Shown one piece after another: positions 1 through 64,000 of a stretch of 64,000 nucleotides of DNA. Below the pieces are notes generated by a model that searched no databases, was not told where the DNA came from, and saw only the letters and a list, made by a program, of their open reading frames with translations. The translations under genes and the position numbers were made by a program. This DNA comes from a virus (taxonomy: Duplodnaviria > Heunggongvirae > Uroviricota > Caudoviricetes). The stretch lies in IMG/VR virus record IMGVR_UViG_3300045988_003495; one strand, written 5' to 3'. How positions within the stretch are numbered: position 1 is the first letter of the stretch; the number at the start of each line of letters is the position of its first letter.

Positions 1-2
1 AG

Positions 3-113
3 AAGATGGAAATTGATAAAGAGCAGAATGCTAATCAGGAGCAACAGAACGGTGCGTACCTATTGAATACTGTTGTAGATGATTTGAATAGTGGATTTTT
101 AGAGGTTCCTTAA
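3..113 (+). CDS. hypothetical protein, 3' end of a gene starting upstream of the window (5' partial)
   Basis: Open frame 3 runs from the window edge to TAA at 111-113; the next gene starts at 113. Confidence 0.25.
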   Translation, partial: KMEIDKEQNANQEQQNGAYLLNTVVDDLNSGFLEVP

Positions 114-355
114 TGACTTATGTAATTTACTCCAAAACTGGATGCCCTCAGTGCGAGACTGCAAAGAATTTTGCAAAAGCTCGTGGTATTGACCATGTTG
201 TGAGAATGTTAGGGCAGGACTATGAACTATCAGACCTGATTGATATTGCACAGATGCCAGTTCGTCAGATGCCATTCATCATGAAAACTGATGGGCAAAA
301 CCTAAAACCTGTTGGTACGCTACAGAATTTTATGGCAGAGGTGAATAATGCTTAA
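113..355 (+). CDS. glutaredoxin/NrdH-like redoxin
   Basis: 80 aa; CPQC dithiol motif near the N-terminus (SKTGCPQCETAK); sits just upstream of nrdD/nrdG. Confidence 0.6.
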   Translation: MTYVIYSKTGCPQCETAKNFAKARGIDHVVRMLGQDYELSDLIDIAQMPVRQMPFIMKTDGQNLKPVGTLQNFMAEVNNA

Positions 356-554
356 ACGCATTTGGGAAGGTTTGGTTGTTGATGCACCAGCTATTGTGAT
401 TGGTATGCTTATCGTTAACCTATTTACTGACTTTGAACAAGGTTCATTGTTTGGAGCCATGTTACTATGGGTTATCTTCGAAATATTAGAGATACAGTTA
501 GGTATCACTGAAAAACTAAGAGAACTCTTTGCAAAGTTTTCTAAAAAGATTTAA
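348..554 (+). CDS. small hydrophobic membrane protein
   Basis: 68 aa with two hydrophobic stretches; followed by a hairpin plus T-run at 562-584. Confidence 0.3.
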   Translation: MLKRIWEGLVVDAPAIVIGMLIVNLFTDFEQGSLFGAMLLWVIFEILEIQLGITEKLRELFAKFSKKI

Positions 555-561
555 AATGAAA

Positions 562-584
562 GGGTCTCTTCGGAGACCTTTTTA
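562..584 (+). terminator. intrinsic terminator-like hairpin
   Basis: gggtctc-ttcg-gagacc stem-loop followed by ttttt. Confidence 0.5.
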
Positions 585-602
585 GCATGTAAAGGGGCAA
601 TA

Positions 603-2747
603 ATGAACAAAGTACAGATTATTAAAAAGAATGGCTCACTTGAAGAACCTGATATCAAAAAAGTTTTAGCAGCAGTCACAAAGTCAGCTAACAGAGTTGG
701 TTATAAAGAGCTTCCACCAGATGTTACTCAAGCTCTTGAGTCAGCATTTATGAGGATTCTGGTAAAGTCCACTAAGCAGAATAATTTGCTAATTTCGGTA
801 AATGATATTCACAGTATTGTTGAGGGTGCTTTGGCAGAAGTCAATCACGAGATTTATGAGTCTTACTCAACATACAGAAATTACCGTAAAGAGGTTGCTC
901 AAAATTGGGATGAACTCTACCAGAAGACTAAGGATACCCTCTTCTTAGGTGACCGTGAAAATGCTAACTTTGACAGCAGTTTAATTTCTACGAAAGGTTC
1001 AATTATCCGTGGTTACCTGACTAAAGAAATCTTTAAACAGTATCATCTAACACCAGAGGAACTTGAAGCCATTGAGAAAGGCTTTATCTATATCCACGAT
1101 TTGAGAGACCTGATTTTTGGTGGTATTAACTGTTGCCTGTTTGACATTGGTAAAGTACTAAAAGGTGGCTTTGAAATGTCCGGCATTGAGTACTGTGAAC
1201 CTAAATCTGTACTGTCAGCGTTGCAGGTTATTGGTGACGTAGTACTTTCAGCAACTGCACAGCAATTTGGTGGTTTTACTTTAGCAGAGATTGATAAGGT
1301 ACTTGTACCGTATGCTAAGAAGTCTCTACGCTATCATGCTGAGAAAGCATCATCTTATGGTATTCCTAAAGAGCATTACCACAATTATGTAATGGAGCAG
1401 TTACAAATTGAACTGACTCAAGGTTTTCAGTCACTTGAGATGAAACTAAATACCGTACCTTGTAGCCGTGGTGATTTTGCATTCACAACTTTAACATTTG
1501 GTTTACTTGACTCAGATATGTCTAATGAGGATAATCGACTACAATACATGATTGCAAGTACTCTCCTAGATGTTCGTATGAATGGACAAGGTAAGAGCAA
1601 AAAACCTGTTGTATTCCCTAAACTGGTTTATATTTATGACCAGAAGAGACATGATGAAAATATCTGTCAAGGTCACCTGTACAGTAAAGCCATCGAGTGT
1701 TGCTCTAAAGCAATGTACCCAGATTTCTTAAGTGTGTCTGGTCATGGTGCTGTAGCAGAGGCTTTTGAGCGTTCTGGTAAGGTAATTTCACCGATGGGTT
1801 GCAGAGCCTTCTTATCTCCATATTTTAATGAGGATGGGAAAGAGTTTTACGTTGGTCGTGCTAACATTGGTGCTGTATCTTTGAACTTACCTATGATTTA
1901 TCAGTACGCCAAAGAGAATGGTTTAGATTTCTGGAAAGAGCTTGATAAGTACCTAGAGATGATTCGCAGCTTCCACAAGAAACGCTACGAAATGATTGCT
2001 AATATGCCAGCAAGTTCTAACCCTCTCGCATTCACACAGGGTGGTCTGTACAAAGGGAATAAGAAACCTACTGATAAGGTTGGCTGGGATATCGTGAAGT
2101 CCTTCACAGCTTCTTTTGGGGTTACTGCGCTTGATGAATTATCTGTTCTTGCTGAAGGTAAACGACTTCATGAAGTTGGAAGTTGTAGTTTTGCATACGA
2201 TGTTCTGGAATACATCAACATGAAAACTGAAGAGTTTAAAAATGAAGATGGTTTCTTATATGCAGTCTATGGCACTCCAGCAGAATCACTTTGTGGAACT
2301 CAGCTAAAACAGTTCAGAGATATGTTTGGAGTTATCAAAGGTGTTTCTGATAAGGAATACTTTACAAACAGCTTCCATATGAATGTTGCAGCAGACATCA
2401 CACCATTTGAGAAGCAGGACTTAGAAGAACCTTTCTTCCATATCTGTAGAGGTGGCAGAATCCAGTATGTAAGGGTAGCTAATCCAGAAAACTTACCAGC
2501 ACTTAAAAGCTGTATTACCAGAGGGATGTTGAAGGGTTTTTATCAGGGGCTTAACTTTGACTTAGCAATCTGTGAACATTGTGGTAACAGACCAAAGGCT
2601 GATGTTGAAGAATGTGAGGTTTGCCATTCACACGACATCTCTGTGATTAACAGGGTGTGCGGGTACTTGTCATTCACAAAAATTAAAGGTCAGTCTCGAA
2701 TGAATGACGCTAAGATGGCAGAAATCAAGGATAGGGTTTCTATGTAG
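603..2747 (+). CDS. nrdD: anaerobic ribonucleoside-triphosphate reductase (class III RNR)
   Basis: 714 aa; C-terminal glycyl-radical motif RVCGYLS preceded by Cys cluster CEHCGN...CEVCHS; RBS aggggcaataATG. Confidence 0.85.
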   Translation: MNKVQIIKKNGSLEEPDIKKVLAAVTKSANRVGYKELPPDVTQALESAFMRILVKSTKQNNLLISVNDIHSIVEGALAEVNHEIYESYSTYRNYRKEVAQNWDELYQKTKDTLFLGDRENANFDSSLISTKGSIIRGYLTKEIFKQYHLTPEELEAIEKGFIYIHDLRDLIFGGINCCLFDIGKVLKGGFEMSGIEYCEPKSVLSALQVIGDVVLSATAQQFGGFTLAEIDKVLVPYAKKSLRYHAEKASSYGIPKEHYHNYVMEQLQIELTQGFQSLEMKLNTVPCSRGDFAFTTLTFGLLDSDMSNEDNRLQYMIASTLLDVRMNGQGKSKKPVVFPKLVYIYDQKRHDENICQGHLYSKAIECCSKAMYPDFLSVSGHGAVAEAFERSGKVISPMGCRAFLSPYFNEDGKEFYVGRANIGAVSLNLPMIYQYAKENGLDFWKELDKYLEMIRSFHKKRYEMIANMPASSNPLAFTQGGLYKGNKKPTDKVGWDIVKSFTASFGVTALDELSVLAEGKRLHEVGSCSFAYDVLEYINMKTEEFKNEDGFLYAVYGTPAESLCGTQLKQFRDMFGVIKGVSDKEYFTNSFHMNVAADITPFEKQDLEEPFFHICRGGRIQYVRVANPENLPALKSCITRGMLKGFYQGLNFDLAICEHCGNRPKADVEECEVCHSHDISVINRVCGYLSFTKIKGQSRMNDAKMAEIKDRVSM

Positions 2748-2754
2748 CATACAA

Positions 2755-3312
2755 ATGAATTACGAACTGATATATAATGCAATTATTAAGAAGGCACATT
2801 CTGAAAGGGGTGTGCCTCTTACATACTACAAATGTCAAGGTAAGGGTTATGAAAGACACCATATCATACCAGTATGTCTAGGTGGCGATAAAATTAGTGG
2901 AGATAATATTGCTTTACTTACACCTAGAGAGCATTATATAGCTCATAAATTACTGGTTAAGATGTATCCAAACAATCATAAGTTATGGTTTGCATGGAAC
3001 AGGTTAGCTCATGATGGCCTAGATAGGAAAATATCATCCAGAGACTATGAAAAGGTAAGGGCTTTGAACTCGAAAGCTCTATCTATTGTGAATAAAGGTA
3101 GGGTTTTCACTGAAGAACATCGAAGACGATTAGGAGAATCTCAAATAGGCAATACAAAATCAAAAGGTTGTAAAAGGTCTATAGAAACAAGGAAGAAGAT
3201 GTCAGAAGCCGGAAAAAAGCCAAAGAAAAAGAAAACTTGCCCTCATTGTGGTATGACTGGTGGTGCTGGTAACATGACTCGATACCATTTTGACAATTGT
3301 AAGGAAAAATAA
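2755..3312 (+). CDS. HNH homing endonuclease (free-standing)
   Basis: ERHHIIPVCLGGDKISGDNIALLTPREHYIAHK HNH-type motif; basic C-terminal tail ending in CPHCG. ORF track start 2704 overlaps nrdD; in-frame ATG at 2755 just after the nrdD stop is the likelier start. Confidence 0.6.
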   Translation: MNYELIYNAIIKKAHSERGVPLTYYKCQGKGYERHHIIPVCLGGDKISGDNIALLTPREHYIAHKLLVKMYPNNHKLWFAWNRLAHDGLDRKISSRDYEKVRALNSKALSIVNKGRVFTEEHRRRLGESQIGNTKSKGCKRSIETRKKMSEAGKKPKKKKTCPHCGMTGGAGNMTRYHFDNCKEK

Positions 3313-3334
3313 CCTTATGTAAAAACTTGACAAG

Positions 3335-3721
3335 GTGGTGTGGGTCTTGATAGGCTTACATCACCTTTTTATTTGGAGTTACATTATGGACTTGTGGCTT
3401 TATGTAGCAGTTTGTGGGATTGTATGTCTGATAATCTTATTTATTCTTGGAATAATGCGATTTAGAGACATCATACAGTCAGATTTTTTGCCTGAGTTTG
3501 CCATGATAGTTGGAGTTATTACACTTTGTGTCTTGGCGGTGTTCTATTCATACAAAACTGTGATATGGATGAAGTCAAACAATTGTGTAAAAACTCATCA
3601 ACATCGTGAGGTTACTTATTTTGTGAGTGTACTTAGTGGGAACACCACTGTACTTGTCCCACAAACTTCTGTAGAGTATATTTACACATGTGATAATGGT
3701 AAAACTGTATGGTGGAATTAA
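3335..3721 (+). CDS. hypothetical membrane protein
   Basis: 128 aa with several hydrophobic helices; true start may be the internal ATG (MDLWLYVAV). Confidence 0.3.
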   Translation: MVWVLIGLHHLFIWSYIMDLWLYVAVCGIVCLIILFILGIMRFRDIIQSDFLPEFAMIVGVITLCVLAVFYSYKTVIWMKSNNCVKTHQHREVTYFVSVLSGNTTVLVPQTSVEYIYTCDNGKTVWWN

Positions 3722-3924
3722 CAATGGCAACACTCTTAAAGGTATTGACACCCACACTACACATAGTAATTTTCTTCTTTGGGGTTAGTGTTATGGTATG
3801 GGGTTTTTCTGACCCACAATGGGGTTTCTCATATCATGGTCAGATGGATTTATGGTCATGCTTCAAACCATTTTTAGGTTTAGCTATAGCATTCAGTGCA
3901 TTACCAACTAAGGTGAAATTATGA
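3709..3924 (+). CDS. hypothetical small membrane protein
   Basis: 71 aa, hydrophobic core (HIVIFFFGVSVMVWGF). Confidence 0.3.
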   Translation: MVELTMATLLKVLTPTLHIVIFFFGVSVMVWGFSDPQWGFSYHGQMDLWSCFKPFLGLAIAFSALPTKVKL

Positions 3925-4316
3925 TTAAGTTAAATCAAAAACAGTTAGAGTGGATTAAAGACTATGCCTCAGAGTGTGGCTCTTGTGAAAAGAATCACGT
4001 AAGGTACTCAACATTCCATACAGCCTTTACATTATATCTCAGCGAAAACGTTCTAGCTGATTCTGTAGAAGATGGTGTGTCATTACCTAATGAGTTACTT
4101 GATAAATTAGCTGTAGTTACTGGAACTTGGTCTGAAGAAGATGGTCATGAGTTATCTGATGATGTTGTCTTCTACAGTCTTGAAAACATTATGAATCCAG
4201 AGTATATTGCACTAATGACCTGTGCACAAGACTGTGTAATCTTGCAGGATTTCATCAAGAAACACTGCGAAGAGTTTATTACTAAACAGGTTCCTTGTCA
4301 GGTGGTGTTTGAATGA
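3921..4316 (+). CDS. hypothetical protein
   Basis: 131 aa ORF, start overlaps upstream stop (ATGA coupling). Confidence 0.4.
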   Translation: MIKLNQKQLEWIKDYASECGSCEKNHVRYSTFHTAFTLYLSENVLADSVEDGVSLPNELLDKLAVVTGTWSEEDGHELSDDVVFYSLENIMNPEYIALMTCAQDCVILQDFIKKHCEEFITKQVPCQVVFE

Positions 4317-4612
4317 GTAAAACAATTCGAAGAAAAGGTTTAAAGAACGTTCATGGACTCTACGAGTGGAGAAATGAGGTACGTAACAGAGAAAATGCTT
4401 CAGATGTCTACTTCCATTCTGATATGATGTCCAGAAAAGGTGGCTCTTACGACTTCACAAGCCAGCCTTGTAGAGAGATTAAGAAGGCCACTAAACGTCT
4501 TACAAGAACACAAATAAGGCAGCTTTCTAAGACATCCTTCTTAGATGAAGATTTTGATATTGATAGCAAGTCTCCAAAGAAAGCCGCTAAGAACACTTAT
4601 ATGTATTGGTGA
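4313..4612 (+). CDS. hypothetical protein
   Basis: 99 aa ORF, translationally coupled to the upstream gene. Confidence 0.4.
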   Translation: MSKTIRRKGLKNVHGLYEWRNEVRNRENASDVYFHSDMMSRKGGSYDFTSQPCREIKKATKRLTRTQIRQLSKTSFLDEDFDIDSKSPKKAAKNTYMYW

Positions 4613-4621
4613 GGTAACTAG

Positions 4622-5077
4622 ATGAATTACATGGAGATTCGACCATTTGATACAGCTAATGGTGAAGGGGTTCGTGTAAGCCTCTTCGTAGCTGGCTGCA
4701 AACATCACTGTGAAGGCTGCTTTAACAGGGAGTCTTGGAAGTTTAATGCTGGTAAAGTATTTACTTATGCAAACCTTTACGGAATCATTCAGCTAATGAA
4801 TGATAACGCTATCAGTGGGCTGTCAATACTTGGTGGGGAGCCTCTGGATGATAGAAATATTCAAGAGGTCACCAACATATGCAAGCGTATTAAAACTGTT
4901 TATCCAGAAAAGTCTATCTGGCTCTGGACAGGTTTTCAGTTACACGAAAAAATTCACCTAGATGTGATGAAATATGTTGACGTGGTGATTGATGGTAAGT
5001 ATGATTCATCTAAACCAACAGTTAAACCATATCGTGGTTCTGATAACCAAAACCTCTGGAGAAAAGAGTATGGGTGA
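4622..5077 (+). CDS. nrdG: anaerobic ribonucleotide reductase activating protein (radical SAM)
   Basis: 151 aa; N-terminal GCKHHCEGCFN cysteine cluster typical of glycyl-radical activases; close to nrdD. Confidence 0.8.
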   Translation: MNYMEIRPFDTANGEGVRVSLFVAGCKHHCEGCFNRESWKFNAGKVFTYANLYGIIQLMNDNAISGLSILGGEPLDDRNIQEVTNICKRIKTVYPEKSIWLWTGFQLHEKIHLDVMKYVDVVIDGKYDSSKPTVKPYRGSDNQNLWRKEYG

Positions 5078-5231
5078 CAAGGTGATTGTCAGTGGAGAGC
5101 CGAGTAAATCTCGTCGTAAAATAGGTTATCGGTAAAGGACACTTTACAATGTTCTACAGAACAAACTTAACCGTTTGTGTCACTGAAAAAGAACTTAAAA
5201 CATTTTGTGAAAAGATTGAGAGAGATATGAA

Positions 5232-5480
5232 ATGGGACTCTGGAATAGTTTTAAATCAAAAGTAAAAGCAGCACTAGCTTCATTAGGTATGCTCACTGGT
5301 GTTGATGTGACTCACCTTATGCAGAACTTCAAGATGGACGAGAAGCTGGCTAATGAGATTATGAAAAGTATCTATGTAGGCCGTGGAAAAGGTGGTAAAA
5401 AACAAGCACATCGACCAACTGGTGCAGCAGCAATTAAACGTGCAGCTAAGAAAGCTCGTAACCGTAAACGCAATAAGTAA
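5232..5480 (+). CDS. hypothetical small basic protein
   Basis: 82 aa, Lys/Arg-rich C-terminus (KKARNRKRNK). Confidence 0.4.
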   Translation: MGLWNSFKSKVKAALASLGMLTGVDVTHLMQNFKMDEKLANEIMKSIYVGRGKGGKKQAHRPTGAAAIKRAAKKARNRKRNK

Positions 5481-5491
5481 GGATAACCAAA

Positions 5492-5803
5492 ATGGAAAAG
5501 ATTTATAACACCCGTAAAATTCAGATTTCTATTCTGTGTCAGTTTATGGCTGATAAACACAATTCACATTATTGTGGCACAGGTTTCCTTACTCTTGGTG
5601 GCGGTTACATTAGCTTCAAAGAGGCTGTAAAGATGTACAATGAGCACCCTGAAGATGATAAAGAGCTTAAGCAGCTTAAACTTTCTTATGATAAGAAACG
5701 TAAGAAAATAATCTGCTTGAACAACCTTATCAAGCCAACTGAAAAGGTCTATGATGCAATTGGTGAAGAAGGTTTCTTCAAAGTATTGAAATTAGTTCAG
5801 TAA
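5492..5803 (+). CDS. hypothetical protein
   Basis: 103 aa ORF; hairpin plus T-run follows at 5818-5845. Confidence 0.4.
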   Translation: MEKIYNTRKIQISILCQFMADKHNSHYCGTGFLTLGGGYISFKEAVKMYNEHPEDDKELKQLKLSYDKKRKKIICLNNLIKPTEKVYDAIGEEGFFKVLKLVQ

Positions 5804-5817
5804 GAGTCTATGATTAG

Positions 5818-5845
5818 GGAACTGTAAAGGTTCCCTTTTTATTTT
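5818..5845 (+). terminator. intrinsic terminator
   Basis: gggaac-tgtaaag-gttccc stem-loop followed by tttttatttt. Confidence 0.55.
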
Positions 5846-5854
5846 GGAGATAAA

Positions 5855-6370
5855 ATGTATCTGTCAAACCTGAAACGTTCGGCTGCAATGTCAGTGTTAA
5901 GACTCAGCTTTGAGGAACGTCAAGAGTTCATTGACTCCCACCAATACGACCCCTCAAACTCCAATCACATGATTCTCTGGAATCGTGAGAGTACTCGTGA
6001 AAGAGTATTATTCCGATATTACCCATACTACACCATAGACAACCTGTATGAATGTTTTGTTGTGAAGAACACCATTACAGTACTTAATAAACTTTGCAGA
6101 TACACAGGTAGTCAATCCTTCACATTAGGTCACCACAAGCCTGTTACAAAAGGTGGTGAACATCACTGCGCAAACTGGTTTATCCAAACTAAAGCTGATA
6201 ACCAGAAGCAAGAAGATAGCCTTCTAAGCACTCCTAAGATGACCTATGAAGAGCAAGAGAGATATATCAAAAATAATATGCCAGATGTGCTTGACAACAA
6301 CTATACAGATTTGGCAATATCTCTCCTGTTGAAGTTTGAGACAGTTTATAGGGCAACTTACAATGGCTAA
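5855..6370 (+). CDS. hypothetical protein with possible HNH-like motif
   Basis: 171 aa; GHHKPVTKGGEHHCANW resembles an HNH core but is not conclusive by eye. Confidence 0.35.
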   Translation: MYLSNLKRSAAMSVLRLSFEERQEFIDSHQYDPSNSNHMILWNRESTRERVLFRYYPYYTIDNLYECFVVKNTITVLNKLCRYTGSQSFTLGHHKPVTKGGEHHCANWFIQTKADNQKQEDSLLSTPKMTYEEQERYIKNNMPDVLDNNYTDLAISLLLKFETVYRATYNG

Positions 6371-6641
6371 AGAGAAGTGGGAGATTCTACCATTAGTGAG
6401 TGAAGGTGGTAACGGCTGTGAGATGTACATGATACGTGGTCATGTCCCAGAACCAATTGCACTTGAGATGGTAAACAATTTTACAGATGGCTCTTACAAA
6501 GATTTAGGAGAGCCAACTATAAAGCATCAATGGGTCAAACCTGTACCAGACAGCACAGGTAACTGTAGTGTACTTTATCACGTTGTAGACCCTGCAAAAT
6601 GCAAATCTGCAATGGCAGTAACAAACATAACCTTTGATTGA
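6363..6641 (+). CDS. hypothetical protein
   Basis: ORF track 6336-6641; ATG at 6363 (MAKEKWEIL) avoids most overlap with the upstream gene. Confidence 0.3.
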   Translation: MAKEKWEILPLVSEGGNGCEMYMIRGHVPEPIALEMVNNFTDGSYKDLGEPTIKHQWVKPVPDSTGNCSVLYHVVDPAKCKSAMAVTNITFD

Positions 6642-6656
6642 TAGAGAGAGAAAACT

Positions 6657-7538
6657 ATGAAAACATCTATCCGTGTTACAGTTCATTCACCAACTAAAGG
6701 GACTCATGAAGAAGAGTTTAACATCATCCAATTTCCTTCTGGTGAGATTGGTGGACACTTTTCGCCAGAGTTTGTTGATTTCACTGCTTATGCAGCATCA
6801 TCCATCAACAATGTGATTATGATTGTAAAAGGTTATGACAAGGACACATTGTTTGCTGTGGCACTTGCTAAAGAAGCAATTGATGATTTAATTCCTCATG
6901 ATTATGCTTTAAAGACTGTCATCTTTTACTACTTACCAAATGCACGATATGACCGTCACATGTTTAAAGGCGACGCAGCAGCTTTAAAGGTTTTTGCTAA
7001 ACAGGTAAATGCAATGGGATTTGGTGCAGTCTGTGCAGTTGACCCTCACAGTTACGTTCCAGATAACCTGTTTAACTGCTTCCAGAGTATTCCTCAAAAG
7101 GAGATTGCAGTCCACTATGCAAATGACCCACTGGTTGATTACTTAGTAGCCCCAGATGCAGGTGCTGCTAAGAAGGTTGCAGAGACCGCTAAAGAGGCGG
7201 ATAAACCATATATCACAATGTCTAAGGTGCGTAACCTTAAGACTGGTGAAATTACTGGTATGCGAATCCTTGATGATGTTGATTTGACAGATAAAACCGT
7301 CATGATTCTGGATGATATCTGTGATGGTGGTCGAACCTTCATAGAAGCAGCTAGACATCTTCGTGAAGCAGGTGCAAAACGTGTGGAACTCTATGTAACA
7401 CATGGTATCTTCTCTAAAGATGTTGAAAACCTTCTTGACAATGGCATTGACCACATCTACACTACAAACTCTTTAGGGGAAGCTAAAGACCGTGGCTTAA
7501 CACATTATGGTCAAGTTACTGTAGCAAATTTGGATTAG
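6657..7538 (+). CDS. prs: ribose-phosphate pyrophosphokinase (Prs) homologue; candidate ADP-ribose pyrophosphokinase
   Basis: 293 aa; phosphoribosyltransferase-type PRPP-binding loop (VMILDDICDGGRTF); RBS gagagagaaaactATG. Confidence 0.75.
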   Translation: MKTSIRVTVHSPTKGTHEEEFNIIQFPSGEIGGHFSPEFVDFTAYAASSINNVIMIVKGYDKDTLFAVALAKEAIDDLIPHDYALKTVIFYYLPNARYDRHMFKGDAAALKVFAKQVNAMGFGAVCAVDPHSYVPDNLFNCFQSIPQKEIAVHYANDPLVDYLVAPDAGAAKKVAETAKEADKPYITMSKVRNLKTGEITGMRILDDVDLTDKTVMILDDICDGGRTFIEAARHLREAGAKRVELYVTHGIFSKDVENLLDNGIDHIYTTNSLGEAKDRGLTHYGQVTVANLD

Positions 7539-7546
7539 GTATTAAA

Positions 7547-8038
7547 ATGGATAAGGGTTACTTCGAAAAATACCTAATATACGAACCGGAGACAGGTTTA
7601 CTAATTTGGAAAGTAACCCTTTGCAATACCGCTATTGCTGGTAATGTTGCTGGCACAAGGTCTAAGAAGGGTTATATCCAAGTCCAGATAAATAAGAAGA
7701 GGTACTATGCACATAATATTGCATGGATTATGTCTGGAGGTGAGATACCAAGTGGATATGAGATAGACCACATAGACCTTGATAAATCTAATAATAAGTT
7801 GGAGAATTTAAGACTTAGCACAAAGTCACAAAATCAGAGGAATAGGGGTATATACAAGAATAATAAAACTGGTGTGAAGGGTGTAAGTTTTTGTAAACAA
7901 ACAGGTCTTTACAAAGCAAGAGTCATGCTTTACCATAAAGAATACTTTTGTGGAAGATTTAAAACGGTAGAAGAAGCAAAAGAAGCTGTAATTAAAAAGC
8001 GAATAGAACTTCATGGTGAGTTTGCAAGACATAACTAA
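7547..8038 (+). CDS. HNH homing endonuclease with AP2-like DNA-binding domain
   Basis: 163 aa; HNH_3-type core (YYAHNIAWIMSGGEIPSGYEIDHIDLDKSNNKLENLR) followed by AP2-like segment (GVKGVSFCKQTGLYKARV...GRFKTVEEA). Confidence 0.6.
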   Translation: MDKGYFEKYLIYEPETGLLIWKVTLCNTAIAGNVAGTRSKKGYIQVQINKKRYYAHNIAWIMSGGEIPSGYEIDHIDLDKSNNKLENLRLSTKSQNQRNRGIYKNNKTGVKGVSFCKQTGLYKARVMLYHKEYFCGRFKTVEEAKEAVIKKRIELHGEFARHN

Positions 8039-8056
8039 GAGAGAGAGAGATAAAAT

Positions 8057-9838
8057 ATGAGTAAGTCACTTTACGCAGTACCAGCAGGTCTTAATGCAGA
8101 TGCTTACAAGGCATCACATATATATCAGTATCCAGATGCTACGCAATATCTTATGTTGAACCTGACACCACGTAGCGACAAATGGTTTAACAGTCCATTA
8201 GCAATTGATGGTGTAGTCGCTTTTGGTATTCAACGTTTCGTTAAAGATTACTTGATAGACCACTGGAACGCCACTTTCTTTGAACGTGATAAAAAAGAAG
8301 CCATTGATGAAATCTTAGAAGTCATGAATGGTGTTCTGGGTAAAGATGCTATCGGTCGAGAGCATTGGGAAGCACTTCACGACTTAGGTTATCTACCAGT
8401 TGAAGTATACGCTGTAGAAGAAGGCACAGTTGTCCCTATGCGTGTCCCAATGATTGTCTTCCAGAACACTGTTTCAGGTTTCCATTGGGTAGCAGGTTAT
8501 CTGGAAGATGCTTTCTCTGCTGAGATTTGGAAGGCTTGCACTATTGCAACTATTGCATTGCATTACAAACGCATCTGTAAGAAGTGGGCTGACCTTACTT
8601 GTGACAACGACTTGCATCTGCCCTATCAGTGCCATGACTTTGCTATGCGTGGTATGTCAGGCTTTACTGATGACGCATTTAATGCTGTAGGTCACTTAAC
8701 CAGCTTTAAAGGAACTGACAGCTTCCCTGCTGTATACACGGCTAAACGCATCTATGGGCAGTCTTACCCAATCTCTGATATTGGTAGTTCTGTACCAGCC
8801 ACTGAACACTCTGTAATGTGTGCAAACATTGCTTGGGAAGGTGGTAATGAATTGATTGAAGATGAAAGACGCTTTAAAGGTGAGTTACAAACCTTCCGTC
8901 GTTTTTTAACAGAAACTTACCCAACTGGTATTGCAAGTATTGTTTCAGATACTTATAACTTCTGGAGAACTGTGTCAGAAATCTTACCAGCACTCCGTAA
9001 AGAAATTATGGAACGTGATGGCAAACTGGTAATTCGCCCTGACTCTGGAGACCCTGTACATATTGTCACAGGTTATAAAGCAATCCACTTAGAATGTGCT
9101 AAGAAGGCTTATTATGAGCACCTTAGTAAGCTGGAAGCCAGCGACACAATGTTGAATGCTGTTCTGAATATGAAGCTTGAAAACATCAGCTATGGTATTG
9201 CTGGATGGCTACTGTCAGAAGGCTACGAAATGGTTGTTGACAGAGAAGACTTTGAAGTTGCTGATACAGTGATGTTGAAGAACGCTTATATGGTTGGTTC
9301 TGCAAACGTTGTAACACGCCCTGTAGCAGAGATTGATGGGGCTATTAAGACCCTGTATAACATCTTCGGAGGGACTATCAACTCCAAAGGCTTTAAGGTA
9401 CTGGATGAGCATATCGGGCTTATCTATGGCGACTCTATCACGCTGGAACGTGCAAACGAAATCCTGAAGCGTCTGTATGAAATGGGTTTTGCAAGCTCTA
9501 ACGTAGTGTTTGGTGTAGGCTCTTACACTTACCAGTACATGACTCGTGACACCTTTGCATTTGCTGTCAAAGCAACTCTTGCAAGCATTGGTGGTAAAGA
9601 GATTATGCTTGCAAAAGACCCTAAAACAGATAGTGGTGTTAAGAAATCTGCCTTTGGTGGTGTAGCACCTATGTGGGATGGTGATAAGCTGAAAGCTGTA
9701 GATGGCTATGGATTCCAGAGCTTTGCAGATGCACTTGAACATCCAGCTTGTGCTCTACGCTTAGTCTTTAGTGATTCTGAGCAGTATGGTTACACATCTC
9801 TTGGTGATATTCGAAATAATATTGACAAGCAGCTTTAA
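8057..9838 (+). CDS. nadV: nicotinamide phosphoribosyltransferase (NadV/NAMPT) homologue
   Basis: 593 aa; N-terminal region and central motifs look NAMPT-like (HDFAMRGMSGFTDD, GTDSFPA), read by eye without a search. Confidence 0.75.
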   Translation: MSKSLYAVPAGLNADAYKASHIYQYPDATQYLMLNLTPRSDKWFNSPLAIDGVVAFGIQRFVKDYLIDHWNATFFERDKKEAIDEILEVMNGVLGKDAIGREHWEALHDLGYLPVEVYAVEEGTVVPMRVPMIVFQNTVSGFHWVAGYLEDAFSAEIWKACTIATIALHYKRICKKWADLTCDNDLHLPYQCHDFAMRGMSGFTDDAFNAVGHLTSFKGTDSFPAVYTAKRIYGQSYPISDIGSSVPATEHSVMCANIAWEGGNELIEDERRFKGELQTFRRFLTETYPTGIASIVSDTYNFWRTVSEILPALRKEIMERDGKLVIRPDSGDPVHIVTGYKAIHLECAKKAYYEHLSKLEASDTMLNAVLNMKLENISYGIAGWLLSEGYEMVVDREDFEVADTVMLKNAYMVGSANVVTRPVAEIDGAIKTLYNIFGGTINSKGFKVLDEHIGLIYGDSITLERANEILKRLYEMGFASSNVVFGVGSYTYQYMTRDTFAFAVKATLASIGGKEIMLAKDPKTDSGVKKSAFGGVAPMWDGDKLKAVDGYGFQSFADALEHPACALRLVFSDSEQYGYTSLGDIRNNIDKQL

Positions 9839-9852
9839 AAGTATATGATAAG

Positions 9853-9875
9853 AGGCTCCTACGGGAGCCTTTTTA
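9853..9875 (+). terminator. intrinsic terminator
   Basis: ggctcc-tacg-ggagcc followed by ttttt, just after the nadV-like gene. Confidence 0.6.
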
Positions 9876-9891
9876 ATTTCTGGAGAAGACT

Positions 9892-10227
9892 ATGAAAATC
9901 AAAGAAATGAACATCAACATTGTCTTAGAAGAACGTTGGGAGAACATCAAGAAGTCTGAAGATGGTCATAAGTTCCTCAACAAAATTTTAGTAGCAGCTA
10001 AAGAAGAACTGACTGGAAAGGTTGCAGCAGCAATCACAATAAAGGTTTGTGTAAAAGGTCTTCCACAACATCACCAGTTTGCTCTTGACGAGTTTAAAGA
10101 AAGCTTCTACAATCCAAACAAACAGATGCTTGAAAGTAACTTTGCAGTATCTACAAGCATCGTTCATGACAGAAGCTTTATCCTTTACAAAAACATGAGA
10201 GGTGAGTCATGCAAGCATATTGGATAG
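9892..10227 (+). CDS. hypothetical protein
   Basis: 111 aa ORF. Confidence 0.4.
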   Translation: MKIKEMNINIVLEERWENIKKSEDGHKFLNKILVAAKEELTGKVAAAITIKVCVKGLPQHHQFALDEFKESFYNPNKQMLESNFAVSTSIVHDRSFILYKNMRGESCKHIG

Positions 10228-10385
10228 AAATTTTACTGTCACTTGGTAGTGTAGCAATATTTGTTTGCCTTCTTTGTAAGTACTTTGCAGAACACAAAAA
10301 GTGTGACTACTGTAGCGGAGAAGGGTATACAAGAGCAGGTTGTTGCCCTATGTGTGGTGGTTCTGGTAAAATGTTTAATAAGTAA
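10209..10385 (+). CDS. small membrane protein with CxxCxGxG zinc-ribbon (below the 60 aa track cut-off)
   Basis: 58 aa read manually: MQAYWIEILLSLGSVAIFVCLLCKYFAEHKKCDYCSGEGYTRAGCCPMCGGSGKMFNK; start overlaps upstream gene end with RBS gagaggtgag. Confidence 0.35.
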   Translation: MQAYWIEILLSLGSVAIFVCLLCKYFAEHKKCDYCSGEGYTRAGCCPMCGGSGKMFNK

Positions 10386-10413
10386 TTTAACAGTAAACTG
10401 AGAGGAAAGTATT

Positions 10414-12780
10414 ATGCGCATGGTAAACGACCACGCAGAAGTGATTAAAAGTTCAACTTCTTTAGAGACGTCTCAAGCACAGATTACAATGACACCTGAG
10501 ATGTTCAGCCTTTTGAGTTCTGGTGTATATACCTTTAAAGAAAGGGCAGTGATTCGTGAACTGTCATGTAACGCAGTAGATGCTCAGAAAGAAGCTGGAA
10601 AAGAGAACATCCCATTCCATGTGCATTTACCTACTCGTTTTGAGCCTTACTTCGAAGTTCGTGATTTTGGAACTGGATTGACTCATGATAAAGTTATGAG
10701 TTTGTACCTAAACTATGGAGCTTCTACGAAGAATGACTCTAATGACTACATTGGTGCAATGGGTATCGGCTCAAAGTCACCATTTGCAATTGCTCAGTCA
10801 TTCACAGTATCTAGTTATGTTGACGGTGTTGTTAATAAGTACTCTGTTTATCTTGAGAATGGTATCCCTCAAGTAACTAAGCTGACAACTAACCAAACAA
10901 AAGAACCTAATGGTTTAGCTGTACGTGTGGCAGTTGCTGACCACCGTATCTCAAAGTTCTTTGAAGAAGCTGGGAATGTGTACTCATACTTCACTGTAAA
11001 ACCAGAAAGTAATATTGAGTACGACGATGTATTAGCAGATATGAACGTAATTGCCCGTGAAGAAGGTGTTTATGATGCCATGATTCATAAGCACAGCTGG
11101 CGTTCTAGTGATAACAGGACAGAGTTTAATGTGGTGATGGGTAACATTGCCTATCCAGTGAACATGGAAGCGTTACTTGGTGATGATTTCTTCAAAGTCT
11201 TGCCAGAGTTTTTCCGTAGGAGCGTAGACCTTGTAAACATCTACATGCCTATTGGTTCAGTTGCTATTGCAGCTTCTCGTGAAGCATTGCAGATGAATGA
11301 CACGACAAAAAATGTTATCATTGAGGCTACTAAAAAGATAACTGAAGCCATTACAAAGGATGTTATCAAGAAAGTTAATAGCCAACCTACACTCATGGAT
11401 GCTGCACAGGCTTATGCTGAGTTACGTTTGAACTCACGAGAGATGTTTAATGCTGTGTGTCCAAAGCTAGAGTGGGGTGGCGTTAAGCTTGATTCTCTGG
11501 AAGAAGAATTGCTAAACATTCGTCGTGGAATTATCTACGCAGAAGACGGCTCAGTCATTTACGAACGTGACGGTAAAGGTAATATTAAGGTTGATAGGAA
11601 CGGGAACAATATCCCTAAAGTAGATTATCTTTATGACCCAGTTGCTTATGTCAAGTTTAACTCTTTAGAGAGTAAGATTCGTGCAACAGCACTATCCTAC
11701 ACTCAAGAGGCGAGCATGTTCAACATCTTTGGTGCAATGCGCAAAAGCCAGATTGGACAGTTTTTGTTCGTGATTAATGACCGTCGAAATAAAAATGGCA
11801 CTGAGAAGACTGTTGGGCGTAACCAAATCTTGCGTGGTGCATGTCGAGACTATGCAAGTGAGTCTAGTCTGTTTCACAGATACAATGGTATTGTCTTTGT
11901 ATTCTCGACTGAAAAAGAGTTAGATGACTTAATCAATCTGCACAAACTTGATAAAAGTTTGTTAAAGATTGTGAAAATGTCTGATAAGGAGCACCATTAC
12001 CAGCGTAAAGAAGCTGTAAGAGGTGTTGTAAAACTCTGGAAAGCTGTCCCAGAAGAAGGTGTAGCTTCCTATAAAGAGGTTTCAGAAGACTTTGATACAA
12101 TTGAAGAGCCTCAGCTTTACATTAAGGCAGTTGGTGACACAGTTGATGGCGAATGTTTTTGCTCATCTCCAGAAGATGTAGCCAAGTCAGTTGCTAATGT
12201 TACAGGGAAGACAGTCTATGTTTTCCGAAAAGCAAATTGGAAAAAGATACCAGAAGACTGGATTGAAGTAGATGAGAAACTCTTGAACGATAGCTTAACT
12301 GATGTTCATTGGATTAATCATAACAGGTATATGACACGTATCTATATGAATGGTGTCCTTGACCTTACAAGCAGTTGGATTATTGCCAGAAACTTTACGT
12401 TCAATAACAGGAAGATTTCTCGTGGCTATTGCTATTCACTGGATACAAACAAAACTATCTTCCTAGAAGGTAATGAAGAGGCTGTAGAGGCAATGTTTGG
12501 TAAAATCCAGTATGTTGCTGCACCATTTGCATACACTTACACTATTAGTGTGTTGAAAACTTTGAAAGATTGTCTTGACAACGATACAAAGCTTTACAAG
12601 AAAATTAAGAAAGCTGGTGACCGTATGGTTATTAAGGTGACAAACTACCTTTCAAAAAGAAAACAAGAAAACTTCTTGCTTTCCCATTTAGATTGGAATA
12701 AAGTGTCACCCATCGAAGTGAGTAAGTTCTTAGGTTTTGATGTGAAGTGTGTTCCAGAAGGGACTACAATTTACGATTAA
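10414..12780 (+). CDS. rIIA: rIIA-like protein (GHKL ATPase-like N-terminus)
   Basis: 788 aa; Bergerat-fold-like motifs (RELSCNAVDA, VRDFGTGL, GAMGIGSKS); followed by a second large ORF as in rIIA/rIIB pairs. Confidence 0.55.
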   Translation: MRMVNDHAEVIKSSTSLETSQAQITMTPEMFSLLSSGVYTFKERAVIRELSCNAVDAQKEAGKENIPFHVHLPTRFEPYFEVRDFGTGLTHDKVMSLYLNYGASTKNDSNDYIGAMGIGSKSPFAIAQSFTVSSYVDGVVNKYSVYLENGIPQVTKLTTNQTKEPNGLAVRVAVADHRISKFFEEAGNVYSYFTVKPESNIEYDDVLADMNVIAREEGVYDAMIHKHSWRSSDNRTEFNVVMGNIAYPVNMEALLGDDFFKVLPEFFRRSVDLVNIYMPIGSVAIAASREALQMNDTTKNVIIEATKKITEAITKDVIKKVNSQPTLMDAAQAYAELRLNSREMFNAVCPKLEWGGVKLDSLEEELLNIRRGIIYAEDGSVIYERDGKGNIKVDRNGNNIPKVDYLYDPVAYVKFNSLESKIRATALSYTQEASMFNIFGAMRKSQIGQFLFVINDRRNKNGTEKTVGRNQILRGACRDYASESSLFHRYNGIVFVFSTEKELDDLINLHKLDKSLLKIVKMSDKEHHYQRKEAVRGVVKLWKAVPEEGVASYKEVSEDFDTIEEPQLYIKAVGDTVDGECFCSSPEDVAKSVANVTGKTVYVFRKANWKKIPEDWIEVDEKLLNDSLTDVHWINHNRYMTRIYMNGVLDLTSSWIIARNFTFNNRKISRGYCYSLDTNKTIFLEGNEEAVEAMFGKIQYVAAPFAYTYTISVLKTLKDCLDNDTKLYKKIKKAGDRMVIKVTNYLSKRKQENFLLSHLDWNKVSPIEVSKFLGFDVKCVPEGTTIYD

Positions 12781-12786
12781 AACGTT

Positions 12787-12815
12787 TGACAAGGGGCTTT
12801 GAAGCCCCTTAGAAT
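12787..12815 (+). promoter_or_regulatory. sigma70-like promoter with hairpin in spacer (or terminator/promoter overlap)
   Basis: TTGACA, 17-nt spacer aggggctttgaagcccc (dyad), then TTAGAAT. Confidence 0.35.
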
Positions 12816-12859
12816 ATCCTCACAAAATGATTTATTAACTAACAAGAGAGAGTAATAAG

Positions 12860-13969
12860 ATGACTACTAAAACTAAAGCACAGATTGACGCAGAAATTTA
12901 CAAACTGGTTAAAGAAGGTAAGCTGACTAAAACAGCTATTGCACAGAAATTTAATACTTCAACCCGTTCAGTCGGTCGTGCTGTAGAGCGTCATGAAGCA
13001 ACATTAAAAGGGAATAAGAAGGTAACTTCTACACCAGCTACGAAGACTTTGAAGCAAGTTGCTAAGACCTTTAAAAAGAAAGCTGACAAACCAGTTGAAA
13101 AGGTTGTTAAAGATTCTGTACAGAAAGCTCCAGTAAATAAACTGCACGAAGCTATGCAGAAAGATGACAAGATTGAGTACATGATTACTGGTGACTCTGT
13201 AATTATGACTTACGGTTCAGAATCTGAAATTGTTGAGTCTACTCATCCGAACTATCAAGAGATTGTAGTTCATGTTGTGAAAGGTGAGTTCAAGAAAGCC
13301 TTTGAACTGATGAACATTCGTAAGTCTATCGAAAACTTCACGCAGGGAGCTATCACAATCAAAGGTGATAAGCTATTCTACGGTGCTGTTGAGATGCGTT
13401 CTACTCTGGTTGACCGTATACTTCACATGATGAAGACTGGTGATAAAGGTTTTGAACGACTTGTAATGTTCTTCGAAAAACTGATGGAAAACCCATCTAA
13501 AGATTCTGTAGAACAACTTTGGGGATTCATATCTCACCTTGATGTTGAAATTGATGAAGAAGGCTACATCATTGGTTGGAAGAAAGTCTCTACTCGTGAA
13601 GGCAAGCTGGTTGACTCCCGCACCTGCAAAGTACCTAATGATTTGGGTAACATTGTAGAAATGCCACGTTGGATGGTTGATAATAACCGTAACGTGACTT
13701 GCTCTCAAGGTCTTCACGTTGGTGCTTGGGATTATGTTCGTTACTTCTCAGGTGATACAATTCTGAAGGTTCGTGTCCATCCACGAGACGTTGTATCCGT
13801 ACCAACTGATTACAACGATATGAAGATGCGCTCGTCTCGTTATGAAGTTGCAGCAATCGTTGATAATCAACGTAAAGTACTGAAAGCATGGGATGGCAAG
13901 ACTGAAGCTTTGCATGTCATCGTTGGCACTGCTGGTGAACTTATCTCTCAGCGTAAACGTGAAATCTAA
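12860..13969 (+). CDS. rIIB-like protein (assigned by position and size)
   Basis: 369 aa ORF directly after the rIIA-like gene; no motif recognised by eye. Confidence 0.4.
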   Translation: MTTKTKAQIDAEIYKLVKEGKLTKTAIAQKFNTSTRSVGRAVERHEATLKGNKKVTSTPATKTLKQVAKTFKKKADKPVEKVVKDSVQKAPVNKLHEAMQKDDKIEYMITGDSVIMTYGSESEIVESTHPNYQEIVVHVVKGEFKKAFELMNIRKSIENFTQGAITIKGDKLFYGAVEMRSTLVDRILHMMKTGDKGFERLVMFFEKLMENPSKDSVEQLWGFISHLDVEIDEEGYIIGWKKVSTREGKLVDSRTCKVPNDLGNIVEMPRWMVDNNRNVTCSQGLHVGAWDYVRYFSGDTILKVRVHPRDVVSVPTDYNDMKMRSSRYEVAAIVDNQRKVLKAWDGKTEALHVIVGTAGELISQRKREI

Positions 13970-13985
13970 TAAGTAATTTCTTAAA

Positions 13986-14010
13986 AGGCTGCTTCGGCGG
14001 CCTTTTTTAT
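13986..14010 (+). terminator. intrinsic terminator
   Basis: ggctgc-ttcg-gcggcc stem followed by tttttt. Confidence 0.55.
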
Positions 14011-14038
14011 TTGTATTTTGTGCAGAGTGCTGTATAAT
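14011..14038 (+). promoter_or_regulatory. sigma70-like promoter
   Basis: TTGTAT, 16-nt spacer, perfect TATAAT at 14033-14038; spacer contains GTGCAG. Confidence 0.45.
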
Positions 14039-14069
14039 TGTTGTCACGATAAACTAAACAGGAGAACCA

Positions 14070-14618
14070 ATGAAGAAATTGATTCTAGGTTTGTGCTTAA
14101 TGTTTACAGCACACTTATCTTATGCAGTTGACTGCCCAGAGCTATCAATTAGCCAAAAAGTAAACATGTTAAAAGCTTACCAGTATGGTGAGAACAACAT
14201 GGGTAAAGGTTGGGGTATCACTCTAGCTGCTATAGCCTTACAAGAGTCAGAGTTAGGTCTGAAGGTAGAGAATAAAAAGACACATGATTATGGTATTTTC
14301 CAGAATCACTTGAAGACTGTTGTAAAGCGTAACAAAATTAGTCCTAATGTGGCTAAAAAGAAACTCTTAAAAGACTTTAACTATGCTGCGAAGGAAACTC
14401 ACAAAGAGCTTGAGTTTTGGACAAAGGTGCATGGTCAGCCAAAGTCAAAGAAGACTTTACAAAAAGTTTTAGCATCATATAATGCTGGGTATTCGTACAA
14501 AATCCCTAAAGCTAAGAAATATTCTCAAGATGTCTATAACAACATGAAAGTCATTGCTCAATGTGAATTTGCAACAAACATTTCTAAGGTAAACCATGAA
14601 AAAATTAAAAAAGTCTGA
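14070..14618 (+). CDS. secreted protein, possible lytic transglycosylase-like
   Basis: 182 aa; N-terminal signal peptide MKKLILGLCLMFTAHLSYA; IALQESELG...DYGIFQ resembles an SLT catalytic region (weak). Confidence 0.4.
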   Translation: MKKLILGLCLMFTAHLSYAVDCPELSISQKVNMLKAYQYGENNMGKGWGITLAAIALQESELGLKVENKKTHDYGIFQNHLKTVVKRNKISPNVAKKKLLKDFNYAAKETHKELEFWTKVHGQPKSKKTLQKVLASYNAGYSYKIPKAKKYSQDVYNNMKVIAQCEFATNISKVNHEKIKKV

Positions 14619-15291
14619 TGAAGTACTGTGTCATGCTTACGACTTACATCCTCATGAGTTAGGTCTTGATTCCTGTGTATGGACTCCAGAACAGTGTAGG
14701 GATTTTGAAGACACTGCAAGAGAAGTTGTATGTTCACTCGAAGAGTTCCACACATCAGAGCCAATTGTGAATGTTGTAGATAAAGAGACTGGACAAACTA
14801 TAGGTGTAAGTCGTGATAGCTTAGTCATAGTCAATAAAGACCTTGTAGAAAAAGGTAACCTCATCTTAGCAGATATTGATGGTGTTCTTACAAATTTTAA
14901 TCACGAAGATTGCTCAACGGAATTGACTGATGGGTCATTCTCACAGTACACTAATCTTCTTGACTCTGTAAGAGCAAAACCAACGTATGTCTTTAGTATT
15001 ATTGATGCAATTGCTAATCATGCTGCCATTGGACTCTTGACAGCGAGAGGTGAATCTCAGAGAATACCTACTGAGATGTTTTTAAGGCACAACATAGAGC
15101 ATGACTACATGCTTTTTATGCGTGGTTTTGGAACTAACTCTATAAGTGCAGAAAGTTTGAAAGTGAGGATGATTCAGTCTTGCATCCTGCCTTACTTTAA
15201 TATAGTATGTTTTATAGAAGACACAGAGAAGAATGTGCAGAAGGTGAACAGAATCCTTCCACACATTAAAACCATGTTAGTTAAACATTGA
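14596..15291 (+). CDS. HAD-superfamily phosphatase-like protein
   Basis: 231 aa; motif I-like DIDGVLT, then GLLTARGE and FIEDTEKN consistent with HAD motifs II-IV; could be a nucleotidase or 3'-phosphatase. Confidence 0.35.
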   Translation: MKKLKKSDEVLCHAYDLHPHELGLDSCVWTPEQCRDFEDTAREVVCSLEEFHTSEPIVNVVDKETGQTIGVSRDSLVIVNKDLVEKGNLILADIDGVLTNFNHEDCSTELTDGSFSQYTNLLDSVRAKPTYVFSIIDAIANHAAIGLLTARGESQRIPTEMFLRHNIEHDYMLFMRGFGTNSISAESLKVRMIQSCILPYFNIVCFIEDTEKNVQKVNRILPHIKTMLVKH

Positions 15292-15301
15292 GAGAAAACT
15301 T

Positions 15302-15766
15302 ATGAACAATATCATTACGGTAGCACTGGACGATACGGTAAACAAATCTGCAATAGTTCGTAAAATGATTCAAGGTAACTTTGAAGGTAAAATTTTTCGT
15401 GCTGTTAATGTAAAAGCTGATGGCAGCATTCGTGAATATCGTGCATTATTGAATGTTAAAAAACACGTAAAAGGTGCTGGTTCAACTACTGCACACAAAG
15501 AAAACCTGATGACTATCTATGATATGGGCAAGGCTTCAGAGTTAGGTGCTGAAGGTATCGTTAAAGAAGGTGCTCCGTATCGCTCTTTCAATCTGGAAAC
15601 TACTCTTATGCTTTCCTTTACAAGTGGTTCTAAAACAATCACTTATCTCTTTACTGATGCTGCAACGGTATCTGCTATTAAGGATAGCACTGTCAAAGCT
15701 GGCGTAGTTGCTGCTGCAAAAGCTTCTTCGATGGCTGCGAATATCCTTGCTAAAGTCCTCGGTTAA
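15302..15766 (+). CDS. hypothetical protein
   Basis: 154 aa; followed by a strong terminator. Confidence 0.45.
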   Translation: MNNIITVALDDTVNKSAIVRKMIQGNFEGKIFRAVNVKADGSIREYRALLNVKKHVKGAGSTTAHKENLMTIYDMGKASELGAEGIVKEGAPYRSFNLETTLMLSFTSGSKTITYLFTDAATVSAIKDSTVKAGVVAAAKASSMAANILAKVLG

Positions 15767-15777
15767 GGTTAAGATAC

Positions 15778-15802
15778 AGGCTCCTTCGGGAGCCTTTTTC
15801 AT
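15778..15802 (+). terminator. intrinsic terminator
   Basis: ggctcc-ttcg-ggagcc followed by ttttt. Confidence 0.6.
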
Positions 15803-15818
15803 TTTAGGAGATTGTTAA

Positions 15819-16166
15819 ATGACATTTAAAGAGTTCTGTCAAGCTACTTTCATAATTGTTTTCTTAGTTGGTGCAGGTGTCTGGGGAGGATACTCTTACA
15901 GAGACTATCAAGTTGCTGAAACTGAGCTAAATAATGAGAAACTAATAAGTGTTGCTAAAGATGCTTATCAGGAAGGTTTAGCCACACTCAGCACCAATTA
16001 CAAAAATGATTTGAAAGATGTGCTTGCTAAGAATAAGCATACAAAAGAGGTACTAACATATGAAAAAACTAAGCCAGAGTTTTATAATGTTTGTGTTACT
16101 GATAATTATGTCAGGGTGTTCAACGAACAAAGTGAACAGTACATTCAAAAACTCCCAAGTAAGTGA
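15819..16166 (+). CDS. i-spanin (Rz)-like protein: N-terminal TM anchor plus periplasmic helical domain
   Basis: 115 aa; single N-terminal TM (FIIVFLVGAGVWGGY), remainder predicted helical/charged. Confidence 0.35.
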   Translation: MTFKEFCQATFIIVFLVGAGVWGGYSYRDYQVAETELNNEKLISVAKDAYQEGLATLSTNYKNDLKDVLAKNKHTKEVLTYEKTKPEFYNVCVTDNYVRVFNEQSEQYIQKLPSK

Positions 16167-16329
16167 GAGTGACAAGTACACCCAAGAAGAATCACGGTAT
16201 ATCATCAAAGGCAACACAGGCAGCGATGTAGCAGCAGCCCTTGAGTTCTATCGTGACGGCTTTTACCAGTGCACAATCAAAGCTAACAACCTTATTGACA
16301 TGATTTTATTAGGGAATAAGCAGCAATGA
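16060..16329 (+). CDS. o-spanin (Rz1)-like lipoprotein, out of frame within the 3' end of the upstream gene
   Basis: 89 aa; lipoprotein signal with lipobox (LLIIMSGCS); overlaps 15819-16166 by about 107 nt in another frame. Confidence 0.35.
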   Translation: MKKLSQSFIMFVLLIIMSGCSTNKVNSTFKNSQVSESDKYTQEESRYIIKGNTGSDVAAALEFYRDGFYQCTIKANNLIDMILLGNKQQ

Positions 16330-16595
16330 CAGAGAATCAAGATACTTTTTACGTAGAAGGGTACTTACTGTTACCACGACCAAAAGAGACTTATATGCGA
16401 ATTGATTTCTCACCAACCATTATGGATAATGTGATGTGCCATATCTTTATGCAAGGTGTCACAGCACAGCTTAAACATGTTGGTAAAGAGTGCAAAATAA
16501 AGGTTGACACTCATCCAGAAATCAAAGAGAATCACTACACATGGTTCTTACCAGATTCTAAAGAAATCTTAGCAGTTCTAAAAACGAGGAAGTAA
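16326..16595 (+). CDS. hypothetical protein
   Basis: 89 aa ORF, ATGA-coupled. Confidence 0.4.
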   Translation: MTENQDTFYVEGYLLLPRPKETYMRIDFSPTIMDNVMCHIFMQGVTAQLKHVGKECKIKVDTHPEIKENHYTWFLPDSKEILAVLKTRK

Positions 16596-16597
16596 CT

Positions 16598-16921
16598 ATG
16601 CAGATTAATGGAAGAGAATTTGTAGCCGTTTACTACGAGAAGGATAAAGAGGTTGGTGTAGCACAAGTAACCTACGGCAACGGTAAGTGGTTATATGGAA
16701 CAATAGCAGTAGTAGGGACAAGGAGTGATACAAAAACCTTTAAAGATTGTGTTGACCTTCTTGAAGAATCCATCCAGAATCATTGGTGTCTGATATGGAT
16801 GACTGACAACGAAGTGATGGAGCGTTTCAAAAAGATTGATATCAACATTGACAGTATTGAGCATGTTGATTTATATGAACTGACCGAAAAGGTAAACTAT
16901 GAAAGCTATAGAGGTAATTGA
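16598..16921 (+). CDS. hypothetical protein
   Basis: 107 aa ORF. Confidence 0.4.
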   Translation: MQINGREFVAVYYEKDKEVGVAQVTYGNGKWLYGTIAVVGTRSDTKTFKDCVDLLEESIQNHWCLIWMTDNEVMERFKKIDINIDSIEHVDLYELTEKVNYESYRGN

Positions 16922-17126
16922 CAAAGATACTGGAGAAGTCACGTCAGCATGTGTTTTCGTGAGTCACGACACAGTGATACCATTTTACAGCCTCGACAGT
17001 TTTAGTTTTACAGGGACAACTCCAGAGGAATACTTTGAAGACCTCACCTTTGCCAGAATTTCCATAAACACATTCTATAAATGCTTCTATGATGAAGGTA
17101 AAGAATTACGAGAAACTGAACTATAA
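16899..17126 (+). CDS. hypothetical protein
   Basis: 75 aa ORF. Confidence 0.35.
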   Translation: MKAIEVIDKDTGEVTSACVFVSHDTVIPFYSLDSFSFTGTTPEEYFEDLTFARISINTFYKCFYDEGKELRETEL

Positions 17127-17138
17127 GGTATATATTAT

Positions 17139-17339
17139 ATGGCTGACTTCTGCAAAGACTGTTCTATCGAAATGTTCGGACGTGATACAGGTGACTTAAA
17201 AGGTCTCGTCACTGAAGATGACTTTAAAGCTGGTTATGCGATTCCAGTAATCTGTGAAGGCTGTGGGTGTATCTGGGTAGACCACGAAGGGCAACGTGTA
17301 AAGCCTTCAGAAGATAAAGAATCTTGGGAGAGATGTTAA
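17139..17339 (+). CDS. small Cys-rich (zinc-binding?) protein
   Basis: 66 aa; CKDC...CEGCGC cysteine pairs. Confidence 0.35.
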   Translation: MADFCKDCSIEMFGRDTGDLKGLVTEDDFKAGYAIPVICEGCGCIWVDHEGQRVKPSEDKESWERC

Positions 17340-18125
17340 ATGGGTATTGTAAAAATCATCAAAGGTGATATCTTTGACGCCTTTGATAAAGGTAAGTTTG
17401 ACATCATTGGTCATGGTTGTAACTGTATGAATTTAATGGGTGCAGGTATTGCAGCAACTATTTCTAAGCGTTATCCAAAAGTGTATGATACTGACACAGA
17501 AGTTTACCTGTTTGCAGGTGGCATTCGTCACAAACCCTGTGAAAATTTACTAGGTAATTTCTCTGTAGCACGTTTAAAACAAGGCCGTATAGCTAACCTT
17601 TACACCCAACTTCATACTGGTAAAGATGCCCGATACAGTGCTTTAGAGTCATCCTTGAAACAGCTTAACAGATACTGTGAAGTTAACCAGTTGAAGAAAG
17701 TTGGTCTACCTATGATTGGTGCAGGTATCGGTGGACTTGACCCTCAAGCTGTCACAGTTATCATTAATCAGGTGATGAAGAGTGTAGATGTTTATCTGTA
17801 TGTCTATGAAGCAAAAATGTATAATGAGTTACACTCAGGTTGGAAAAACTACTGTGAACCAGAATACTTTGCAGGTGTAGTTGTGTTCACAGATAACGCA
17901 GTTACCCTCTTCAGACGAAGAAAAGGTAAGATACATCAAAGTAACCCTCCGGTTGAAAAGATGTCTCTAAGTAACGCTCTAGTTACCCACCTGTCGAAGA
18001 GCAATCACAGAATTGCAGTAACATTTGGCAGTGATGCAGATGCTTATATCTATGCAAGAACTGATGAGGATATTGAGTTAATCCTCTCTTCACCAGAACT
18101 TACCTTCTTAGACGCAAAGAACTAA
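17340..18125 (+). CDS. macro-domain protein (ADP-ribose binding/processing) with C-terminal extension
   Basis: 261 aa; canonical macro signatures GDIFDAF...DIIGHGCNC and MGAGIAATIS in the N-terminal 60 aa. Confidence 0.7.
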   Translation: MGIVKIIKGDIFDAFDKGKFDIIGHGCNCMNLMGAGIAATISKRYPKVYDTDTEVYLFAGGIRHKPCENLLGNFSVARLKQGRIANLYTQLHTGKDARYSALESSLKQLNRYCEVNQLKKVGLPMIGAGIGGLDPQAVTVIINQVMKSVDVYLYVYEAKMYNELHSGWKNYCEPEYFAGVVVFTDNAVTLFRRRKGKIHQSNPPVEKMSLSNALVTHLSKSNHRIAVTFGSDADAYIYARTDEDIELILSSPELTFLDAKN

Positions 18126-18187
18126 GAAACTTCGTAGTATATTCACAATAGACTAAGCCTTTCTTATCTGGTAAATTTTTCAGGTAA

Positions 18188-18400
18188 GGAGGGCTTTTTC
18201 ATTTCAGATTTGTGCAGGTAGAGTTCTGTAGAGAAATCTATAGAGAAAATTTTGAACTCCAAAGAGAAAATTCATTTTCAAACTGTGCAGGTAATCTCCA
18301 AAGGGTTTTTTCATTTTCAAAACGTGCAGAGAAAAATCAGGTCGGGCAAGAAAAATCATTTTAGAATTGTGCAGGTAGGTGGGGGTAGGTGGGACTGTCG
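18188..18400. repeat. four direct repeats (iteron-like) sharing core tCATTTtcAaAnTGTGCAGGTA, plus tandem gtaggtggg x2
   Basis: Copies near 18200, 18272, 18312 and 18353, spaced about 40-70 bp apart, in a 500-bp non-coding gap. Confidence 0.6.
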
Positions 18401-18554
18401 CCATTTCTCACAAGGCTACCACATCTGAAAATAAAAGTCAACAGAAAAATTTGTAGCGGATTGAAAAATAATTCTTGATTGTAGTTCTGTTTTGTGGTAG
18501 TCGCGCGCACCCGTTTCATTACAATTTTTGCAAAAAATATTTTTAAAAATTTTC

Positions 18555-18583
18555 TTGACTCTTTGAACTGGGTTATCTAATAT
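18555..18583 (+). promoter_or_regulatory. sigma70-like early promoter
   Basis: TTGACT (18555-18560), 17-nt spacer, TAATAT (18578-18583); preceded by an AT-rich tract (18520-18554). Confidence 0.55.
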
Positions 18584-18635
18584 TTGCATCAGACGGGGCG
18601 ACAAGCTCAACAACCTTAAACTAGGAGATTCAAAA

Positions 18636-19019
18636 ATGGCATATCGTGCACCTAAATTCATCAACAAAGACAACTTTCGCAACGCACTGGAGAAGTCACT
18701 TGATGAAAATTTTAAAGGTAACATTATCGTTGTTCACGCATTCAATTTTAAGTATGATGTAAACGGGAATAGAATCAACCATTACACGGCAACCATGTTA
18801 GATGGTACACTTTCAAGTGAAAAAGCCGTACTAAATGCACTGGCAGGACGTGGAAAGGTATTAGTAAGATGTGATAAGAGACGTTATCAGGGCGGTGCAT
18901 ATGGTTATGATGATGCTGTTTACCATCTTGAAAATATGGGCTATCAAGTAGAAAAAGCTGGAGCATCACAAATCATCGGCAGTGATGGTTATGTAACTAT
19001 CTTCAAAATTAACAAATAA
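18636..19019 (+). CDS. hypothetical early protein
   Basis: 127 aa; RBS aggagattcaaaaATG shared with the downstream early-gene family. Confidence 0.5.
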   Translation: MAYRAPKFINKDNFRNALEKSLDENFKGNIIVVHAFNFKYDVNGNRINHYTATMLDGTLSSEKAVLNALAGRGKVLVRCDKRRYQGGAYGYDDAVYHLENMGYQVEKAGASQIIGSDGYVTIFKINK

Positions 19020-19031
19020 AGTACTTTACAA

Positions 19032-19060
19032 GGGGCTTATAGTTCGATAAAGTAAGCCCC
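19032..19060 (+). repeat. conserved 5'-leader hairpin (ggggcttatagttcgataaagtaagcccc), member of a dispersed early-gene cassette family
   Basis: Identical copies at 21273-21301 and 22406-22434; close variants near 19413 and 22070; a second hairpin family (ggggagggaatgaccttcccc) near 20743, 21796, 23365 and 23925. Confidence 0.6.
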
Positions 19061-19105
19061 AGATAAAGAGCTTTACTACTCAATCCTAAATTGGAGAACT
19101 TAAAA

Positions 19106-19399
19106 ATGGCTATTATCAAAAACGTTGTAATTACTGCAAAGACTCGTGATGACGCTCGCGTTATGGCTAAAAAGTTATGCGGTAAAGTGGTTGACAACGG
19201 AAAACAATCTGCTGTAAGGTGGGGCGTGAAGGTTGATAAACAGTTGAAGTTAAAAAATTCACCGATAAACCTTTTTACATGTGTAAACACTATCGGGAAG
19301 ACAAATGTATACACGAAAAAGGCATACATTAGACGCGTAGCATTAACATCCCCCATTCGTACAATGAGAAGTTATGCAAAGCTGAAAATTAACAAATAA
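19106..19399 (+). CDS. hypothetical early protein
   Basis: ORF track begins at TTG 19091; ATG 19106 has the conserved RBS ttggagaacttaaaaATG. Confidence 0.5.
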   Translation: MAIIKNVVITAKTRDDARVMAKKLCGKVVDNGKQSAVRWGVKVDKQLKLKNSPINLFTCVNTIGKTNVYTKKAYIRRVALTSPIRTMRSYAKLKINK

Positions 19400-19484
19400 A
19401 GTACTTTACAGGGGGCTTAAAAGTTGATATCTTAAGCCCCAGATAAAGAGCTTTACTACTCAATCCTAAATTGGAGATTCAAAA

Positions 19485-19997
19485 ATGAAAACTGTAGACG
19501 CTACCTTTGAAGTTGTAAAAGAAAAATTCACTATTATTTATGAAGCTGTCAATTGCTTTGAAGCAAGCCATAATCTTGATAATTGGAAGTTTACAGATGA
19601 CCATCAAGGCGGCGTGACTGTTAAAAATCCTAACTGTCAGCGTAATGAATTTAAATATGCAATCCCTTTACATTACAGCCTTAAACAGCTTTCAAGTGAC
19701 TATGCAAAACAAGGCCGTGAGAATCCATCGAAAGAGGCTTACACGAGCTTACAGAAAGAACTAGAAAGAGATTTAGAGGCTTCAGAGTATAACCTTGCCG
19801 CGAAAGTTGTGGATGCAAACGGTAGCACGGTTTTAGAAAGTTTTTATCTTGGTTATGCTTTCGATTGGTGCTATCGTGACGGCGATGATTTAGAGGATAG
19901 ACTAAAAGAAGAGGTGAACAACGCAGACGCAGAATCTGAAGTATTAGAACGTTTGGAATCGTTGAAAGACTCAGTGATGAATATCTTTAAGAACTAA
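19485..19997 (+). CDS. hypothetical early protein
   Basis: 170 aa, conserved leader and RBS upstream. Confidence 0.5.
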   Translation: MKTVDATFEVVKEKFTIIYEAVNCFEASHNLDNWKFTDDHQGGVTVKNPNCQRNEFKYAIPLHYSLKQLSSDYAKQGRENPSKEAYTSLQKELERDLEASEYNLAAKVVDANGSTVLESFYLGYAFDWCYRDGDDLEDRLKEEVNNADAESEVLERLESLKDSVMNIFKN

Positions 19998-20089
19998 ATA
20001 GATTCCTTTACACGGGGTTATCAAGCTGGTAGGATAGCCCCAGATAAAGAGATTTATCAAATAAAGCCCTTAAACTAGGAGATTCTAAA

Positions 20090-20386
20090 ATGAAATTATC
20101 AAATAAAGTCCGTGAAAATTTAAGCAAGTTACTTAATAAAATTGATTTCATTGAAACATCAAGGAATAGTCATGATGTTATGGAATGGTTACACGGAAAA
20201 ATCAAAGGCCGTCGTGTAGTGATTTGCTTATGGAACAGTTGCAGGGAGTATAAAAAACCTGTATTGCAAGTCAATATTTATGATGATACTTTTAAAAGTC
20301 CTGTAAAATCTAAAAGCGATTTATTAGAATCCTATGAGATAACTGTAAATGGCAAAGTATCACGTAAAGAGGAAACACCATGTTAA
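20090..20386 (+). CDS. hypothetical early protein
   Basis: 98 aa, conserved RBS. Confidence 0.45.
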   Translation: MKLSNKVRENLSKLLNKIDFIETSRNSHDVMEWLHGKIKGRRVVICLWNSCREYKKPVLQVNIYDDTFKSPVKSKSDLLESYEITVNGKVSRKEETPC

Positions 20387-20712
20387 TGACTGGTATCACT
20401 GCAATCATTGCCATTTTCGCTCTATATAAGGCATATAAAGCCTATAATCTAGCAAATAAGGCAACCACCCAGCAGGTTAGCAATAGCCTTGTAGAAAGAT
20501 TTCTAGGGCGTTTAAGTGATGAGCAAATAAAGCGGCTAGAGATGAGCTTCAGATATAAAGCGAAAACCTATCAGATAAGTGACATCTTCAAAGATAATTT
20601 TCAGTTAGTTGATGATTATAATTCTCTGATAAATGCTTTAAATGTCAGTGACTTAAAAGACTACTACGCTGTAATTGTTCAAGAATTGAGCAAACGAAAA
20701 CAAAACTGTTGA
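20380..20712 (+). CDS. hypothetical early protein (N-terminal TM)
   Basis: 110 aa; hydrophobic N-terminus (ITAIIAIFALY). Confidence 0.45.
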   Translation: MLMTGITAIIAIFALYKAYKAYNLANKATTQQVSNSLVERFLGRLSDEQIKRLEMSFRYKAKTYQISDIFKDNFQLVDDYNSLINALNVSDLKDYYAVIVQELSKRKQNC

Positions 20713-20737
20713 CACTGGTTTTTAGATAGATTAAATT
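20709..20737 (+). promoter_or_regulatory. sigma70-like early promoter
   Basis: TTGACA, 17-nt spacer, TAAATT; near-identical copy at 21762-21790. Confidence 0.5.
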
Positions 20738-20802
20738 ACACATCAACGGGGAGGGAATGACCTTCCCCACTAAATAAAGCCCTTAAACTAGGAGATTCAA
20801 AA

Positions 20803-20961
20803 ATGTTTTGTGCAGGTGATAAAGTTGTCTGGAATGATATAGATGACGGTTTATGTACGAAAGTTGTTGTTATCTTAGAAATTGATTATATCACTGGTGT
20901 TGCAACTGTAGCAGATAATGATATAATCTTTGATGTCTTAATTAGTGAACTGTCAAAATAA
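20803..20961 (+). CDS. hypothetical early protein (52 aa, below track cut-off)
   Basis: Translated manually: MFCAGDKVVWNDIDDGLCTKVVVILEIDYITGVATVADNDIIFDVLISELSK; preceded by conserved leader hairpin and RBS. Confidence 0.4.
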   Translation: MFCAGDKVVWNDIDDGLCTKVVVILEIDYITGVATVADNDIIFDVLISELSK

Positions 20962-20987
20962 AATCCTTAAACTAGGAGATTCTGAAA

Positions 20988-21260
20988 ATGTATACTACTA
21001 ACAACGGTCGCACTTTAAACGTAACCCTGCGTCACTATGTGAATGGTGTGATGCACTTTGATGATTTACAAGCTGAGCAACACATCTTAAATTGGCAAGT
21101 TGCAGGACTCCAAAAAACTGCTACAGGATACGGGAAAAAGATTCCAACCAGTTGGAAAGTATACTACAAAGGACGTTTGCGCAGAATTTATCAAGACGTG
21201 CAAAGCAATAGCGCATCGAGTTACATTATAGTAAAAGGCAAAAAACTGCATTTAATGTAA
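20988..21260 (+). CDS. hypothetical early protein
   Basis: 90 aa, conserved RBS. Confidence 0.45.
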   Translation: MYTTNNGRTLNVTLRHYVNGVMHFDDLQAEQHILNWQVAGLQKTATGYGKKIPTSWKVYYKGRLRRIYQDVQSNSASSYIIVKGKKLHLM

Positions 21261-21346
21261 AGCACTTTACAAGGGGCTTATAGTTCGATAAAGTAAGCCC
21301 CAGATAAAGAGCTTTACTACTCAATCCTAAATTGGAGAACTTAAAA

Positions 21347-21751
21347 ATGGCTATTAATAACCGTGAATTATCAATTTTAAAAGCACGTTTGACCGTTAAC
21401 CGGATTAATGTTATCACGTCATCAGCACCAGATGAAACACTGCAAAACATTATTGGGAAGATTCAAAGTGTTATCTTAGACGTTGAAAGCGTAAAAAACT
21501 CATTGACTGACGTTGCAGCAGGTATCACGCTAGACGGTGCACAACATGAAATGGCCGACATGTTAGGCAAATCTAAGGTAATGAATAAAGAGTTAGATTT
21601 GAAAATGTTCCGATTTGCTGTTAAAGTGTGGTTATCTGTCGAGTATGATGCTAACTTTGCAATCGCTGACTTTTTTGCCACTTGGTTGCAGCGTAATTTG
21701 GCAAATCACGATTTCCGTAATATCTGCGATGCAATTTATGCAGAACTATAA
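21347..21751 (+). CDS. hypothetical early protein
   Basis: ORF track begins at TTG 21332; ATG 21347 carries the conserved RBS. Confidence 0.5.
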   Translation: MAINNRELSILKARLTVNRINVITSSAPDETLQNIIGKIQSVILDVESVKNSLTDVAAGITLDGAQHEMADMLGKSKVMNKELDLKMFRFAVKVWLSVEYDANFAIADFFATWLQRNLANHDFRNICDAIYAEL

Positions 21752-21761
21752 AAAATTTTTG

Positions 21762-21790
21762 TTGACACTGATTTTTAGATAGGCTAAATT
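21762..21790 (+). promoter_or_regulatory. sigma70-like early promoter
   Basis: TTGACA, 17-nt spacer, TAAATT, followed by leader hairpin. Confidence 0.5.
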
Positions 21791-21853
21791 ACACATCAAC
21801 GGGGAGGGAATGACCTTCCCCACTAAATAAAGTCCTAAACTGGAGATTCAAAA

Positions 21854-22057
21854 ATGGCTATTATTAATGGTTTAACCATTGAAACTACACACATCAAAGA
21901 TATCAAAGTTGGTGATATAGTCCTTTCCCACGGCGTAGAAAAAACTGTCACTGCAAAGGATATCAAAGAGGATTCTTTCATGGGTAGGACTCTCTTCGGT
22001 GATTCTTATTGCTTAGGCTATCTTGCAGTTTTAAAAGTTGTCAAAAATAACAAATAA
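21854..22057 (+). CDS. hypothetical early protein
   Basis: 67 aa, conserved RBS. Confidence 0.45.
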   Translation: MAIINGLTIETTHIKDIKVGDIVLSHGVEKTVTAKDIKEDSFMGRTLFGDSYCLGYLAVLKVVKNNK

Positions 22058-22144
22058 AGTACTTTACAAGGGGCTTAAAAGTTGATAACTTAAGCCCCAG
22101 ATAAAGAACTTTACCACTAAATCCTAAACTGGAGATTCTAAAAA

Positions 22145-22393
22145 ATGATGAACTACTTTAACATTCCCGATACCTGTAGATTATTGACACAAGAAGAAAA
22201 TTTGGGTAAACCTTTCATTTACCACATGCCAGATAACACGGCAAAAACTTATAGTTACAATGTTAACCGTTTCACCGCATACGCTGCAAAGAACGGCTAT
22301 AGGTTGGTTACTCAAAAAGTAATGCTGGTTACAACTGCTGGCGAGATTCCTACAGTTGCAGTCAAACTAGTTTTCTCAAAGAAAGTTAAATAA
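22145..22393 (+). CDS. hypothetical early protein
   Basis: 82 aa, conserved RBS. Confidence 0.45.
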   Translation: MMNYFNIPDTCRLLTQEENLGKPFIYHMPDNTAKTYSYNVNRFTAYAAKNGYRLVTQKVMLVTTAGEIPTVAVKLVFSKKVK

Positions 22394-22480
22394 AGCACTT
22401 TACAAGGGGCTTATAGTTCGATAAAGTAAGCCCCAGATAAAGAGCTTTACCACTCAATCCTTAAACTAGGAGATTCAAAA

Positions 22481-23023
22481 ATGAAATGTTATCACGGAAC
22501 TACTCAAGAAAATTTCCTCAACCTGATTAATAACGGTGATAAACCATCAGGCGCATGGAATTGTTCGGATATGGACGGCAATTTTTACGTGTATCCAGAA
22601 AATAAAATCTATGGCGACGATGATGAAGAGATAACATCGGAGGGCATTCAGCAAGCTCTAGGGAACGCCACTATTACGGCGGCCTTCCAGATGAAAACCC
22701 AAAATATTGTTATCTTAGAACTCGATATTCCAGATGATGAGCTAAATGATGATTATTCTTGTGATAATATGTCGAGTGTAGCAAGTTTTACAGAGTACTT
22801 TGATGTAAACTGGATTAAAAAGGTCTATACAACAGAGTTTAACGCTATGTATTCGCCTTTTTGTCTTCCTTCACTGGATAACCCAAATATGAACTATCTT
22901 GATGAGACATTAGAACTACTTGCTAAAAGTGTTCAACAGTCGGACAGTATTCAGGTTTTTTGTGACATCATAGATACACTGACAGGAAACATTGCAGAAG
23001 AGGATTTAAAGAGCTTTTTCTAA
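22481..23023 (+). CDS. hypothetical early protein (acidic)
   Basis: 180 aa, conserved RBS. Confidence 0.5.
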   Translation: MKCYHGTTQENFLNLINNGDKPSGAWNCSDMDGNFYVYPENKIYGDDDEEITSEGIQQALGNATITAAFQMKTQNIVILELDIPDDELNDDYSCDNMSSVASFTEYFDVNWIKKVYTTEFNAMYSPFCLPSLDNPNMNYLDETLELLAKSVQQSDSIQVFCDIIDTLTGNIAEEDLKSFF

Positions 23024-23054
23024 AAACCTATGCAATCACCTTATAGACACTAAT

Positions 23055-23078
23055 CAGCCCCTTGTAGGGGCTTTTAGA
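23055..23078 (+). terminator. intrinsic terminator-like hairpin
   Basis: agcccct-tgt-aggggct followed by ttt. Confidence 0.45.
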
Positions 23079-23089
23079 GGGCTTAAATC

Positions 23090-23323
23090 ATGCTTACAAC
23101 CGTTTACCTCATCCTTTCTATTTGTAACGGTCATTCATGCGATTTTAAAGGGCTTGAAGAGTTTACAGGAAGTAAAGAAAATGCTATTCAAGTTTGCCAG
23201 ATAGCAAGGAAAGACTATCCCGCTAGTGATGATATACAATGTTACTTTAAGACAGAAGATGACGACGGAATCTATTTCGACAGTGTTGACGGTAAATATG
23301 AAATTATCATTGAAAAAGACTAG
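23090..23323 (+). CDS. hypothetical early protein
   Basis: 77 aa ORF. Confidence 0.45.
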   Translation: MLTTVYLILSICNGHSCDFKGLEEFTGSKENAIQVCQIARKDYPASDDIQCYFKTEDDDGIYFDSVDGKYEIIIEKD

Positions 23324-23415
23324 ACAAGCCCGATAAAAGTCTGTAAATTGTCAATCAACGGGGAGGGAATGACCTTCCCCACTAAGTAAAGTCCTTAAAC
23401 TAGGAGATTCTAAAA

Positions 23416-23757
23416 ATGGCTTATGTAACCGTAATTACCGATAAAGCTGGCGCATCTTGGTCAACTCAGGTTAGTGATAAGATGTCACCTATGCAGTGCC
23501 TAAAATACTTTGAACAGTGGAACAAAGGCGAGGACACAAGCCCCTTTCAAGTGATGCAGATTATCCATGTAGATAACGAAGGGAATAAAACGGTTTTAAA
23601 TAGTGAGTACTACGCAAGCCGTTTTGAAACGAGAAGTAAAACAATGAAGCTTTTACGTGAATCCGGTTATGCCCATATCGCCGCGTTAATCTGGGATGAC
23701 CTGCTAAAAAACCAACGTATCAGCTATGTAAAACCTGAAAAAATATTCATCAGTTAA
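23416..23757 (+). CDS. hypothetical early protein
   Basis: 113 aa, conserved leader/RBS. Confidence 0.5.
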   Translation: MAYVTVITDKAGASWSTQVSDKMSPMQCLKYFEQWNKGEDTSPFQVMQIIHVDNEGNKTVLNSEYYASRFETRSKTMKLLRESGYAHIAALIWDDLLKNQRISYVKPEKIFIS

Positions 23758-23979
23758 TCAATAACTTACAAAAAACTTTTAAAAAAGTGTTGACAATACC
23801 CCTTGACATTGGTAACTTTGTTCGAGGGGGTTTATCTAAAAGGGATTCACTTAAAAGATTCTTTATAGATAAGCTCAAAAAATTACTTGCAATCAACTAT
23901 CAAAACAAGTAAATTACTAATCAACGGGAAGGCAATAACCTCCCCACTAAATAAAACCCTTAAACTAGGAGATTCAAAA

Positions 23980-24228
23980 ATGGCAACTATCCGCGCTACT
24001 GTCAATGCCTATGGCTGTTATACTCTGGACGTTAAATTCGATATTGGTGGAACTGATGAGTGTTTTTCATTAGTGAAGACAGTTATCAAACAAGTTATTC
24101 CAGATTATAACCCTACTGATGACTTCTGGAAAGATGCTGTAAAAGAGGCATTAAACGACGAGCATCACTATCATTACTGGGGTGACTTGATTGTTTCCCT
24201 GTACTACAATAAACAAGGTTACAACTAA
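23980..24228 (+). CDS. hypothetical early protein
   Basis: ORF track 23887-24228; ATG 23980 follows the conserved RBS ggagattcaaaaATG. Confidence 0.45.
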   Translation: MATIRATVNAYGCYTLDVKFDIGGTDECFSLVKTVIKQVIPDYNPTDDFWKDAVKEALNDEHHYHYWGDLIVSLYYNKQGYN

Positions 24229-24266
24229 TCGACGCAGCGGGGCTAAATAGCCCCAGATACCTCAAC

Positions 24267-24292
24267 AGCCCCTATTTAAAGGGGCTTTTTTA
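24267..24292 (+). terminator. intrinsic terminator closing the rightward early region
   Basis: agcccc-tatttaaa-ggggct followed by tttttt; a second hairpin sits at 24239-24254. Confidence 0.6.
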
Positions 24293-24636
24293 CGTCTATT
24301 GAATCCTTATACAATCCCTTTCCTTTCCTTTCCAGAATCTTACTAGACCTTAAAAGCAATAACTCTATAGTCTACTCTATAACCTCTTATCAAATCAACT
24401 TAAATATAAGCCCATAACCCGAAAGGGAAGGGCAACCGTTTAAACGCTCTATAAAGCTCTATAACAGCCTTATCAACCTAACTTAAGGGATTGCATTAAC
24501 TCACCCTTAAAAGCCCTTTATAAAGCTTCTCAGAGACTTAAAAGAATCTTATAAGGGTGTAAGCTTTATCGTCTCGTTAGTTATCTTGTGAATATCTAAA
24601 AAGGGCTTGTTAGTGTCTTAAAAGTATGTTATAGGG

Positions 24637-24698
24637 GCTATAAAGTTACGTAAAAGAGGCTATAAAGTTACGTAAAAGAGGCTATAAAGTTACGTAAA
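24637..24698. repeat. tandem direct repeat, 22-bp unit gctataaagttacgtaaaagag x about 2.8
   Basis: Units at 24637-24658 and 24659-24680, partial third at 24681-24698. Confidence 0.8.
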
Positions 24699-24759
24699 TA
24701 CTAGCCCCCTTAACATTCTCTTAACAATTTCTTAACAATCCCTACATAGTTATGCTTTT

Positions 24760-25800
24760 AAGGCACTTGTTAGCAACTTGTTAGCCCCTTGTTAAATCTC
24801 TGTTAAGACCACGTAAAAGCCTTGTAAGAGTCTTTGACATAGCCTTAAAAGCTCCTGTAAAGCCCTATAAAGAGCTATCTGTACAGTTGGGGTGTAACTA
24901 CTAGGAAGAGACTTAAAAGGGGCTATACAGAGCTATAGAGAGCTTTTAAGAGGTATGTTTAAGGAATCACTAAGAAAGGAAAGGGAACGATAAGAAAAGA
25001 GATAGTGACCATGTTAATAGCTTGTTAAAAAGATTAAACACTTGTTAGAGACTTGTTAATTATCTTAACAAAATAACTCTTAAAAATTAACTTGTTAGCT
25101 CTTGTTAGTCATCTGTTAAGAGACTATAAAGACCATGTATCGACTGTTAAGAACTTGTTACAACCTTGTTAGTTCTGTTAAGAGTCTGTTAAGACCTCTG
25201 AAGAGATGTTAAGAAGGTGTAAGGACTGTTAAGAGATTGTTAAGGATATTTTAAAATTTTGCAAAGTACTTGTAAGGGAGCTGTTAAGGGCTACCAAGCA
25301 GATATACACCCTAATCAGATATTTTTCAGTTCCTTCAAAGACCCTAAAAAATGACTTGACAGTCTTATTTTATAAAAATTTTAAAATTCTGAATAATTAC
25401 CTAGACAGTCTTTTAAAAATACAGGTAGAAACAGGCTTATAAGATACCTTGTTAATACCGTGTTAGACCTTGTGAGATAAGGTCTGTAAAGATATTCCTG
25501 TTAAGTTTGTTAAAACAGTCTATATAGAGGCTTAGTAACACCTAGTGAACACCTATAGAGAGTGTCATAGCTTACATAGAGATTAAGAGGTGTATAGGAG
25601 CTTCTAAGAGTGTGTAGAGAGATGGTTAAGATGATTGTATAGGTTGTTTAGAAGGCTTGTTAGAAGAGTGTTTAGATGGCTATTTAGAAGGGCTATACAG
25701 AGGGCTATTAAGACCACTAGATAGTTACTAAGATACTATATAGTACTATATAACTATATAGAGAGTAAGATTAAGAAGATTGTTAAGAAGGATAGATATT
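24760..25800. repeat. dense array of short motifs TGTTA(A/G) (cTTGTTAG / cTGTTAAG), about 30 copies
   Basis: For example cttgttagcaacttgttagccccttgttaaatctctgttaag and gactgttaagaacttgttacaaccttgttagttctgttaagagtctgttaagacc; no ORF of 60 aa or more in any frame. Confidence 0.7.
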
Positions 25801-25859
25801 TTATTCACATATGATGGTGACCCAGAGGTTGGGACAACCGATAAAATTTTATAAAAATT

Positions 25860-25883
25860 AAAAAGCCCCCAATTAAGGAGGCT
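25860..25883 (-). terminator. intrinsic terminator for the leftward gene block
   Basis: On the minus strand: agcctcc-ttaatt-gggggct followed by ttttt, just after the stop of 25895-26518. Confidence 0.45.
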
Positions 25884-25894
25884 CTTAAGATATT

Positions 25895-26518
25895 TTAAAT
25901 CAGTGTTTCCAGAACTGTTTTCAATGATGACTTAGTTGTCTGGTAAAAATGAGTGAACCCATTATTGTTATCGAATATCTGCATCATGATATCATCTCCC
26001 TTGATTGGGTACACTCGGATATCATAGTGAAACCCATTAAAGACAGCAGAACCATTACAGAACACACTAAAGTCAGCCACTGAGATATACTCTTCATGTC
26101 CTGTGATTTTTATACAAACACCTTTACTCGGTCTCTTAGGGTTGATATCTTCCATCACAGACATACTCTGTCCACCAAGAGATATCATAGTGACCACTTT
26201 ACGGTTCTTCTGTTTAAAGTACATCTTAACTTTCTGCAAAGTGTCTTCATAGAACGGATAAGACTTCTCTACAAATATTCCTTCAAGTGGCTCTTTACCA
26301 TTTTCAACTTCTCTGGTATGTCGTACTGCAAAGATAATTTGTTGGAACCAGTCAAGATTTTCTTCGGAGAGTGCTTCTCGAACATCACTCCAGTCAAGGA
26401 CTAGGTAGTTACCTTCAACATCTTTTAAGTTATCTTTTTCCATATCTATCACACCATTATCGTAAAACTTGATATTCTGGTACTGCGAATTTATTACTAT
26501 TGTTCTTGATGAGGTCAT
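25895..26518 (-). CDS. hypothetical protein
   Basis: 207 aa ORF; overlaps the upstream gene by about 60 nt so the true start may be an internal Met. Confidence 0.4.
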   Translation of the reverse strand: MTSSRTIVINSQYQNIKFYDNGVIDMEKDNLKDVEGNYLVLDWSDVREALSEENLDWFQQIIFAVRHTREVENGKEPLEGIFVEKSYPFYEDTLQKVKMYFKQKNRKVVTMISLGGQSMSVMEDINPKRPSKGVCIKITGHEEYISVADFSVFCNGSAVFNGFHYDIRVYPIKGDDIMMQIFDNNNGFTHFYQTTKSSLKTVLETLI

Positions 26519-26921
26519 CTTCTGAAACTAAAAATGTAATCCCACATAAGTGTCTGTAACGACTATCATACTCGAATATCTTAAACAGATATTTACCATC
26601 ATGATAAACCTGTTGCACTTCACCTTCTGCAACAATCTCGCCTGTAATAAAATTTTTTAGTTTATACACATTACCAACTTTAGGTACTGTTTTCATCTCA
26701 GGCTCTTTTAGTGCTACACCTATTTTTGCATCACCGAGTAAATGAGAACTCTCAAAAGCTACGTGTTTCATATAAGCTTCTGAACATTCCCAAATAAAAC
26801 AATGTACAAGAATCTTAGCAGCATGTCTTGAACAGTTCAACTTATCACAGATTTCTGTGTACATCTCATCTTTAGTCGAGTTGTCAAGCATTGCTCTTTG
26901 TACTATCTCTTTAACCTTCAT
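26457..26921 (-). CDS. hypothetical protein
   Basis: 154 aa ORF in a tightly packed leftward operon. Confidence 0.4.
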   Translation of the reverse strand: MKVKEIVQRAMLDNSTKDEMYTEICDKLNCSRHAAKILVHCFIWECSEAYMKHVAFESSHLLGDAKIGVALKEPEMKTVPKVGNVYKLKNFITGEIVAEGEVQQVYHDGKYLFKIFEYDSRYRHLCGITFLVSEDDLIKNNSNKFAVPEYQVLR

Positions 26922-27339
26922 AAGCTCTCCGAATAACCCTATTAAGCATCTCTAAAGTCAGCTTTCCAGATTCTAAATGCGGCATAACAAGCTTTAAAGC
27001 TTTTTCAACATCATGCACAACATCTATTATACCTTCTTCATAGGCTTCTACAAGGATATCTTTTACGTTTTGTTGGTTATCTTTTTGTGGTATTGCTAGA
27101 CGCATATTAAACTCATTTGCTTGAGGGTGGTCACTACCACGCCAGTAACCATCTTTGTTAAAGCTGATGTAGTCACCGTGGTAAAAGTGTACACCATTAG
27201 CTTTAAACTTCTCCAGCACAAGGCATTGAATTGGGTATTCAGTATTCCACTCCCTGACTCCTATAACCTTCACTGTTGCGATGTACTCCTGTGTTTTTGC
27301 ATCTATGATGTCAAGTTCTTGACCAGCAATGATTTGCAT
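26911..27339 (-). CDS. hypothetical protein
   Basis: 142 aa ORF. Confidence 0.4.
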   Translation of the reverse strand: MQIIAGQELDIIDAKTQEYIATVKVIGVREWNTEYPIQCLVLEKFKANGVHFYHGDYISFNKDGYWRGSDHPQANEFNMRLAIPQKDNQQNVKDILVEAYEEGIIDVVHDVEKALKLVMPHLESGKLTLEMLNRVIRRAYEG

Positions 27340-27392
27340 ATTCGCTACCTTCTAAGTTTCTACAAAGGGGCTATCAAGTAACCCCTAAGTTA

Positions 27393-27629
27393 TTACTCAG
27401 ACTTTTCAGTCTTCTTATCGGATTTCTTACTAGTCTTCTTCTCAGCCTTCTGCTCAGCCTTCTGCTCAGGTTCCTTCTCAGAAGTTGCCTTGATAACCAT
27501 ATCAAGAAGCTCTGATAAGTCACTCTTCAGCAAAGTAACAGGCTGCTCGTTGTAGAAGTTTTTGTCAAGATAAACTTTGAACTCTTCTATAGAAGGAAAT
27601 CCAAAAATTGGTACAGGTGTCTTAATCAT
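27393..27629 (-). CDS. hypothetical protein with Lys/Glu-rich tail
   Basis: 78 aa; C-terminal EQKAEQKAEKKTSKKSDKKTEKSE. Confidence 0.35.
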   Translation of the reverse strand: MIKTPVPIFGFPSIEEFKVYLDKNFYNEQPVTLLKSDLSELLDMVIKATSEKEPEQKAEQKAEKKTSKKSDKKTEKSE

Positions 27630-27705
27630 TACTTAGTCTCTCCATAGGCATCTTTTAAGATTGCCTTGTTAATCATTTCAGCGATTGCAAAACGAACACA
27701 TACAG

Positions 27706-28239
27706 CTATAATTGTAGGTTGCATTCTTTACTTACCTCTTCAAGTTTAACCTCAGAGTCCTTAAGTCGTTTCTTATGAACCCTGAACCTCATTAGTGAGA
27801 TGATGATACCAGCTAAAGGAACAGCATACAAGTACCAAACATCATGTACCTTTGCAGTAATCTGTGTAATGGTCAAGTCTTGAGCTATACAACTGATTGC
27901 TGAGACTGCCAGTAACATTGCTAAGAAGAACGCCAGTACCATAACAATACTTAGGCAGCCTCTGGCATGGTGTTCATGCTTAATACACTTGTTCTTTTCG
28001 TCAACAACCCTGTTGTAGTCGTTTGTAAAGTCTCTGTAGAAAGCTTTCAAGTATTCTTGAGTGTAGCCTTCAAAGCAACCTGTACCGTACCAATAATCAC
28101 CGCCAAAATGTGCTATGATACCGGTATCTCCATTCGGTTTGGTTACTCTAAGAGAAGTATGATGACCAGTCTTCTGGTAATCTATTTTGTATCTTTCTTC
28201 GTAAATCATTTTCCAACCCCTCTCAATCGTTTGTTCCAC
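27706..28239 (-). CDS. hypothetical membrane protein (two C-terminal TM helices)
   Basis: 177 aa; LSIVMVLAFFLAMLLAVSAISCIA and VWYLYAVPLAGIIISLM. Confidence 0.4.
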   Translation of the reverse strand: MEQTIERGWKMIYEERYKIDYQKTGHHTSLRVTKPNGDTGIIAHFGGDYWYGTGCFEGYTQEYLKAFYRDFTNDYNRVVDEKNKCIKHEHHARGCLSIVMVLAFFLAMLLAVSAISCIAQDLTITQITAKVHDVWYLYAVPLAGIIISLMRFRVHKKRLKDSEVKLEEVSKECNLQL

Positions 28240-28424
28240 TCAAGGTCAACAAGTCTTTGCAGGACTTTCCCTCTAGGTGTTACACCTTTTAAATCTGCAT
28301 CGTAGCAACGGTAAAAGTCACCTTCAGCGTGTTTACCATAACATTTTCTGATATTCTGGCTCCTACGATACTGCTCTAACAGGGATAGTTTGTAGTAATC
28401 TTCAACTGTAGTTAACTTTTTCAT
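28206..28424 (-). CDS. hypothetical protein
   Basis: 72 aa ORF overlapping neighbours at both ends. Confidence 0.3.
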   Translation of the reverse strand: MKKLTTVEDYYKLSLLEQYRRSQNIRKCYGKHAEGDFYRCYDADLKGVTPRGKVLQRLVDLEWNKRLRGVGK

Positions 28425-28966
28425 TCTTTCACCATAGCATTTCTGAACTGGCGTTGTGTTTCTCTTGTAATTTCGTTTGGAGTAAACCCTGCTTTTAGCA
28501 TATCTCTGAAAAGAACTTCTAAATGGTTCCTCTCAATGATGTAAATAGCATTCTGAGTAGCTGTTTTACGCTCCTTCAGGTCACTACTAAGCTCTTCGCA
28601 CTTGCTGGTAAGTTCTGTGTCAACTTTCTTATAGACTGGCATAACATGTGCGTAGCAACCTTTATTAGTCTCCATGAAAAATTTAAAAGATTCTTCAGAG
28701 TCCTTTAGAGCAATCCCTATAAAGTTTTTGTAAGCACCTGTGAAAGATAAGGAATCAATCTCAGCAGTTGAGTATACAGTCCCTGCACACAGTCTTGCAG
28801 AAATACTGAATGTGTGGTTTGGTGTTGTGTCAAAGTCTAAGTTCTTCAGCGGTCGGAAATAAACTGTACCATTGTGCGAGATGTGTGTTACAACAGCCTC
28901 AACACTCTTTGAAGGATTCTGTTTAACATACAAAATAATTTTATCGTGTTCTTTCACTTTAGCCAT
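28421..28966 (-). CDS. hypothetical protein
   Basis: 181 aa ORF. Confidence 0.4.
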   Translation of the reverse strand: MAKVKEHDKIILYVKQNPSKSVEAVVTHISHNGTVYFRPLKNLDFDTTPNHTFSISARLCAGTVYSTAEIDSLSFTGAYKNFIGIALKDSEESFKFFMETNKGCYAHVMPVYKKVDTELTSKCEELSSDLKERKTATQNAIYIIERNHLEVLFRDMLKAGFTPNEITRETQRQFRNAMVKE

Positions 28967-29038
28967 ATCTATTCTCCAGAAACTAAAAAGGGAACTACCT
29001 CTCGATAGCTCCCATCATAGTCAATATTGTATACTCGG

Positions 29039-29620
29039 TCAAGAGTATTTTTTAGGCAGCAATGCACTACGCTTGTTACTCTCTTCACTCAATAGTGCAA
29101 TGAAGTCATCACTTTTACCTTTCCACGGGCTGAATGAAGGGATATGTTCACGGATAGCCTCGATAACCGTCTTAAGTGCCGTGTTCTTCATCCACCAATC
29201 AGAATCTGCTGATGCCACCACGTAGTATCCACCGTCATCAGTTAAAATTGGCTCTGAAATACATGGTGAAATCAAAGTGGTGATAATTGAACCATTGTTC
29301 ATGTAGTATGTGCGTTTCATAACCTTTTCAAGAAGCTTGTGAAGGTCGCCAAACAATGTTACAAGTTCTTTGTGGTCAATATCTTTTTCGAGGTTTGCTC
29401 GATACTTCAATAGTGCAGCATCAACCTCTCTGTCATTGAACTTGAAATATTGAACCTCTTCAACAAGGCAAACACTGATATTGTTGACATTCATAGTCAA
29501 CTTGCAAACTTTTACAGGAGAGTTGATATTTGGTTGAAAAAGTGCAATACAACCTTCAATATTTCCAAAATGTTGTACCAGTGTTACTTGTGGAGTGATA
29601 TTCTGTTGCTCTTCGGACAT
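29039..29620 (-). CDS. hypothetical protein
   Basis: 193 aa ORF. Confidence 0.4.
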   Translation of the reverse strand: MSEEQQNITPQVTLVQHFGNIEGCIALFQPNINSPVKVCKLTMNVNNISVCLVEEVQYFKFNDREVDAALLKYRANLEKDIDHKELVTLFGDLHKLLEKVMKRTYYMNNGSIITTLISPCISEPILTDDGGYYVVASADSDWWMKNTALKTVIEAIREHIPSFSPWKGKSDDFIALLSEESNKRSALLPKKYS

Positions 29621-29964
29621 TACAGTTTCCTCATTAAATACTTTTTAAGTTGTGTGTTAGGTTTCTCAAAAACTTCTATAGAAGATATCTTGACAGATTC
29701 ACCACGCATACCAGTATGTTTGAATATGTAGTACTCTAACATACCTATGTACTTTGCTGGTAAGTCATGCTTGACATACACCGTCACAGAATCTTCAAAC
29801 TCAACGACCTTTGTACCATCTTTGTAGTTAAACTCTTTAGGATGGTTGTAGTTGTCTATGTCGTACATTAAAAAGAGTCTTTTACGTTGTAAGTCAAGCT
29901 TATTTGTTAAAGACTCTTTGATATCTGAGAAGTTTTTGTAAACTGTGACATGGAGCTTACTCAT
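29620..29964 (-). CDS. hypothetical protein
   Basis: 114 aa ORF. Confidence 0.4.
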   Translation of the reverse strand: MSKLHVTVYKNFSDIKESLTNKLDLQRKRLFLMYDIDNYNHPKEFNYKDGTKVVEFEDSVTVYVKHDLPAKYIGMLEYYIFKHTGMRGESVKISSIEVFEKPNTQLKKYLMRKL

Positions 29965-30250
29965 CGTTAAACTCTCTGACGAAGAAATAGTTGACTTTGT
30001 TATTACCTACCATAAGGTCAAAGCAGGTATTCTCAAAAGGTTTGTTGTAGGCATCATAAGAAGTATATGAGTCAGCTACTTGTTTAGTATTGAGCTTTTT
30101 ACTTGATGGGTTTAAGAGGCCACCATACAGCTTCTTGATAGCCTCTTCTACAACAGACCAGATAATTTCGTCAGTAATTTCTTCGTACAGGTCAAGTTCA
30201 CGCTCTAGTGAGAAGTCACAAATAGGGAAAACAACCTGTACTTTACTCAT
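29957..30250 (-). CDS. hypothetical protein
   Basis: 97 aa ORF. Confidence 0.4.
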   Translation of the reverse strand: MSKVQVVFPICDFSLERELDLYEEITDEIIWSVVEEAIKKLYGGLLNPSSKKLNTKQVADSYTSYDAYNKPFENTCFDLMVGNNKVNYFFVREFNDE

Positions 30251-30648
30251 TAACGAATCACCTGTGAGACTTGAATTGCTTCAGTTACTGACAAGTCACC
30301 TACTTTCTCTTCTTTGATAAAAGTGAAGGTGAGTTCAACAGGCTCTTGCTCTTCTTGCTCAACTGGAATGCCATTAAGCTCATCGCGGATTGATTGAGTT
30401 GTCCAGTCTTCTCCACCATCTGGATAATGGATGGCGTAACGAGGAAACTCCATATCATACCAGCCAAATACAGGACAACCATCTTCATCATCTCGCATTC
30501 TGCGAAGGGTGCTACCTGAGCCTGTAAAGCGAAGACTAATATTCCCATTACACTCAAAAATCACTGCGTCGGCAAGTCCAGCATCTTCTCGACCATCATG
30601 ACCAAATGTGTCCACCTTTACTTGGATATCTCTAACATCTTTATTCAT
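30250..30648 (-). CDS. hypothetical protein
   Basis: 132 aa ORF. Confidence 0.4.
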   Translation of the reverse strand: MNKDVRDIQVKVDTFGHDGREDAGLADAVIFECNGNISLRFTGSGSTLRRMRDDEDGCPVFGWYDMEFPRYAIHYPDGGEDWTTQSIRDELNGIPVEQEEQEPVELTFTFIKEEKVGDLSVTEAIQVSQVIR

Positions 30649-31039
30649 AAAAACCTCTCTCTGCTTGTTCGATTTTCGCTTTTAGAACTTCACACCGTTC
30701 AATGTGATATCTGGCTTCATGCTCATGTGTCGCCAAAGTTCTTTCAAGAATGGTTTTATAGTAACCTGCAAGCTGCTCTCTTGTCAATGGGTTCTCTGAA
30801 ATAATATCGAGACCACTTTCACCTAGAGTATTAAACTGCCCATGTTCATTTACATGATAAGTTTCAAACTTGAATAAACCGTTATTAGCAGCCTCAATAG
30901 GTGAGAGTTCAACCAACTCAACAGTGAACATTGTATGCACCCTATCACCAACTGTAACAATGTTACTTCCAATGATGCGTACAAGCGAACCATTACGAGT
31001 GTACTTAAAAGTCCCAAAGTCACTAGCCCAAAGCTTCAT
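30641..31039 (-). CDS. hypothetical protein
   Basis: 132 aa ORF; terminator-like hairpin downstream. Confidence 0.4.
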   Translation of the reverse strand: MKLWASDFGTFKYTRNGSLVRIIGSNIVTVGDRVHTMFTVELVELSPIEAANNGLFKFETYHVNEHGQFNTLGESGLDIISENPLTREQLAGYYKTILERTLATHEHEARYHIERCEVLKAKIEQAERGFYE

Positions 31040-31052
31040 AGTTTTTCTCCTT

Positions 31053-31080
31053 AGAAAATAAAAAGGCTCCCGAAGGAGCC
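31053..31080 (-). terminator. intrinsic terminator (minus strand) after the lysozyme gene
   Basis: Plus strand reads aaaataaaaa-ggctcc-cgaa-ggagcc; on the minus strand the hairpin is followed by a T-run. Confidence 0.55.
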
Positions 31081-31090
31081 TATGAAGATA

Positions 31091-31555
31091 TTACTTTGGG
31101 TATACACTGTCAAGATAAATGTCAGCTTCCATTCTACGTCTGTTTTTCAGGCCGTTTGAAGTGACCTTCTTACCTTTGACTGTAACCTTGTTCCACCACT
31201 GCATAGCTTCTGCACAACCGACCTTATTACCAGCATTGTGGCGCTTGATAAATGTGGAATCCTGCATAGCTGTGATACCGATGTTGTATGTTTCACTTAC
31301 AAGTGCATCAAACTCGTTCTGAGAAGTTGGAACCTTGATGGCTTTATTCACTGCTGCAACGAATTTTTCAACATCTGCAAGAAGATACTGTTCAGCTTGT
31401 TCAGCAGTAATTTTCATACCCATCTTAACAGGTTTTCCGTCAATACGGATTGTTCCATAACCGATTGTTGGGATTCCGGCAGAGTCTTCGTAAGCCTCTA
31501 ACTTCAGACCTTCAAAGAACTTAATAGCCTCTAAACCTTTTCTTGAGAGTTGCAT
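31091..31555 (-). CDS. endolysin, T4 lysozyme-like (GH24)
   Basis: 154 aa; N-terminal GLEAIKFFEGLKLEAYEDSAGIPTIGYGT matches the phage lysozyme catalytic region (Glu...Asp...Thr). Confidence 0.75.
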   Translation of the reverse strand: MQLSRKGLEAIKFFEGLKLEAYEDSAGIPTIGYGTIRIDGKPVKMGMKITAEQAEQYLLADVEKFVAAVNKAIKVPTSQNEFDALVSETYNIGITAMQDSTFIKRHNAGNKVGCAEAMQWWNKVTVKGKKVTSNGLKNRRRMEADIYLDSVYPK

Positions 31556-32187
31556 TATGCCTCCCCTGCTGGATTAACTGTAACTGTTGCTGCGTTAGAT
31601 GTTACAGAACCACCTGCACCAGTAACTACACAAGTGTATCTTCCTGCATCAGCAGTGGTTGCACCTTCTTTGGTGTAAGTTGCAGTAGTTGCATCGAGGA
31701 TATCTTCCTCACCTTTCTTCCACTGGTAACCTGTTGCACCTGTTGCCACAACATTCAGTGTTAATGTCTCACCTTCAGTGATTTCTTGATTGGTTGGCTG
31801 CTGAGTGATTGATGGTGGCTTGATAGCATCCTTCAACTTAGCATTCAACATTGAGAATGGTTTAACTCTTGCCAGCCATTCACAATAAACTGTATCAACA
31901 TCTTTACCATTGATAATTGCATATTGTAAGTCCATGAAGAAGTCAGAAGTTCTCATTTGAGCACCAACGCTGTAAAGCAACTCATCACTAAATGGAACTT
32001 TGTAGTCTGGTTTGTAGTCAAACTTCTCAACTTCTGCGATATCAGCTTCAGGCCAATACGAACTATAGGTGAGTGGTAAAATAGCCTCTTGATATGTTCT
32101 AAAATCATATCTCTTACCAGCCTTTACATTTGCAATGAAGCCCTTCACAAACTCTTTGAAGTCTGGGTAAGTCTTTGCTTTAATCAT
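31555..32187 (-). CDS. hypothetical protein with C-terminal Ig-like domain; paralogue of 32184-32555
   Basis: 210 aa; C-terminus ITQQPTNQEITEGETLTLNVVATGATGYQWKKGEE...RYTCVVTGAGGSVTSNAATVTV is Ig-like; N-terminal domain aligns with the next gene. Confidence 0.5.
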   Translation of the reverse strand: MIKAKTYPDFKEFVKGFIANVKAGKRYDFRTYQEAILPLTYSSYWPEADIAEVEKFDYKPDYKVPFSDELLYSVGAQMRTSDFFMDLQYAIINGKDVDTVYCEWLARVKPFSMLNAKLKDAIKPPSITQQPTNQEITEGETLTLNVVATGATGYQWKKGEEDILDATTATYTKEGATTADAGRYTCVVTGAGGSVTSNAATVTVNPAGEA

Positions 32188-32555
32188 TTCTTTTTAGCCT
32201 CTAAATGTGCGTTTAGTCTAAAATAACCTTTGTGATGCGGAGATACATCACCAACAACAATACCTTTAACCTTATAACCTTTACCAATTACATACTGGAT
32301 ATCCATAAGGAATCTTCCAAGACCAACAATATGGAACATCGGATATAATAGATTCTCAGAGTCTGGAATATTGATTTCAGGTTTGTAGGTGCGTTGTTCG
32401 CTTGTTGGTGTAATATCTTCTTCAGGCCATTTACTGAGTCTCCATGTCAAAGGTGTTGGGATAACATCATTAAGGTTGTACCTTTCACCATTTTGCACGG
32501 AATTGATATAGGATTGTAGGAAGCAATAAAAGTCTTTTGCACTCTTAGCTTTCAT
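32184..32555 (-). CDS. hypothetical protein, paralogue of the N-terminal domain of 31555-32187
   Basis: 123 aa; shared pattern K.F..F......V..G.RY...LP.T....WPE.DI...YKP....P.S..LLY...F.MD.QY.I..GK. Confidence 0.45.
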   Translation of the reverse strand: MKAKSAKDFYCFLQSYINSVQNGERYNLNDVIPTPLTWRLSKWPEEDITPTSEQRTYKPEINIPDSENLLYPMFHIVGLGRFLMDIQYVIGKGYKVKGIVVGDVSPHHKGYFRLNAHLEAKKK

Positions 32556-32602
32556 TAAATATCCTTATAAATAGTTAAAGGGGCATCAGCCCCTATTCAC
32601 AC

Positions 32603-33196
32603 TTAAGCTTTGGTCTTAAGTAGGTTCTTAAGTTTTTTAAGATTCATACTCTCATCAAACTTAAAACCAAATCCATTGACATAATCAATGAACTCGGATT
32701 TCTTACTGAGTGACAATGCGTAACTCATATCAAAGTTCTTACTTGTTTCTGCGTCTGGACTAGAGTTCACATCAAATGAAATTTCTGTAGGCTCTTGTTT
32801 ACTTTTTCTCATATTATCAACCAACAAACATGTATAGTTTGCTGGATAGAAATTTACACTACCATCAACGTAGCTGTATTTATTATTATTATGGATAAGG
32901 TTGGAAAATACCTTAAGGAATGTTTCTGAGTCGTGGCAAACAAGTTTGAATTGGCTGCTCTCTCCAAGTGCAACTAATGAGTACGGACTTTCACTATCGA
33001 AGTCATAGTTTGGATTCGATGTCGTCACTGTTACACGCATCAAGTTATTAGCAATAGTCTTCTGTTTAAAAGAATTTTGAACATAGTGAAGACCTCTCTC
33101 ACACTGATTGACTAGCTCTTTAAGTAGGTCATTTGCATATGGTGAATTAATTGATACAGAGCCATCACTATTGTAATTAAAACTTACTGTTAACAT
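32603..33196 (-). CDS. hypothetical protein
   Basis: 197 aa ORF. Confidence 0.4.
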   Translation of the reverse strand: MLTVSFNYNSDGSVSINSPYANDLLKELVNQCERGLHYVQNSFKQKTIANNLMRVTVTTSNPNYDFDSESPYSLVALGESSQFKLVCHDSETFLKVFSNLIHNNNKYSYVDGSVNFYPANYTCLLVDNMRKSKQEPTEISFDVNSSPDAETSKNFDMSYALSLSKKSEFIDYVNGFGFKFDESMNLKKLKNLLKTKA

Positions 33197-33423
33197 TTTT
33201 CAGTTCTCCTGCGATTTATAATTTTGCTGCAATAGAGAAACGAAGTAAACTCACTGGAAGAAACCATTAAGTGTTGTTCACTAGATTGAGCCATTGCCCT
33301 GAAATACATTCCAGTCAAAGCATCATAGTGACTATTCTTTCCAATTGAGGTTATATAGCCATGACTCTTTGCAGTTTGATATAAATCTATAATATCTGCG
33401 ATTTCTAATTGGGAACTACACAT
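33190..33423 (-). CDS. hypothetical protein
   Basis: 77 aa ORF, first gene of the leftward block. Confidence 0.3.
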   Translation of the reverse strand: MCSSQLEIADIIDLYQTAKSHGYITSIGKNSHYDALTGMYFRAMAQSSEQHLMVSSSEFTSFLYCSKIINRRRTEKC

Positions 33424-33611
33424 AGATAATCCTCTTGTCTTCTGTAATTTTGAAAGAACAGGTACAGACCAATTTCAGAGGATGAATAGTAGATTAACTC
33501 TACCCTTTTTGATTCCTTACAGTGATTGGTATTCTTACCTTTCTTCGGTTTATTTGATTTTCTCATTAAGTCTCCTTTGTAGAACAAGGCAGACCTACAG
33601 CTTTAAGTAAG

Positions 33612-33640
33612 ATGGTACAGTAATCCATACAACAAGTCAA
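33612..33640 (-). promoter_or_regulatory. candidate sigma70-like promoter for the leftward block
   Basis: Minus strand reads TTGACT, 17-nt spacer, TACCAT; divergent from plus-strand promoter candidates at 33664-33700. Confidence 0.35.
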
Positions 33641-33815
33641 GAACTATTGCAAGTTAAAAAAGTTGTTGACAAAGTACTTGACAAGGTGTAGGCTTATAAA
33701 TACTTAGAAGATAACTTAAAAGGTTCCTCTAAAAAGGCTATTTAAACAGATATCTTTCTGGATATCTATCTTTTATCTTAAAAGCCTTTTAAGAGGTCTT
33801 ATAAGAGGCATACCA

Positions 33816-34187
33816 ATGAAAAACAGAACAAACAAAGGCCAGTTTAAAAAAGGCCAGTCTGGAAACCCATCTGGAAGACCAAAAGGCTCTCGTAACAAAA
33901 GCTCACTCGTAAAAGCTCAACTGACCATTGATAATTCTGCTGAGTTCGCTGCAAAGCTGTTTGAGGCGATTGTTACAAGGGACGCGGCTAAGCTTGCAGA
34001 GTTCGGTTTAAACACAGATGACGTAACCATCAAGAGCATGATTGAGGTCGGTAAAACTATCTTTACTCACTCAGCAGGTGAGATGAAAGCACTTGCAGCA
34101 GACACTAAGAAGACTCCTGATAATGGTGGTCAACAACAGACAGATAACAAACCAACGTTCTCTGCTGTAGCGACTCTCAAAAAATAA
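33816..34187 (+). CDS. hypothetical protein with N-terminal GNPSGRPKG motif
   Basis: 123 aa; basic N-terminus KKGQSGNPSGRPKGSRNK. Confidence 0.45.
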   Translation: MKNRTNKGQFKKGQSGNPSGRPKGSRNKSSLVKAQLTIDNSAEFAAKLFEAIVTRDAAKLAEFGLNTDDVTIKSMIEVGKTIFTHSAGEMKALAADTKKTPDNGGQQQTDNKPTFSAVATLKK

Positions 34188-34199
34188 TTTTAAAAGATG

Positions 34200-34229
34200 T
34201 TGACAGACTCTACAGAGTTGCTCTAAAGT
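34200..34229 (+). promoter_or_regulatory. sigma70-like promoter embedded in a dyad (operator-like)
   Basis: TTGACA (34200-34205), 18-nt spacer, TAAAGT; inverted repeat TGACAGACT...AGTCTGTCA spans the promoter. Confidence 0.45.
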
Positions 34230-34268
34230 CTGTCACATCAAACAACAAATGAGAGAAGAGAGTAAAAT

Positions 34269-35684
34269 ATGAGCGAATTATTTAAACATGCGCACCTTCA
34301 TGCAGGTCGAACTGAAAATGGTGCTGTAAACCATACTTCATCAATGTCTGCTCTTGTAGACTTTTACAAAGCTGCTGGTTCAAGCCGTAGCAATGTAGAA
34401 ATCTTACCAGACCTGTTCTACAAAGCTTTGCGTGAGGATGTTGATGTTGCAGTCCGTATTTTACTGCATATGCGAGATGTACGAGAAGGTATGGGTGAGC
34501 GTAAAGCCTTCAGAACTGTTTTGCTTCAAGCAATTGAAGACAAAGTTTTAGAGCCTACACAGGTTCTTCGCATTATGGATAAGATTGCAGAGCTTGGTCG
34601 CTTTGATGACTTCAAAATCTTTGTAGGTACTCGTTTCGAGACAGATGCCTTCAAACATTTAGAAGCAGCATTACTAGACCCTGCAACAGCAGGTTTAGCA
34701 GCTAAGTGGTTACCACGAGTCAAACCACGTCATAAGCAGTTTGTAAAACGTTTCTGCAAGTTTGCCAACTTGAGTGAGAAAGAGTACCGCACACTGTTGT
34801 CTGCACTATCTGATACAGTTGAGCAAAAAATCTCTGCTAATGAGTTTGGTAAGATTGACTACAGCAAGATTCCTTCACTTGCTGCTGCACGTTACCAAAA
34901 ACTGTTTAACCGTAAGGATGGAGAACGCTACAAAGCTTACATTGAGTCTTTATCAAAGGGCGAGGCTAAGATTAATGCTGGTGCTGTTTACCCATACGAT
35001 GTGATTAAATCTGTCAAGCATGGTAATGCAGATGTTGCCAATGAGCAGTGGAAAGCACTACCAAACTGGATGGCAGAAGGTGAGAACATCTTGTGTATGA
35101 CTGATGTTTCAGGCTCAATGTCTTGGGTGAATCTTGGTTCAATCACTGCCCTTGATATTGGTGTATCACTTGCCTTGTATGTAGCAGAACGTAATACAGG
35201 TTGCTTTAAGGATGAGTTAATGGTTTATTCAACAAACCCTTACTTCATCGAACTGAGTGGTGATTTACGAAACCGCCATCGTCAGGTGATGCGACATGTT
35301 GAATATGGCTCAACTAACCTACAAGCAGCTTTTGACCGCATTCTTGAGGTAGGTAAGAGAAACAACTTGACTCAGAAAGATATGCCAAGTAAGCTTATCA
35401 TCTTCTCCGATATGGAGTTCAATCAGGTTGATGGAGCTAACGGTCGTACAAACTTTGAAGCAATTCAGAGTAAGTACAAAAAAGCTGGATACGAGATGCC
35501 ACAACTGGTATTCTGGTACTTAGCAAACCGTAATGGTACTTGCGAAGTGTCTGTTAAGGATAACGGTGTAGCGATGGTATCTGGTTTCTCTCCAGCCACT
35601 TTAAAAGCTCTGATTGGTGGTGAGAAGTTTGACCCAATCAGCGTAATGCTCAAAGCAGTAATGATTGACCGTTATATCTGGTAA
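34269..35684 (+). CDS. vWA-domain protein with alpha-helical N-terminal domain (TROVE/Ro60-like architecture?)
   Basis: 471 aa; MIDAS-like motif CMTDVSGSMSW then IIFSDMEF in the C-terminal half; helical N-terminal half of about 270 aa. Confidence 0.55.
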   Translation: MSELFKHAHLHAGRTENGAVNHTSSMSALVDFYKAAGSSRSNVEILPDLFYKALREDVDVAVRILLHMRDVREGMGERKAFRTVLLQAIEDKVLEPTQVLRIMDKIAELGRFDDFKIFVGTRFETDAFKHLEAALLDPATAGLAAKWLPRVKPRHKQFVKRFCKFANLSEKEYRTLLSALSDTVEQKISANEFGKIDYSKIPSLAAARYQKLFNRKDGERYKAYIESLSKGEAKINAGAVYPYDVIKSVKHGNADVANEQWKALPNWMAEGENILCMTDVSGSMSWVNLGSITALDIGVSLALYVAERNTGCFKDELMVYSTNPYFIELSGDLRNRHRQVMRHVEYGSTNLQAAFDRILEVGKRNNLTQKDMPSKLIIFSDMEFNQVDGANGRTNFEAIQSKYKKAGYEMPQLVFWYLANRNGTCEVSVKDNGVAMVSGFSPATLKALIGGEKFDPISVMLKAVMIDRYIW

Positions 35685-35702
35685 AAAGTTTTAAAAAGGG
35701 TA

Positions 35703-35731
35703 TTGACAATGTGTTTGATACCCTTTAATAT
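35703..35731 (+). promoter_or_regulatory. sigma70-like promoter with flanking dyad
   Basis: TTGACA, 17-nt spacer, TAATAT; GGGTAT...ATACCC inverted repeat flanks the -35 and spacer. Confidence 0.5.
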
Positions 35732-35793
35732 GTTCTACATAGAAACGAAACGAGAGCTTTTCTAAGATACTGAAAAATATTTTAAAAAAGTTC

Positions 35794-35823
35794 TTGACAA
35801 CCACTAAAAAATAATGTTAAAGT
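35794..35823 (+). promoter_or_regulatory. sigma70-like promoter driving the tRNA cluster
   Basis: TTGACA (35794-35799), 18-nt spacer, TAAAGT; ACCACT...AGTGGT dyad overlaps; first tRNA starts about 25 nt downstream. Confidence 0.5.
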
Positions 35824-35848
35824 GGTTACATAGAGTTTGAAAAGTTTA

Positions 35849-35924
35849 TCTCTGTTTAGCTCAGCTTGGTAGAGCGTTCCGTTTGGGGCGGTAAGGCCGG
35901 AGGTTCAATTCCTCCAACAGAGAC
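35849..35924 (+). tRNA. tRNA-Pro (anticodon TGG)
   Basis: Manual fold: acceptor tctctgt/acagaga, T-arm ggagg-ttcaatt-cctcc, anticodon loop tttgggg. Confidence 0.65.
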
Positions 35925-35933
35925 CAAATTAAT

Positions 35934-36008
35934 GTTCCAGTAGACAAAATGGTATAGTCACCACTCTTTCAAAGTGGATATTTGAGGGTTCAAATCCCTT
36001 CTGGAACG
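35934..36008 (+). tRNA. tRNA-Glu (anticodon TTC)
   Basis: Acceptor gttccag/ctggaac, T-loop ttcaaat, anticodon stem-loop ccact-ctttcaa-agtgg; CCA encoded. Confidence 0.65.
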
Positions 36009-36103
36009 CCAGTTTTGACAGAAGACCAATTACAGCAAACTTAATCTTATTCATCTGAAGGTAAATCGGACAAAGAAGAGATTTGGTCTGGTCATTAAGA
36101 ATT

Positions 36104-36176
36104 GCGGGTATAGAGAAAGGGCGTCTCACATGTCTCATTAGCATGGTATCGGCAGGTTCGACTCCTGCACCCGCCT
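36104..36176 (+). tRNA. tRNA with CAT anticodon (Met or Ile2)
   Basis: T-arm gcagg-ttcgact-cctgc; anticodon loop ctcatta; acceptor pairing imperfect at the 5' end. Confidence 0.45.
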
Positions 36177-36256
36177 CCAAATTTACAGAAGACCGTATGC
36201 AGCAACAAACTACTTTTTGCGGATAAAAGAAAAAACACGGTCTGGCAATGTATTAA

Positions 36257-36330
36257 GGTTAGGAAGCACATAAGGTATGTGCGGTCGCCTGTTAAGCGAA
36301 TGGCACAGGGTTCGAATCCCTGACTAACCG
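36257..36330 (+). tRNA. tRNA-Asn (anticodon GTT)
   Basis: Anticodon loop ctgttaa; T-arm caggg-ttcgaat-ccctg; CCA encoded. Confidence 0.65.
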
Positions 36331-36342
36331 CCAAATTTAAAT

Positions 36343-36427
36343 GTGTCGTTATCCCGTAGATGGTAGCGGTGGGGACTGTAAATCCCTTGTCATTGAGACT
36401 CGGTAGGTTCGACTCCTACACGGCACA
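36343..36427 (+). tRNA. tRNA-Tyr (anticodon GTA), long variable arm
   Basis: 85 nt; anticodon stem-loop gggga-ctgtaaa-tccct; T-arm gtagg-ttcgact-cctac. Confidence 0.65.
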
Positions 36428-36452
36428 CCAACACTTAGCGAGATACTTAGTT

Positions 36453-36854
36453 ATGAGAGATGAAGTATACAAATCACAACTTGGTATGAGTTTGGGAACT
36501 GCACAAAACAGACTAGTAAAAGATTTGCTATTCGATTTTATATGTAAGACAAATCAAAATAGATGTTTTCAGTGCGGAAAAGAAATGACTAGGGATGATT
36601 TCTCTATCGAGCATAAGACTCCGTGGAGACACAAAGATAATGCAAAAGAACTTTTCTTTTCACTAGATAACATTTCTTATAGCCACCTGCGTTGCAACAT
36701 GAAAGCAGCCAGACCAGCACAGATTTATGATAGAAAGCCTAAGCCAATTAAACACGGCACTGCACACAGCTACTCTAAAGGTTGCAGATGTGATGAGTGT
36801 AGGCTGGCTAAGAATGCTGAGGGTAGGAAGCACTATAACCCCAGAAAGGCGTAG
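36453..36854 (+). CDS. HNH homing endonuclease inside the tRNA cluster
   Basis: CFQCGKEM...FSIEHKTPW...SHLRCNMKAA...CRCDEC; ORF track start 36360 overlaps tRNA-Tyr, in-frame ATG at 36453 is the likelier start. Confidence 0.6.
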   Translation: MRDEVYKSQLGMSLGTAQNRLVKDLLFDFICKTNQNRCFQCGKEMTRDDFSIEHKTPWRHKDNAKELFFSLDNISYSHLRCNMKAARPAQIYDRKPKPIKHGTAHSYSKGCRCDECRLAKNAEGRKHYNPRKA

Positions 36855-36886
36855 GAAGAAGTATTTAAGAAATGGCACATAGTTTT

Positions 36887-36959
36887 GGGGTATTAGTTTA
36901 GACGGTGAAAATACGGGATTATCTCTCCTGAGCCGCGAGTTCGATTCTCACATACCTCG
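36887..36959 (+). tRNA. tRNA with atypical anticodon loop (ttatctc, apparent anticodon ATC; Asp-like?)
   Basis: Good acceptor (ggggtat/atacctc), D-arm and T-arm (gcgag-ttcgatt-ctcac), but A34 and T37 are unusual; Asp is otherwise absent from the cluster. Confidence 0.4.
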
Positions 36960-37110
36960 CCAATTTTGAGAGGGCTATTTAGCCCCTCCCTTAAAGAGTT
37001 CTTACGAGTATCCTTTAAAGGAGCAGAAGACCAAATACAGCAAGTTACTTAAAATTTCAAGCCAATTCAATTTTGAAAAATTTAAAACTTGGTCTGGCTC
37101 AACAAATTTA

Positions 37111-37242
37111 CAGAAGACCGTTTACAGCAAAACTTAAACAATCTATTTCTCGGTAAAGAAAAGGCGAAGGTTCGATTCCTTCACTCGGCAGATGTCGAGT
37201 TGGTGTAATGGTAGCACTTAAGATGATAAACAACGGTCTGGT
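37111..37242 (+). ncRNA. circularly permuted tRNA-like module enclosed by an AGACCGTT/AACGGTCT helix (candidate Y-RNA-like RNA)
   Basis: Order along the strand: T-arm gaagg-ttcgatt-ccttc (37166-37182), acceptor-like hairpin actcggc-agat-gtcgagt (37183-37200), tg, D-arm-like gtgtaatggtagcac (37203-37217); 8-bp closing helix 37115-37122 with 37232-37239. Confidence 0.35.
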
Positions 37243-37392
37243 AATTATCTTTGCAGTAGCTTATGTGGCTAATTATGTCGTCCCATGAGTGCCGATGAAT
37301 TTCCTTAGCATGATTCTAGATTAGCTTAGTAGGAAATGACTCTACAGACCCTTTAGCAAGGTCTGCGTAGGTTACTGCAAAGGCAATTTAAT

Positions 37393-37465
37393 GGAAGTGT
37401 AGCAGAATGGTGATGCGGCAGACTTTTAATCTGACAGGCGATGGGTTCGAATCCCTCCACTTCTA
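37393..37465 (+). tRNA. tRNA-Lys (anticodon TTT)
   Basis: Acceptor ggaagtg/cacttct, anticodon loop cttttaa, T-loop ttcgaat (short T-stem), CCA encoded. Confidence 0.6.
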
Positions 37466-37472
37466 CCAAAAT

Positions 37473-37546
37473 GGTTCAGTCGCAGATAAGGTAATGCAGG
37501 GGTCTCATAAGCCCTATGAATGTGGGTTCGATTCCCATCTGAACCT
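37473..37546 (+). tRNA. tRNA with CAT anticodon (Met or Ile2)
   Basis: Acceptor ggttcag/ctgaacc, anticodon loop ctcataa, T-arm gtggg-ttcgatt-cccat, CCA encoded. Confidence 0.6.
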
Positions 37547-37551
37547 CCAAT

Positions 37552-37623
37552 TGTGGGTTAGCATAAATGGTAATGCAAACGGCTGATAACCGTTAGAAGA
37601 GGGTTCGATACCCTCACCTACAA
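37552..37623 (+). tRNA. tRNA-Ile (anticodon GAT)
   Basis: D-arm gcat-aaatggta-atgc, anticodon stem-loop aacgg-ctgataa-ccgtt, T-arm gaggg-ttcgata-ccctc, CCA encoded. Confidence 0.7.
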
Positions 37624-37641
37624 CCAATTTCAATAAAGTTG

Positions 37642-37670
37642 TTGACATTGATACGTGACTACTTTATAGT
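37642..37670 (+). promoter_or_regulatory. sigma70-like internal promoter in the tRNA cluster
   Basis: TTGACA, 17-nt spacer, TATAGT. Confidence 0.5.
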
Positions 37671-37874
37671 AACCTTAGTTTTCGTTGCGTAGCGTCTATT
37701 TTGCAAATTTAAAATAAATGCAAACGACAATGTTTTTCTGGCAGTAGCTTGATAGGCTAAACACCAGTGAGGTCTTCCAATCCCTCATCAAAGAATTTGG
37801 CGTACTAGCCCACGGTATGATTAATAAGGTGGGCATCTTTAAGGGCTTTCTAAGAGAGTCTTTAAAGATAATTA

Positions 37875-37953
37875 CGGGGCGTATCTCAGCTGTCTTCTAA
37901 ACAGCCGTTAACCGAGTAAGTGGAGTATGCGGGTTCGAGTCCTGCCGCCTCGA
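37875..37953 (+). tRNA. tRNA-like gene, internal arms atypical (possible anticodon TCT, Arg)
   Basis: Clear acceptor (cggggcg/cgcctcg) and T-arm (gcggg-ttcgagt-cctgc) with CCA; gctgt-cttctaa-acagc hairpin would give TCT but leaves no room for a normal D-arm. Confidence 0.35.
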
Positions 37954-38099
37954 CCAATTTAGTTAGCAGATTACTTAGACGACCTAAGCGGGTCTTCCTG
38001 TAGGGAGGTGGTCTGTATCTCATGTTTTCCAGAACATGTAAATAATCTGAGAAGGGGCTTTACAGTGTTGCGAAAATACGGTAAGCTTCGAATTATAGT

Positions 38100-38179
38100 G
38101 TGGGACGATGTTAAGACTCTAAGGCATGAGCAACGGCCTCCAAAACCGTTTCAAAGGGGTTCAACTCCTCCGTCCCATG
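38100..38179 (+). tRNA. tRNA-like gene, possible Trp (anticodon CCA), 80 nt
   Basis: Acceptor gtgggac/gtcccat, T-loop ttcaact, anticodon loop candidate ctccaaa; D-arm region longer than standard. Confidence 0.4.
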
Positions 38180-38195
38180 CCAAAGTCTTATTAGG

Positions 38196-38283
38196 GGTAG
38201 GTAGCGGCTAATGGCAGCCAAACAGTCTTGAAAACTGTTGCCACTGTAGAGATACGGTGAGGGTTCGACTCCTTTACTTACCG
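38196..38283 (+). tRNA. tRNA-Ser (anticodon TGA), long variable arm
   Basis: 88 nt; anticodon stem-loop acagt-cttgaaa-actgt; variable arm about 20 nt; T-loop ttcgact. Confidence 0.65.
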
Positions 38284-38541
38284 CCTAATAAGATTTAAAG
38301 CCAAGCTTCATTCGGATGTTGCTTTGGTATCCCTCGTGTATTGTCGTACACGCACAGTAAAGCACCTAGTAGGTGTCACGGAGAAGAGATAATATCAAGC
38401 TCTCCAAAGGTTCTAGTCACCGGATTAAACAAGACTATGCAAAGACCAAATTAGGTCTTTTTAGAGGGCTTCTAAGGTTATTACAGCTTGTTGTGGAACC
38501 TTGTTGCTTAGGTTCTTAGAAGTTCTCTAAAAAGATTTAAT

Positions 38542-38616
38542 GGGAGATTGACGGTAATTGGTAAACCTACCATCCTTAGAAGTTGGTGTTTGAGGGTTCG
38601 AATCCCTTGTCTCCTA
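38542..38616 (+). tRNA. tRNA with anticodon TAG (Leu-type anticodon on a short-variable-arm scaffold)
   Basis: Acceptor gggagat/gtctcct, anticodon loop cttagaa, T-arm gaggg-ttcgaat-ccctt, A73, CCA encoded; 75 nt. Confidence 0.45.
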
Positions 38617-38626
38617 CCAAATTAAT

Positions 38627-38699
38627 GCAGGTGTAGCAAAATGGTTATGCGGCTGACTCTTAATCAGTAAGACGATGGGTTCAATTCCCTCCACCTGTA
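38627..38699 (+). tRNA. tRNA-Lys (anticodon CTT)
   Basis: Anticodon stem-loop gctga-ctcttaa-tcagt; T-loop ttcaatt; CCA encoded. Confidence 0.65.
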
Positions 38700-38708
38700 C
38701 CAAACATT

Positions 38709-38781
38709 GGGGATGTAGTTTACATGGTTAAAACATAAGTTTTGCAAACTTAAGTACAGGGTTCAATTCCCTGCTTCTCCA
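38709..38781 (+). tRNA. tRNA-Ala (anticodon TGC)
   Basis: Anticodon stem-loop taagt-tttgcaa-actta; T-arm caggg-ttcaatt-ccctg; CCA encoded. Confidence 0.65.
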
Positions 38782-38790
38782 CCAATTAGT

Positions 38791-38862
38791 GCATCCATAG
38801 TTTAAACGGGAAAATTACAGTCTTCCAAACTGAGGTTGAGGGTTCGATTCCCTCTGGATGCT
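38791..38862 (+). tRNA. tRNA-Gly (anticodon TCC)
   Basis: Acceptor gcatcca/tggatgc; anticodon loop cttccaa; T-arm gaggg-ttcgatt-ccctc; CCA encoded. Confidence 0.65.
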
Positions 38863-38872
38863 CCAAATTAAT

Positions 38873-38945
38873 GCTCCTATCGTATAATTGGCTATTACGG
38901 TTGCCTTGTAAGCAACTTATCAGGGTTCGAATCCTTGTGGGAGCA
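38873..38945 (+). tRNA. tRNA-Thr (anticodon TGT)
   Basis: Anticodon stem-loop gttgc-cttgtaa-gcaac; T-arm caggg-ttcgaat-ccttg; CCA encoded. Confidence 0.7.
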
Positions 38946-39034
38946 CCAATTCAGAGGCCAAGTGAAAGACCGCTGGTGTCAACTGAAGACCGTAACAAAT
39001 TCCACGGAGTTGAGTTAGCGGCACAACTTCAGAC

Positions 39035-39106
39035 CTCTTTCATACTCGCTTAGTTTATATGGTAAAACACCACCCTTACAAGATGAAGAAAAAGGTTCAA
39101 GTCCTT
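39035..39106 (+). tRNA. tRNA, probable Val (anticodon TAC)
   Basis: Acceptor actcgct/agtgagt, T-arm aaagg-ttcaagt-ccttt, anticodon loop cttacaa with two mismatches in the anticodon stem. Confidence 0.45.
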
Positions 39107-39110
39107 TAGT

Positions 39111-39185
39111 GAGTACCATGTTCCAGTATCCCAATTGGCAGAGGATGCAAGCTCAAACCTTGTACTAGTGACGGTTCGAATCCGT
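39111..39185 (+). tRNA. tRNA with anticodon CAA (Leu-type anticodon, short variable arm)
   Basis: Acceptor gttccag/ttggaac, anticodon stem-loop gcaag-ctcaaac-cttgt, T-arm gacgg-ttcgaat-ccgtc, A73, CCA encoded. Confidence 0.5.
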
Positions 39186-39193
39186 CTTGGAAC

Positions 39194-39266
39194 ACCAATT
39201 TTGCAGGATTAGTTCAAATGGATAGAGCAACAGTCTACGAAGCTGTTAATAGGGGTTCGAATCCCT
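39194..39266 (+). tRNA. tRNA-Arg (anticodon ACG)
   Basis: Anticodon stem-loop acagt-ctacgaa-gctgt; T-arm agggg-ttcgaat-ccctt; CCA encoded. Confidence 0.7.
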
Positions 39267-39297
39267 TATCCTGCGCCAATTTAAAGAGGCTATTTAG

Positions 39298-39855
39298 ATG
39301 AGATATTTGAAGTATGCTTCATGGATTTTCCTAGCTTTACTAGAACCATTTGCAGCAACCCTAGCAGTCATCTTAGCACCTTTCGTAGTTCCATTCTACA
39401 GTGAGAAGAAAGGGCATCTACCTTTTGGATTCAGATGGATGGAGACCTATGACAACCCGATTGATGGTGATGAAGGCCACGTTAAAAGATGGGCTAAGAT
39501 TAGAAAGATTGGTAAGCTGGGTGTCTACATGCAGAGAGTCGGATGGCTCTGGAGAAACAAAGCTTATAACTTCTCTTACCATGTATTAGGAAGAGATGTA
39601 AAAGATGTTACTAAGTGGAAAGGTAATATCAACGTAAGTTCTGACCCTGAAGATAATCAGACTGGTTATCTCCTAATGTGGAATAGCAATGCTTGGGGAT
39701 TATTTGCTTTTATCCCATCAATTAAAGTCTTTGGTAAACAGTTTTACTGGAGAATTTATATTGGATGGAAACTAAAAAGCGTTGTCCCAGAAGAAAGAGC
39801 ATTCTCAAGGGAAAGAGTTATGTTGGCATTCTTTATTCATCCACTGAGAAAGTAA
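39298..39855 (+). CDS. hypothetical membrane protein encoded inside the tRNA cluster
   Basis: 185 aa; N-terminal hydrophobic region (WIFLALLEPFAATLAVILAPFVVPF); Trp-rich. Confidence 0.35.
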   Translation: MRYLKYASWIFLALLEPFAATLAVILAPFVVPFYSEKKGHLPFGFRWMETYDNPIDGDEGHVKRWAKIRKIGKLGVYMQRVGWLWRNKAYNFSYHVLGRDVKDVTKWKGNINVSSDPEDNQTGYLLMWNSNAWGLFAFIPSIKVFGKQFYWRIYIGWKLKSVVPEERAFSRERVMLAFFIHPLRK

Positions 39856-39863
39856 AGATTTAA

Positions 39864-39936
39864 AGGGGATTAGTTTACAAGGTTAAAACCTCGGTCTTTG
39901 AAATCGAAGAAGTTGGTTCAATTCCAACATCCCCCA
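39864..39936 (+). tRNA. tRNA-Gln (anticodon TTG)
   Basis: Anticodon stem-loop tcggt-ctttgaa-atcga; T-arm gttgg-ttcaatt-ccaac; A1-C72 mismatch; CCA encoded. Confidence 0.6.
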
Positions 39937-39941
39937 CCAAT

Positions 39942-40017
39942 GCTCCATTACTCCAATTGGCAGAGAGGCCAGACTTAAAATCTGTGTTATGTATCGGTTC
40001 GAATCCGATATGGAGTA
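39942..40017 (+). tRNA. tRNA with anticodon TAA (Leu-type anticodon, short variable arm)
   Basis: Acceptor gctccat/atggagt, anticodon stem-loop ccaga-cttaaaa-tctgt, T-arm atcgg-ttcgaat-ccgat, A73, CCA encoded. Confidence 0.5.
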
Positions 40018-40027
40018 CCAAATTTAG

Positions 40028-40100
40028 CGGTATAGCATAACTGGCAATGCAACAGTCTCTGAAGCTGTCCTATTAAGGTTCAAATCCTTATGCCGCTGCC
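40028..40100 (+). tRNA. tRNA-Gln (anticodon CTG)
   Basis: D-arm gcat-aactggca-atgc; anticodon stem-loop acagt-ctctgaa-gctgt; T-arm taagg-ttcaaat-cctta; CCA encoded. Confidence 0.6.
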
Positions 40101-40133
40101 ACTTCTAAGGGTTCTTACGAGAGTCCTTAAATG

Positions 40134-40206
40134 TGGCCTTATCATAAACGGTAATGACCTATGCTGTGAACATGGTCTATGCGGGTTCAAATCCCGTAGG
40201 TCACCC
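40134..40206 (+). tRNA. tRNA-His (anticodon GTG)
   Basis: Anticodon stem-loop ctatg-ctgtgaa-catgg; T-arm gcggg-ttcaaat-cccgt; discriminator C73; CCA encoded. Confidence 0.65.
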
Positions 40207-40215
40207 CAATTTATA

Positions 40216-40289
40216 GTCCAAGTAGCTTATATGGTTAAAGCGCGTGTCTGAAAAACATGAGAAGAGGGTTCAAATCCCACTGGACTACC
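40216..40289 (+). tRNA. tRNA-Phe (anticodon GAA)
   Basis: Acceptor tagtcca/tggacta; anticodon stem-loop cgtgt-ctgaaaa-acatg; T-loop ttcaaat. Confidence 0.55.
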
Positions 40290-40307
40290 AATTTCAAAGG
40301 TGCTTAA

Positions 40308-41041
40308 TGAAAGAGATGACAGAACAAGGTAAGGAGATTTTTAATCTCTTAAAAACCGGTAAAGGGTTTTCTAACCCACTTATTACTGGTGCAGCAGTTC
40401 TCGGTGGAACCGTAGCTGCCTCTACATCACTTGTAAACTCTATTAGTTCTGTAACAGACCCTACAATGAAGGATAAACTTGTTGCTGCTGGACTTACAAC
40501 AGTCCTTCTAAACAGCTTTACAACAAGCCTGACAAGCACTACAGCAACTACTAAGACCCTAACAGACTATGGTCAAAAATCTATTGATGAGTTTTCATCA
40601 CGTATGCAGGTAGCAAAGGGATACTCCAATGTTATGGGTGCAGCAGGAGAACAAGTTGGTTGTACACCATTCAGTGGTATTATGGGTGTTGCTACAGAGT
40701 ATGGTCAGCAAGCTATTGACACTATTAATAATGCACTAGATGGCGTTAACGATGTATTAAGTGACTTACAAGATGCTATTGATAAGGGTCTTGATACTGT
40801 TTCTGATTTAGCTAACCAAGCTGTTAGTAAGATTAATGAAGGTATCTCAAAGATTACAGCTTATGCAGATGAAGTTGTGCAGATGATTGAAGAAGAAGCT
40901 GCCCTTATTGCAGAGTACCTTAAAACGAATATCAATGGGTTCTTAGCAGGTATCTTACCAGACTGGTTTGATGATGCTTGTAAAACTGGTGTAATTGACA
41001 CTATTGCAACACCAGAAATGAAGAACGCATTACAGAAATAA
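40308..41041 (+). CDS. hypothetical Ser/Thr-rich protein
   Basis: ORF track start 40244 overlaps tRNA-Phe; ATG at 40308 (MKEMTEQGKE) is the likelier start. Confidence 0.4.
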
Positions 41042-41042
41042 T

Positions 41043-41132
41043 GGAAGATTAACCCTAAAAGGTAAGGGAGCAGTTTGCTAAACTGCCAGTAGCTGAGAAA
41101 TCGGTGTACCAGTTCAAGTCTGGTATCTTCCT
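41043..41132 (+). tRNA. tRNA-Ser (anticodon GCT), long variable arm
   Basis: 90 nt; anticodon stem-loop gcagt-ttgctaa-actgc; T-arm accag-ttcaagt-ctggt; CCA encoded. Confidence 0.7.
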
Positions 41133-41140
41133 CCAATTTT

Positions 41141-41213
41141 GAATCCGTGACAGAAATGGATATGTGCCTGTCTGCAAAACAGGTTTATAAGGGTTCAAGT
41201 CCCTTCGGATTCT
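41141..41213 (+). tRNA. tRNA-Cys (anticodon GCA)
   Basis: Anticodon stem-loop cctgt-ctgcaaa-acagg; T-arm aaggg-ttcaagt-ccctt; CCA encoded. Confidence 0.7.
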
Positions 41214-41255
41214 CCAAGTTATTTTACTCTCTCTCTCAATTAAAATAATAATAAT

Positions 41256-41316
41256 GCCCTGCTATAAGTATTCTTCCTTTCGCTACCGAAGAGTATTTTT
41301 AGACAGGGCTTTTTTA
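41256..41316 (+). terminator. intrinsic terminator closing the tRNA cluster
   Basis: Long hairpin gccctg...cagggc followed by tttttt. Confidence 0.55.
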
Positions 41317-41440
41317 CAGAGTTATACTTTATAGGAAGACTTATACAGTATGTCTCTGACGTACATTGTGGTTTCTCCTTGACGGTCTCTGTGCCGTCTT
41401 TTTTAAGGGGAAACAAGATTAATTATTTGGAGAAAACATA

Positions 41441-41641
41441 ATGAGCGAGAACGTTTATAAAGAACTTTATGAAGCTAACAAGAAGTTAGAGTTTATGCAG
41501 AATACTATCATGGCAATTGCAGATAGATTGTCTGTAGCAACAGGTATTGATATTAAAGAAGCATCTATGGATGCACTTCTTGATGCTGTTGATGCAAAGT
41601 TCGAAGTTAAGAAAGAAGAGACTGCTACAGACTCTGAATAA
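41441..41641 (+). CDS. hypothetical small protein upstream of terminase
   Basis: 66 aa; RBS tggagaaaacataATG. Confidence 0.4.
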   Translation: MSENVYKELYEANKKLEFMQNTIMAIADRLSVATGIDIKEASMDALLDAVDAKFEVKKEETATDSE

Positions 41642-41662
41642 TTCTATTTGCGGAGGCGCTTA

Positions 41663-43264
41663 ATGGACTTAAATACTGTTAAGCAGAAGCGAGTGGAAGA
41701 TGTTAGGAAAGTCCTAGCTGGAGAGTTGGGGCTTTCTGATGAAGTAAAAGAAATTATTAAATCATTCGGTAAAGACCCCTCTAAATTCCTTCCAACTCAA
41801 ATTCTGACTTTATTAAGATACACACCAGACCAAGTTCGCCTCATCTTTAAATTGATGACTGATAAGAACTATGTAGCCCCTCAGCCGGGTTCTCAAGAGG
41901 TGTTTTTAAATACTAATGCTGACTTGGTTTTATATGGTGGTGCTGCTGGTGCTGGTAAAACTGCTGCATTGTTAATGGACTCTTTAAGGTTTATTGAAGA
42001 CCCTAACTATAATGCTGTATATTTCCGTCGAAATACAACACAGTTACAAGGTGGTTTATGGCCTGCTGCAAAGAAACTATTTGGTAAGTTTGGTGGGGTT
42101 CCTCATGAGCAGAAGATGACTATCACATTCCCTTCTGGGGCAACTATCAAGTTCACCTACCTAGAACTTGAAAAGCACGCTGAAGGTCATCAGGGTATTG
42201 AATACTCAGCTATTTACTTTGACGAAGGTACACACTTCTCTGCTTCACAGATTTCATACCTACAAACCCGTCTACGTTCTGGTGCTGAAGGTGATTCATA
42301 CATGAAGATTTCCATGAACCCAGACAGAGACCACTTTATTTACGATTGGGTAGAGCCATTCTTAGATGAAGAAGGCTATCCAGACCCTGAAAAGTGTGGT
42401 CGTATTCGTTGGTATGTAATGAATGATGGTGTGATGGTTTCTGATTGGGAGAGAGACAAGATTCTTGAAATGTTCCCTCTTGAGATTCCTCAAACATACA
42501 CCTTTATCTCTGGTACGATTGATGATAACCCAATTCTTGACTTCTTAGAACCAAAGTATCGCGGTAAGCTTGAAAACAACACCCCTGTAAACGTTGCAAG
42601 ACTTCGTTTCGGTAACTGGAAGGCTCGTGCAGAAGGTTCGAACTATTGGCAAAGACAATGGTGTGAGATTGTTGATTCACTCCCAGAAGATGTATTTGAT
42701 GTTAGAGCATGGGACTTAGCAGCAACTTTACCATCTGAGGTTAACCCTAATCCAGACTGGACAGCAGGTGTTAAGATGGGTAAATCTAAAAAAGACGGTT
42801 GCTATTATATCATTGATGTAGTAAGATTTAGAGATAGACCCTCTGGAGTCGAAACACAAATTAATTTGACTGCTGAAAGTGACGGTAAGCGAACTGGTAT
42901 TTTTATCCCTCAAGACCCAGGCGCTGCTGGTAAATCCTACGCAACATCCCTCATCAGGAAACTTGCCGAGAAAGGCTATCGTGCAAGAGCTAAACCAACA
43001 AATAAAGATAAAGTTACCCGCTTTGCGGGATTTTCTGCTGCTTCTGAAGCTGGACTTGTAAAAGTCTTGAGAGGTAGTTGGAATGAAGCTTATTTTCAAG
43101 AGCTTGAAGGCTTTTGTGGTGATGGCAAAACTAAAGATGACCAAGTGGATGCTACCAGTGATGCTTTCAACAGTCTTAACGAAGTTAAATTATTCAAGCC
43201 ACCATCAATGGGTGCTCACACAGACTTAGTGAGAGGAAACCCATATGAGGGGCTTAGACGTTGA
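41663..43264 (+). CDS. terL: terminase large subunit
   Basis: Walker A LYGGAAGAGKT; ORF track starts at TTG 41648, but ATG 41663 follows RBS ggagg. Confidence 0.85.
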   Translation: MDLNTVKQKRVEDVRKVLAGELGLSDEVKEIIKSFGKDPSKFLPTQILTLLRYTPDQVRLIFKLMTDKNYVAPQPGSQEVFLNTNADLVLYGGAAGAGKTAALLMDSLRFIEDPNYNAVYFRRNTTQLQGGLWPAAKKLFGKFGGVPHEQKMTITFPSGATIKFTYLELEKHAEGHQGIEYSAIYFDEGTHFSASQISYLQTRLRSGAEGDSYMKISMNPDRDHFIYDWVEPFLDEEGYPDPEKCGRIRWYVMNDGVMVSDWERDKILEMFPLEIPQTYTFISGTIDDNPILDFLEPKYRGKLENNTPVNVARLRFGNWKARAEGSNYWQRQWCEIVDSLPEDVFDVRAWDLAATLPSEVNPNPDWTAGVKMGKSKKDGCYYIIDVVRFRDRPSGVETQINLTAESDGKRTGIFIPQDPGAAGKSYATSLIRKLAEKGYRARAKPTNKDKVTRFAGFSAASEAGLVKVLRGSWNEAYFQELEGFCGDGKTKDDQVDATSDAFNSLNEVKLFKPPSMGAHTDLVRGNPYEGLRR

Positions 43265-43280
43265 TAGCTAGGTGAGAAGA

Positions 43281-44747
43281 ATGGCAGATATTACAGAAAC
43301 ACAAGAAAGCTTACCACCATTTAGAATGGGTGAAGTAGGTTCTTTGGGTCTGAAGGTTAAGAATGGAAGAATCTATGAAGAACCTCGTCAGGCACTAAGG
43401 TTCCCTGAAAGTATTAAAACTTTCCAATTAATGATGCGTGACCCTGCTGTAGCAGCATCTGTAAATATTATTAAGATGTTTGTCAGAAAAGTCAACTGGA
43501 GATTCGTACCTCCAAAGGGAAAAGAGCAAGACCCTAAAATGCTTGAGAGAGCAGACTTCTTTAATTCTTTAATGGATGACATGGAGCATGATTGGGCAGA
43601 TTTTATTAATTCTGTAATGTCATTCTGCACTTATGGGTTCTGTGTTAACGAGAAAGTTTATAAGAAGCGTCAGGGTAAAAAAGGAAAGTACCAGTCAAAA
43701 TTTGATGATGGTCTAATTGGATGGGCTAAATTACCAATCAGAAACCAATCAACACTTGATAAGTGGTATTTTGACGAAGACTTTAGAAAAGTTACTGGTG
43801 TCAGACAGAATCTGAGAAATGTTTCACATATTGCTGGAGCAATTAATCTTGGAGAAAGACCACTAACAAGAAAACTTCCACGAGCTAAATTCATGCTGTT
43901 TAAGTATGATGATGAATATGGAAACCCAGAAGGTCGTTCACCATTACTTAATGCCTATGTACCGTGGAAGTATAAAGTTCAGATTGAAGAGTACGAAGCT
44001 GTTGGTGTTTCAAGAGACTTGGTAGGTATGCCAAAGATTGGTTTACCACCAGATTATCTGGATGAAAATGCAGAACCTGAAAAGAAAGCTTTCGTACAAT
44101 ACTGCAAAACTGTTGTTAATGATATGATTGCTAATGACAGAGCAGGTTTAATCTGGCCTAGATATATTGACCCAGACACTAAAGAGGATATTTTTGAGTT
44201 CTCATTAGTTTCTAGACAGGGTGCTAAAGCATACGATACAGGTTCTATTATTGACAGATATTCCAAGCAGATTATGATGGCATTTATGTCAGATGTTCTT
44301 GCTATGGGTCAGTCAAAATATGGTTCATTCTCTCTTGCAGATTCTAAGACAAGCTTACTAGCAATGTCAGTAGATATTCTGCTGAAGCAAATTAAGAACG
44401 TAATTAACCGTGATTTAGTTGCACAGACTTATGCTCTTAATATGTGGGACGATGAAGAACATGTACAAATCACATATGATGATATCGAAACCCCAGACCT
44501 TGAAGTAATTGGTTCTTATATCCAGAAGACTGTTGCAGTAGGTGCTTTGGAAGTTGACAAAGAGCTATCTAACAAGCTTAGAGAGCATATTGGTCTTCCT
44601 CCTGCTGATGAGTCTCAGCCAGTATCTGAAAAGCTTTCTCCAAATAGCCAAAGCCGTTCAGGAGATGGTTATAAGACCGCTGGAGAAGGTACTGCAAAGA
44701 CACCTTCAGCAAAAGACCCAAGCACAGCAAATAAGGCAAATAAATAA
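43281..44747 (+). CDS. portal protein
   Basis: About 489 aa ORF directly after terL (track start GTG 43272, ATG 43281 preferred); assigned by position, size and acidic C-terminus. Confidence 0.65.
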   Translation: MADITETQESLPPFRMGEVGSLGLKVKNGRIYEEPRQALRFPESIKTFQLMMRDPAVAASVNIIKMFVRKVNWRFVPPKGKEQDPKMLERADFFNSLMDDMEHDWADFINSVMSFCTYGFCVNEKVYKKRQGKKGKYQSKFDDGLIGWAKLPIRNQSTLDKWYFDEDFRKVTGVRQNLRNVSHIAGAINLGERPLTRKLPRAKFMLFKYDDEYGNPEGRSPLLNAYVPWKYKVQIEEYEAVGVSRDLVGMPKIGLPPDYLDENAEPEKKAFVQYCKTVVNDMIANDRAGLIWPRYIDPDTKEDIFEFSLVSRQGAKAYDTGSIIDRYSKQIMMAFMSDVLAMGQSKYGSFSLADSKTSLLAMSVDILLKQIKNVINRDLVAQTYALNMWDDEEHVQITYDDIETPDLEVIGSYIQKTVAVGALEVDKELSNKLREHIGLPPADESQPVSEKLSPNSQSRSGDGYKTAGEGTAKTPSAKDPSTANKANK

Positions 44748-45247
44748 TGGCTGAAGTTATCTCTATTTCAAATGCTACACGAGTGCATTCGTATAGAGGT
44801 GTTCTTATTATCACTGACAAATTATCTGTAGAGGCTGGCTCAAGGGTCAGCCTTTCAGGTTATGTAAGTGATGGTGGAGCCTCTGACGTTTTCACTATTT
44901 GCAGGTTACTTGATGCACCAATGAGTGGAAAACCGTTTATTTCAGGAAATTGTAGTGAAATTGTTAAAATTCCATTTGACAGTTCATGCCTTTTGGGTGT
45001 AAAGTTATATAACTGCGAGAATAAACGTATCAATGTTAATAGCATTGAAGCCGCTTTCATTACCCTCGACACTGCATTTCAATCTCCAATGACAGTTAAT
45101 AAAGAAACAAACAGACTTGAATACATTTTTTCACAAAATGATTACAAAGTACTTGTCAAAGGCAAAGTATATGATATGATTGTAAATGTGGTAGATGAAT
45201 CTGGTAACCATTCAACAGTCCTTAAACAAAAAGTAAGGTTTAATTAA
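44747..45247 (+). CDS. hypothetical head-module protein
   Basis: 166 aa, ATGA-coupled to the portal gene. Confidence 0.4.
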   Translation: MAEVISISNATRVHSYRGVLIITDKLSVEAGSRVSLSGYVSDGGASDVFTICRLLDAPMSGKPFISGNCSEIVKIPFDSSCLLGVKLYNCENKRINVNSIEAAFITLDTAFQSPMTVNKETNRLEYIFSQNDYKVLVKGKVYDMIVNVVDESGNHSTVLKQKVRFN

Positions 45248-45579
45248 TGGGAACATTAACTATTGATGGTAAGAATAAAATCCTCGCCACGCTAACCCCA
45301 ACGACTATTATTTTACACAATGTAGACCCAACGGCAGACCCTACAGCAAATAAGGTTACTCAGCCAGTGGCTATTTATTTTTCTGAACCGGATAATGGCT
45401 TAATTGCCTCAGAAGACACAGTTAATATTACTGTTCCAGCTTCTGCAACGGTCTCACACTATAGCTTGTGGGATGCTAACGATAAATGCGTGGCAACTGG
45501 TGCTCTTAGCAAACCTCAATTCTTTGCTGAAGAAGGTATCTATGTTATCTCTTCAGTCTCTGTAGATTTAAACAAATAG
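45247..45579 (+). CDS. hypothetical head-module protein
   Basis: 110 aa ORF. Confidence 0.4.
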   Translation: MGTLTIDGKNKILATLTPTTIILHNVDPTADPTANKVTQPVAIYFSEPDNGLIASEDTVNITVPASATVSHYSLWDANDKCVATGALSKPQFFAEEGIYVISSVSVDLNK

Positions 45580-45590
45580 GGTGAGTAAAA

Positions 45591-46937
45591 ATGAGTTCGA
45601 ATATCTTCAGACTTGCTGATAGATTATTCAACCAACCTTTACTAGCCACTGAATCATTAGCTCACTCAGCAGCAACTTATGTGAATAACAGATTGCTGGG
45701 TGATGTCCAAGCAGCAGTAAACTTTGATAAACCCAAAGGTGAAGCAAGAAGTCTTTTAAAAGTGAAAGATAACATTGCTATTATCCCTATTATGGGTGGT
45801 TTAACCCATCGTATGACATTCATTGATGCAATGTGTACAGGTGGATTAAGCTCTTATGAAGGTTTGCGTAGAGGCTTTGACGAAGCTTTAGCAGATGAGT
45901 CAATCAAGACTATTGTTCTGCATATTGATTCTGGTGGTGGTGAAGCTTCAGGTTGCTTTGAATTAGCACGTCACATTATGGCTTCAAGAGGCCAAAAGAA
46001 AATTATTGCTTATGTAGATGAGTTCGCTTGTTCCGCTGCATACGCTCTTGCATCTTCTGCTGAAGAAATTATTGCATCACCAGATGCAGATGTTGGTTCT
46101 ATTGGTGTAATTATGGTTCATCAGGAATTAACTAAGGCATTTGAAAAGAATGGCGTAACAATTAACGTCATCAAAGCTGGTGAGTTTAAAGGTATGGGTT
46201 CACCATTCCAAGCACTCTCAGAAGAAAGCAAAGAAAGACTTCAAAAGAGAATTAATGATACCTACGCAACCTTTACAGGTTTTGTAGCTGAATCTCGTAA
46301 TCTCTCTGAAGAAGCTGTAAAGAATACTGAGGCGAATGTTTATTCTGCTCAGGAAGCTCTTGAACTTGGTTTAATTAACTCAATCATGTCTCAAGATGAT
46401 TTCTTAAATTACTTACAAGGTTCTGAAGAGGCTCCTGTAAGTTTAAACGTTAACAATTCAGGTGAAGAAATGACTGAACAAGAAAAGCAAGAACTAGAAG
46501 CTTTGCGTCTTCAGGTTGCTCAAATGAAAGCTAAAGAACAGGAAGCTGCTTTGTCAGATTTGACTAATAAGATTTCTGCTTCTGCTGAAGCTTTTGGATT
46601 TGATGCAAAAGAAGCTGCAACGACTATTTTAGGTGCTGGTCTTGACAACCCTCTGAGTGTTCTGTTTATGAATGCTATGGAAGGTGCTAACCAGAAACTT
46701 AATGAAACTATCGCGTCCCATGCTTCTGCAATGGAAGAAAAAGAATCAGAAATTACCAAGTTGAAAGAGACTGCTGGTGCTGTTCTTGAACATTCCAACG
46801 CTATGGAAGAAGTGGGTAATGACGGCGAAGCTGATTTGGTTGAAGAAGAAAAAGAACCAGCTAAGAATGCTTCCGAAGACACCGCTGAACAACGCAAACT
46901 GGCTCTCCAGAATGCTCTAAAATCTCTTATCAAATAA
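45591..46937 (+). CDS. prohead serine protease (S49/ClpP-like) fused to scaffold-like C-terminal domain
   Basis: 448 aa; IVLHIDSGGGEASG...YVDEFACSAAYALASSAEEIIASPDADVGSIGV; C-terminal 150 aa acidic and predicted coiled-coil. Confidence 0.7.
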   Translation: MSSNIFRLADRLFNQPLLATESLAHSAATYVNNRLLGDVQAAVNFDKPKGEARSLLKVKDNIAIIPIMGGLTHRMTFIDAMCTGGLSSYEGLRRGFDEALADESIKTIVLHIDSGGGEASGCFELARHIMASRGQKKIIAYVDEFACSAAYALASSAEEIIASPDADVGSIGVIMVHQELTKAFEKNGVTINVIKAGEFKGMGSPFQALSEESKERLQKRINDTYATFTGFVAESRNLSEEAVKNTEANVYSAQEALELGLINSIMSQDDFLNYLQGSEEAPVSLNVNNSGEEMTEQEKQELEALRLQVAQMKAKEQEAALSDLTNKISASAEAFGFDAKEAATTILGAGLDNPLSVLFMNAMEGANQKLNETIASHASAMEEKESEITKLKETAGAVLEHSNAMEEVGNDGEADLVEEEKEPAKNASEDTAEQRKLALQNALKSLIK

Positions 46938-46948
46938 GGAACACAATA

Positions 46949-47326
46949 ATGGCATATCAAGGTTTTACTAAGTTAGGTAAAAGAGAACCTCTGAATGATA
47001 TCATTCTTTGGGAACAGGTTACCCCAACAGGCCACTCTCGTAAAGAGTACACTCCAGTTGCTTCAACAGAATACCGTGTAGGTGAAGTTCTGAAAGCAGA
47101 TGGTACTAAGGTTACAGCAGGGCAAGAAGCTCAGGCTGATTCAGTATGTATCGTTAACTTTTATGCAGACTCACAACTGTCTTATCATGGTCAGTTGAAA
47201 GTGGTAGGCATCTACCGCGATGCAGAACTGAAAGACATGCTTACTCTTGAAGCAAGTGTTAATGCTGATAGTGTTAAGGCAGCTCTGGCTGCTAAAGGTA
47301 TTGATTTCGTACCAACTGGCCTGTAA
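46949..47326 (+). CDS. hypothetical head protein (possible decoration protein)
   Basis: 125 aa ORF between protease/scaffold and major capsid genes. Confidence 0.35.
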   Translation: MAYQGFTKLGKREPLNDIILWEQVTPTGHSRKEYTPVASTEYRVGEVLKADGTKVTAGQEAQADSVCIVNFYADSQLSYHGQLKVVGIYRDAELKDMLTLEASVNADSVKAALAAKGIDFVPTGL

Positions 47327-47359
47327 TAACAATAATAAGACATTCTGGAGAATTTTACA

Positions 47360-48466
47360 ATGTTGACTAATTCTGAAAAAAGCAGATTTTTCCTTGCTGA
47401 CCTGACTGGCGAAGTCCAGTCTATCCCAAATACTTATGGGTATATTTCCAACTTAGGTCTGTTCCGTTCAGCACCAATCACCCAAACTACTTTCCTGATG
47501 GACTTGACTGATTGGGATGTTAGCTTGCTTGATGCGGTAGACCGTGATAGCCGTAAAGCAGAGACTAGCGCACCTGAGCGTGTTCGTCAAATCAGCTTCC
47601 CAATGATGTACTTCAAAGAAGTTGAAAGCATCACTCCTGATGAGATTCAGGGTGTACGTCAGCCAGGAACTGCAAACGAACTGACTACTGAAGCTGTAGT
47701 ACGTGCTAAGAAGCTGATGAAGATTCGTACCAAGTTCGATATTACTCGTGAGTTCCTGTTTATGCAAGCTCTGAAGGGTAAAGTTGTTGATGCTCGTGGT
47801 ACTCTATACGCTGACCTGTACAAGCAGTTCGACGTTGAGAAGAAGACTGTTTACTTCGACCTTGCCAACCCTAATGCTGACATCGACGCTTCTATCGAAG
47901 AACTGCGTATGCACATGGAAGACGAAGCTAAGACTGGCACTGTAATCAACGGCGAAGAAATTCACGTAGTTGTTGACCGTGTATTCTTCAGCAAACTGGT
48001 TAAGCATCCTAAGATTCGTGACGCTTATCTTGCACAGCAGACTCCGCTGGCTTGGCAACAGATTACTGGTTCTCTGAGAACTGGTGGTACTGACGGCGTT
48101 CAGGCTCATATGAACACCTTCTACTACGGTGGTGTTAAGTTTGTCCAGTACAACGGTAAGTTCAAAGACAAGCGTGGTAAGGTTCACACTTTGGTGGGCA
48201 TTGATGGTGTAGCAGCAACTGTTGGTGTTGGTCATGCCTTCCCTAACGTATCTATGCTGGGTGAAGCTAACAACATCTTCGAAGTGGCATATGGCCCATG
48301 TCCTAAGATGGGTTACGCAAATACACTTGGTCAGGAACTGTACGTATTCGAATACGAAAAAGACCGTGACGAAGGTATTGACTTCGAAGCTCACTCTTAC
48401 ATGCTGCCATACTGTACTCGTCCTCAGTTGCTGGTAGATGTTTGCGCTGACGCTAAAGGCAAATGA
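47360..48466 (+). CDS. major capsid protein
   Basis: 368 aa; follows protease/scaffold and small head gene; assigned by position and size. Confidence 0.6.
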   Translation: MLTNSEKSRFFLADLTGEVQSIPNTYGYISNLGLFRSAPITQTTFLMDLTDWDVSLLDAVDRDSRKAETSAPERVRQISFPMMYFKEVESITPDEIQGVRQPGTANELTTEAVVRAKKLMKIRTKFDITREFLFMQALKGKVVDARGTLYADLYKQFDVEKKTVYFDLANPNADIDASIEELRMHMEDEAKTGTVINGEEIHVVVDRVFFSKLVKHPKIRDAYLAQQTPLAWQQITGSLRTGGTDGVQAHMNTFYYGGVKFVQYNGKFKDKRGKVHTLVGIDGVAATVGVGHAFPNVSMLGEANNIFEVAYGPCPKMGYANTLGQELYVFEYEKDRDEGIDFEAHSYMLPYCTRPQLLVDVCADAKGK

Positions 48467-48487
48467 TATTCTTAAGGAGGGTTATGA

Positions 48488-48937
48488 ATGTGTTATACAG
48501 GCGACCCAGCCAATAACCCTCTTGATAGAGTAAGAATCCTCTGCACAGACACCAATAATGATGAAATTCTTATTGAACAGTCTGTGCTAGAGTGGTTCTA
48601 TCTAGAATCTGGAAAGGATGAAAAGAAAGCAGCCATCAAAGCTCTTAAATATTTACTCTTTCAAGTAGCCAAGATGGGAGATGAGAAGGTTGGTGGTGTT
48701 TATTTACGTAACTCTTCCAGATTCAAGTCTCTGAAAGCTGTTTATGACGACCTTGTTAAAAGCTCTGTTTCAGGACTACCCTATGCAGGTGGTATTAATC
48801 AGTGTGATATTGACATGCGTCGTCAAAATCCTTGCTCTGTCAAGAAATACACAGAATATGGTGATGCTGCCAGATACGAAGGCAGAGATTACTGCAACCG
48901 TGTTAATGGCGTATTTATTATCGAGCGAGATGAATAA
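48488..48937 (+). CDS. head-tail joining protein (hypothetical)
   Basis: 149 aa ORF after the capsid gene. Confidence 0.4.
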   Translation: MCYTGDPANNPLDRVRILCTDTNNDEILIEQSVLEWFYLESGKDEKKAAIKALKYLLFQVAKMGDEKVGGVYLRNSSRFKSLKAVYDDLVKSSVSGLPYAGGINQCDIDMRRQNPCSVKKYTEYGDAARYEGRDYCNRVNGVFIIERDE

Positions 48938-49419
48938 TGGTTAAAAGGGTTATTCACCCCGCTAGAGCAAAATTAGTCGGGGCTATGAAGAACTTGCAGA
49001 CGGCTAATGCTCAAGTTGGGTATTTTCAAGAACAAGGTCAACATAGCTCTGGTTTTTCTTATCCTGCTTTAATGTATTTACAAGAAGTTATTGGGGTTCC
49101 TTCAGCTTCTGGTAAAGTATATCGTAGGTTGTTTGAAATCACTATGATGCTAAACAGACAGACCTTGTTAGAGCAGACTAAGAAGAATCTATATAAGCAA
49201 CTTAGCAGTCTCAACACAGACCCTTCAGATACCTTAGAAGCATTTGCAAAGAATGCTCAAAAGGCAATTAAAAGAGGTTTTGGTAATTCTGCTATTCTCC
49301 CTCCTAACGCACCTTCCACAGTCAAGAAAAAAGGCTTTAATGCACCTCTTGTTGAGACAGGTGACTTAAGGGATAACCTTGCTTATAAAATTTCTACTAA
49401 GAAGGGTATTAAAAAATGA
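48937..49419 (+). CDS. head-tail joining protein (hypothetical)
   Basis: 160 aa, ATGG-coupled. Confidence 0.4.
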   Translation: MVKRVIHPARAKLVGAMKNLQTANAQVGYFQEQGQHSSGFSYPALMYLQEVIGVPSASGKVYRRLFEITMMLNRQTLLEQTKKNLYKQLSSLNTDPSDTLEAFAKNAQKAIKRGFGNSAILPPNAPSTVKKKGFNAPLVETGDLRDNLAYKISTKKGIKK

Positions 49420-49817
49420 GGCTCTTAAACAGACACAGCTTTGTAGTAAAGCGTAAAGTCTCTGAAGACGGTTATTATAACGATGATGGTGATTGGGTAG
49501 CTTCACAAGATATTGTAGAGGTTAACTGTAAAGGTAATATCCAGCCATATATCAAAGGTTCTGTAAAGAACGGTACACAGATTGCTTTACCGGAAGGTAT
49601 TAGACTTACCGATACAAGAATCCTGTATACCACATATAAGCTTAGAACTTCAGATGATGTAGAGTGGAATGAGTCTGATATTGTTATGATTGATGGTCAT
49701 GAGTATGAAGTATTTATGACTATGGATTGGTCACAGCAATTAGCCCATACGTCCCATTATGAATATATCATTATTAGAAGGGATAAAATGAATGCAGTTA
49801 GAAACAGCAGAACTTGA
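49416..49817 (+). CDS. head-tail joining / tail completion protein (hypothetical)
   Basis: 133 aa ORF. Confidence 0.4.
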   Translation: MRLLNRHSFVVKRKVSEDGYYNDDGDWVASQDIVEVNCKGNIQPYIKGSVKNGTQIALPEGIRLTDTRILYTTYKLRTSDDVEWNESDIVMIDGHEYEVFMTMDWSQQLAHTSHYEYIIIRRDKMNAVRNSRT

Positions 49818-50391
49818 AAAAGGTCTAGTTAGAACCTTAGTGGATGTTATTGGTCACAGACTAGCTCGTGATAAAAATAATAGACCAAACGTAATTAGAG
49901 CTTACCCTTCTGATAACTCAAATGACAAAGGTTTAAAACCTGACCAGCCATTTATTACCGTATATTGTCAAGATGCTGCAACACCTTATGGTTGGGTTCT
50001 TGATAAGTTTGTTGAGGATGATGTAGTTTGCTACAGAATTGCTTTTCAGATTCCTGTATTAATTACGGTAAATGGTAAAGGTGCTCACAGTATTATGCTT
50101 GAGCTTAAACAACGATTAGAGATGAGTTCAGTCAGAGATTTAATCCTTGAAGAAACAGGAGCTACAGTATTAGACACTGGAGCTATCCCAAATGACTATA
50201 CTTATCTTAATACAGATTTCGAAAATTCTGCGCCTCTTGTTGTAACTCTTGTAAAAAACTCAGTCCTGAAGGATGAACGTGGAAGTATTATTGAGCGTGT
50301 CATTGTTGATGGTGAGTTGGTTTATGAAGAAGGACAAGAGCCACCAGAATATACTATCCATCTAGATGTAGACTCCAAAGGGGTAAAATAA
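49792..50391 (+). CDS. tail completion / sheath-stabiliser protein (hypothetical)
   Basis: 199 aa ORF. Confidence 0.4.
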   Translation: MQLETAELEKGLVRTLVDVIGHRLARDKNNRPNVIRAYPSDNSNDKGLKPDQPFITVYCQDAATPYGWVLDKFVEDDVVCYRIAFQIPVLITVNGKGAHSIMLELKQRLEMSSVRDLILEETGATVLDTGAIPNDYTYLNTDFENSAPLVVTLVKNSVLKDERGSIIERVIVDGELVYEEGQEPPEYTIHLDVDSKGVK

Positions 50392-51744
50392 ATGTGGAAT
50401 CCAATTGTTAATGTAGATATTACATTGAACACCGCAGGAACTACAAGAGAAGGTTTTGGTTTGCCACTATTCTTAGCTTCAACAGATAACTTTGAAGAAA
50501 GAGTACGCGGTTACACTTCCTTAACTGAAGTTGCTGAAGATTTCGATGAGAATACTGCTGCATATAAGGCTGCTAAACAACTTTGGAGTCAGACTCCTAA
50601 AGTAACTCAGCTTTATATTGGTAGACGTACTATGCAGTACACTGTATCAATTCCTGATACCGTTACCGAAAGTACAGACTACTCAATTACTGTAGCTGTT
50701 GGCGGTGGAATTTCTCAACCATACCAGTACACATCAAAAAGCTCAGACACTGCTGAGAAAGTTTTGCAACAGTTTAAAACACAGATTGAAGCTGACCCAA
50801 CAATCAAAGATAAGGTTTCTGTGAATGTAACTGGTAGTGCTGGTTCTGCCACAATGATTATTACCAAAGCTGGTGATAATGACTTTGTGAAAGTAACAAC
50901 CACAGCACAGACTGTATATATTGCAAGTACAACTGCCGATACAGCATCAACTGCTCTGGCAGCCATTGAAGCTTATTCTACCGACTGGTATTTCATTGCA
51001 GCAGAAGACAGAACTCAACAGTTTGTCTTAGCAATGGCTTCTGAGATTCAGGCTCGTAAGAAAATCTTCTTCACTGCTAACTCTGATGTATCAGCACTAC
51101 AAGGCACAGAATTAAACAGTGCAAATGATGTTCCAGCACAGCTTGCTAAGAGTATGTACACTCGCACAGTTTGCCTGTGGCATCACACAGCAGCAGAAGA
51201 CTATCCAGAAATGGCATACATTGCTTATGGTGCTCCATACGATGCAGGGTCAATTGCTTGGGGTAATGCTCAGTTGACTGGTGTAGCTGCTTCTCTACAG
51301 CCAGCTAATAAGAGACCTCTGACAAGTATTCAGAAGTCAGCTTTAGATGCACGTCACTGTAACTTTATTGACCTTGATGGTGGTGTTCCAGTGGTTCGTA
51401 GAGGGATTACTTCTGGTGGGGAATGGATTGATATCATCCGTGGTGTTGACTGGTTAGAATCAGACCTGAAAACTTCTCTGAGAGACTTGCTAATTAACCA
51501 GAAGGGTGGTAAGATTACTTATGATGATACTGGTATTACCCGTATTCGTCAAGTCATTGAAACCTCTCTACAAAGAGCAGTCAACAGAAACTTCCTGTCA
51601 TCTTACACAGTTAATGTTCCTAAAGCCTCTCAAGTTGCTTTGGCAGACAAGAAAGCTCGTATCCTGAAAGATGTTACCTTCTCAGGTATCTTAGCAGGGG
51701 CTATCTTGGATGTTGACTTGAAAGGTACAGTGGCTTACGAATAA
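50392..51744 (+). CDS. tail sheath protein (probable)
   Basis: 450 aa ORF immediately followed by a 148 aa ORF, a strong terminator and a chaperone pair; sheath/tube pattern. Confidence 0.5.
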   Translation: MWNPIVNVDITLNTAGTTREGFGLPLFLASTDNFEERVRGYTSLTEVAEDFDENTAAYKAAKQLWSQTPKVTQLYIGRRTMQYTVSIPDTVTESTDYSITVAVGGGISQPYQYTSKSSDTAEKVLQQFKTQIEADPTIKDKVSVNVTGSAGSATMIITKAGDNDFVKVTTTAQTVYIASTTADTASTALAAIEAYSTDWYFIAAEDRTQQFVLAMASEIQARKKIFFTANSDVSALQGTELNSANDVPAQLAKSMYTRTVCLWHHTAAEDYPEMAYIAYGAPYDAGSIAWGNAQLTGVAASLQPANKRPLTSIQKSALDARHCNFIDLDGGVPVVRRGITSGGEWIDIIRGVDWLESDLKTSLRDLLINQKGGKITYDDTGITRIRQVIETSLQRAVNRNFLSSYTVNVPKASQVALADKKARILKDVTFSGILAGAILDVDLKGTVAYE

Positions 51745-51759
51745 TAGAGGTAAATTGGA

Positions 51760-52206
51760 ATGGCTATGTATCAGCAATATTCCCCTAAAGACGTTGTATG
51801 TAGCTGGAACGGCATTGCTATTGAAGGCTTTGCTCCAGACTCATTCTTGCGTCTACAGAGAACATCACCACTTGTGACACCAGTTGTTGGTGCAGGTGGT
51901 CAGGTTGCTCTGACAAGAAATGCAGACAAGACAGGTACTATTGAGATTGAGCTAATGCAGACTTCTCTCTCTAACCAGATGCTTTCTGCAATTCAAGCTA
52001 AACAAGACAATATGGAACTTGAAGAAGATATCTCTTCTAACTTCGTAATCTACGACCCATCAGGCTCTGTTCTGGCAACTGGTATTAACGCTTGGTTGCA
52101 GGAATTACCACAGGTTGAACTTGGTCGTGACCAGAACTCTAAGACTTGGATTTTTGGTTGTGAGAAGCTAGACTATACTTCTACAATTCCAGCGTCAAGT
52201 GTTTAA
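51760..52206 (+). CDS. tail tube protein (probable)
   Basis: 148 aa; followed by terminator 52218-52252. Confidence 0.5.
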   Translation: MAMYQQYSPKDVVCSWNGIAIEGFAPDSFLRLQRTSPLVTPVVGAGGQVALTRNADKTGTIEIELMQTSLSNQMLSAIQAKQDNMELEEDISSNFVIYDPSGSVLATGINAWLQELPQVELGRDQNSKTWIFGCEKLDYTSTIPASSV

Positions 52207-52217
52207 TAAATCCTATA

Positions 52218-52252
52218 AGGGGGAGACTTTAAAAGGTCTTCCCCTTTTTTGT
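52218..52252 (+). terminator. intrinsic terminator after the tube gene
   Basis: gggggagac-tttaaaag-gtcttcccc followed by tttttt. Confidence 0.65.
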
Positions 52253-52279
52253 TTCTTTTAAAAGTATTAAGGAATCACA

Positions 52280-52678
52280 ATGAAAACAGAATCTAGAGTA
52301 ATTAACGGCAAGAAAGTAAATATCGTTCTGCTTGGGGCAAGAGATGGTATTAAGATGTCTATGAAGTTGGGTAAAATTGTTGTTCCAACTTTTGCACAGA
52401 TGCTATCAAGTCTGACTGACAAGGGTAAGAAAGAAGCTCCAACGGTTCCATTTAAAGAACTTGTTGAAGCTTGTTTTGACAGAATTGAAGAAATTAACCT
52501 TGAAGAAATGGCTACCCTGTTATTTCAAGGGGCAACTGTTGATGACTTCCCACTTAATATTGATACGTACTTCCAAGCAAACTATGGTGAATTTATTGAT
52601 TACTTAGCATTTGCGCTGGAGGCAAACTTCGGAAGTTTTTTCGAAGCAAGCATTTTCAAAAGCCTAACTTCTCAGTAA
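52280..52678 (+). CDS. tail assembly chaperone (G-like)
   Basis: 132 aa ORF just upstream of tape measure; contains slippery heptamer near its 3' end. Confidence 0.5.
   Translation: MKTESRVINGKKVNIVLLGARDGIKMSMKLGKIVVPTFAQMLSSLTDKGKKEAPTVPFKELVEACFDRIEEINLEEMATLLFQGATVDDFPLNIDTYFQANYGEFIDYLAFALEANFGSFFEASIFKSLTSQ
52636..52642 (+). other. candidate -1 programmed frameshift site (slippery heptamer T_TTT_TTC)
   Basis: Heptamer is in X_XXY_YYZ phase with ORF 52280-52678; the -1 frame from 52642 runs without a stop into ATG 52681 and the 52681-52920 ORF. Confidence 0.5.
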
Positions 52679-52680
52679 AC

Positions 52681-52919
52681 ATGGGTAACACTCTACAGAC
52701 ACCACTAACTGATGCTGCTGTAGAGGCAACCTATGAAGAAGCAGACGAGATGAAATTTGTGCTTGCTATTTATGGTATGGAAGGGTGTAAAGAAACACTT
52801 GACCAACTCTTTGCTATGACATTCTCTGATTTATTATCATTGAGACAATTTCTTGAAATTCAGAGGTCGTATAAAGAGGAAATTGCTTACAACGAACTTA
52901 GAAGAGCAGGAAAAATGTA

Positions 52920-52920
<1 letters not shown>
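52681..52920 (+). CDS. tail assembly chaperone extension (GT-like; possibly made only as frameshift fusion)
   Basis: 79 aa ORF in the -1 frame relative to 52280-52678, ending by ATG-overlap with the tape measure start. Confidence 0.4.
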
Positions 52921-60915
<7,995 letters not shown>

Positions 60916-60917
60916 TA

Positions 60918-62090
60918 ATGGCAGTAGGTGAAATTCAAATTAGTGCCTTGCCTCAAGCAGCCTTACCAATTGACCTTAGTGATATCTTCCATCTTAAGCA
61001 GGGTATTGAGGATAAGAGGTGTACTCTTGAGCAATTACTTGCTCCACACTCAAGCCTAAGAAATAACCCACATGGTGTTACTAAAACACAAATTGGTTTA
61101 GATAACGTTATCAATGCTCTTCAGTTAGTTGCTGCAAATAACTTATCAGATATTGTTAATGTAGCTGAGGCAAGAGCAAATCTACAGATTATGTCTTCAG
61201 AAGAGGTTAATAATCTTGTCCAACAACATATCAAAGACAAGAGTAACCCACACAATACAACTAAGGCACAGGTAGGGTTGAGTAATGTCCAGAACTGGAC
61301 AACATCTAACCTTTATAACGAAGATGCAGATAAGTACGCTACAGCAAGAGCAGTAAATAACTTGTACAAGGCTGTTCAGGCTTCTTATCCAGTTGGCACT
61401 ATCCATCTTTCTATGAACTCTGCAAACCCCTCTACATATTTAATTTGTGGAGGTACTTGGGAGTTAGTTTCAAAAGGTAGGGCATTGGTTGGTTATGACT
61501 CTGACACAAGACCAGCAGGTTCTGTATTTGGTGCTCCAACTGTTACTTTGTCAGTTAATAACATGCCTCAACATTCACACTCCGTGTCTCTTAGTGGTGG
61601 TGGACATACCCACAACGCCACTGTGTCAATTTCAGCTTTTGACTATGGAACTAAGGCTACCAACTCTTTTGACTATGGAACAAAAGAGACTAATACAACA
61701 GGTAACCATACACACAACGTATCAGGTAATACAAGCACAAATGGCACTCACAACCATGATGTGTACCCTAGAGAAAATGATGGTACTGGTAATGCTGTAG
61801 CTGACTCTGATGGTGGTGGTGCATGGAGAACATCAAGGACATCCAGTGACGGTGCACACTCACACAGTTTTAGCGTTACATCTGGTGCATCTGGTAACCA
61901 CAGCCACGCAGTTGGTATTGGTGCTCACAGCCACACAGTCGGTATTGGTTCACATACACATAGTGGCACTGTGGTAGTTTCTTCTTCTGAGCATACACAT
62001 AGTGGCAATACAAATAGTGTTGGTGGAGGTCAGGCGGTTAGTATTGAGCAGCCATCCTTCGTCCTGTATGTATGGCAGAGAACAGCTTAA
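60918..62090 (+). CDS. tail fibre protein with His-rich (HxH) repeats
   Basis: 390 aa; C-terminal half rich in GHTHN, GNHTHN, GTHNHD, GAHSHS, GNHSHA, GAHSHT, GSHTHS, EHTHS motifs and Gly/Ser/Thr. Confidence 0.6.
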   Translation: MAVGEIQISALPQAALPIDLSDIFHLKQGIEDKRCTLEQLLAPHSSLRNNPHGVTKTQIGLDNVINALQLVAANNLSDIVNVAEARANLQIMSSEEVNNLVQQHIKDKSNPHNTTKAQVGLSNVQNWTTSNLYNEDADKYATARAVNNLYKAVQASYPVGTIHLSMNSANPSTYLICGGTWELVSKGRALVGYDSDTRPAGSVFGAPTVTLSVNNMPQHSHSVSLSGGGHTHNATVSISAFDYGTKATNSFDYGTKETNTTGNHTHNVSGNTSTNGTHNHDVYPRENDGTGNAVADSDGGGAWRTSRTSSDGAHSHSFSVTSGASGNHSHAVGIGAHSHTVGIGSHTHSGTVVVSSSEHTHSGNTNSVGGGQAVSIEQPSFVLYVWQRTA

Positions 62091-62100
62091 TTTCTTTACA

Positions 62101-62121
62101 GGGGCTTGAAAGCCCCTTTTT
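62101..62121 (+). terminator. intrinsic terminator
   Basis: ggggcttgaaagcccc followed by ttttt. Confidence 0.6.
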
Positions 62122-62136
62122 AGAGGAAAATTTATA

Positions 62137-64000
62137 ATGGCAGATTACAAGTTGAGTGAACTAAACTCAATCGATACAATCCGTTCAGATGACCTTCTTC
62201 ATGTCAGAGTTAAAAAGAGACCTGAAATGCTTGGCGATGAAGACCGTCGAATGACCTATCAAGATTTCTTAGCATCTTTTAAACTAGAAAGATTTGTTCA
62301 GATTGCTGGTAGCACTATGACGGGTGACTTAGGAATTGTTAAGCTACTTTACGGTGGCAAGGCTGTATTCGACCCTACAGGCTCTTCTGAGATTACTGTT
62401 GGGAATGTTTTAAAGACTTTTAAAATCAACGCAAAAGGCCTTAAACTAACTATTGCAGACGCTTCAAGGTCGGCAACTGTTTATCATACTTTGAATAAGC
62501 CAAGCCCTAATGAACTTGGGATGAGAACTAATGAAGAGAATGACGCAAGGTATGCAAGACTAGCCGTGAATAATACCTTTAGAGGTACTCAAGCTATCCT
62601 CTCTGACAATGAAGCGCTCATTATTAAAAATATCACTCAAGGTGCTCCACTCTATCTTCGTGGTCAAGATGCAGATGGTACTAACAGATGGTATCTAGGT
62701 AATGATAATAGGGGTACAAATAATCTTGTATTGAAGAATGTAAAGTCTGACGTTTCAATTGCTATTTTAGAGAATTTGGTGACAGTCAACAGAACTCTTC
62801 AAATTGCTGGCCAAGTTCAGCCTTCAAGTTTTGCTAACTTAGATGCTAGGTATTTTACCCAGACAGCAGCTAATCAGAGATTTGCGCAGTTAGCTGGTAA
62901 TAACACTTTTACTGGTACTAACACTTTCTCTAATTTTGTTGCTAAGAAGAATGCTGAAGCCATCACTCTGCAAAATGTGGACACTGCTCCCTCTTTATAT
63001 ATCCGAGCAAGAAAGTCAGATGGGAATTATAAGTGGTACATTGGTAATGACGGTGATGAGAACATTTTAAAAATCTATAACTATCTAACAAAAACACAAG
63101 TCTCACTAGGTAACACTATTGCCATGAGCAAAACAGTTCAAATTGATGGTCAAGTACAACCTTCTGATTGGACTAACATTGATTCTAGATATATTCCGGC
63201 AGCCACTTTGAGTAATCTCCCTAAACTTAATGTTGCTAATACTTTCACAAATGTGCAGACTATTGTATCAGATAATGAAGGTCTAGTATTAAGGAGCTTA
63301 ACACAGGGACAGCCACAATATATCCGTGGTGTTGATACTGCGAATGTATCTAGGTGGTGGCTGGGCGTAGGAACTGCTAATTCTAACGTGGTAACCTTGA
63401 GCAACAGCTTTTCAGGCACTCAAATTTCCCTAGAGCCAACATTGGTTAGTATGAATAAGAATCTGTATATTAATGGGCAGGTTCAACCACAAAATTGGTC
63501 TAACTTAGATGCTAGATACTTTGTTAAGACTCAGTTATTAAATCAATCTTTGATGACTGCATCTGTAGATAATCTTGGACACCCTTCAGCATTTAATCTT
63601 GGGTATTCAGGTTTTGTCAGAAACAATGCGGTTACTAGTGGACTGAAAGAATTGGCAATTCATGTTGCTCACTCTAATAAGACTGCTGCACATGCAAGAG
63701 GAATCTCTTTTGTGTATGGCTCAAATGGACTGGCAACATTTACCTATGCCTATGACAAAAATGGTGACTATGCCGGAGAAGCACAGATTTATACAACTGA
63801 TTTTAAACCAACTCCTTCAGATATTGGTGCATACACTAAAGCTGAAACTGACCAGAAGATTGCACAGGCAGTAAGTGACTCTACAGACCTTAACAAAATC
63901 TATCCAGTAGGTATTGTAACGTGGTTTAACAGTAACGTTAACCCTAATACAGCACTTCCTGGGCTAACTTGGACGTACCTGAACAATGGTGTTGGCAGAA
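62137..64000 (+). CDS. tail fibre / receptor-binding protein with internal repeat modules (3' partial)
   Basis: Open frame from ATG 62137 to the window edge (not in the ORF track because no stop is reached); repeated modules each ending in GQVQP(S/Q).W(T/S)N(I/L)D(S/A)RY(I/F). Confidence 0.55.
   Translation, partial: MADYKLSELNSIDTIRSDDLLHVRVKKRPEMLGDEDRRMTYQDFLASFKLERFVQIAGSTMTGDLGIVKLLYGGKAVFDPTGSSEITVGNVLKTFKINAKGLKLTIADASRSATVYHTLNKPSPNELGMRTNEENDARYARLAVNNTFRGTQAILSDNEALIIKNITQGAPLYLRGQDADGTNRWYLGNDNRGTNNLVLKNVKSDVSIAILENLVTVNRTLQIAGQVQPSSFANLDARYFTQTAANQRFAQLAGNNTFTGTNTFSNFVAKKNAEAITLQNVDTAPSLYIRARKSDGNYKWYIGNDGDENILKIYNYLTKTQVSLGNTIAMSKTVQIDGQVQPSDWTNIDSRYIPAATLSNLPKLNVANTFTNVQTIVSDNEGLVLRSLTQGQPQYIRGVDTANVSRWWLGVGTANSNVVTLSNSFSGTQISLEPTLVSMNKNLYINGQVQPQNWSNLDARYFVKTQLLNQSLMTASVDNLGHPSAFNLGYSGFVRNNAVTSGLKELAIHVAHSNKTAAHARGISFVYGSNGLATFTYAYDKNGDYAGEAQIYTTDFKPTPSDIGAYTKAETDQKIAQAVSDSTDLNKIYPVGIVTWFNSNVNPNTALPGLTWTYLNNGVGR

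What the first reader, a model, noticed from the sequence alone, without database searches (positions are those of the whole stretch)
37111..37242. Circularly permuted tRNA-like module enclosed by a helix: candidate Y-RNA-like non-coding RNA
Between tRNA genes there is a canonical T-arm (gaagg-TTCGATT-ccttc) followed immediately by a 7-bp hairpin (actcggc-agat-gtcgagt) and then a D-arm-like sequence (gtgtaatggtagcac), the reverse of normal tRNA order. The hairpin strands pair like an acceptor stem closed by a loop where tRNA ends would be, and the unit is enclosed by an 8-bp helix (AGACCGTT at 37115-37122 with AACGGTCT at 37232-37239). This is the topology expected for a tRNA mimic whose ends sit in an anticodon-stem-equivalent helix, as described for bacterial YrlA-type Y RNAs that bind Ro60-like proteins, and a Ro60-like candidate lies 1.5 kb upstream.
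Basis: seen in the sequence. Interest (0 to 1): 0.75.

Follow-up and report, generated by a model that had tools for sequence, protein, structure and literature searches.

The report
Phage Y-RNA-like tRNA mimic, new handle
A Felix O1-type phage encodes a small RNA built like a circularly permuted tRNA held shut by a conserved stem, next to a gene for a divergent Ro60-like ring protein; the same protein-plus-RNA pairing recurs in many unrelated phages, pointing to an undescribed branch of the Ro60/Y-RNA system.

Summary
In detail: every element sits at the stated coordinates. The window is a Felix O1-like phage. Window 37108-37244 (+) folds as outer helix, AGA/G internal loop, 8-bp helix AGACCGUU/AACGGUCU, single-stranded UA-CAGCAA, then V arm, T arm, closed 7-bp acceptor-like hairpin and D arm.

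- The "enclosing helix" is a conserved handle (5'-AG-N6-UW-CAGCAA ... N6-CU-G-3'), present four times in this tRNA array.
- It lies beside DUF2828 genes in at least 60 of 80 distant phage loci: 144 hits on the gene strand, 12 opposite, about 10 in shuffles.
- Covariation is strong: 22 of 29 pairs have compensatory changes.
- The cargo between handle strands varies: none, permuted tRNA-like, normal-order tRNA bodies, or other folds.

It works like YrlA but fails YrlA membership tests: no GNCGAA motif, no Rfam RF02553 hit (the Bxz1 control is detected), and no TROVE-family partner by sequence. Protein binding and function are inferred, not shown.

Verdict: a new variant of a known kind.

The parts
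37108..37244 (+). Whole unit 4: handle-enclosed, circularly permuted tRNA-like RNA (the finding)
   Evidence: MFE fold. CM R1 gives 93.7 bits, E 5e-17. Kept at >=80% coverage in 246 of 253 matching phage records.
37108..37111 (+). Outer helix, 5' strand TTAC (pairs with GTAA 37241-37244)
   Evidence: It covaries among the four paralogous units: TGAC/GTCA, GAGC/GCTC, TTAC/GTAA.
37112..37114 (+). AGA, 5' side of the internal loop opposite G37240
   Evidence: The same AGA/G loop appears in all four units.
37115..37122 (+). Handle helix, 5' strand AGACCGTT
   Evidence: 7 of 8 pairs show compensatory changes across phages. Position 1 is A in 61/80 and position 2 is G in 77/80 distinct units.
37123..37130 (+). 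Single-stranded TA + CAGCAA motif, directly 3' of the handle 5' strand
   Evidence: Found at the same offset in all 12 permuted units examined; one, L023, has the variant CCGCAA. U at position 9 in 76/80 units. It occupies the position of GNCGAA in YrlA.
37132..37136 (+). Anticodon-stem-like helix, 5' strand ACTTA (pairs with TAAGA 37219-37223; 4 of 5 pairs)
   Evidence: This is the weakest helix: 77% of cells paired, 4 of 5 pairs covary.
37142..37164 (+). Long variable-arm hairpin (UUUCU/AGAAA core)
   Evidence: MFE fold. L012 has CUUUC/GAGAG in its place. Distant relatives have a 5-nt V loop instead.
37166..37182 (+). T arm GAAGG-TTCGATT-CCTTC
   Evidence: Rfam tRNA model positions 43-63, 14.9 bits. 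100% of cells paired.
37183..37200 (+). Acceptor-stem-like hairpin ACTCGGC-AGAT-GTCGAGT (7 bp, closed by a 4-nt loop)
   Evidence: 7 of 7 pairs covary. The sequence is fully replaced in L010/L011 (ACACGT/GCGTGT) and L012/L013 (ACCCTTCG/AGAAGGGT) with pairing kept.
37201..37217 (+). U8-N9 equivalent (TG) and D arm GTGT-AATGGTA-GCAC with A14 and G18G19 equivalents
37232..37240 (+). Handle helix, 3' strand AACGGTCT, plus the conserved unpaired G
   Evidence: The strand ends in C-U in 72/80 and 67/80 units.
37241..37244 (+). Outer helix, 3' strand GTAA
36016..36094 (+). Unit 1: paralogous handle RNA without tRNA-like cargo (AGACCAAT-TA-CAGCAA ... TTTGGTCT-G)
   Evidence: Repeat family D9, fold, R1 35.2 bits. 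Present in all Felix-like loci.
36183..36248 (+). Unit 2: paralogous handle RNA (AGACCGTA-TG-CAGCAA ... CACGGTCT-G)
   Evidence: R1 37.9 bits.
37021..37100 (+). Unit 3: paralogous handle RNA (AGACCAAA-TA-CAGCAA ... CTTGGTCT-G), immediately upstream of unit 4
34269..35684 (+). Gene for the DUF2828+DUF7788 protein, a divergent Ro60-like ring (HEAT-repeat ring + vWA with intact MIDAS); the inferred protein partner
35703..35823 (+). Two sigma-70-like promoters (TTGACA-17-TAATAT; TTGACA-18-TAAAGT) between the gene and the tRNA/handle-RNA array
   Evidence: Consensus scan only. The next promoter-like site on this strand is at 37642.

Best explanation
Window 37108-37244 encodes a small non-coding RNA of the Y-RNA type. 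It is probably cut out of the polycistronic tRNA-array transcript.

**Two modules**
1. A handle, formed by pairing of the 5' and 3' ends: an 8-bp helix, an AGA/G internal loop, and the single-stranded motif UA-CAGCAA just 3' of the 5' strand.
2. A cargo that mimics a circularly permuted tRNA: variable arm, T arm, acceptor stem closed by a loop, and D arm. It has no anticodon loop and no free CCA end.

**Shown here**
- The structure is real and under selection.
- The handle is a conserved, strand-specific companion of genes for DUF2828 proteins in many distant phages.
- That protein has the Ro60 ring + vWA fold.

**Inferred**
- The phage Ro60-like ring binds the handle, by analogy with Ro60 binding the terminal stem and 5'-strand motif of Y RNAs.
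- The tRNA-like elbow recruits or blocks a second, tRNA-recognising factor. The RNA would then tether or gate the ring during infection, as Y RNA tethers Rsr to PNPase.

Units 1-3 in the same array would be cargo-less or alternative-cargo partners of the same protein, comparable to YrlB beside YrlA.
For: **Structure**
- MFE topology.
- On a hand-parsed alignment of 7 units from 5 lineages, 92.6% of cells are paired, against 64.5% in shuffles (0 of 500 reach it) and 34-44% when the partners are slid. 22 of 29 pairs carry compensatory changes.
- The handle helix was not used to pick those sequences (they came from the T/AS/D descriptor), yet 7 of its 8 pairs covary.

**Handle next to the gene**
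- Strict scan: 144 hits on the gene strand, 12 on the opposite strand, 4-13 in shuffles.
- 109 of the 144 lie within 1 kb of the gene; 60 of 80 loci have at least one within 2.5 kb.
- Positions the scan did not constrain are conserved: G2 77/80, U9 76/80, across 56 distinct helix 8-mers.
- CM R1: 105 of 106 hits are on the gene strand. Non-seed tRNA-like units score 53-80 bits.
- DUF2828 is the only gene shared by all 69 loci compared; the next real families reach 17 or fewer. Loci with no tRNA genes still carry handle units.

**Protein**
- AF2 pLDDT 87.6.
- Foldseek: the top 12 hits are all Ro60/TROVE, TM up to 0.66 over the full length.
- The MIDAS motif DxSxS..T..D is invariant.

**Architecture shared with a genuine phage YrlA**
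- Bxz1: 5' stem + GCCGAGAG + V-T-AS-D + 3' stem.

**Conservation**
- 246 of 253 Felix O1-like phage records keep unit 4.
Against: - There is no expression, end-mapping or binding data. No Felixounavirus transcriptome exists in the searchable literature.
- The protein-RNA link rests on co-localisation and analogy only.
- Sequence methods do not connect the protein to TROVE: Pfam gives no TROVE hit, a profile search of PDB sequences finds no Ro60, and hhalign to Bxz1 gp220 aligns only 40 residues around the MIDAS motif.
- The handle lacks the GNCGAA/GGUCCGA-type motif that Ro60 proteins are known to contact.
- One Felix-like genome (L004) has lost the 3' half of unit 4 through a T-arm to T-arm deletion, so the unit is dispensable at least there.
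- In Felix-like phages the anticodon-stem-like helix is weak, and the 15:48 Levitt pair is not canonical (A15 opposite C48).
- 20 of 80 loci lacked a strict-motif unit, although several of these carry variants.
Confidence: 0.62

Rival explanations
1. The handle is a processing or regulatory signal and not a ligand of the DUF2828 protein. It could be a site for a host or phage endoribonuclease that punctuates the transcript, or a cis-acting autoregulatory element of the DUF2828 operon. The enclosed tRNA-like fold would then be a stabilising or RNase P/Z-directing module.
For: - Units abut tRNA genes: unit 1 starts 5 nt after tRNA-Glu and unit 2 starts 4 nt after tRNA-Met.
- In many loci the units lie within about 100 nt of the gene's start or stop, so they may share its transcript.
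- Some ~240-nt units may enclose small ORFs.
Against: - A single-stranded, strand-specific hexamer and an unpaired G, held at fixed register over 56 different helix sequences, point to a sequence-specific protein partner and not to generic double-stranded RNA cleavage.
- Multiple copies occur per locus, up to 7 in L018.
- In Felix-like phages separate promoters lie between the gene and the units, which argues against simple cis-autoregulation.
- No other conserved neighbouring gene could encode a dedicated nuclease.
Confidence: 0.15
2. The RNA is a free-standing tRNA mimic or decoy that acts without the Ro60-like protein. It might soak up or trigger a host tRNA-binding factor: a modification enzyme, RNase P, a CCA-adding enzyme, or an acceptor/elbow-recognising toxin of an anti-phage system. 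That would fit its position in a phage tRNA array.
For: - tRNA elbow nucleotides are kept: U8, A14, G18G19, the UUCGAUU T loop, and G53-C61.
- Seven related units encode N-CCA right after a 7-bp acceptor strand.
Against: - This does not explain the conserved handle or the cargo-less units 1-3.
- It does not explain the tight linkage to DUF2828 genes in phages that have no tRNA genes nearby.
- It is compatible with the best explanation as the role of the cargo module, so it is only partly a rival.
Confidence: 0.12
3. It is a permuted tRNA or tmRNA gene whose transcript is rearranged or cut into a translationally active molecule. Models would be the permuted tRNA genes of Cyanidioschyzon or two-piece tmRNA.
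For: - The 3' half precedes the 5' half.
- ARAGORN calls a permuted 'tmRNA*' over the homologous unit in L013.
- Relatives encode CCA in the acceptor loop.
Against: - There is no anticodon loop. The anticodon-like stem opens into the handle.
- There is no bulge-helix-bulge motif.
- Rfam tmRNA_permuted does not hit the window, although it finds a real one in L050 at 90.9 bits.
- The unit has no tag reading frame.
- The same handle also encloses normal-order tRNA bodies, or nothing at all.
Confidence: 0.04
4. It consists of two decayed tRNA halves, a recombination scar in a tRNA array with no function of its own.
For: - tRNA arrays recombine: L004 carries a T-arm to T-arm deletion.
- The window's tRNA-Arg(UCU) homologue is degenerate.
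Against: - The same architecture is kept, with compensatory changes, in phages whose partner proteins are only about 40% identical.
- The acceptor-like strands are complementary to each other, which two unrelated neighbouring tRNAs would not give.
- 246 of 253 records retain the unit.
Confidence: 0.02

Closest known systems
YrlA (Y RNA-like A; Rfam RF02553) with Ro60/Rsr, including phage examples (mycobacteriophage Bxz1/ET08, Caulobacter phage CcrColossus, Bacillus phage G, Thermus phage phiLo Yrl1/2)
   Same: - Modular plan: the 5' and 3' ends pair into a stem that carries a single-stranded 5'-strand motif.
- The effector module is a permuted tRNA mimic in the order V-T-AS-D, with a closed acceptor stem and no anticodon loop.
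- It is encoded close to, and on the same strand as, a Ro60-fold ring + vWA protein.
- It is accompanied by smaller paralogous RNAs that share the stem, as YrlB accompanies YrlA.
- Long variable arms occur in some members.
(PMC4201824; 10.1101/312249; PMC12135203.)
   Different: - The motif is UA-CAGCAA, not GNCGAAN0-1G.
- RF02553 gives no hit even at E <= 10, whereas Bxz1's YrlA scores 32.5 bits.
- My model matches Bxz1's YrlA only over the tRNA-like part.
- The partner protein is Pfam DUF2828+DUF7788, not TROVE+vWA_Ro60.
- The RNA sits inside a 25-gene tRNA array and is present in four handle-bearing copies.
- The cargo is interchangeable across the family, including normal-order tRNA bodies.
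Metazoan and Deinococcus Y RNAs (Rfam Y_RNA; Yrn1) with Ro60
   Same: A terminal stem with an internal loop or bulge serves as the protein-binding site, and a variable effector module tethers a second protein (10.1101/312249).
   Different: - There is no GGUCCGA-type helix.
- The effector module here is an explicit tRNA mimic.
- No Rfam Y_RNA hit.
Permuted tRNA genes / two-piece (permuted) tmRNA
   Same: The tRNA 3' half is encoded before the 5' half. ARAGORN's permuted-tmRNA detector fires on a homologue.
   Different: There is no anticodon loop, no tag ORF, no pseudoknots, and no Rfam tmRNA_permuted hit in the window.

Membership tests
YrlA (Rfam RF02553; Chen et al. 2014) | tRNA-like domain in the order V, T arm, closed acceptor-like stem, D arm | tested here: met
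   Covariation in the T, AS and D helices.
YrlA (Rfam RF02553; Chen et al. 2014) | 5' and 3' ends pair into a stem that encloses the tRNA-like domain | tested here: met
   8-bp helix with 7 of 8 pairs covarying, plus an outer 4-bp helix.
YrlA (Rfam RF02553; Chen et al. 2014) | GNCGAAN0-1G motif near the 5' end (the presumed Ro60 contact) | tested here: not met
   The only match in 35690-37400 is GGCGAAGG at 37163, at the V/T-arm junction. It is absent from all 11 related units. CAGCAA (CCGCAA in L023) occupies the 5' position in all 12 units. The Bxz1 control has GCCGAGAG there.
YrlA (Rfam RF02553; Chen et al. 2014) | Match to the family covariance model | tested here: not met
   No RF02553 hit at the gathering score or at E <= 10 on 36950-37400. 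None in 8 related loci at the gathering score. Positive control: Bxz1 YrlA at 32.5 bits, E 4.5e-4.
YrlA (Rfam RF02553; Chen et al. 2014) | Encoded within ~4 kb of, and on the same strand as, a TROVE-domain Ro60 gene | tested here: inconclusive
   It lies 1.4 kb downstream, on the same strand, of a protein with the Ro60 fold. That protein has no Pfam TROVE match and only a MIDAS-level profile similarity to Bxz1 Ro60.
YrlA (Rfam RF02553; Chen et al. 2014) | tRNA tertiary-interaction nucleotides, including a covarying 15:48 Levitt pair | tested here: inconclusive
   U8, A14, G18G19, the UUCGAUU loop and G53-C61 are present in the window. Position 15:48 is A opposite C in the window. It is G15:C48 in L018a/L073/L023 and A15:U48 in L037 (parse).
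YrlA (Rfam RF02553; Chen et al. 2014) | Bound by Ro60/Rsr in vivo; modified by TruB and DusA | not testable with these tools
   Needs immunoprecipitation and modification mapping.
Ro60/TROVE proteins (for ORF 34269-35684) | Pfam TROVE (PF05731) and vWA_Ro60 (PF25045) sequence signatures | tested here: not met
   Only DUF2828 and DUF7788 are matched. The Bxz1 gp220 control hits both TROVE and vWA_Ro60.
Ro60/TROVE proteins (for ORF 34269-35684) | HEAT-repeat ring followed by a vWA domain with a MIDAS motif (three-dimensional fold) | tested here: met
Canonical tRNA | Cloverleaf in normal order with an anticodon loop, detected by ARAGORN or Rfam RF00005 | tested here: not met
   ARAGORN makes no call at 36963-37392. 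Rfam tRNA matches the T arm only, at 14.9 bits.
Permuted (two-piece) tmRNA | Match to RF04321, and a tag-peptide reading frame | tested here: not met
   No hit in the window. The model does detect L050 at 90.9 bits.

The most novel reading that the evidence does not exclude
DUF2828 proteins and CAGCAA-handle RNAs form a distinct, widespread phage ribonucleoprotein system that runs parallel to Ro60/Y RNA.

A constant protein-binding handle would display interchangeable cargo. The cargo includes tRNA bodies in three topologies: permuted; handle in the acceptor position; and handle in the anticodon arm of an otherwise normal tRNA with an encoded CCA. Some permuted members carry N-CCA after a 7-bp acceptor strand. 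RNase P could process these into two-piece mimics with genuine acceptor ends.

If true, this would give the first RNA ligand and a first functional foothold for the uncharacterised DUF2828 family.
Probability: 0.45. Interest if true: 0.85.

Novelty: new variant of a known kind. Interest (0 to 1): 0.72.

Why it matters
- **A second, sequence-distinct branch.** Ro60/Y-RNA particles are ancient RNA-surveillance machines whose bacterial and viral roles are still unclear. This looks like a separate branch with its own recognition motif, found in classic, easily manipulated coliphages and Salmonella phages (Felix O1 and relatives) and in many other phages.
- **Size of the family.** 589 of 600 IMG/VR candidate stretches encode relatives, and 3501 proteins match at E <= 1e-5.
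- **A testable RNA partner for an unknown family.** It assigns a concrete RNA partner to a domain-of-unknown-function family.
- **Design principle.** The tRNA elbow appears to be the selected cargo feature, because it is presented in several permutations.
- **Annotation.** The RNAs are unannotated, or overlaid by spurious 'hypothetical protein' ORFs, in about 250 deposited genomes.

Tried and rejected
- **Rfam.** No Y RNA or YrlA hit at the gathering score on the window. The permissive scan of 36950-37400 gave only a T-arm fragment and chance snoRNA-type hits. 37240-37400 gave chance hits only.
- **ARAGORN.** No gene is called at the locus.
- **Sequence links from the protein to Ro60.** phmmer and a profile hmmsearch against PDB sequences found nothing relevant. 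hhalign against Bxz1 gp220 aligned only the MIDAS segment. The Ro60 relationship therefore rests on predicted structure.
- **Plain MAFFT alignment** of 12 units slipped in the AS and D regions. I replaced it with hand-parsed, N-padded sequences that were checked against the real sequence. The first padded attempt shifted one row and was redone.
- **DUF5681 neighbour as a conserved partner.** Rejected: it is found only in the 15 Felix-like loci.
- **GNCGAA motif.** The single match is at the V/T junction and is not conserved.
- **Bulge-helix-bulge / permuted-tRNA maturation model.** Rejected on anatomy: there is no anticodon loop, and the same handle also encloses nothing or normal-order bodies.
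- **Literature searches.** Felix O1 + Ro60, DUF2828, and Felixounavirus transcriptome returned nothing relevant. The Annual Review PMC10870794 is not held.

Full report
**1. The observation**

- T arm GAAGG-TTCGATT-CCTTC, 37166-37182
- 7-bp hairpin ACTCGGC-AGAT-GTCGAGT, 37183-37200
- TG, then GTGT-AATGGTA-GCAC, 37201-37217
- AGACCGTT 37115-37122, complementary to AACGGTCT 37232-37239

The minimum-free-energy fold of 37105-37250 gives this topology without any constraint, plus a variable-arm hairpin and a short anticodon-stem-like helix. The thermodynamic z-score is modest (-2.06). The region lies between tRNA-Asp (36887-36962) and tRNA-Lys (37393-37468) in a 25-gene tRNA array. ARAGORN and Rfam call nothing there. 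At E <= 10 Rfam reports only the T arm as a tRNA fragment of 14.9 bits.

**2. Where the window comes from**

The inter-tRNA region matches 252 phage records at 80-99% identity. These are Escherichia, Salmonella, Shigella and Citrobacter phages of the Felix O1 type, genus Felixounavirus and relatives. Unit 4 alone is retained at 80% coverage or more in 246 of 253 matching records, including Felix O1 itself. The deposited annotation there is 'none', 'unknown' or 'hypothetical protein'.

**3. The upstream protein**

- ORF 34269-35684 (471 aa) matches Pfam DUF7788 and DUF2828 and not TROVE. PHROGs places it in phrog_850, 'RNA-binding protein'.
- Sequence searches against PDB chains find no Ro60.
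- hhalign against a genuine phage Ro60 aligns only 40 residues around the MIDAS motif DVSGSM. That control is Bxz1 gp220, which does hit TROVE and vWA_Ro60.
- An AlphaFold2 model built on 39 diverse homologues is confident: pLDDT 87.6, pTM 0.88.
- Foldseek against the PDB returns Ro60/TROVE structures as all 12 best hits, aligned over the full length, with TM up to 0.66.
- The MIDAS residues are invariant in the family alignment.

The protein is therefore a divergent Ro60-like ring. This rests on predicted structure.

**4. The enclosing helix is a conserved handle**

A repeat search of the tRNA region showed that CAGAAGACC-N4-ACAGCAA occurs four times (family D9). Each copy is followed 40-110 nt later by the complementary NNGGTCTGG. 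All four units fold alike: a 4-bp outer helix that differs between units (TGAC/GTCA, GAGC/GCTC, TTAC/GTAA), an AGA/G internal loop, then the AGACC.../...GGUCU helix, whose inner pairs also differ (AA/UU, GU/AC, GUU/AAC). Only unit 4 carries the tRNA-like insert. All Felix-like loci have the four units.

**5. Distant phages**

I used an alignment of the protein family to fetch 80 loci from IMG/VR, with protein identity down to about 40%. Two independent scans were run.

(a) *A descriptor for T arm + hairpin + 2 nt + D arm, blind to any handle.* It found 32 hits, against 0 in shuffled sequence.
- Apart from tandem-tRNA false positives, the hits are the Felix-type units and modules next to the DUF2828 gene, on its strand, in L018, L023, L037, L073, L066 and L039.
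- Within the Felix group the acceptor-like hairpin is completely replaced with pairing kept: ACTCGGC/GTCGAGT, ACACGT/GCGTGT, ACCCTTCG/AGAAGGGT.
- Each of these modules turned out to be enclosed by an 8-nt strand, 2 nt, CAGCAA ... a complementary strand, then G.

(b) *A handle scan, blind to the interior.* It required CAGCAA, at least 7 contiguous pairs and a 3' G.
- It gave 144 hits on the gene strand, 12 on the opposite strand and 4-13 in ten shuffles.
- 109 of the 144 hits lie within 1 kb of the gene.
- 60 of 80 loci have at least one unit within 2.5 kb. Several of the remaining loci carry variants such as CCGCAA, CAGCCA or 5-6-bp helices.
- Among 80 units with distinct handles there are 56 different helix 8-mers. 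Positions the scan left free are nevertheless conserved: A1 61/80, G2 77/80, U9 76/80, W10 72/80, and C-U closing the 3' strand in 72/80 and 67/80.

Clustering of neighbouring ORFs shows DUF2828 is the only gene common to all loci. The next real families reach 17 or fewer of 69. Loci without any tRNA gene still have handle units.

**6. Formal covariation**

I parsed seven clean permuted units from five lineages into segments by hand and checked each against the real sequence. Variable loops were padded with N so the columns stayed in register. For the named structure of 29 pairs in 5 helices:
- 92.6% of cells form standard pairs, against 64.5% in shuffles (0 of 500 reach it) and 34-44% when the partners are slid.
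- 22 pairs have changes on both sides.
- By helix, the pairs that covary are: handle 7 of 8, acceptor-like hairpin 7 of 7, anticodon-like helix 4 of 5 (77% paired), T arm 2 of 5 (the rest invariant), D arm 2 of 4.

*Caveat:* the T, AS and D helices were part of the selection descriptor. The handle was not.

A covariance model built on this alignment was searched over 876 kb. It gave 106 hits, 105 of them on the gene strand. Units not used as seeds scored strongly: L013 79.6, L039 62.6, L018b 62.2, L066b 55.0 and L079 53.4 bits.

**7. Comparison with true YrlA**

Chen et al. 2014 (PMC4201824) define YrlA by three features: a GNCGAAN0-1G motif near the 5' end; a V-T-AS-D tRNA-like domain; and location within 4 kb of a TROVE-domain Ro60 gene on the same strand. 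They note that dimeric tRNAs can be false positives. Wang et al. 2018 (10.1101/312249) describe most YrlAs as circularly permuted tRNAs with closed acceptor stems, some with long variable arms.

As a positive control I fetched mycobacteriophage Bxz1.
- Rfam does hold YrlA (RF02553, gathering score 69). It finds Bxz1's YrlA upstream of gp220 at 32.5 bits, E 4.5e-4. The window gave no YrlA hit even at E <= 10.
- My model matches Bxz1's YrlA only over positions 50-140, the V-T-AS-D part, and not over the handle.
- Bxz1's RNA has the plan stem GGGGAGGCAG, GCCGAGAG, tRNA-like domain, stem.
- The window's RNA has the same plan with UA-CAGCAA in place of the GNCGAA-type motif. Its only GNCGAAG match lies at the V/T junction and is not conserved.

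So it works like a YrlA but fails the family's sequence-level membership tests.

**8. Cargo diversity (beyond the finding)**

Between handle strands the family carries:
- nothing (41-72-nt units);
- permuted tRNA-like modules;
- T-D modules without an acceptor hairpin (L018 4319, L019 2215);
- normal-order D-anticodon-T bodies with the handle in the acceptor position (L066 8329-8428, where Rfam tRNA matches positions 5-66 at 55.7 bits; L075 8192);
- other folds.

In L039, two Rfam-scored tRNAs (56.9 and 40.9 bits) carry a ~50-nt anticodon-arm insert that is a handle closed by a loop, and they encode CCA.

Seven permuted units encode N-CCA immediately after a 7-bp acceptor strand: L012/L013, L018a, L018b, L066a, L039 and L079. 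The window's unit has a tight AGAU loop instead. The common denominator of the tRNA-like cargos is the D/T elbow.

**9. Expression context**

Two sigma-70-like promoters lie between the gene's stop codon and the first tRNA (35703, 35794). The next on this strand is at 37642 (consensus matches only). Units 1-4 would then be co-transcribed with tRNAs and released by processing. No transcriptome for this phage group is in the searchable literature. No paper links Felix O1 or DUF2828 with Ro60. Known phage Ro60/Y-like pairs are mycobacteriophages, CcrColossus, Bacillus phage G and Thermus phiLo (PMC4201824, PMC12135203).

**10. Verdict**

*Shown:* a conserved, covarying, strand-specific RNA architecture; its linkage to DUF2828 genes; and the Ro60 fold of that protein (predicted).

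*Inferred:* the ring binds the handle and the tRNA-like elbow engages a second factor.

*Against:* there are no binding or expression data; the unit is lost in one isolate (L004); the anticodon-like helix is weak; and the Levitt pair is non-canonical in the window.

I rate it a new variant of a known kind, interest 0.72.

Noticed in passing
window 36016-36094, 36183-36248, 37021-37100: Three further small units share the finding's handle (CAGAAGACC-N4-CAGCAA ... GGTCTGG) but have no tRNA-like insert. Two of them start 4-5 nt after a tRNA 3' end. They look like YrlB-type companions of unit 4.
   Followed up: yes
window 37249-37383: A separate, very stable structured RNA lies directly after unit 4 (MFE -48.6 kcal/mol, z -3.99). 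It has a ~17-bp closing stem and three hairpins. The last hairpin, CAGACC-CUUUAGCAA-GGUCUG, resembles a handle closed on itself. Eight pairs show compensatory changes among Felix-like phages, and the interior is entirely different in L002 and L008. No Rfam match.
   Followed up: partly
L039 7895-8015 and 8025-8137; L066 8329-8428; L075 8192-8315: The same handle occurs in non-permuted settings. In L039 it closes the anticodon arm of otherwise normal tRNAs that encode CCA. In L066 and L075 it replaces the acceptor stem of a D-anticodon-T body. The tandem L039 copies look like an intermediate for permutation by duplication.
   Followed up: partly
L012 8504-8559, L013 8449-8504, L018 5378-5509 and 5752-5881, L066 8439-8532, L039 8154-8289, L079 7470-7602: In seven permuted units the acceptor-like loop begins with a discriminator base + CCA directly after a 7-bp strand. 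This suggests descent from, or processing to, a real tRNA 3' end. Compare M. smegmatis YrlA, which is cut by RNase P and receives CCA. The window's unit lacks this feature.
   Followed up: partly
L004 8445-8560: One Felix-like genome has a deletion that joins the T arm of unit 4 to the T arm of tRNA-Lys. It removes the 3' half of the unit and the 5' part of the tRNA.
   Followed up: yes
window 36887-36962: ARAGORN reads this tRNA-Asp with anticodon AUC. The orthologous tRNA in L010, L012 and L013 has GUC.
   Followed up: no
window 37860-37965: The position where relatives have tRNA-Arg(UCU) keeps the anticodon arm (CUUCUAA loop), T arm and CCA. Its 5' half is diverged and an extra ~17 nt lies before the T arm. 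Neither ARAGORN nor Rfam calls a tRNA there. A sequence resembling the 5' end of the 37249 element occurs at 37741-37760 (family D11).
   Followed up: partly
window 36360-36854: An HNH endonuclease ORF (phrog_23251, E 3e-67) starts inside tRNA-Tyr and fills the gap to tRNA-Asp. It is probably a homing-endonuclease insertion in the tRNA array. L010-L013 lack both tRNA-Tyr and this gap.
   Followed up: no
L050 2000-2281; L044, L045, L069, L076, L078 about 5 kb downstream of the gene: A genuine permuted tmRNA (Rfam RF04321, 90.9 bits) lies 2 kb upstream of a DUF2828 gene in L050. ARAGORN also predicts standard tmRNAs near the gene in five other phage loci.
   Followed up: no
GenBank OQ174506.1 (Escherichia phage REP7) 26356-26500: The deposited annotation lists a 'tRNA-Thr' under the match to unit 4. 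Several other records place 'hypothetical protein' ORFs over it. These are probably mis-annotations of the tRNA-like RNA.
   Followed up: no

Follow-up and report, generated by a model that had tools for sequence, protein, structure and literature searches.

Three phage tRNA-Leu genes without a long variable arm and the widespread compact class to which they belong

The window analysed here, a 64,000-nt stretch of DNA from a Felix O1-like phage (IMG/VR record IMGVR_UViG_3300045988_003495), carries three genuine tRNA-Leu genes, with the anticodons UAG, CAA and UAA, from which the long side arm is missing. They are real but ordinary: phage tRNA-Leu genes of an already known kind, annotated in many relatives, and they share their compact scaffold with a conserved class that is widespread and not peculiar to this phage. 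The best explanation, to which we assign a probability of about 0.85, is that the three genes serve as functional phage-encoded leucine isoacceptors charged by the host leucyl-tRNA synthetase (LeuRS). The analysis establishes the genes themselves, their cloverleaf, their identity signature, the codon bias of the phage, and a class that is conserved and covaries; expression, leucylation and any benefit to translation are inferred.

Recent papers still define tRNA-Leu by its long arm, whereas the surveys described below reveal a conserved class devoid of it. This armless class is a natural confirmation that bacterial LeuRS can do without the arm. It also explains the occasional pseudogene or 'OTHER' flags raised by tRNAscan-type isotype models, and annotators and tRNA-seq analysts should anticipate tRNA-Leu of this form.

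The tRNA cluster and its three tRNA-Leu genes

The three genes lie in a single-strand cluster of 25 tRNA genes with small ORFs and an HNH-like ORF in between; its layout is syntenic with those of phages AYO145A, bumzen and Mordin. A consensus scan gives plausible promoters at 35703, 35794 and 37642 and, at 41381-41398, a hairpin resembling a terminator, but overall such matches are no more than expected by chance. If the preferred reading is right, the tRNA-Leu genes would be transcribed together with their cluster neighbours and then processed. The features of interest are the following:

35850-41216, + strand: cluster of 25 tRNA genes, all on one strand (ARAGORN)
36343-36430, + strand: tRNA-Tyr, type II, variable arm of 15 nt
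37875-37953 and 38101-38177: degenerate tRNA-like remnants inside the same cluster
38196-38285, + strand: tRNA-Ser(tga), type II, variable arm of 20 nt
38542-38619, + strand: tRNA-Leu(UAG), 75 nt plus encoded CCA, anticodon at 38577-38579 (ARAGORN, Rfam, compact-Leu model)
39044-39118, + strand: tRNA-Val, just upstream of tRNA-Leu(CAA) (ARAGORN)
39120-39197, + strand: tRNA-Leu(CAA), 75 nt plus CCA, anticodon at 39154-39156 (ARAGORN, Rfam, compact-Leu model)
39942-40020, + strand: tRNA-Leu(UAA), 76 nt plus CCA, anticodon at 39976-39978 (ARAGORN, Rfam, compact-Leu model)
41043-41135, + strand: tRNA-Ser(gct), type II, variable arm of 21 nt

The first-pass annotation, made by manual folding, had proposed three tRNAs with the anticodons TAG, CAA and TAA. 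ARAGORN makes the same calls, Rfam recognizes all three as tRNAs, and a model of compact tRNA-Leu agrees; automated predictors return these anticodons and assign all three genes to Leu. Scores with the Rfam tRNA family RF00005 are 40.0 (TAG), 43.6 (CAA) and 47.5 bits (TAA), against a gathering score of 29, with E-values from 5.5e-6 to 4.6e-8. Up to the discriminator, the TAG, CAA and TAA genes measure 75, 75 and 76 nt, respectively; the encoded CCA, which follows A73 in all three, brings them to 78, 78 and 79 nt. Lengths of 75-76 nt, variable regions of 5-7 nt and A73 throughout are thus confirmed as originally described, as are the anticodon loops, CUUAGAA (TAG), CUCAAAC (CAA) and CUUAAAA (TAA). 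The starts of the TAG and TAA genes were also right; the CAA gene had been placed 9 nt too far upstream, at 39111-39185, an interval that runs into the 3' end of tRNA-Val and has no tRNA fold, and it truly spans 39120-39194 to the discriminator, with the CCA extending to 39197. Save for this slip, the suspicion that the manual folds were wrong is refuted.

All three tRNAs conform to the RF00005 cloverleaf: the acceptor stem has 7 bp, a D arm follows, the 5-bp anticodon stem closes a 7-nt loop, and the T stem, also of 5 bp, bears a GUUCRANYC-type loop. None has the variable stem-loop of more than 10 nt that marks type II tRNAs; their variable loops are stemless and consist of UGUUU in the TAG species (5 nt, 38587-38591), ACUAGU in the CAA species (6 nt, 39164-39169) and GUUAUGU in the TAA species (7 nt, 39986-39992). 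Another type II trait, a 3-bp D-stem with an enlarged 11-nt D-loop, is present in the CAA and TAA species, whose D-loop reads C-AAUUGGCAGA. The D-stem of the TAG species has 4 bp and one bulged base, C11, and the alignment shows that this 1-nt bulge, not the variable loop, is the source of its extra length. Mismatches occur in the anticodon stem of the TAG species (U30.U40) and at the top of that of the TAA species (C27.U43). The UAG species has A37 rather than G37 and the CAA species has C38, so that their anticodon-loop modifications presumably differ from those of their host counterparts.

When the tRNAs are folded one by one, thermodynamic prediction fails to recover the cloverleaf (z-scores from -0.3 to -1.6), and the cloverleaves of the phage tRNAs lie 3.6-6.8 kcal/mol above the minimum-energy fold. 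Poor single-sequence folding was dropped as an argument against function, since the genuine E. coli leuW fares worse: its cloverleaf, drawn by hand, is itself 9.3 kcal/mol above the minimum. Covariation, rather than thermodynamic folding, is the relevant test.

Leucine identity

The identity set of E. coli LeuRS comprises A73, U8:A14, A15:U48, G18G19, A20a and the T/D-loop pairs (PMC9976931), whereas the anticodon and the long arm lie outside it, and arm-deleted tRNA-Leu is still charged (PMC9976931, the review of Giege and Eriani). Every base of this set is found in all three phage tRNAs, the tertiary pairs being deduced from the bases. Their D regions read UAUCCCAAUUGGCAGAGGAU, UACUCCAAUUGGCAGAGAGG and UGACGGUAAUUGGUAAACCUA, all three variable loops end in U, and the T-loop is UUCGAAU, with U54, U55, C56 and A58 present. 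Host LeuRS would thus attach leucine to all three through A73, U8:A14, A15:U48, A20a, the T-loop partners, and a G18G19 placed in the register specific to Leu. An E. coli-type LeuRS does not use the long arm for identity, so the arm can be lost. The anticodons UAG, CAA and UAA called by ARAGORN match the NAG/YAA requirement, which sets the decoding role and is no identity element.

The same signature separates leucine from other tRNAs. It occurs in 149 of 173 compact tRNA-Leu and in 10 of 1101 non-Leu tRNAs from the same viral loci, and in bacterial loci in 134 of 153 and 0 of 217, respectively, both counts being among the matches listed; in a sample collected independently of leucine, the figures are 6/6 and 1/373. 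A strict 20-nt version of the D-region signature is present in the CAA and TAA species, and the TAG species departs from it solely through its 1-nt bulge. In agreement with these results, a covariance model of compact tRNA-Leu (R1), built from 114 sequences with zero members of the Ounavirinae, ranks the three genes first among all tRNAs of the window, with 71.7 (TAA), 69.2 (CAA) and 60.1 bits (TAG, E = 1e-18), although the TAG species, the weakest of the three, stands only 1.6 bits above tRNA-Glu. All three therefore belong to the compact tRNA-Leu class as delimited by an armless cloverleaf, the Leu D-arm, U8, U48, A73 and a model of unrelated members. Likewise, Leu is the top tRNAscan-SE isotype for the orthologues of all three in phage Sf14, scoring 67.4, 49.1 and 60.2 (PMC12482277). 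Predictor isotypes, Sf14 scores, the covariance model and the LeuRS identity elements thus agree on compact Leu isoacceptors, the first of the possibilities raised by the first-pass annotation.

That annotation had also considered that the tRNAs might carry a different amino acid, which on a type I scaffold would mean that UUA, UUG or CUA is recoded. Short variable loops are indeed typical of non-Leu tRNAs, A73 is common to several other isotypes, and for the Sf14 TAG orthologue Ile2 (65.7), Lys (63.4) and Arg (60.0) score near Leu (67.4) (PMC12482277). However, the full LeuRS signature is present, and about 1% or less of non-Leu tRNAs have it, whereas no G3:U70, C35, U35, G35, C36, U36 or G34-A35-A36 is seen in the three sequences; judged against the sets in PMC9976931 and, in part, general knowledge, these would appear to hold no identity signal for another synthetase. 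Moreover, the compact design is found exclusively with the six Leu anticodons in hundreds of genes, about half of the phage's Leu codons would be mistranslated, and competition from host Leu tRNAs would yield a mixed proteome. We regard such recoding as extremely improbable.

Charging by LeuRS may nevertheless be less efficient than for armed tRNAs. The affinity of Aquifex LeuRS fell when the arm was removed (PMC2377443), and the C-terminal domain of LeuRS contacts the arm in a 2025 structural paper (PMC12360207); on these grounds, the compact forms may be poorer substrates.

Orthologues in related phages

Orthologues of the three genes occupy the same cluster positions in Felixounavirus and Mooglevirus phages (bumzen, MN850635; AYO145A, KR014248; Mordin, KT363872; and Sf14), are annotated as tRNA-Leu, and are either identical to the window genes, as is the TAG gene of Citrobacter phage Mordin, or 1 nt apart. 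The missing arm is passed over without comment in the annotations of these relatives and in the Sf14 paper, where the word 'variable' appears 0 times (PMC12482277). Our literature search found nothing on the variable arm of phage-encoded tRNA-Leu, and arm length is not discussed in a survey of tRNA arrays (PMC4758250).

One of these records, that of AYO145A, is based on tRNAscan-SE and labels the TAG species 'tRNA-Pseudo-TAG', which raises the alternative that one or more of the three genes, most plausibly this one, is a decaying pseudogene that is uncharged or unused. The TAG species has the lowest scores of the three (40.0 bits with Rfam and 60.1 with R1), combines the bulged C11 with the U30.U40 mismatch, and shares its cluster with degenerate tRNA-like remnants. 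Its history, however, speaks of maintenance. Across Felixounavirus and Mooglevirus the gene is kept with A73, CCA, T-loop, U8, A14, A15, G18G19, A20a and U48 intact, and homologous compact Leu(tag) genes exist in T5-like phages, such as EASG3, and in PVP-SE1. The anticodon stem in the window equals that of Mordin, unlike those of the closest whole-region relatives; between window/Mordin and bumzen/AYO145A it is fully swapped yet paired, and relative to EASG3 and PVP-SE1 the pair 29-41 changes from G-C to A-U, which amounts to compensatory replacement, not decay. The U30.U40 mismatch is itself shared by the TAG genes of distant phages, and the Sf14 orthologue has Leu as its top tRNAscan isotype (PMC12482277). 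A pseudogene is therefore very unlikely.

Decoding role and codon demand

As leucine isoacceptors, the three tRNAs would divide the leucine codons among them, with the UAA anticodon reading UUA, CAA reading UUG, and UAG reading CUA and other CUN codons. The added capacity for UUA, UUG and CUN would suit an AT-rich genome (39% GC). These codons are much more frequent in the phage than in its host, where minor tRNAs serve them. Among 54 ORFs of the window, TTA makes up 26.5% of Leu codons, CTT 28.3%, CTA 11.6% and CTG just 14.3%; the E. coli fractions with which the window was compared are standard-table values, and the Sf14 table provides an independent phage-versus-host comparison. There, Sf14 uses TTA and CTA significantly more than its host does (PMC12482277). 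TTG is enriched over the host neither in the window ORFs nor in the Sf14 table, and simple codon compensation therefore fails for the CAA species. The codon-usage check suggested in the first-pass annotation accordingly bears out phage preference for TTA and CTA and does not do so for TTG.

Distribution and conservation of the compact class

At least 118 unrelated viral contigs contain compact tRNA-Leu, which is also found in bacterial tRNA arrays, and in Actinobacteria compact tRNA-Leu(UAA) is a conserved chromosomal gene. The first-pass annotation had taken the long arm to be normal in bacterial tRNA-Leu, which is true of E. coli leuW, leuX and leuZ but not universal. Across hundreds of phage and bacterial genes, each of the six Leu anticodons is found on the compact design, and no non-Leu anticodon is. 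Its share of phage tRNA-Leu is 6 of 37 in the Leu-independent sample, the other 31 being armed; this sample, anchored on tRNA-Arg(TCT), is small, and its six compact genes sit in only three loci. An alignment of 114 members with pairwise identities below 80% (A1) has invariant U8, U48 and A73, none of which was imposed by the underlying search pattern. Pair cells in this alignment are paired in 98.6% of cases, compared with 56.5% in shuffles, and double-sided changes number 928, compared with 238. The class is thus conserved under selection and covaries on an armless cloverleaf.

The E. coli tRNAs leuW, leuX and leuZ (85-87 nt) and the tRNA-Leu of T4 (87 nt) and T5 (85 nt) possess a 13-15-nt variable stem-loop where the window tRNAs have 5-7 unpaired nt; anticodons, discriminator and D-arm design are the same, and presumably so is the decoding role. 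For instance, the D-loop of leuW is A-AAUUGGUAGA, that of T4 tRNA-Leu is A-AAUUGGUAAA, and the TAG species of the window has U-AAUUGGUAAA. The same compact design was reached by engineering: arm-deleted or minimalist E. coli tRNA-Leu are LeuRS substrates if A73 and the D/T-loop core are intact (Asahara 1993, 1998; Larkin 2002; via PMC9976931), although these are laboratory constructs assayed in vitro. A natural armless tRNA-Leu is human mt-tRNA-Leu(UUR), with its identity on A73 and A14 (PMC9976931). However, animal mitochondrial tRNA-Leu belongs to another translation system with another synthetase, is loose and rich in mismatches, and has no evident sequence relation to the phage genes.

Among T5-like phages, one and the same slot holds a long Leu(UAG) in some and a compact one in others. 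The compact gene of EASG3 did not arise by simple deletion of the arm from a T5 gene in this slot, since all stems differ between the two, which indicates gene replacement. This alternation is compatible with the idea that loss of the arm was itself selected, in that Leu tRNAs without it would evade toxins or defence enzymes that read the type II arm while still being charged by LeuRS, so that translation could continue while host Leu tRNAs are inactivated. Such a benefit would add to the decoding role and replace nothing, and would constitute immune evasion through tRNA structure, separate from the known changes in anticodon loops. In line with it, compact tRNA-Leu is enriched on mobile DNA, in phages and in tRNA arrays of horizontal origin, a tRNA-Leu becomes modified once the orientation of its arm is adjusted (PMC11541572), and the Sf14 paper ties nuclease resistance to changes in the anticodon loops of these tRNAs (PMC12482277). 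Against it, 31 of the 37 phage Leu tRNAs in the unbiased sample are still armed, and immune evasion makes no sense for the chromosomal compact tRNA-Leu(UAA) of Actinobacteria. Phage Ser and Tyr tRNAs, moreover, are long-armed in the window cluster and throughout all surveys made, and would remain vulnerable to an arm-directed attack. The Ser and Tyr synthetases use the variable arm, and its retention in just those tRNAs also favours the main reading. We know of no arm-directed toxin that acts on tRNA-Leu in E. coli or Salmonella, and we consider counter-defence an unlikely contributor to arm loss.

The bacterial-cluster and actinobacterial compact tRNA-Leu share with the window genes a 5-6-nt variable loop, a 3-bp D-stem, an N-AAUUGG-YA-RA loop, U8, U48 and A73. 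They are GC-rich and cellular, and many are solitary tRNA-Leu(UAA) genes, whereas the window genes are AT-richer and phage-borne, encode CCA, and include two with 6- and 7-nt loops. In mycobacteria, a short-loop tRNA-Leu(TAG) lies in a tRNA cluster that also holds an HNH endonuclease gene (PMC6582537), and only three tRNA-Leu species of M. tuberculosis are described as long-looped (PMC11541572). The flanks of the actinobacterial genes hold one neighbour conserved across three Micrococcales genera, the loci of other genera having covered different sides, and many of the solitary actinobacterial tRNA-Leu(UAA) genes look vertically inherited.

Compact tRNA-Leu genes in the tRNA cluster

The three leucine tRNA genes of the window are already-annotated phage tRNA-Leu genes and members of a conserved, widespread and little-discussed class that lacks the long variable arm. 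ARAGORN detects 25 tRNA genes spanning 35850-41216, all on the + strand, three of which carry Leu anticodons:

38542-38619 including CCA, + strand: tRNA-Leu(UAG), 75 nt to the discriminator, variable loop UGUUU (5 nt)
39120-39197 including CCA, + strand: tRNA-Leu(CAA), 75 nt to the discriminator, variable loop ACUAGU (6 nt)
39942-40020 including CCA, + strand: tRNA-Leu(UAA), 76 nt to the discriminator, variable loop GUUAUGU (7 nt)

Each matches the Rfam tRNA model above its gathering score and ends in A73 followed by an encoded CCA. The anticodon loops folded by hand in the first-pass annotation stand, with the same Leu anticodons called by ARAGORN, and the lengths of 75-76 nt, variable regions of 5-7 nt and A73 are confirmed for all three by ARAGORN, Rfam and structural alignment. 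Its starts for the UAG and UAA genes also hold; the CAA gene had been placed at 39111-39185, 9 nt too far upstream, in a stretch that overlaps a tRNA-Val and has no tRNA fold. In the structural alignment, the UAA and CAA species carry two and one extra variable-loop bases, respectively, relative to the covariance model. The UAG species is the least regular of the three: C11 bulges from its D-stem, and its anticodon stem contains a U30.U40 mismatch (covariance-model alignment). Variable arms are retained in the same cluster by the Tyr (15 nt), Ser(UGA) (20 nt) and Ser(GCU) (21 nt) tRNAs.

Numerous Felix O1-like coliphages, among them JH2, bumzen and AYO145A, share 96-97% identity with this region, which matches 349 phage records, 214 of them with at least 80% query coverage. 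The matching records label the same three genes tRNA-Leu, except for one tRNAscan-based record in which the UAG gene is 'tRNA-Pseudo-TAG'. All three Leu genes recur in Citrobacter phage Mordin (Mooglevirus), with a UAG species identical to that of the window. For the related Shigella phage Sf14, a 2025 paper tabulates tRNAscan-SE isotype-specific scores, with Leu as the best isotype for Leu_TAG (67.4), Leu_CAA (49.1) and Leu_TAA (60.2), and mentions the variable arm nowhere (PMC12482277).

The UAG species of the window and Mordin share the anticodon stem CCAUC/GUUGG, whereas bumzen and AYO145A have UCUCG/CGAGA. At pair 29-41, the window has A-U where the distant phages EASG3 and PVP-SE1 have G-C; the U30.U40 mismatch is conserved in all three. 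Judged from these sequences, the stem changes across phages follow the pattern of a maintained structure rather than that of decay. At 38570-38586, the stem matches Mordin exactly and differs in all five pairs from bumzen and AYO145A, although these are the nearest relatives across the whole region. This suggests that single tRNA genes, or segments of them, have been exchanged in mosaic fashion within the cluster.

Predicted leucine identity without the long variable arm

In E. coli, leucine identity depends on A73, the tertiary pairs U8:A14 and A15:U48, G18G19 and A20a in the D-loop, and the D/T-loop contacts G18:U55, G19-C56 and U54:A58 (PMC9976931). Both the anticodon and the long variable arm are dispensable (Giege & Eriani, PMC9976931), and charging persists in tRNA-Leu variants without the arm (PMC9976931). 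All of the listed bases are found in each of the three phage tRNAs, whose D-arms are built like those of type II tRNA-Leu. A 3-bp D-stem and the loop C-AAUUGGCAGA characterise the CAA and UAA species; the corresponding loop reads A-AAUUGGUAGA in E. coli leuW and A-AAUUGGUAAA in the T4 tRNA-Leu. In our reading, which draws partly on general knowledge, the three sequences contain no determinants of other synthetases: neither G3:U70 nor the anticodon bases used by the Val, Ile, Met, Phe, Lys, Arg and Thr enzymes was seen.

The E. coli-type LeuRS signature was scored on each tRNA of the survey loci, and all counts refer to the matches listed. In viral loci picked by the compact-Leu pattern, it occurs in 149/173 compact Leu, 18/30 long-arm Leu and 10/1101 non-Leu tRNAs. 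The corresponding counts are 6/6, 19/30 and 1/373 in viral loci anchored on tRNA-Arg(TCT); in bacterial loci, where no long-arm Leu was found, they are 134/153 for compact Leu and 0/217 for non-Leu.

Selection on the class is visible in a gapless alignment of 114 compact Leu tRNAs, pairwise less than 80% identical and without any Ounavirinae member. U8, U48 and A73 are invariant there and were not imposed by the search pattern. On the armless cloverleaf, standard pairs fill 98.6% of pair cells, whereas shuffles reach 56.5% and slid controls 36-46%; double-sided changes number 928 versus 238, and 19 of 20 pairs covary. Against all tRNAs of the cluster, the covariance model built from this alignment ranks the UAA (71.7 bits), CAA (69.2 bits) and UAG (60.1 bits) species first to third, the last by a small margin over tRNA-Glu (58.5 bits). 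The identity set, the isotype scores and this model support the first of three readings offered initially, that of phage-encoded compact Leu isoacceptors.

The top non-Leu match, tRNA-Glu(TTC) at 35934-36011, shares the 5' acceptor strand GUUCCAG with tRNA-Leu(CAA) and has a 3-bp D-stem closing an 11-nt loop; its 6-nt variable loop ends in U, but its discriminator is G73. The Sf14 paper lists tRNA-Glu(TTC) as inconsistent with its predicted isotype (PMC12482277).

Compact tRNAs may be less efficient LeuRS substrates, since arm deletion reduced affinity in the Aquifex system (PMC2377443) and LeuRS contacts the arm in crystal structures (PMC12360207).

Proposed decoding role

The window has a GC content of 38.8%. 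Across its 54 long ORFs (14,252 codons), Leu is encoded by CTT (28.3%), TTA (26.5%), CTG (14.3%), TTG (13.4%) and CTA (11.6%); the E. coli fractions are approximately 10%, 13%, 50%, 13% and 4%, respectively. In this comparison, UUA and CUA are more frequent in the phage than in the host, and UUG is not enriched. Likewise, TTA and CTA, but not TTG, are enriched in Sf14 relative to its host (PMC12482277). Given the phage codon bias and the Sf14 comparison, the three anticodons therefore cover heavily used codons served by minor host tRNAs. The UAG species may extend its decoding to CUU and CUG, provided that U34 is modified as in the host.

From the sequence, we infer that the three tRNAs are expressed and leucylated. 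Expression of the cluster is plausible: the genes are tightly packed on the + strand and encode their CCA ends, and sites resembling promoters and terminators are present, in numbers not above chance. Host LeuRS would charge the tRNAs through the armless identity set, and the charged tRNAs would supplement decoding of Leu codons, an ordinary mechanism.

Compact tRNA-Leu in phages and bacteria

A pattern combining the Leu D-loop, a Leu anticodon and a short variable region matches at least 120 IMG/VR contigs, and ARAGORN finds at least 176 tRNA-Leu genes no longer than 80 nt, spread over at least 118 of the matched viral loci. Among the matches listed, Ser tRNAs of these loci are 84-96 nt without exception, and 54 of the compact Leu genes fall outside the pattern, with A73 in 48/54, U48 in 48/54 and all six Leu anticodons represented. 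In a Leu-independent phage sample anchored on tRNA-Arg(UCU), compact genes account for 6 of 37 Leu tRNAs among the matches listed, a rough estimate from a small sample, and occur in 3 loci versus 26 with long-arm Leu. T4 and T5 have ordinary long-arm genes; in the T5-like phage EASG3, a compact Leu(UAG) beside tRNA-Ala takes the slot of T5's 85-nt gene. PVP-SE1 has one compact and one long-arm tRNA-Leu, and Kolesnikvirus SB18 has three compact ones.

In bacterial genomes, the same pattern likewise gives at least 120 matches. Among the matches listed, 13 bacterial loci are tRNA arrays in which all Leu tRNAs are compact and the Ser and Tyr arms are retained, and 91 hold a solitary compact tRNA-Leu, in 80 of them a near-invariant 74-nt tRNA-Leu(UAA) of Mycobacterium, Nocardia, Gordonia, Rhodococcus, Arthrobacter, Rothia and relatives. 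The flanks of this actinobacterial gene are only partially conserved across genera. Within the bacterial loci L247-L366, it is conserved with a 5-nt variable loop, its Bifidobacterium counterpart has a CAA anticodon, and the arrays of cyanobacteria, Acidobacteria and Micromonospora combine exclusively compact Leu with long-arm Ser/Tyr tRNAs.

A short-loop tRNA-Leu(TAG) occurs in a mycobacterial tRNA cluster carrying an HNH endonuclease gene (PMC6582537), and in M. tuberculosis the long loop is described solely for tRNA-Leu-2, -3 and -5 (PMC11541572). In the literature searched, these two papers touch on compact tRNA-Leu and no systematic description was found; the long arm is still the defining feature of tRNA-Leu in a structural paper from 2025 (PMC12360207).

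Arm loss could be neutral and permitted by LeuRS, could serve compaction, or could guard against cross-recognition involving the Ser or Tyr systems. A further option, escape from toxins that act through the arm (for example MenT-type nucleotidyltransferases, PMC11541572), is improbable, given that Ser and Tyr tRNAs retain their arms and that the compact Leu tRNA is a chromosomal gene in Actinobacteria. Additionally, the arms of phage type II tRNAs may shorten in a graded way instead of being simply present or absent, since some phage Leu(UAG) genes (viral contigs L009, L029 and L032) have a 9-nt variable region, UCUUCGGGU, resembling an arm stub, and several phage Tyr tRNAs are merely 79-83 nt.

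Other unusual elements in the cluster

Three further elements of the cluster depart from ordinary tRNA genes:

36887-36962: ARAGORN tRNA-Asp with anticodon ATC
37875-37953, + strand: tRNA-like element
38101-38177, + strand: second tRNA-like element, uncalled

The tRNA-Asp(ATC) has the unusual loop UUAUCUC (A34, pyrimidine at 37), and its body diverges strongly from Asp(GTC) in AYO145A, bumzen and Mordin. The gene is immediately preceded by an ORF of approximately 133 aa with an HNH-like motif (36454-36854), inserted between Tyr and Asp, a gap of merely ~10 nt in relatives; the tRNA may have diverged or been disabled in connection with the insertion of a homing endonuclease.

The element at 37875-37953, missed by ARAGORN and below the Rfam gathering score (26.4 bits with the compact-Leu model), has an acceptor stem, T arm, A73-CCA and CUUCUAA loop like the tRNA-Arg(TCT) of T5 and PVP-SE1, lacks a D arm and carries ~20 nt inserted 3' of the anticodon stem. 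Mordin and Sf14 have an Arg(TCT) gene at the equivalent position, of which this element is probably a rearranged remnant. The element at 38101-38177 (17.1 bits with the compact-Leu model) has an anticodon arm resembling tRNA-Trp(CCA) of Kolesnikvirus SB18 (loop CUCCAAA), an aberrant D region of 22 nt and two bases separating the acceptor stem from CCA.

What the first reader, a model, noticed from the sequence alone, without database searches (positions are those of the whole stretch)
52280..52920. Programmed -1 frameshift site linking the two tail chaperone ORFs
The heptamer T_TTT_TTC at 52636-52642 lies in X_XXY_YYZ phase within ORF 52280-52678. Reading in the -1 frame from 52642 gives an open frame that runs without a stop into ATG 52681 and the 52681-52920 ORF. 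This matches the conserved G/GT-type chaperone frameshift found upstream of tape measure genes in many tailed phages.
Basis: seen in the sequence. Interest (0 to 1): 0.45.

Follow-up and report, generated by a model that had tools for sequence, protein, structure and literature searches.

The report
Tail chaperone -1 frameshift, FelixO1-like phage
This is the standard slippery site at which some ribosomes slip back one base to make a longer second form of a phage tail-assembly helper protein; the site is real and strongly conserved, but it is already annotated and published for close relatives of this phage.

Summary
T_TTT_TTC (52636-52642) is in X_XXY_YYZ phase in the tail assembly chaperone gene 52280-52678. 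The -1 frame is open from 52600 to 52920, which gives a 213-aa G-T fusion.

The window is a Felixounavirus, with the gene order sheath, tube, chaperone, tape measure.

In one sequence the pattern is only suggestive: chance gives about 10%, and the window holds one chance look-alike at 7526. Comparison with relatives settles it:
- The heptamer is kept in phase in all 12 lineages examined, with chaperone identity down to about 40%.
- Third-codon-position identity rises to 0.96 at the site, against 0.40 overall.
- -1-frame stops lie 0-3 nt upstream of the heptamer in three lineages.
- The ORF2 ATG is lost or absent in several lineages.
- A Buttiauxella prophage-like locus has non-slippery Ser-Phe-Phe codons and a separate single-ORF G-T gene.

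I found no conserved stimulatory RNA structure.

The same frameshift product is deposited for phages Meda, Moogle and Michonne, and my predicted fusions for Meda and Moogle match the deposited proteins exactly. It is also mentioned in three genome announcements. Verdict: real, ordinary and already known, though not shown experimentally in anything I found.

The parts
52280..52678 (+). ORF1, the tail assembly chaperone ('G' form, 132 aa), made by standard translation. Stop TAA at 52676-52678.
   Evidence: Pfam PF21822 Phage_TAC_15, E=2.6e-19, 70.5 bits against a cutoff of 22. PHROG 1613 tail assembly chaperone, E=5.6e-48.
52636..52642 (+). Slippery heptamer T_TTT_TTC, in X_XXY_YYZ phase. The P-site codon UUU and the A-site codon UUC are both read by tRNA-Phe(GAA), and both can re-pair with UUU UUU one base upstream.
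   Evidence: for phase. Conserved in phase in all 39 loci and in L041, L043, L044, L166 and L080. It is the only in-phase T_TTT_TTC in the window.
52600..52678 (+). Overlap in which the 0 frame (ORF1) and the -1 frame are both open. This is the only stretch where a -1 shift could join the two ORFs.
   Evidence: In relatives the 5' limit shrinks to 0-3 nt upstream of the heptamer: L043 has TAG abutting it, P778 (L006) and L166 have TAA one codon upstream.
52642..52920 (+). -1-frame part of the fusion: linker RSKHFQKPNFSVN plus the 'T' domain, 92 codons and a stop. With 52280-52642 it encodes the 213-aa G-T fusion.
   Evidence: The fusions predicted the same way for Meda and Moogle are identical to the deposited proteins AXY86324.1 and YP_009145710.1. 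The window fusion aligns across the junction with a single-ORF 201-aa protein of Buttiauxella noackiae, E=5e-13.
52681..52920 (+). The stretch usually annotated as a separate 79-aa 'ORF2 / tail assembly chaperone'. Its ATG has no Shine-Dalgarno sequence and is not conserved.
   Evidence: PHROG 4963, E=2.8e-55. The 18 nt upstream are CCTAACTTCTCAGTAAAC, with no SD. The ATG is ATA in L011. Kolesnikvirus (L005, L039) has no ATG/GTG/TTG for 165 nt after the slip site.
52643..52662 (+). 3' flank GAAGCAAGCATTTTCAAAAG. It is nearly invariant across Ounavirinae genera and is coding in both frames (0 frame EASIFK, -1 frame RSKHFQK). It has no stable structure.
   Evidence: blastn finds only this 41-nt stretch (92.7% identity) between the window and Erwinia phages. 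Third-position identity is 0.96 here against a mean of 0.40. It is not conserved in the more distant L041, L043, L044, L166 and L080. Folding gives -3.4 kcal/mol, z = +1.08.
52619..52623 (+). GGAGG, Shine-Dalgarno-like, 12 nt upstream of the heptamer. A possible lineage-specific stimulator of the dnaX type.
   Evidence: Read. Present in Felixounavirus, Mooglevirus, L043 and L044. Absent in Kolesnikvirus (TTGAAAAG), L037 and L041 (TTAGAAGC) and P778 (GGAAG). Not a conserved part of the signal.
51760..52206 (+). Tail tube gene (148 aa). This is the expected upstream neighbour and, by analogy with lambda gpV, the presumed binding partner of the T domain.
   Evidence: Pfam PF11681, E=2.6e-07. PHROG 280. 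The called-gene tables of relatives name it Phage_Tube_PhiTE.
52920..55127 (+). Tape measure protein gene (735 aa). Its ATG overlaps the stop of the -1 frame (TAATG at 52918-52922).
   Evidence: Pfam TMP_3, E=2.6e-16. PHROG 4036, E=0. Sequence.

Best explanation
This is a programmed -1 ribosomal frameshift in the tail assembly chaperone gene of a FelixO1-like myovirus (genus Felixounavirus).

Most ribosomes translate 52280-52678 and release the 132-aa chaperone, the 'G' form. A minority slip at U_UUU_UUC (52636-52642). At that point peptidyl-tRNA-Phe sits on UUU and aminoacyl-tRNA-Phe on UUC, and both re-pair one base back on UUU UUU. The next codon read is then CGA at 52642, and translation runs on in the -1 frame to 52920. 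The result is a 213-aa G-T fusion with the junction ...GSFF-RSKHFQKP...

By analogy with lambda gpG/gpGT, the shared G domain coats the tape measure protein. The T domain, present in few copies, recruits the tail tube protein. The fixed slip frequency sets the ratio of the two forms. Neither form is expected in the virion.

Shown here: the anatomy, conservation of the site at single-codon resolution, loss of any other way to express the T domain in relatives, and the existence of a natural unshifted G-T protein.

Inferred: the ribosomal (rather than transcriptional) level of the shift, its efficiency (probably a few per cent), and the roles of G and T. No conserved RNA stimulator was found, so the heptamer and its immediate context probably suffice for a low-level shift.
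For: 1. Anatomy: the heptamer is in phase and the -1 frame is open from 52600 to 52920.
2. Context: sheath, tube, TAC, tape measure, Dit-like. ORF1 matches Pfam Phage_TAC_15 at E=2.6e-19.
3. Identity of the window: 98.8% to Felixounavirus genomes.
4. AGTTTTTTCGA is present in phase in all 39 loci fetched from Felixouna-, Moogle-, Susp- and Kolesnikvirus, Yersinia phage P778 and IMG/VR contigs. It is also kept in the more distant L041, L043 and L044, Erwinia MAG L166 and the GC-rich L080.
5. Comparing genera, third-codon-position identity peaks at 0.96 at the site against 0.40 overall. blastn between the window and Erwinia phages detects only the 41 nt around the site.
6. -1-frame stops lie 0-3 nt upstream of the heptamer in L043, L006 and L166, and the 0-frame stop is as close as +34 nt. 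This pins the shift to the heptamer.
7. The ORF2 ATG is mutated to ATA in L011. Kolesnikvirus has no start codon for 165 nt, and L037 has none for 117 nt.
8. Natural control: the Buttiauxella noackiae locus L040 encodes Ser-Phe-Phe with non-slippery TCA TTC TTC. It carries a second gene whose single ORF is G-like plus T-like, and that protein aligns across the window's predicted junction at E=5e-13.
9. My predicted fusions equal the deposited frameshift products of Meda and Moogle.
10. UUY A-site codons and all-pyrimidine heptamers are frameshift-prone in E. coli (PMC4066793).
Against: There is no experimental evidence. I found no fusion protein, reporter assay or proteomics for any FelixO1-like phage.

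There is no conserved downstream hairpin or pseudoknot, and no Rfam match.

This window does have an in-frame ATG at 52681, three bases after the ORF1 stop, so some free 79-aa T protein made by reinitiation cannot be excluded.

A U7 transcript would give the identical protein, so sequence analysis cannot tell a ribosomal from a transcriptional shift.
Confidence: 0.9

Rival explanations
1. There is no recoding. ORF2 (52681-52920) is translated on its own from ATG 52681, for example by termination-reinitiation after the ORF1 stop three bases upstream. The heptamer is coincidental.
For: The window and most Felixounavirus genomes have the ATG, and most GenBank records annotate two separate genes. 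A heptamer in the overlap has about a 10% chance expectation in a single sequence.
Against: There is no Shine-Dalgarno sequence before the ATG. The ATG is ATA in L011. It is absent in Kolesnikvirus, L037, L041 and L043, which still keep the T domain open in the -1 frame from the heptamer. The -1-frame peptide between the heptamer and the ATG (RSKHFQKP) and its synonymous sites are conserved. The heptamer codons are invariant in 12 lineages, and differ only where a separate GT gene exists.
Confidence: 0.04
2. The shift is transcriptional. RNA polymerase slips on the T6 run and adds one U. Normal translation of the U7 mRNA then gives the same G-T protein.
For: The site is a homopolymer run. In this window a small hairpin (52616-52632, CTGGAG/CTTCGG) lies 3 nt upstream of the run, which resembles a terminator-like or slippage-promoting context. 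The protein product would be indistinguishable.
Against: Efficient bacterial slippage is described for runs of about 9 A or T. Shorter motifs need a strong 5'-adjacent nascent hairpin (PMC5009743). The run here is only 6 T. The upstream hairpin is weak (-7 kcal/mol) and not conserved: Kolesnikvirus gives -1.5 kcal/mol, and the structures differ between lineages. What is conserved is the in-phase X_XXY_YYZ register with C at position 7, which matters for tRNA re-pairing and not for polymerase slippage.
Confidence: 0.05
3. A real -1 ribosomal frameshift that depends on a specific stimulator: either the nearly invariant 3' tract CGAAGCAAGCAUUUUCAAAA acting as an unstructured sequence element, or the GGAGG 12 nt upstream acting as in dnaX.
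For: The 3' tract is 92.7% identical between Felixounavirus and Erwinia phages although the chaperones are only about 40% identical. The GGAGG spacing of 12 nt falls in the range reported for dnaX-type stimulation (from my own knowledge of Larsen et al. 1994; not checked here).
Against: Both frames are coding through the tract, so dual coding alone can explain the conservation. The tract diverges along with amino-acid changes in both frames in L041, L043, L044, L166 and L080, which all keep the heptamer. GGAGG is missing in five lineages. It is part of the Leu-Glu-Ala codons.
Confidence: 0.15

Closest known systems
Annotated frameshift products of FelixO1-like phages: Salmonella phage Meda AXY86324.1, Citrobacter phage Moogle YP_009145710.1 and Michonne YP_009177317.1. 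Genome announcements PMC4319497, PMC4591319 and PMC5543628 (Mijalis).
   Same: Orthologous gene, same heptamer, same junction. The fusions I predicted at T_TTT_TTC for Meda and Moogle are letter-for-letter the deposited proteins. [quoted passage not shown]
   Different: Nothing of substance. The window's own fusion sequence (213 aa, Thr at residue 54) is not in the protein collection as such. Most Felixounavirus records, including the FelixO1 RefSeq, still annotate two separate ORFs. All of these are predictions, not experiments.
Phage lambda gpG/gpGT (Levin, Hendrix and Casjens 1993; Xu, Hendrix and Duda 2004, 2013, 2014)
   Same: Two overlapping ORFs between the major tail protein gene and the tape measure gene, with the downstream ORF in the -1 frame. 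An X_XXY_YYZ heptamer lies near the end of the first ORF. The shift is low-level and sets a fixed ratio. G binds the tape measure and T binds the tail tube subunit (review PMC5009743).
   Different: The heptamers differ: lambda uses G_GGA_AAG (from memory), here it is T_TTT_TTC. Lambda is a siphovirus and this is a contractile-tail phage. I did not test sequence similarity to gpG; the Pfam family here is Phage_TAC_15. Efficiency and protein roles are measured for lambda and only inferred here.
Phage P2 E/E+E' tail chaperone frameshift (Christie et al. 2002)
   Same: A contractile-tail phage with a -1 frameshift between tail tube and tape measure genes. As I recall, it slips on a T-rich run. 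The review says its efficiency is 2-3 fold higher than lambda's.
   Different: A different protein family and different neighbouring genes. The exact P2 slip sequence was not checked here.
E. coli dnaX and IS911/IS3-type -1 frameshift signals
   Same: Tandem tRNA slippage on an X_XXY_YYZ heptamer in a bacterial ribosome.
   Different: Those signals carry defined stimulators: an upstream SD-like sequence together with a downstream hairpin or pseudoknot. Here no downstream structure is conserved, and the SD-like GGAGG is present in only some lineages.

Membership tests
G/GT-type tail assembly chaperone frameshift (Xu, Hendrix and Duda 2004) | The two ORFs lie between the major tail/tube gene and the tape measure gene. 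| tested here: met
   Sheath 50392-51744, tube 51760-52206, ORF1 52280-52678, ORF2 52681-52920, tape measure 52920-55127.
G/GT-type tail assembly chaperone frameshift (Xu, Hendrix and Duda 2004) | The downstream ORF overlaps the end of the first ORF in the -1 frame and has no conserved initiation signal of its own. | tested here: met
   The -1 frame is open from 52600. There is no SD. The ATG is lost in L011 and absent in Kolesnikvirus, L037, L041 and L043.
G/GT-type tail assembly chaperone frameshift (Xu, Hendrix and Duda 2004) | A canonical slippery heptamer in 0-frame phase inside the overlap. | tested here: met
   T_TTT_TTC at 52636-52642. Its class is frameshift-prone in E. coli.
G/GT-type tail assembly chaperone frameshift (Xu, Hendrix and Duda 2004) | The slip site and frame arrangement are conserved in relatives despite protein divergence. 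| tested here: met
   Twelve lineages, with chaperone identity down to about 40%. The only exception has a separate single-ORF GT gene.
G/GT-type tail assembly chaperone frameshift (Xu, Hendrix and Duda 2004) | A fusion protein is made at a low, fixed ratio to the short form. | not testable with these tools
   Needs a Western blot, mass spectrometry or a reporter assay. No such data were found in the literature searched.
G/GT-type tail assembly chaperone frameshift (Xu, Hendrix and Duda 2004) | Both products are needed for tail assembly and are absent from virions. G binds the tape measure and T binds the tube protein. | not testable with these tools
   Inferred from lambda (review PMC5009743).
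Pfam PF21822 Phage_TAC_15 / PHROG 1613 | Score above the curated threshold over the full domain. | tested here: met
   70.5 bits against a cutoff of 22, residues 9-124 on profile positions 1-124 of 127. PHROG 1613 E=5.6e-48.
Solved tail assembly chaperone folds | Structural similarity of the G domain to a solved tail assembly chaperone. | tested here: inconclusive
   [not shown]
dnaX/IS-type stimulated -1 frameshift signal | A conserved downstream hairpin or pseudoknot 5-9 nt after the heptamer. | tested here: not met
   The 58 nt downstream fold at -3.4 kcal/mol, z = +1.08. RNAalifold consensus over seven lineages is -1.3 kcal/mol. Per-lineage folds differ. No Rfam hit. Only the GC-rich L080 has a strong hairpin, 4 nt downstream.
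Programmed transcriptional slippage | A homopolymer run of about 9 or more, or a shorter run with a strong 5'-adjacent nascent-RNA hairpin. | tested here: not met
   The run is T6. The upstream hairpin is weak and not conserved. Criteria are taken from PMC5009743.

The most novel reading that the evidence does not exclude
The roughly 20-nt tract just 3' of the heptamer (52643-52662) is almost invariant across four Ounavirinae genera although it forms no stable structure. It could be a new kind of unstructured, sequence-specific stimulator or tuner of -1 frameshifting, acting for example through rRNA or ribosomal contacts or through the nascent or encoded peptide, and not merely a dual-coding stretch. 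A related point is that this family may show evolutionary interchange between frameshifting and gene duplication, as in the Buttiauxella G plus separate GT genes.
Probability: 0.1. Interest if true: 0.4.

Novelty: already known. Interest (0 to 1): 0.1.

Why it matters
It matters mainly for annotation. Most Felixounavirus records, including the FelixO1 reference, list two separate 'tail assembly chaperone' ORFs. The expressed products are most likely a 132-aa protein and a 213-aa frameshift fusion.

FelixO1-like phages are used for Salmonella and E. coli typing and biocontrol, so correct structural-gene annotation has some practical value.

For biology it adds nothing new. It is one more, very cleanly conserved, example of the tail chaperone frameshift that is near-universal in long-tailed phages.

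The family does offer a tidy comparative data set:
- an invariant heptamer;
- -1-frame stops that pin the site to a single codon;
- one relative that replaced the frameshift with a duplicated gene;
- no conserved RNA stimulator.

This could serve for teaching or for benchmarking frameshift predictors.

Tried and rejected
- **Downstream stimulatory structure.** Folding 52643-52700 gave -3.4 kcal/mol, worse than shuffles. Folding 52636-52740 found only a hairpin at 52680-52735, 44 nt after the heptamer and too far away to act at the slip. RNAalifold over seven lineages found no consensus structure. Per-lineage folds were inconsistent.
- **Rfam**, E-value mode, on 52000-53200: only chance-level hits.
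- **Upstream hairpin 52616-52632 and GGAGG as conserved elements.** Rejected because they are not conserved.
- **15-mer scan of IMG/VR with AGTTTTTTCGANGCA.** 102 of 120 hits were chance matches outside chaperone genes. The scan did turn up L080.
- **Search with the fusion protein for natural single-ORF fusions among close relatives.** All 92 hits were G-only proteins of about 130 aa. The natural fusion came instead from the genomic context of P0114.
- **Genome-contig scan with the G alignment.** It returned a single locus, L166.
- **PDB sequence search and Foldseek.** Nothing significant.
- **Efficiency of U_UUU_UUC.** I looked for a stated value in PMC4066793. Only class-level rules are in the text; the values are in a figure that is not held.
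- **Proteomic or experimental evidence for FelixO1-like phages.** None found.

Full report
**1. What is in the sequence**

ORF1 runs from 52280 to 52678 and encodes 132 aa. ORF2 runs from 52681 to 52920 and encodes 79 aa. ORF1 codons start at positions that are 2 mod 3.

The -1 frame has its last stop, TGA, at 52597-99. It is open from 52600 through ATG 52681 to TAA 52918-20. That stop overlaps the ATG of the next gene (TAATG). A -1 shift at the heptamer gives a 213-aa protein with the junction ...LEANFGSFF/RSKHFQKPNFSVNMGNTLQ....

**2. Context**

The stretch 51700-53300 is 98.8% identical to Felixounavirus genomes (E. coli phage ECML-1 and many others). 295 phage records match. The gene order is:
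- tail sheath, 50392-51744 (Pfam DUF3383, PHROG 205);
- tail tube, 51760-52206;
- an intrinsic terminator, 52217-52246;
- ORF1, which matches Pfam PF21822 Phage_TAC_15 (E=2.6e-19) and PHROG 1613;
- ORF2, which matches PHROG 4963 'tail assembly chaperone';
- tape measure protein, 52920-55127;
- a Dit-like protein, 55127-55924.

This is the canonical position of the G/GT chaperone pair.

**3. Is it more than chance?**

In a single sequence, only weakly.
- The window's long ORFs contain 65 in-phase X_XXY_YYZ heptamers in 16,548 codon positions. A 26-codon overlap therefore has about a 10% chance of holding one.
- In-phase T_TTT_TTC occurs only once in the window, at this site.
- As a control I listed every in-phase heptamer followed by a long open -1 frame. 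A second case appears, A_AAT_TTG at 7526. There the -1 ORF is an independent HNH endonuclease gene with its own ATG, downstream of a PRPP-synthetase-like gene.

The pattern alone is therefore not proof.

**4. Comparative evidence, which is decisive**

(a) AGTTTTTTCGA is present in the same phase in all 39 loci fetched. These come from Felixounavirus, Mooglevirus, Suspvirus and Kolesnikvirus (Erwinia phage phiEa21-4), Yersinia phage P778 and IMG/VR contigs. It is also present in:
- the more distant metagenomic contigs L041, L043 and L044, which are 47-53% identical in the chaperone;
- an Erwinia MAG contig, L166;
- a GC-rich relative, L080, with the same sheath, tube, chaperone, tape measure, Dit-like module.

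(b) blastn between the window and the Erwinia phages detects only 41 nt, 52625-52665, at 92.7% identity. I made a codon alignment of the predicted fusions from eight lineages. Across genera, third-position identity is 0.40 overall and rises to 0.96 in the nine codons centred on the slip site. This is the classical synonymous-site signature of a recoding site with dual coding.

(c) The permitted shift window shrinks to the heptamer itself:
- In L043 a -1-frame TAG directly abuts the heptamer.
- In P778 and L166 a TAA lies one codon upstream.
- In P778 the 0-frame stop is only 34 nt downstream.

(d) Independent initiation of ORF2 is not conserved. The window's ATG has no Shine-Dalgarno sequence. 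It is ATA in L011. Kolesnikvirus has no ATG/GTG/TTG for 165 nt after the slip site, and L037 has none for 117 nt. In all of these the T-domain residues (AAVE..Y, CKET, LREFLE, SYKEE) stay conserved in the -1 frame.

(e) There is a natural control. In a Buttiauxella noackiae chromosome (L040) the chaperone keeps the residues Ser-Phe-Phe but encodes them as TCA TTC TTC, which is not slippery. It is followed by a second gene whose single 201-aa ORF has a diverged TAC_15 domain plus a T-like extension. That protein aligns with the window's predicted fusion right across the junction (window residues 81-208, E=5e-13). So the G-T architecture exists as a real protein. The slippery codons are dispensable exactly where the fusion is encoded directly.

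**5. Stimulators**

I found none that is conserved.
- The 58 nt after the heptamer fold no better than shuffles (-3.4 kcal/mol, z = +1.08).
- RNAalifold over seven lineages gives -1.3 kcal/mol.
- Per-lineage folds differ, both upstream and downstream.
- Rfam finds nothing.
- A hairpin at 52680-52735 (part of the -24.7 kcal/mol fold) starts 44 nt after the heptamer. That is too far away to sit at the ribosome's mRNA entry channel during the slip.
- GGAGG at 52619-23, 12 nt upstream, could act like the dnaX SD-like element, but it is absent in five lineages.

Dual coding explains the near-invariant 3' tract in Ounavirinae. The 0 frame reads EASIFK and the -1 frame reads RSKHFQK, so every nucleotide is non-synonymous in one frame or the other. 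In the more distant relatives the tract changes together with amino-acid changes in both frames.

Only the GC-rich L080 has a strong hairpin, 4 nt after the heptamer. It is not significant against shuffles in that composition.

A low-level shift driven mainly by the heptamer fits what is described for lambda G/GT. It also fits the E. coli rules that UUY A-site codons and all-pyrimidine heptamers are shift-prone (PMC4066793).

**6. Rivals**

- Independent translation of ORF2 is contradicted by points 4c to 4e.
- Transcriptional slippage on T6 would give the same protein, so sequence alone cannot exclude it. But efficient slippage needs about 9 A or T, or a strong adjacent nascent hairpin (PMC5009743). 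Here the hairpin is weak and not conserved. The conserved feature is the codon register with C at position 7.

**7. What is already known**

Three GenBank records carry a joined 'tape measure chaperone frameshift product' at this gene: Salmonella phage Meda, and Citrobacter phages Moogle and Michonne. The fusions I predicted at T_TTT_TTC for Meda and Moogle are found letter-for-letter as AXY86324.1 and YP_009145710.1.

Three genome announcements mention it:
[quoted passage not shown] - Mijalis (PMC5543628).

All cite Xu, Hendrix and Duda 2004.

Most other records, including the FelixO1 RefSeq, still list two separate ORFs. I found no experimental demonstration for this phage group.

**8. Structure**

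An AlphaFold2 model of ORF1 (mean pLDDT 78) shows an N-terminal beta-hairpin followed by helices. The slip site lies in the long C-terminal helix 102-130.
- Foldseek against the PDB gave nothing significant.

This is inconclusive for fold-level membership. Pfam and PHROG membership is clear.

**9. Verdict**

The site is a genuine, very well conserved programmed -1 frameshift of the G/GT tail-chaperone kind. It is already annotated and published for orthologues, so it is ordinary and of low interest. The main use of the result is to correct the two-ORF annotation.

Noticed in passing
L040:3001-3986 (Buttiauxella noackiae JPRU01000001.1, 1022942-1029322): A chromosomal, prophage-like relative has no slippery heptamer: Ser-Phe-Phe is encoded TCA TTC TTC. 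Instead it has two adjacent genes, a 126-aa G-type chaperone and a 201-aa single-ORF protein with a diverged G domain (31% identical) plus a T-like extension. The frameshift seems to have been replaced by gene duplication. No sheath gene lies within 3 kb upstream, and the upstream genes have no Pfam or PHROG hits.
   Followed up: partly
L080:4030-4064 (IMGVR_UViG_3300035661_000106): A GC-rich distant relative with the same tail module keeps T_TTT_TTC in phase. A GC-rich hairpin (GCAAAGGGGCUCGCCCCCUUGC) follows 4 nt downstream and may be a lineage-specific stimulator. It is not significant against shuffles in that composition.
   Followed up: partly
window 52217-52256: A strong intrinsic terminator lies between the tail tube gene and the chaperone gene: a 13-bp stem, AAGGGGGAGACTT/AAGGTCTTCCCCTT, then a T run. 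It is annotated as a terminator in phage Meda. It would lower chaperone and tape-measure transcript levels relative to sheath and tube.
   Followed up: partly
window 35850-41216: A cluster of 25 tRNA genes. It includes tRNA-Phe(GAA) at 40215-40290, which reads both slip-site codons, and tRNA-Arg(ACG) at 39203-39278, which would read CGA, the first -1-frame codon. Whether the phage's own tRNA-Phe affects slippage is unknown.
   Followed up: no
window 52680-52735: A hairpin encloses the ORF2 ATG: outer stem CATGGGT/ACCTATG, inner 8-bp stem CTCTACAG/CTGTAGAG. In Moogle- and Susp-like phages a different stem (CAGACCCC/GGGGCTG) sits at the same place, and deeper lineages have none. It is too far from the heptamer (44 nt) to stimulate the shift, but it could mask the ATG.
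   Followed up: partly
window 7526-7532: An in-phase A_AAT_TTG lies two codons before the stop of a PRPP-synthetase-like gene (6657-7538), with 168 open -1-frame codons after it. The downstream ORF (7547-8038) is an HNH homing-endonuclease-like gene with its own ATG, so this is a chance look-alike of a frameshift site.
   Followed up: partly
L011:1857-1905 (IMGVR_UViG_3300045988_004167): A Felixounavirus contig in which the ORF2 start ATG is ATA while everything else, including the heptamer, is intact. This is a natural knockout of independent ORF2 initiation.
   Followed up: yes
window 52918-52922: The stop of the -1-frame (GT) reading frame overlaps the tape measure start codon (TAATG). Only ribosomes in the -1 frame, or ones initiating at ATG 52681, terminate right at the tape measure start. 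The arrangement is conserved in the relatives looked at (in the -1 stop sits next to the tape measure start).
   Followed up: no
[not shown]
   Followed up: no
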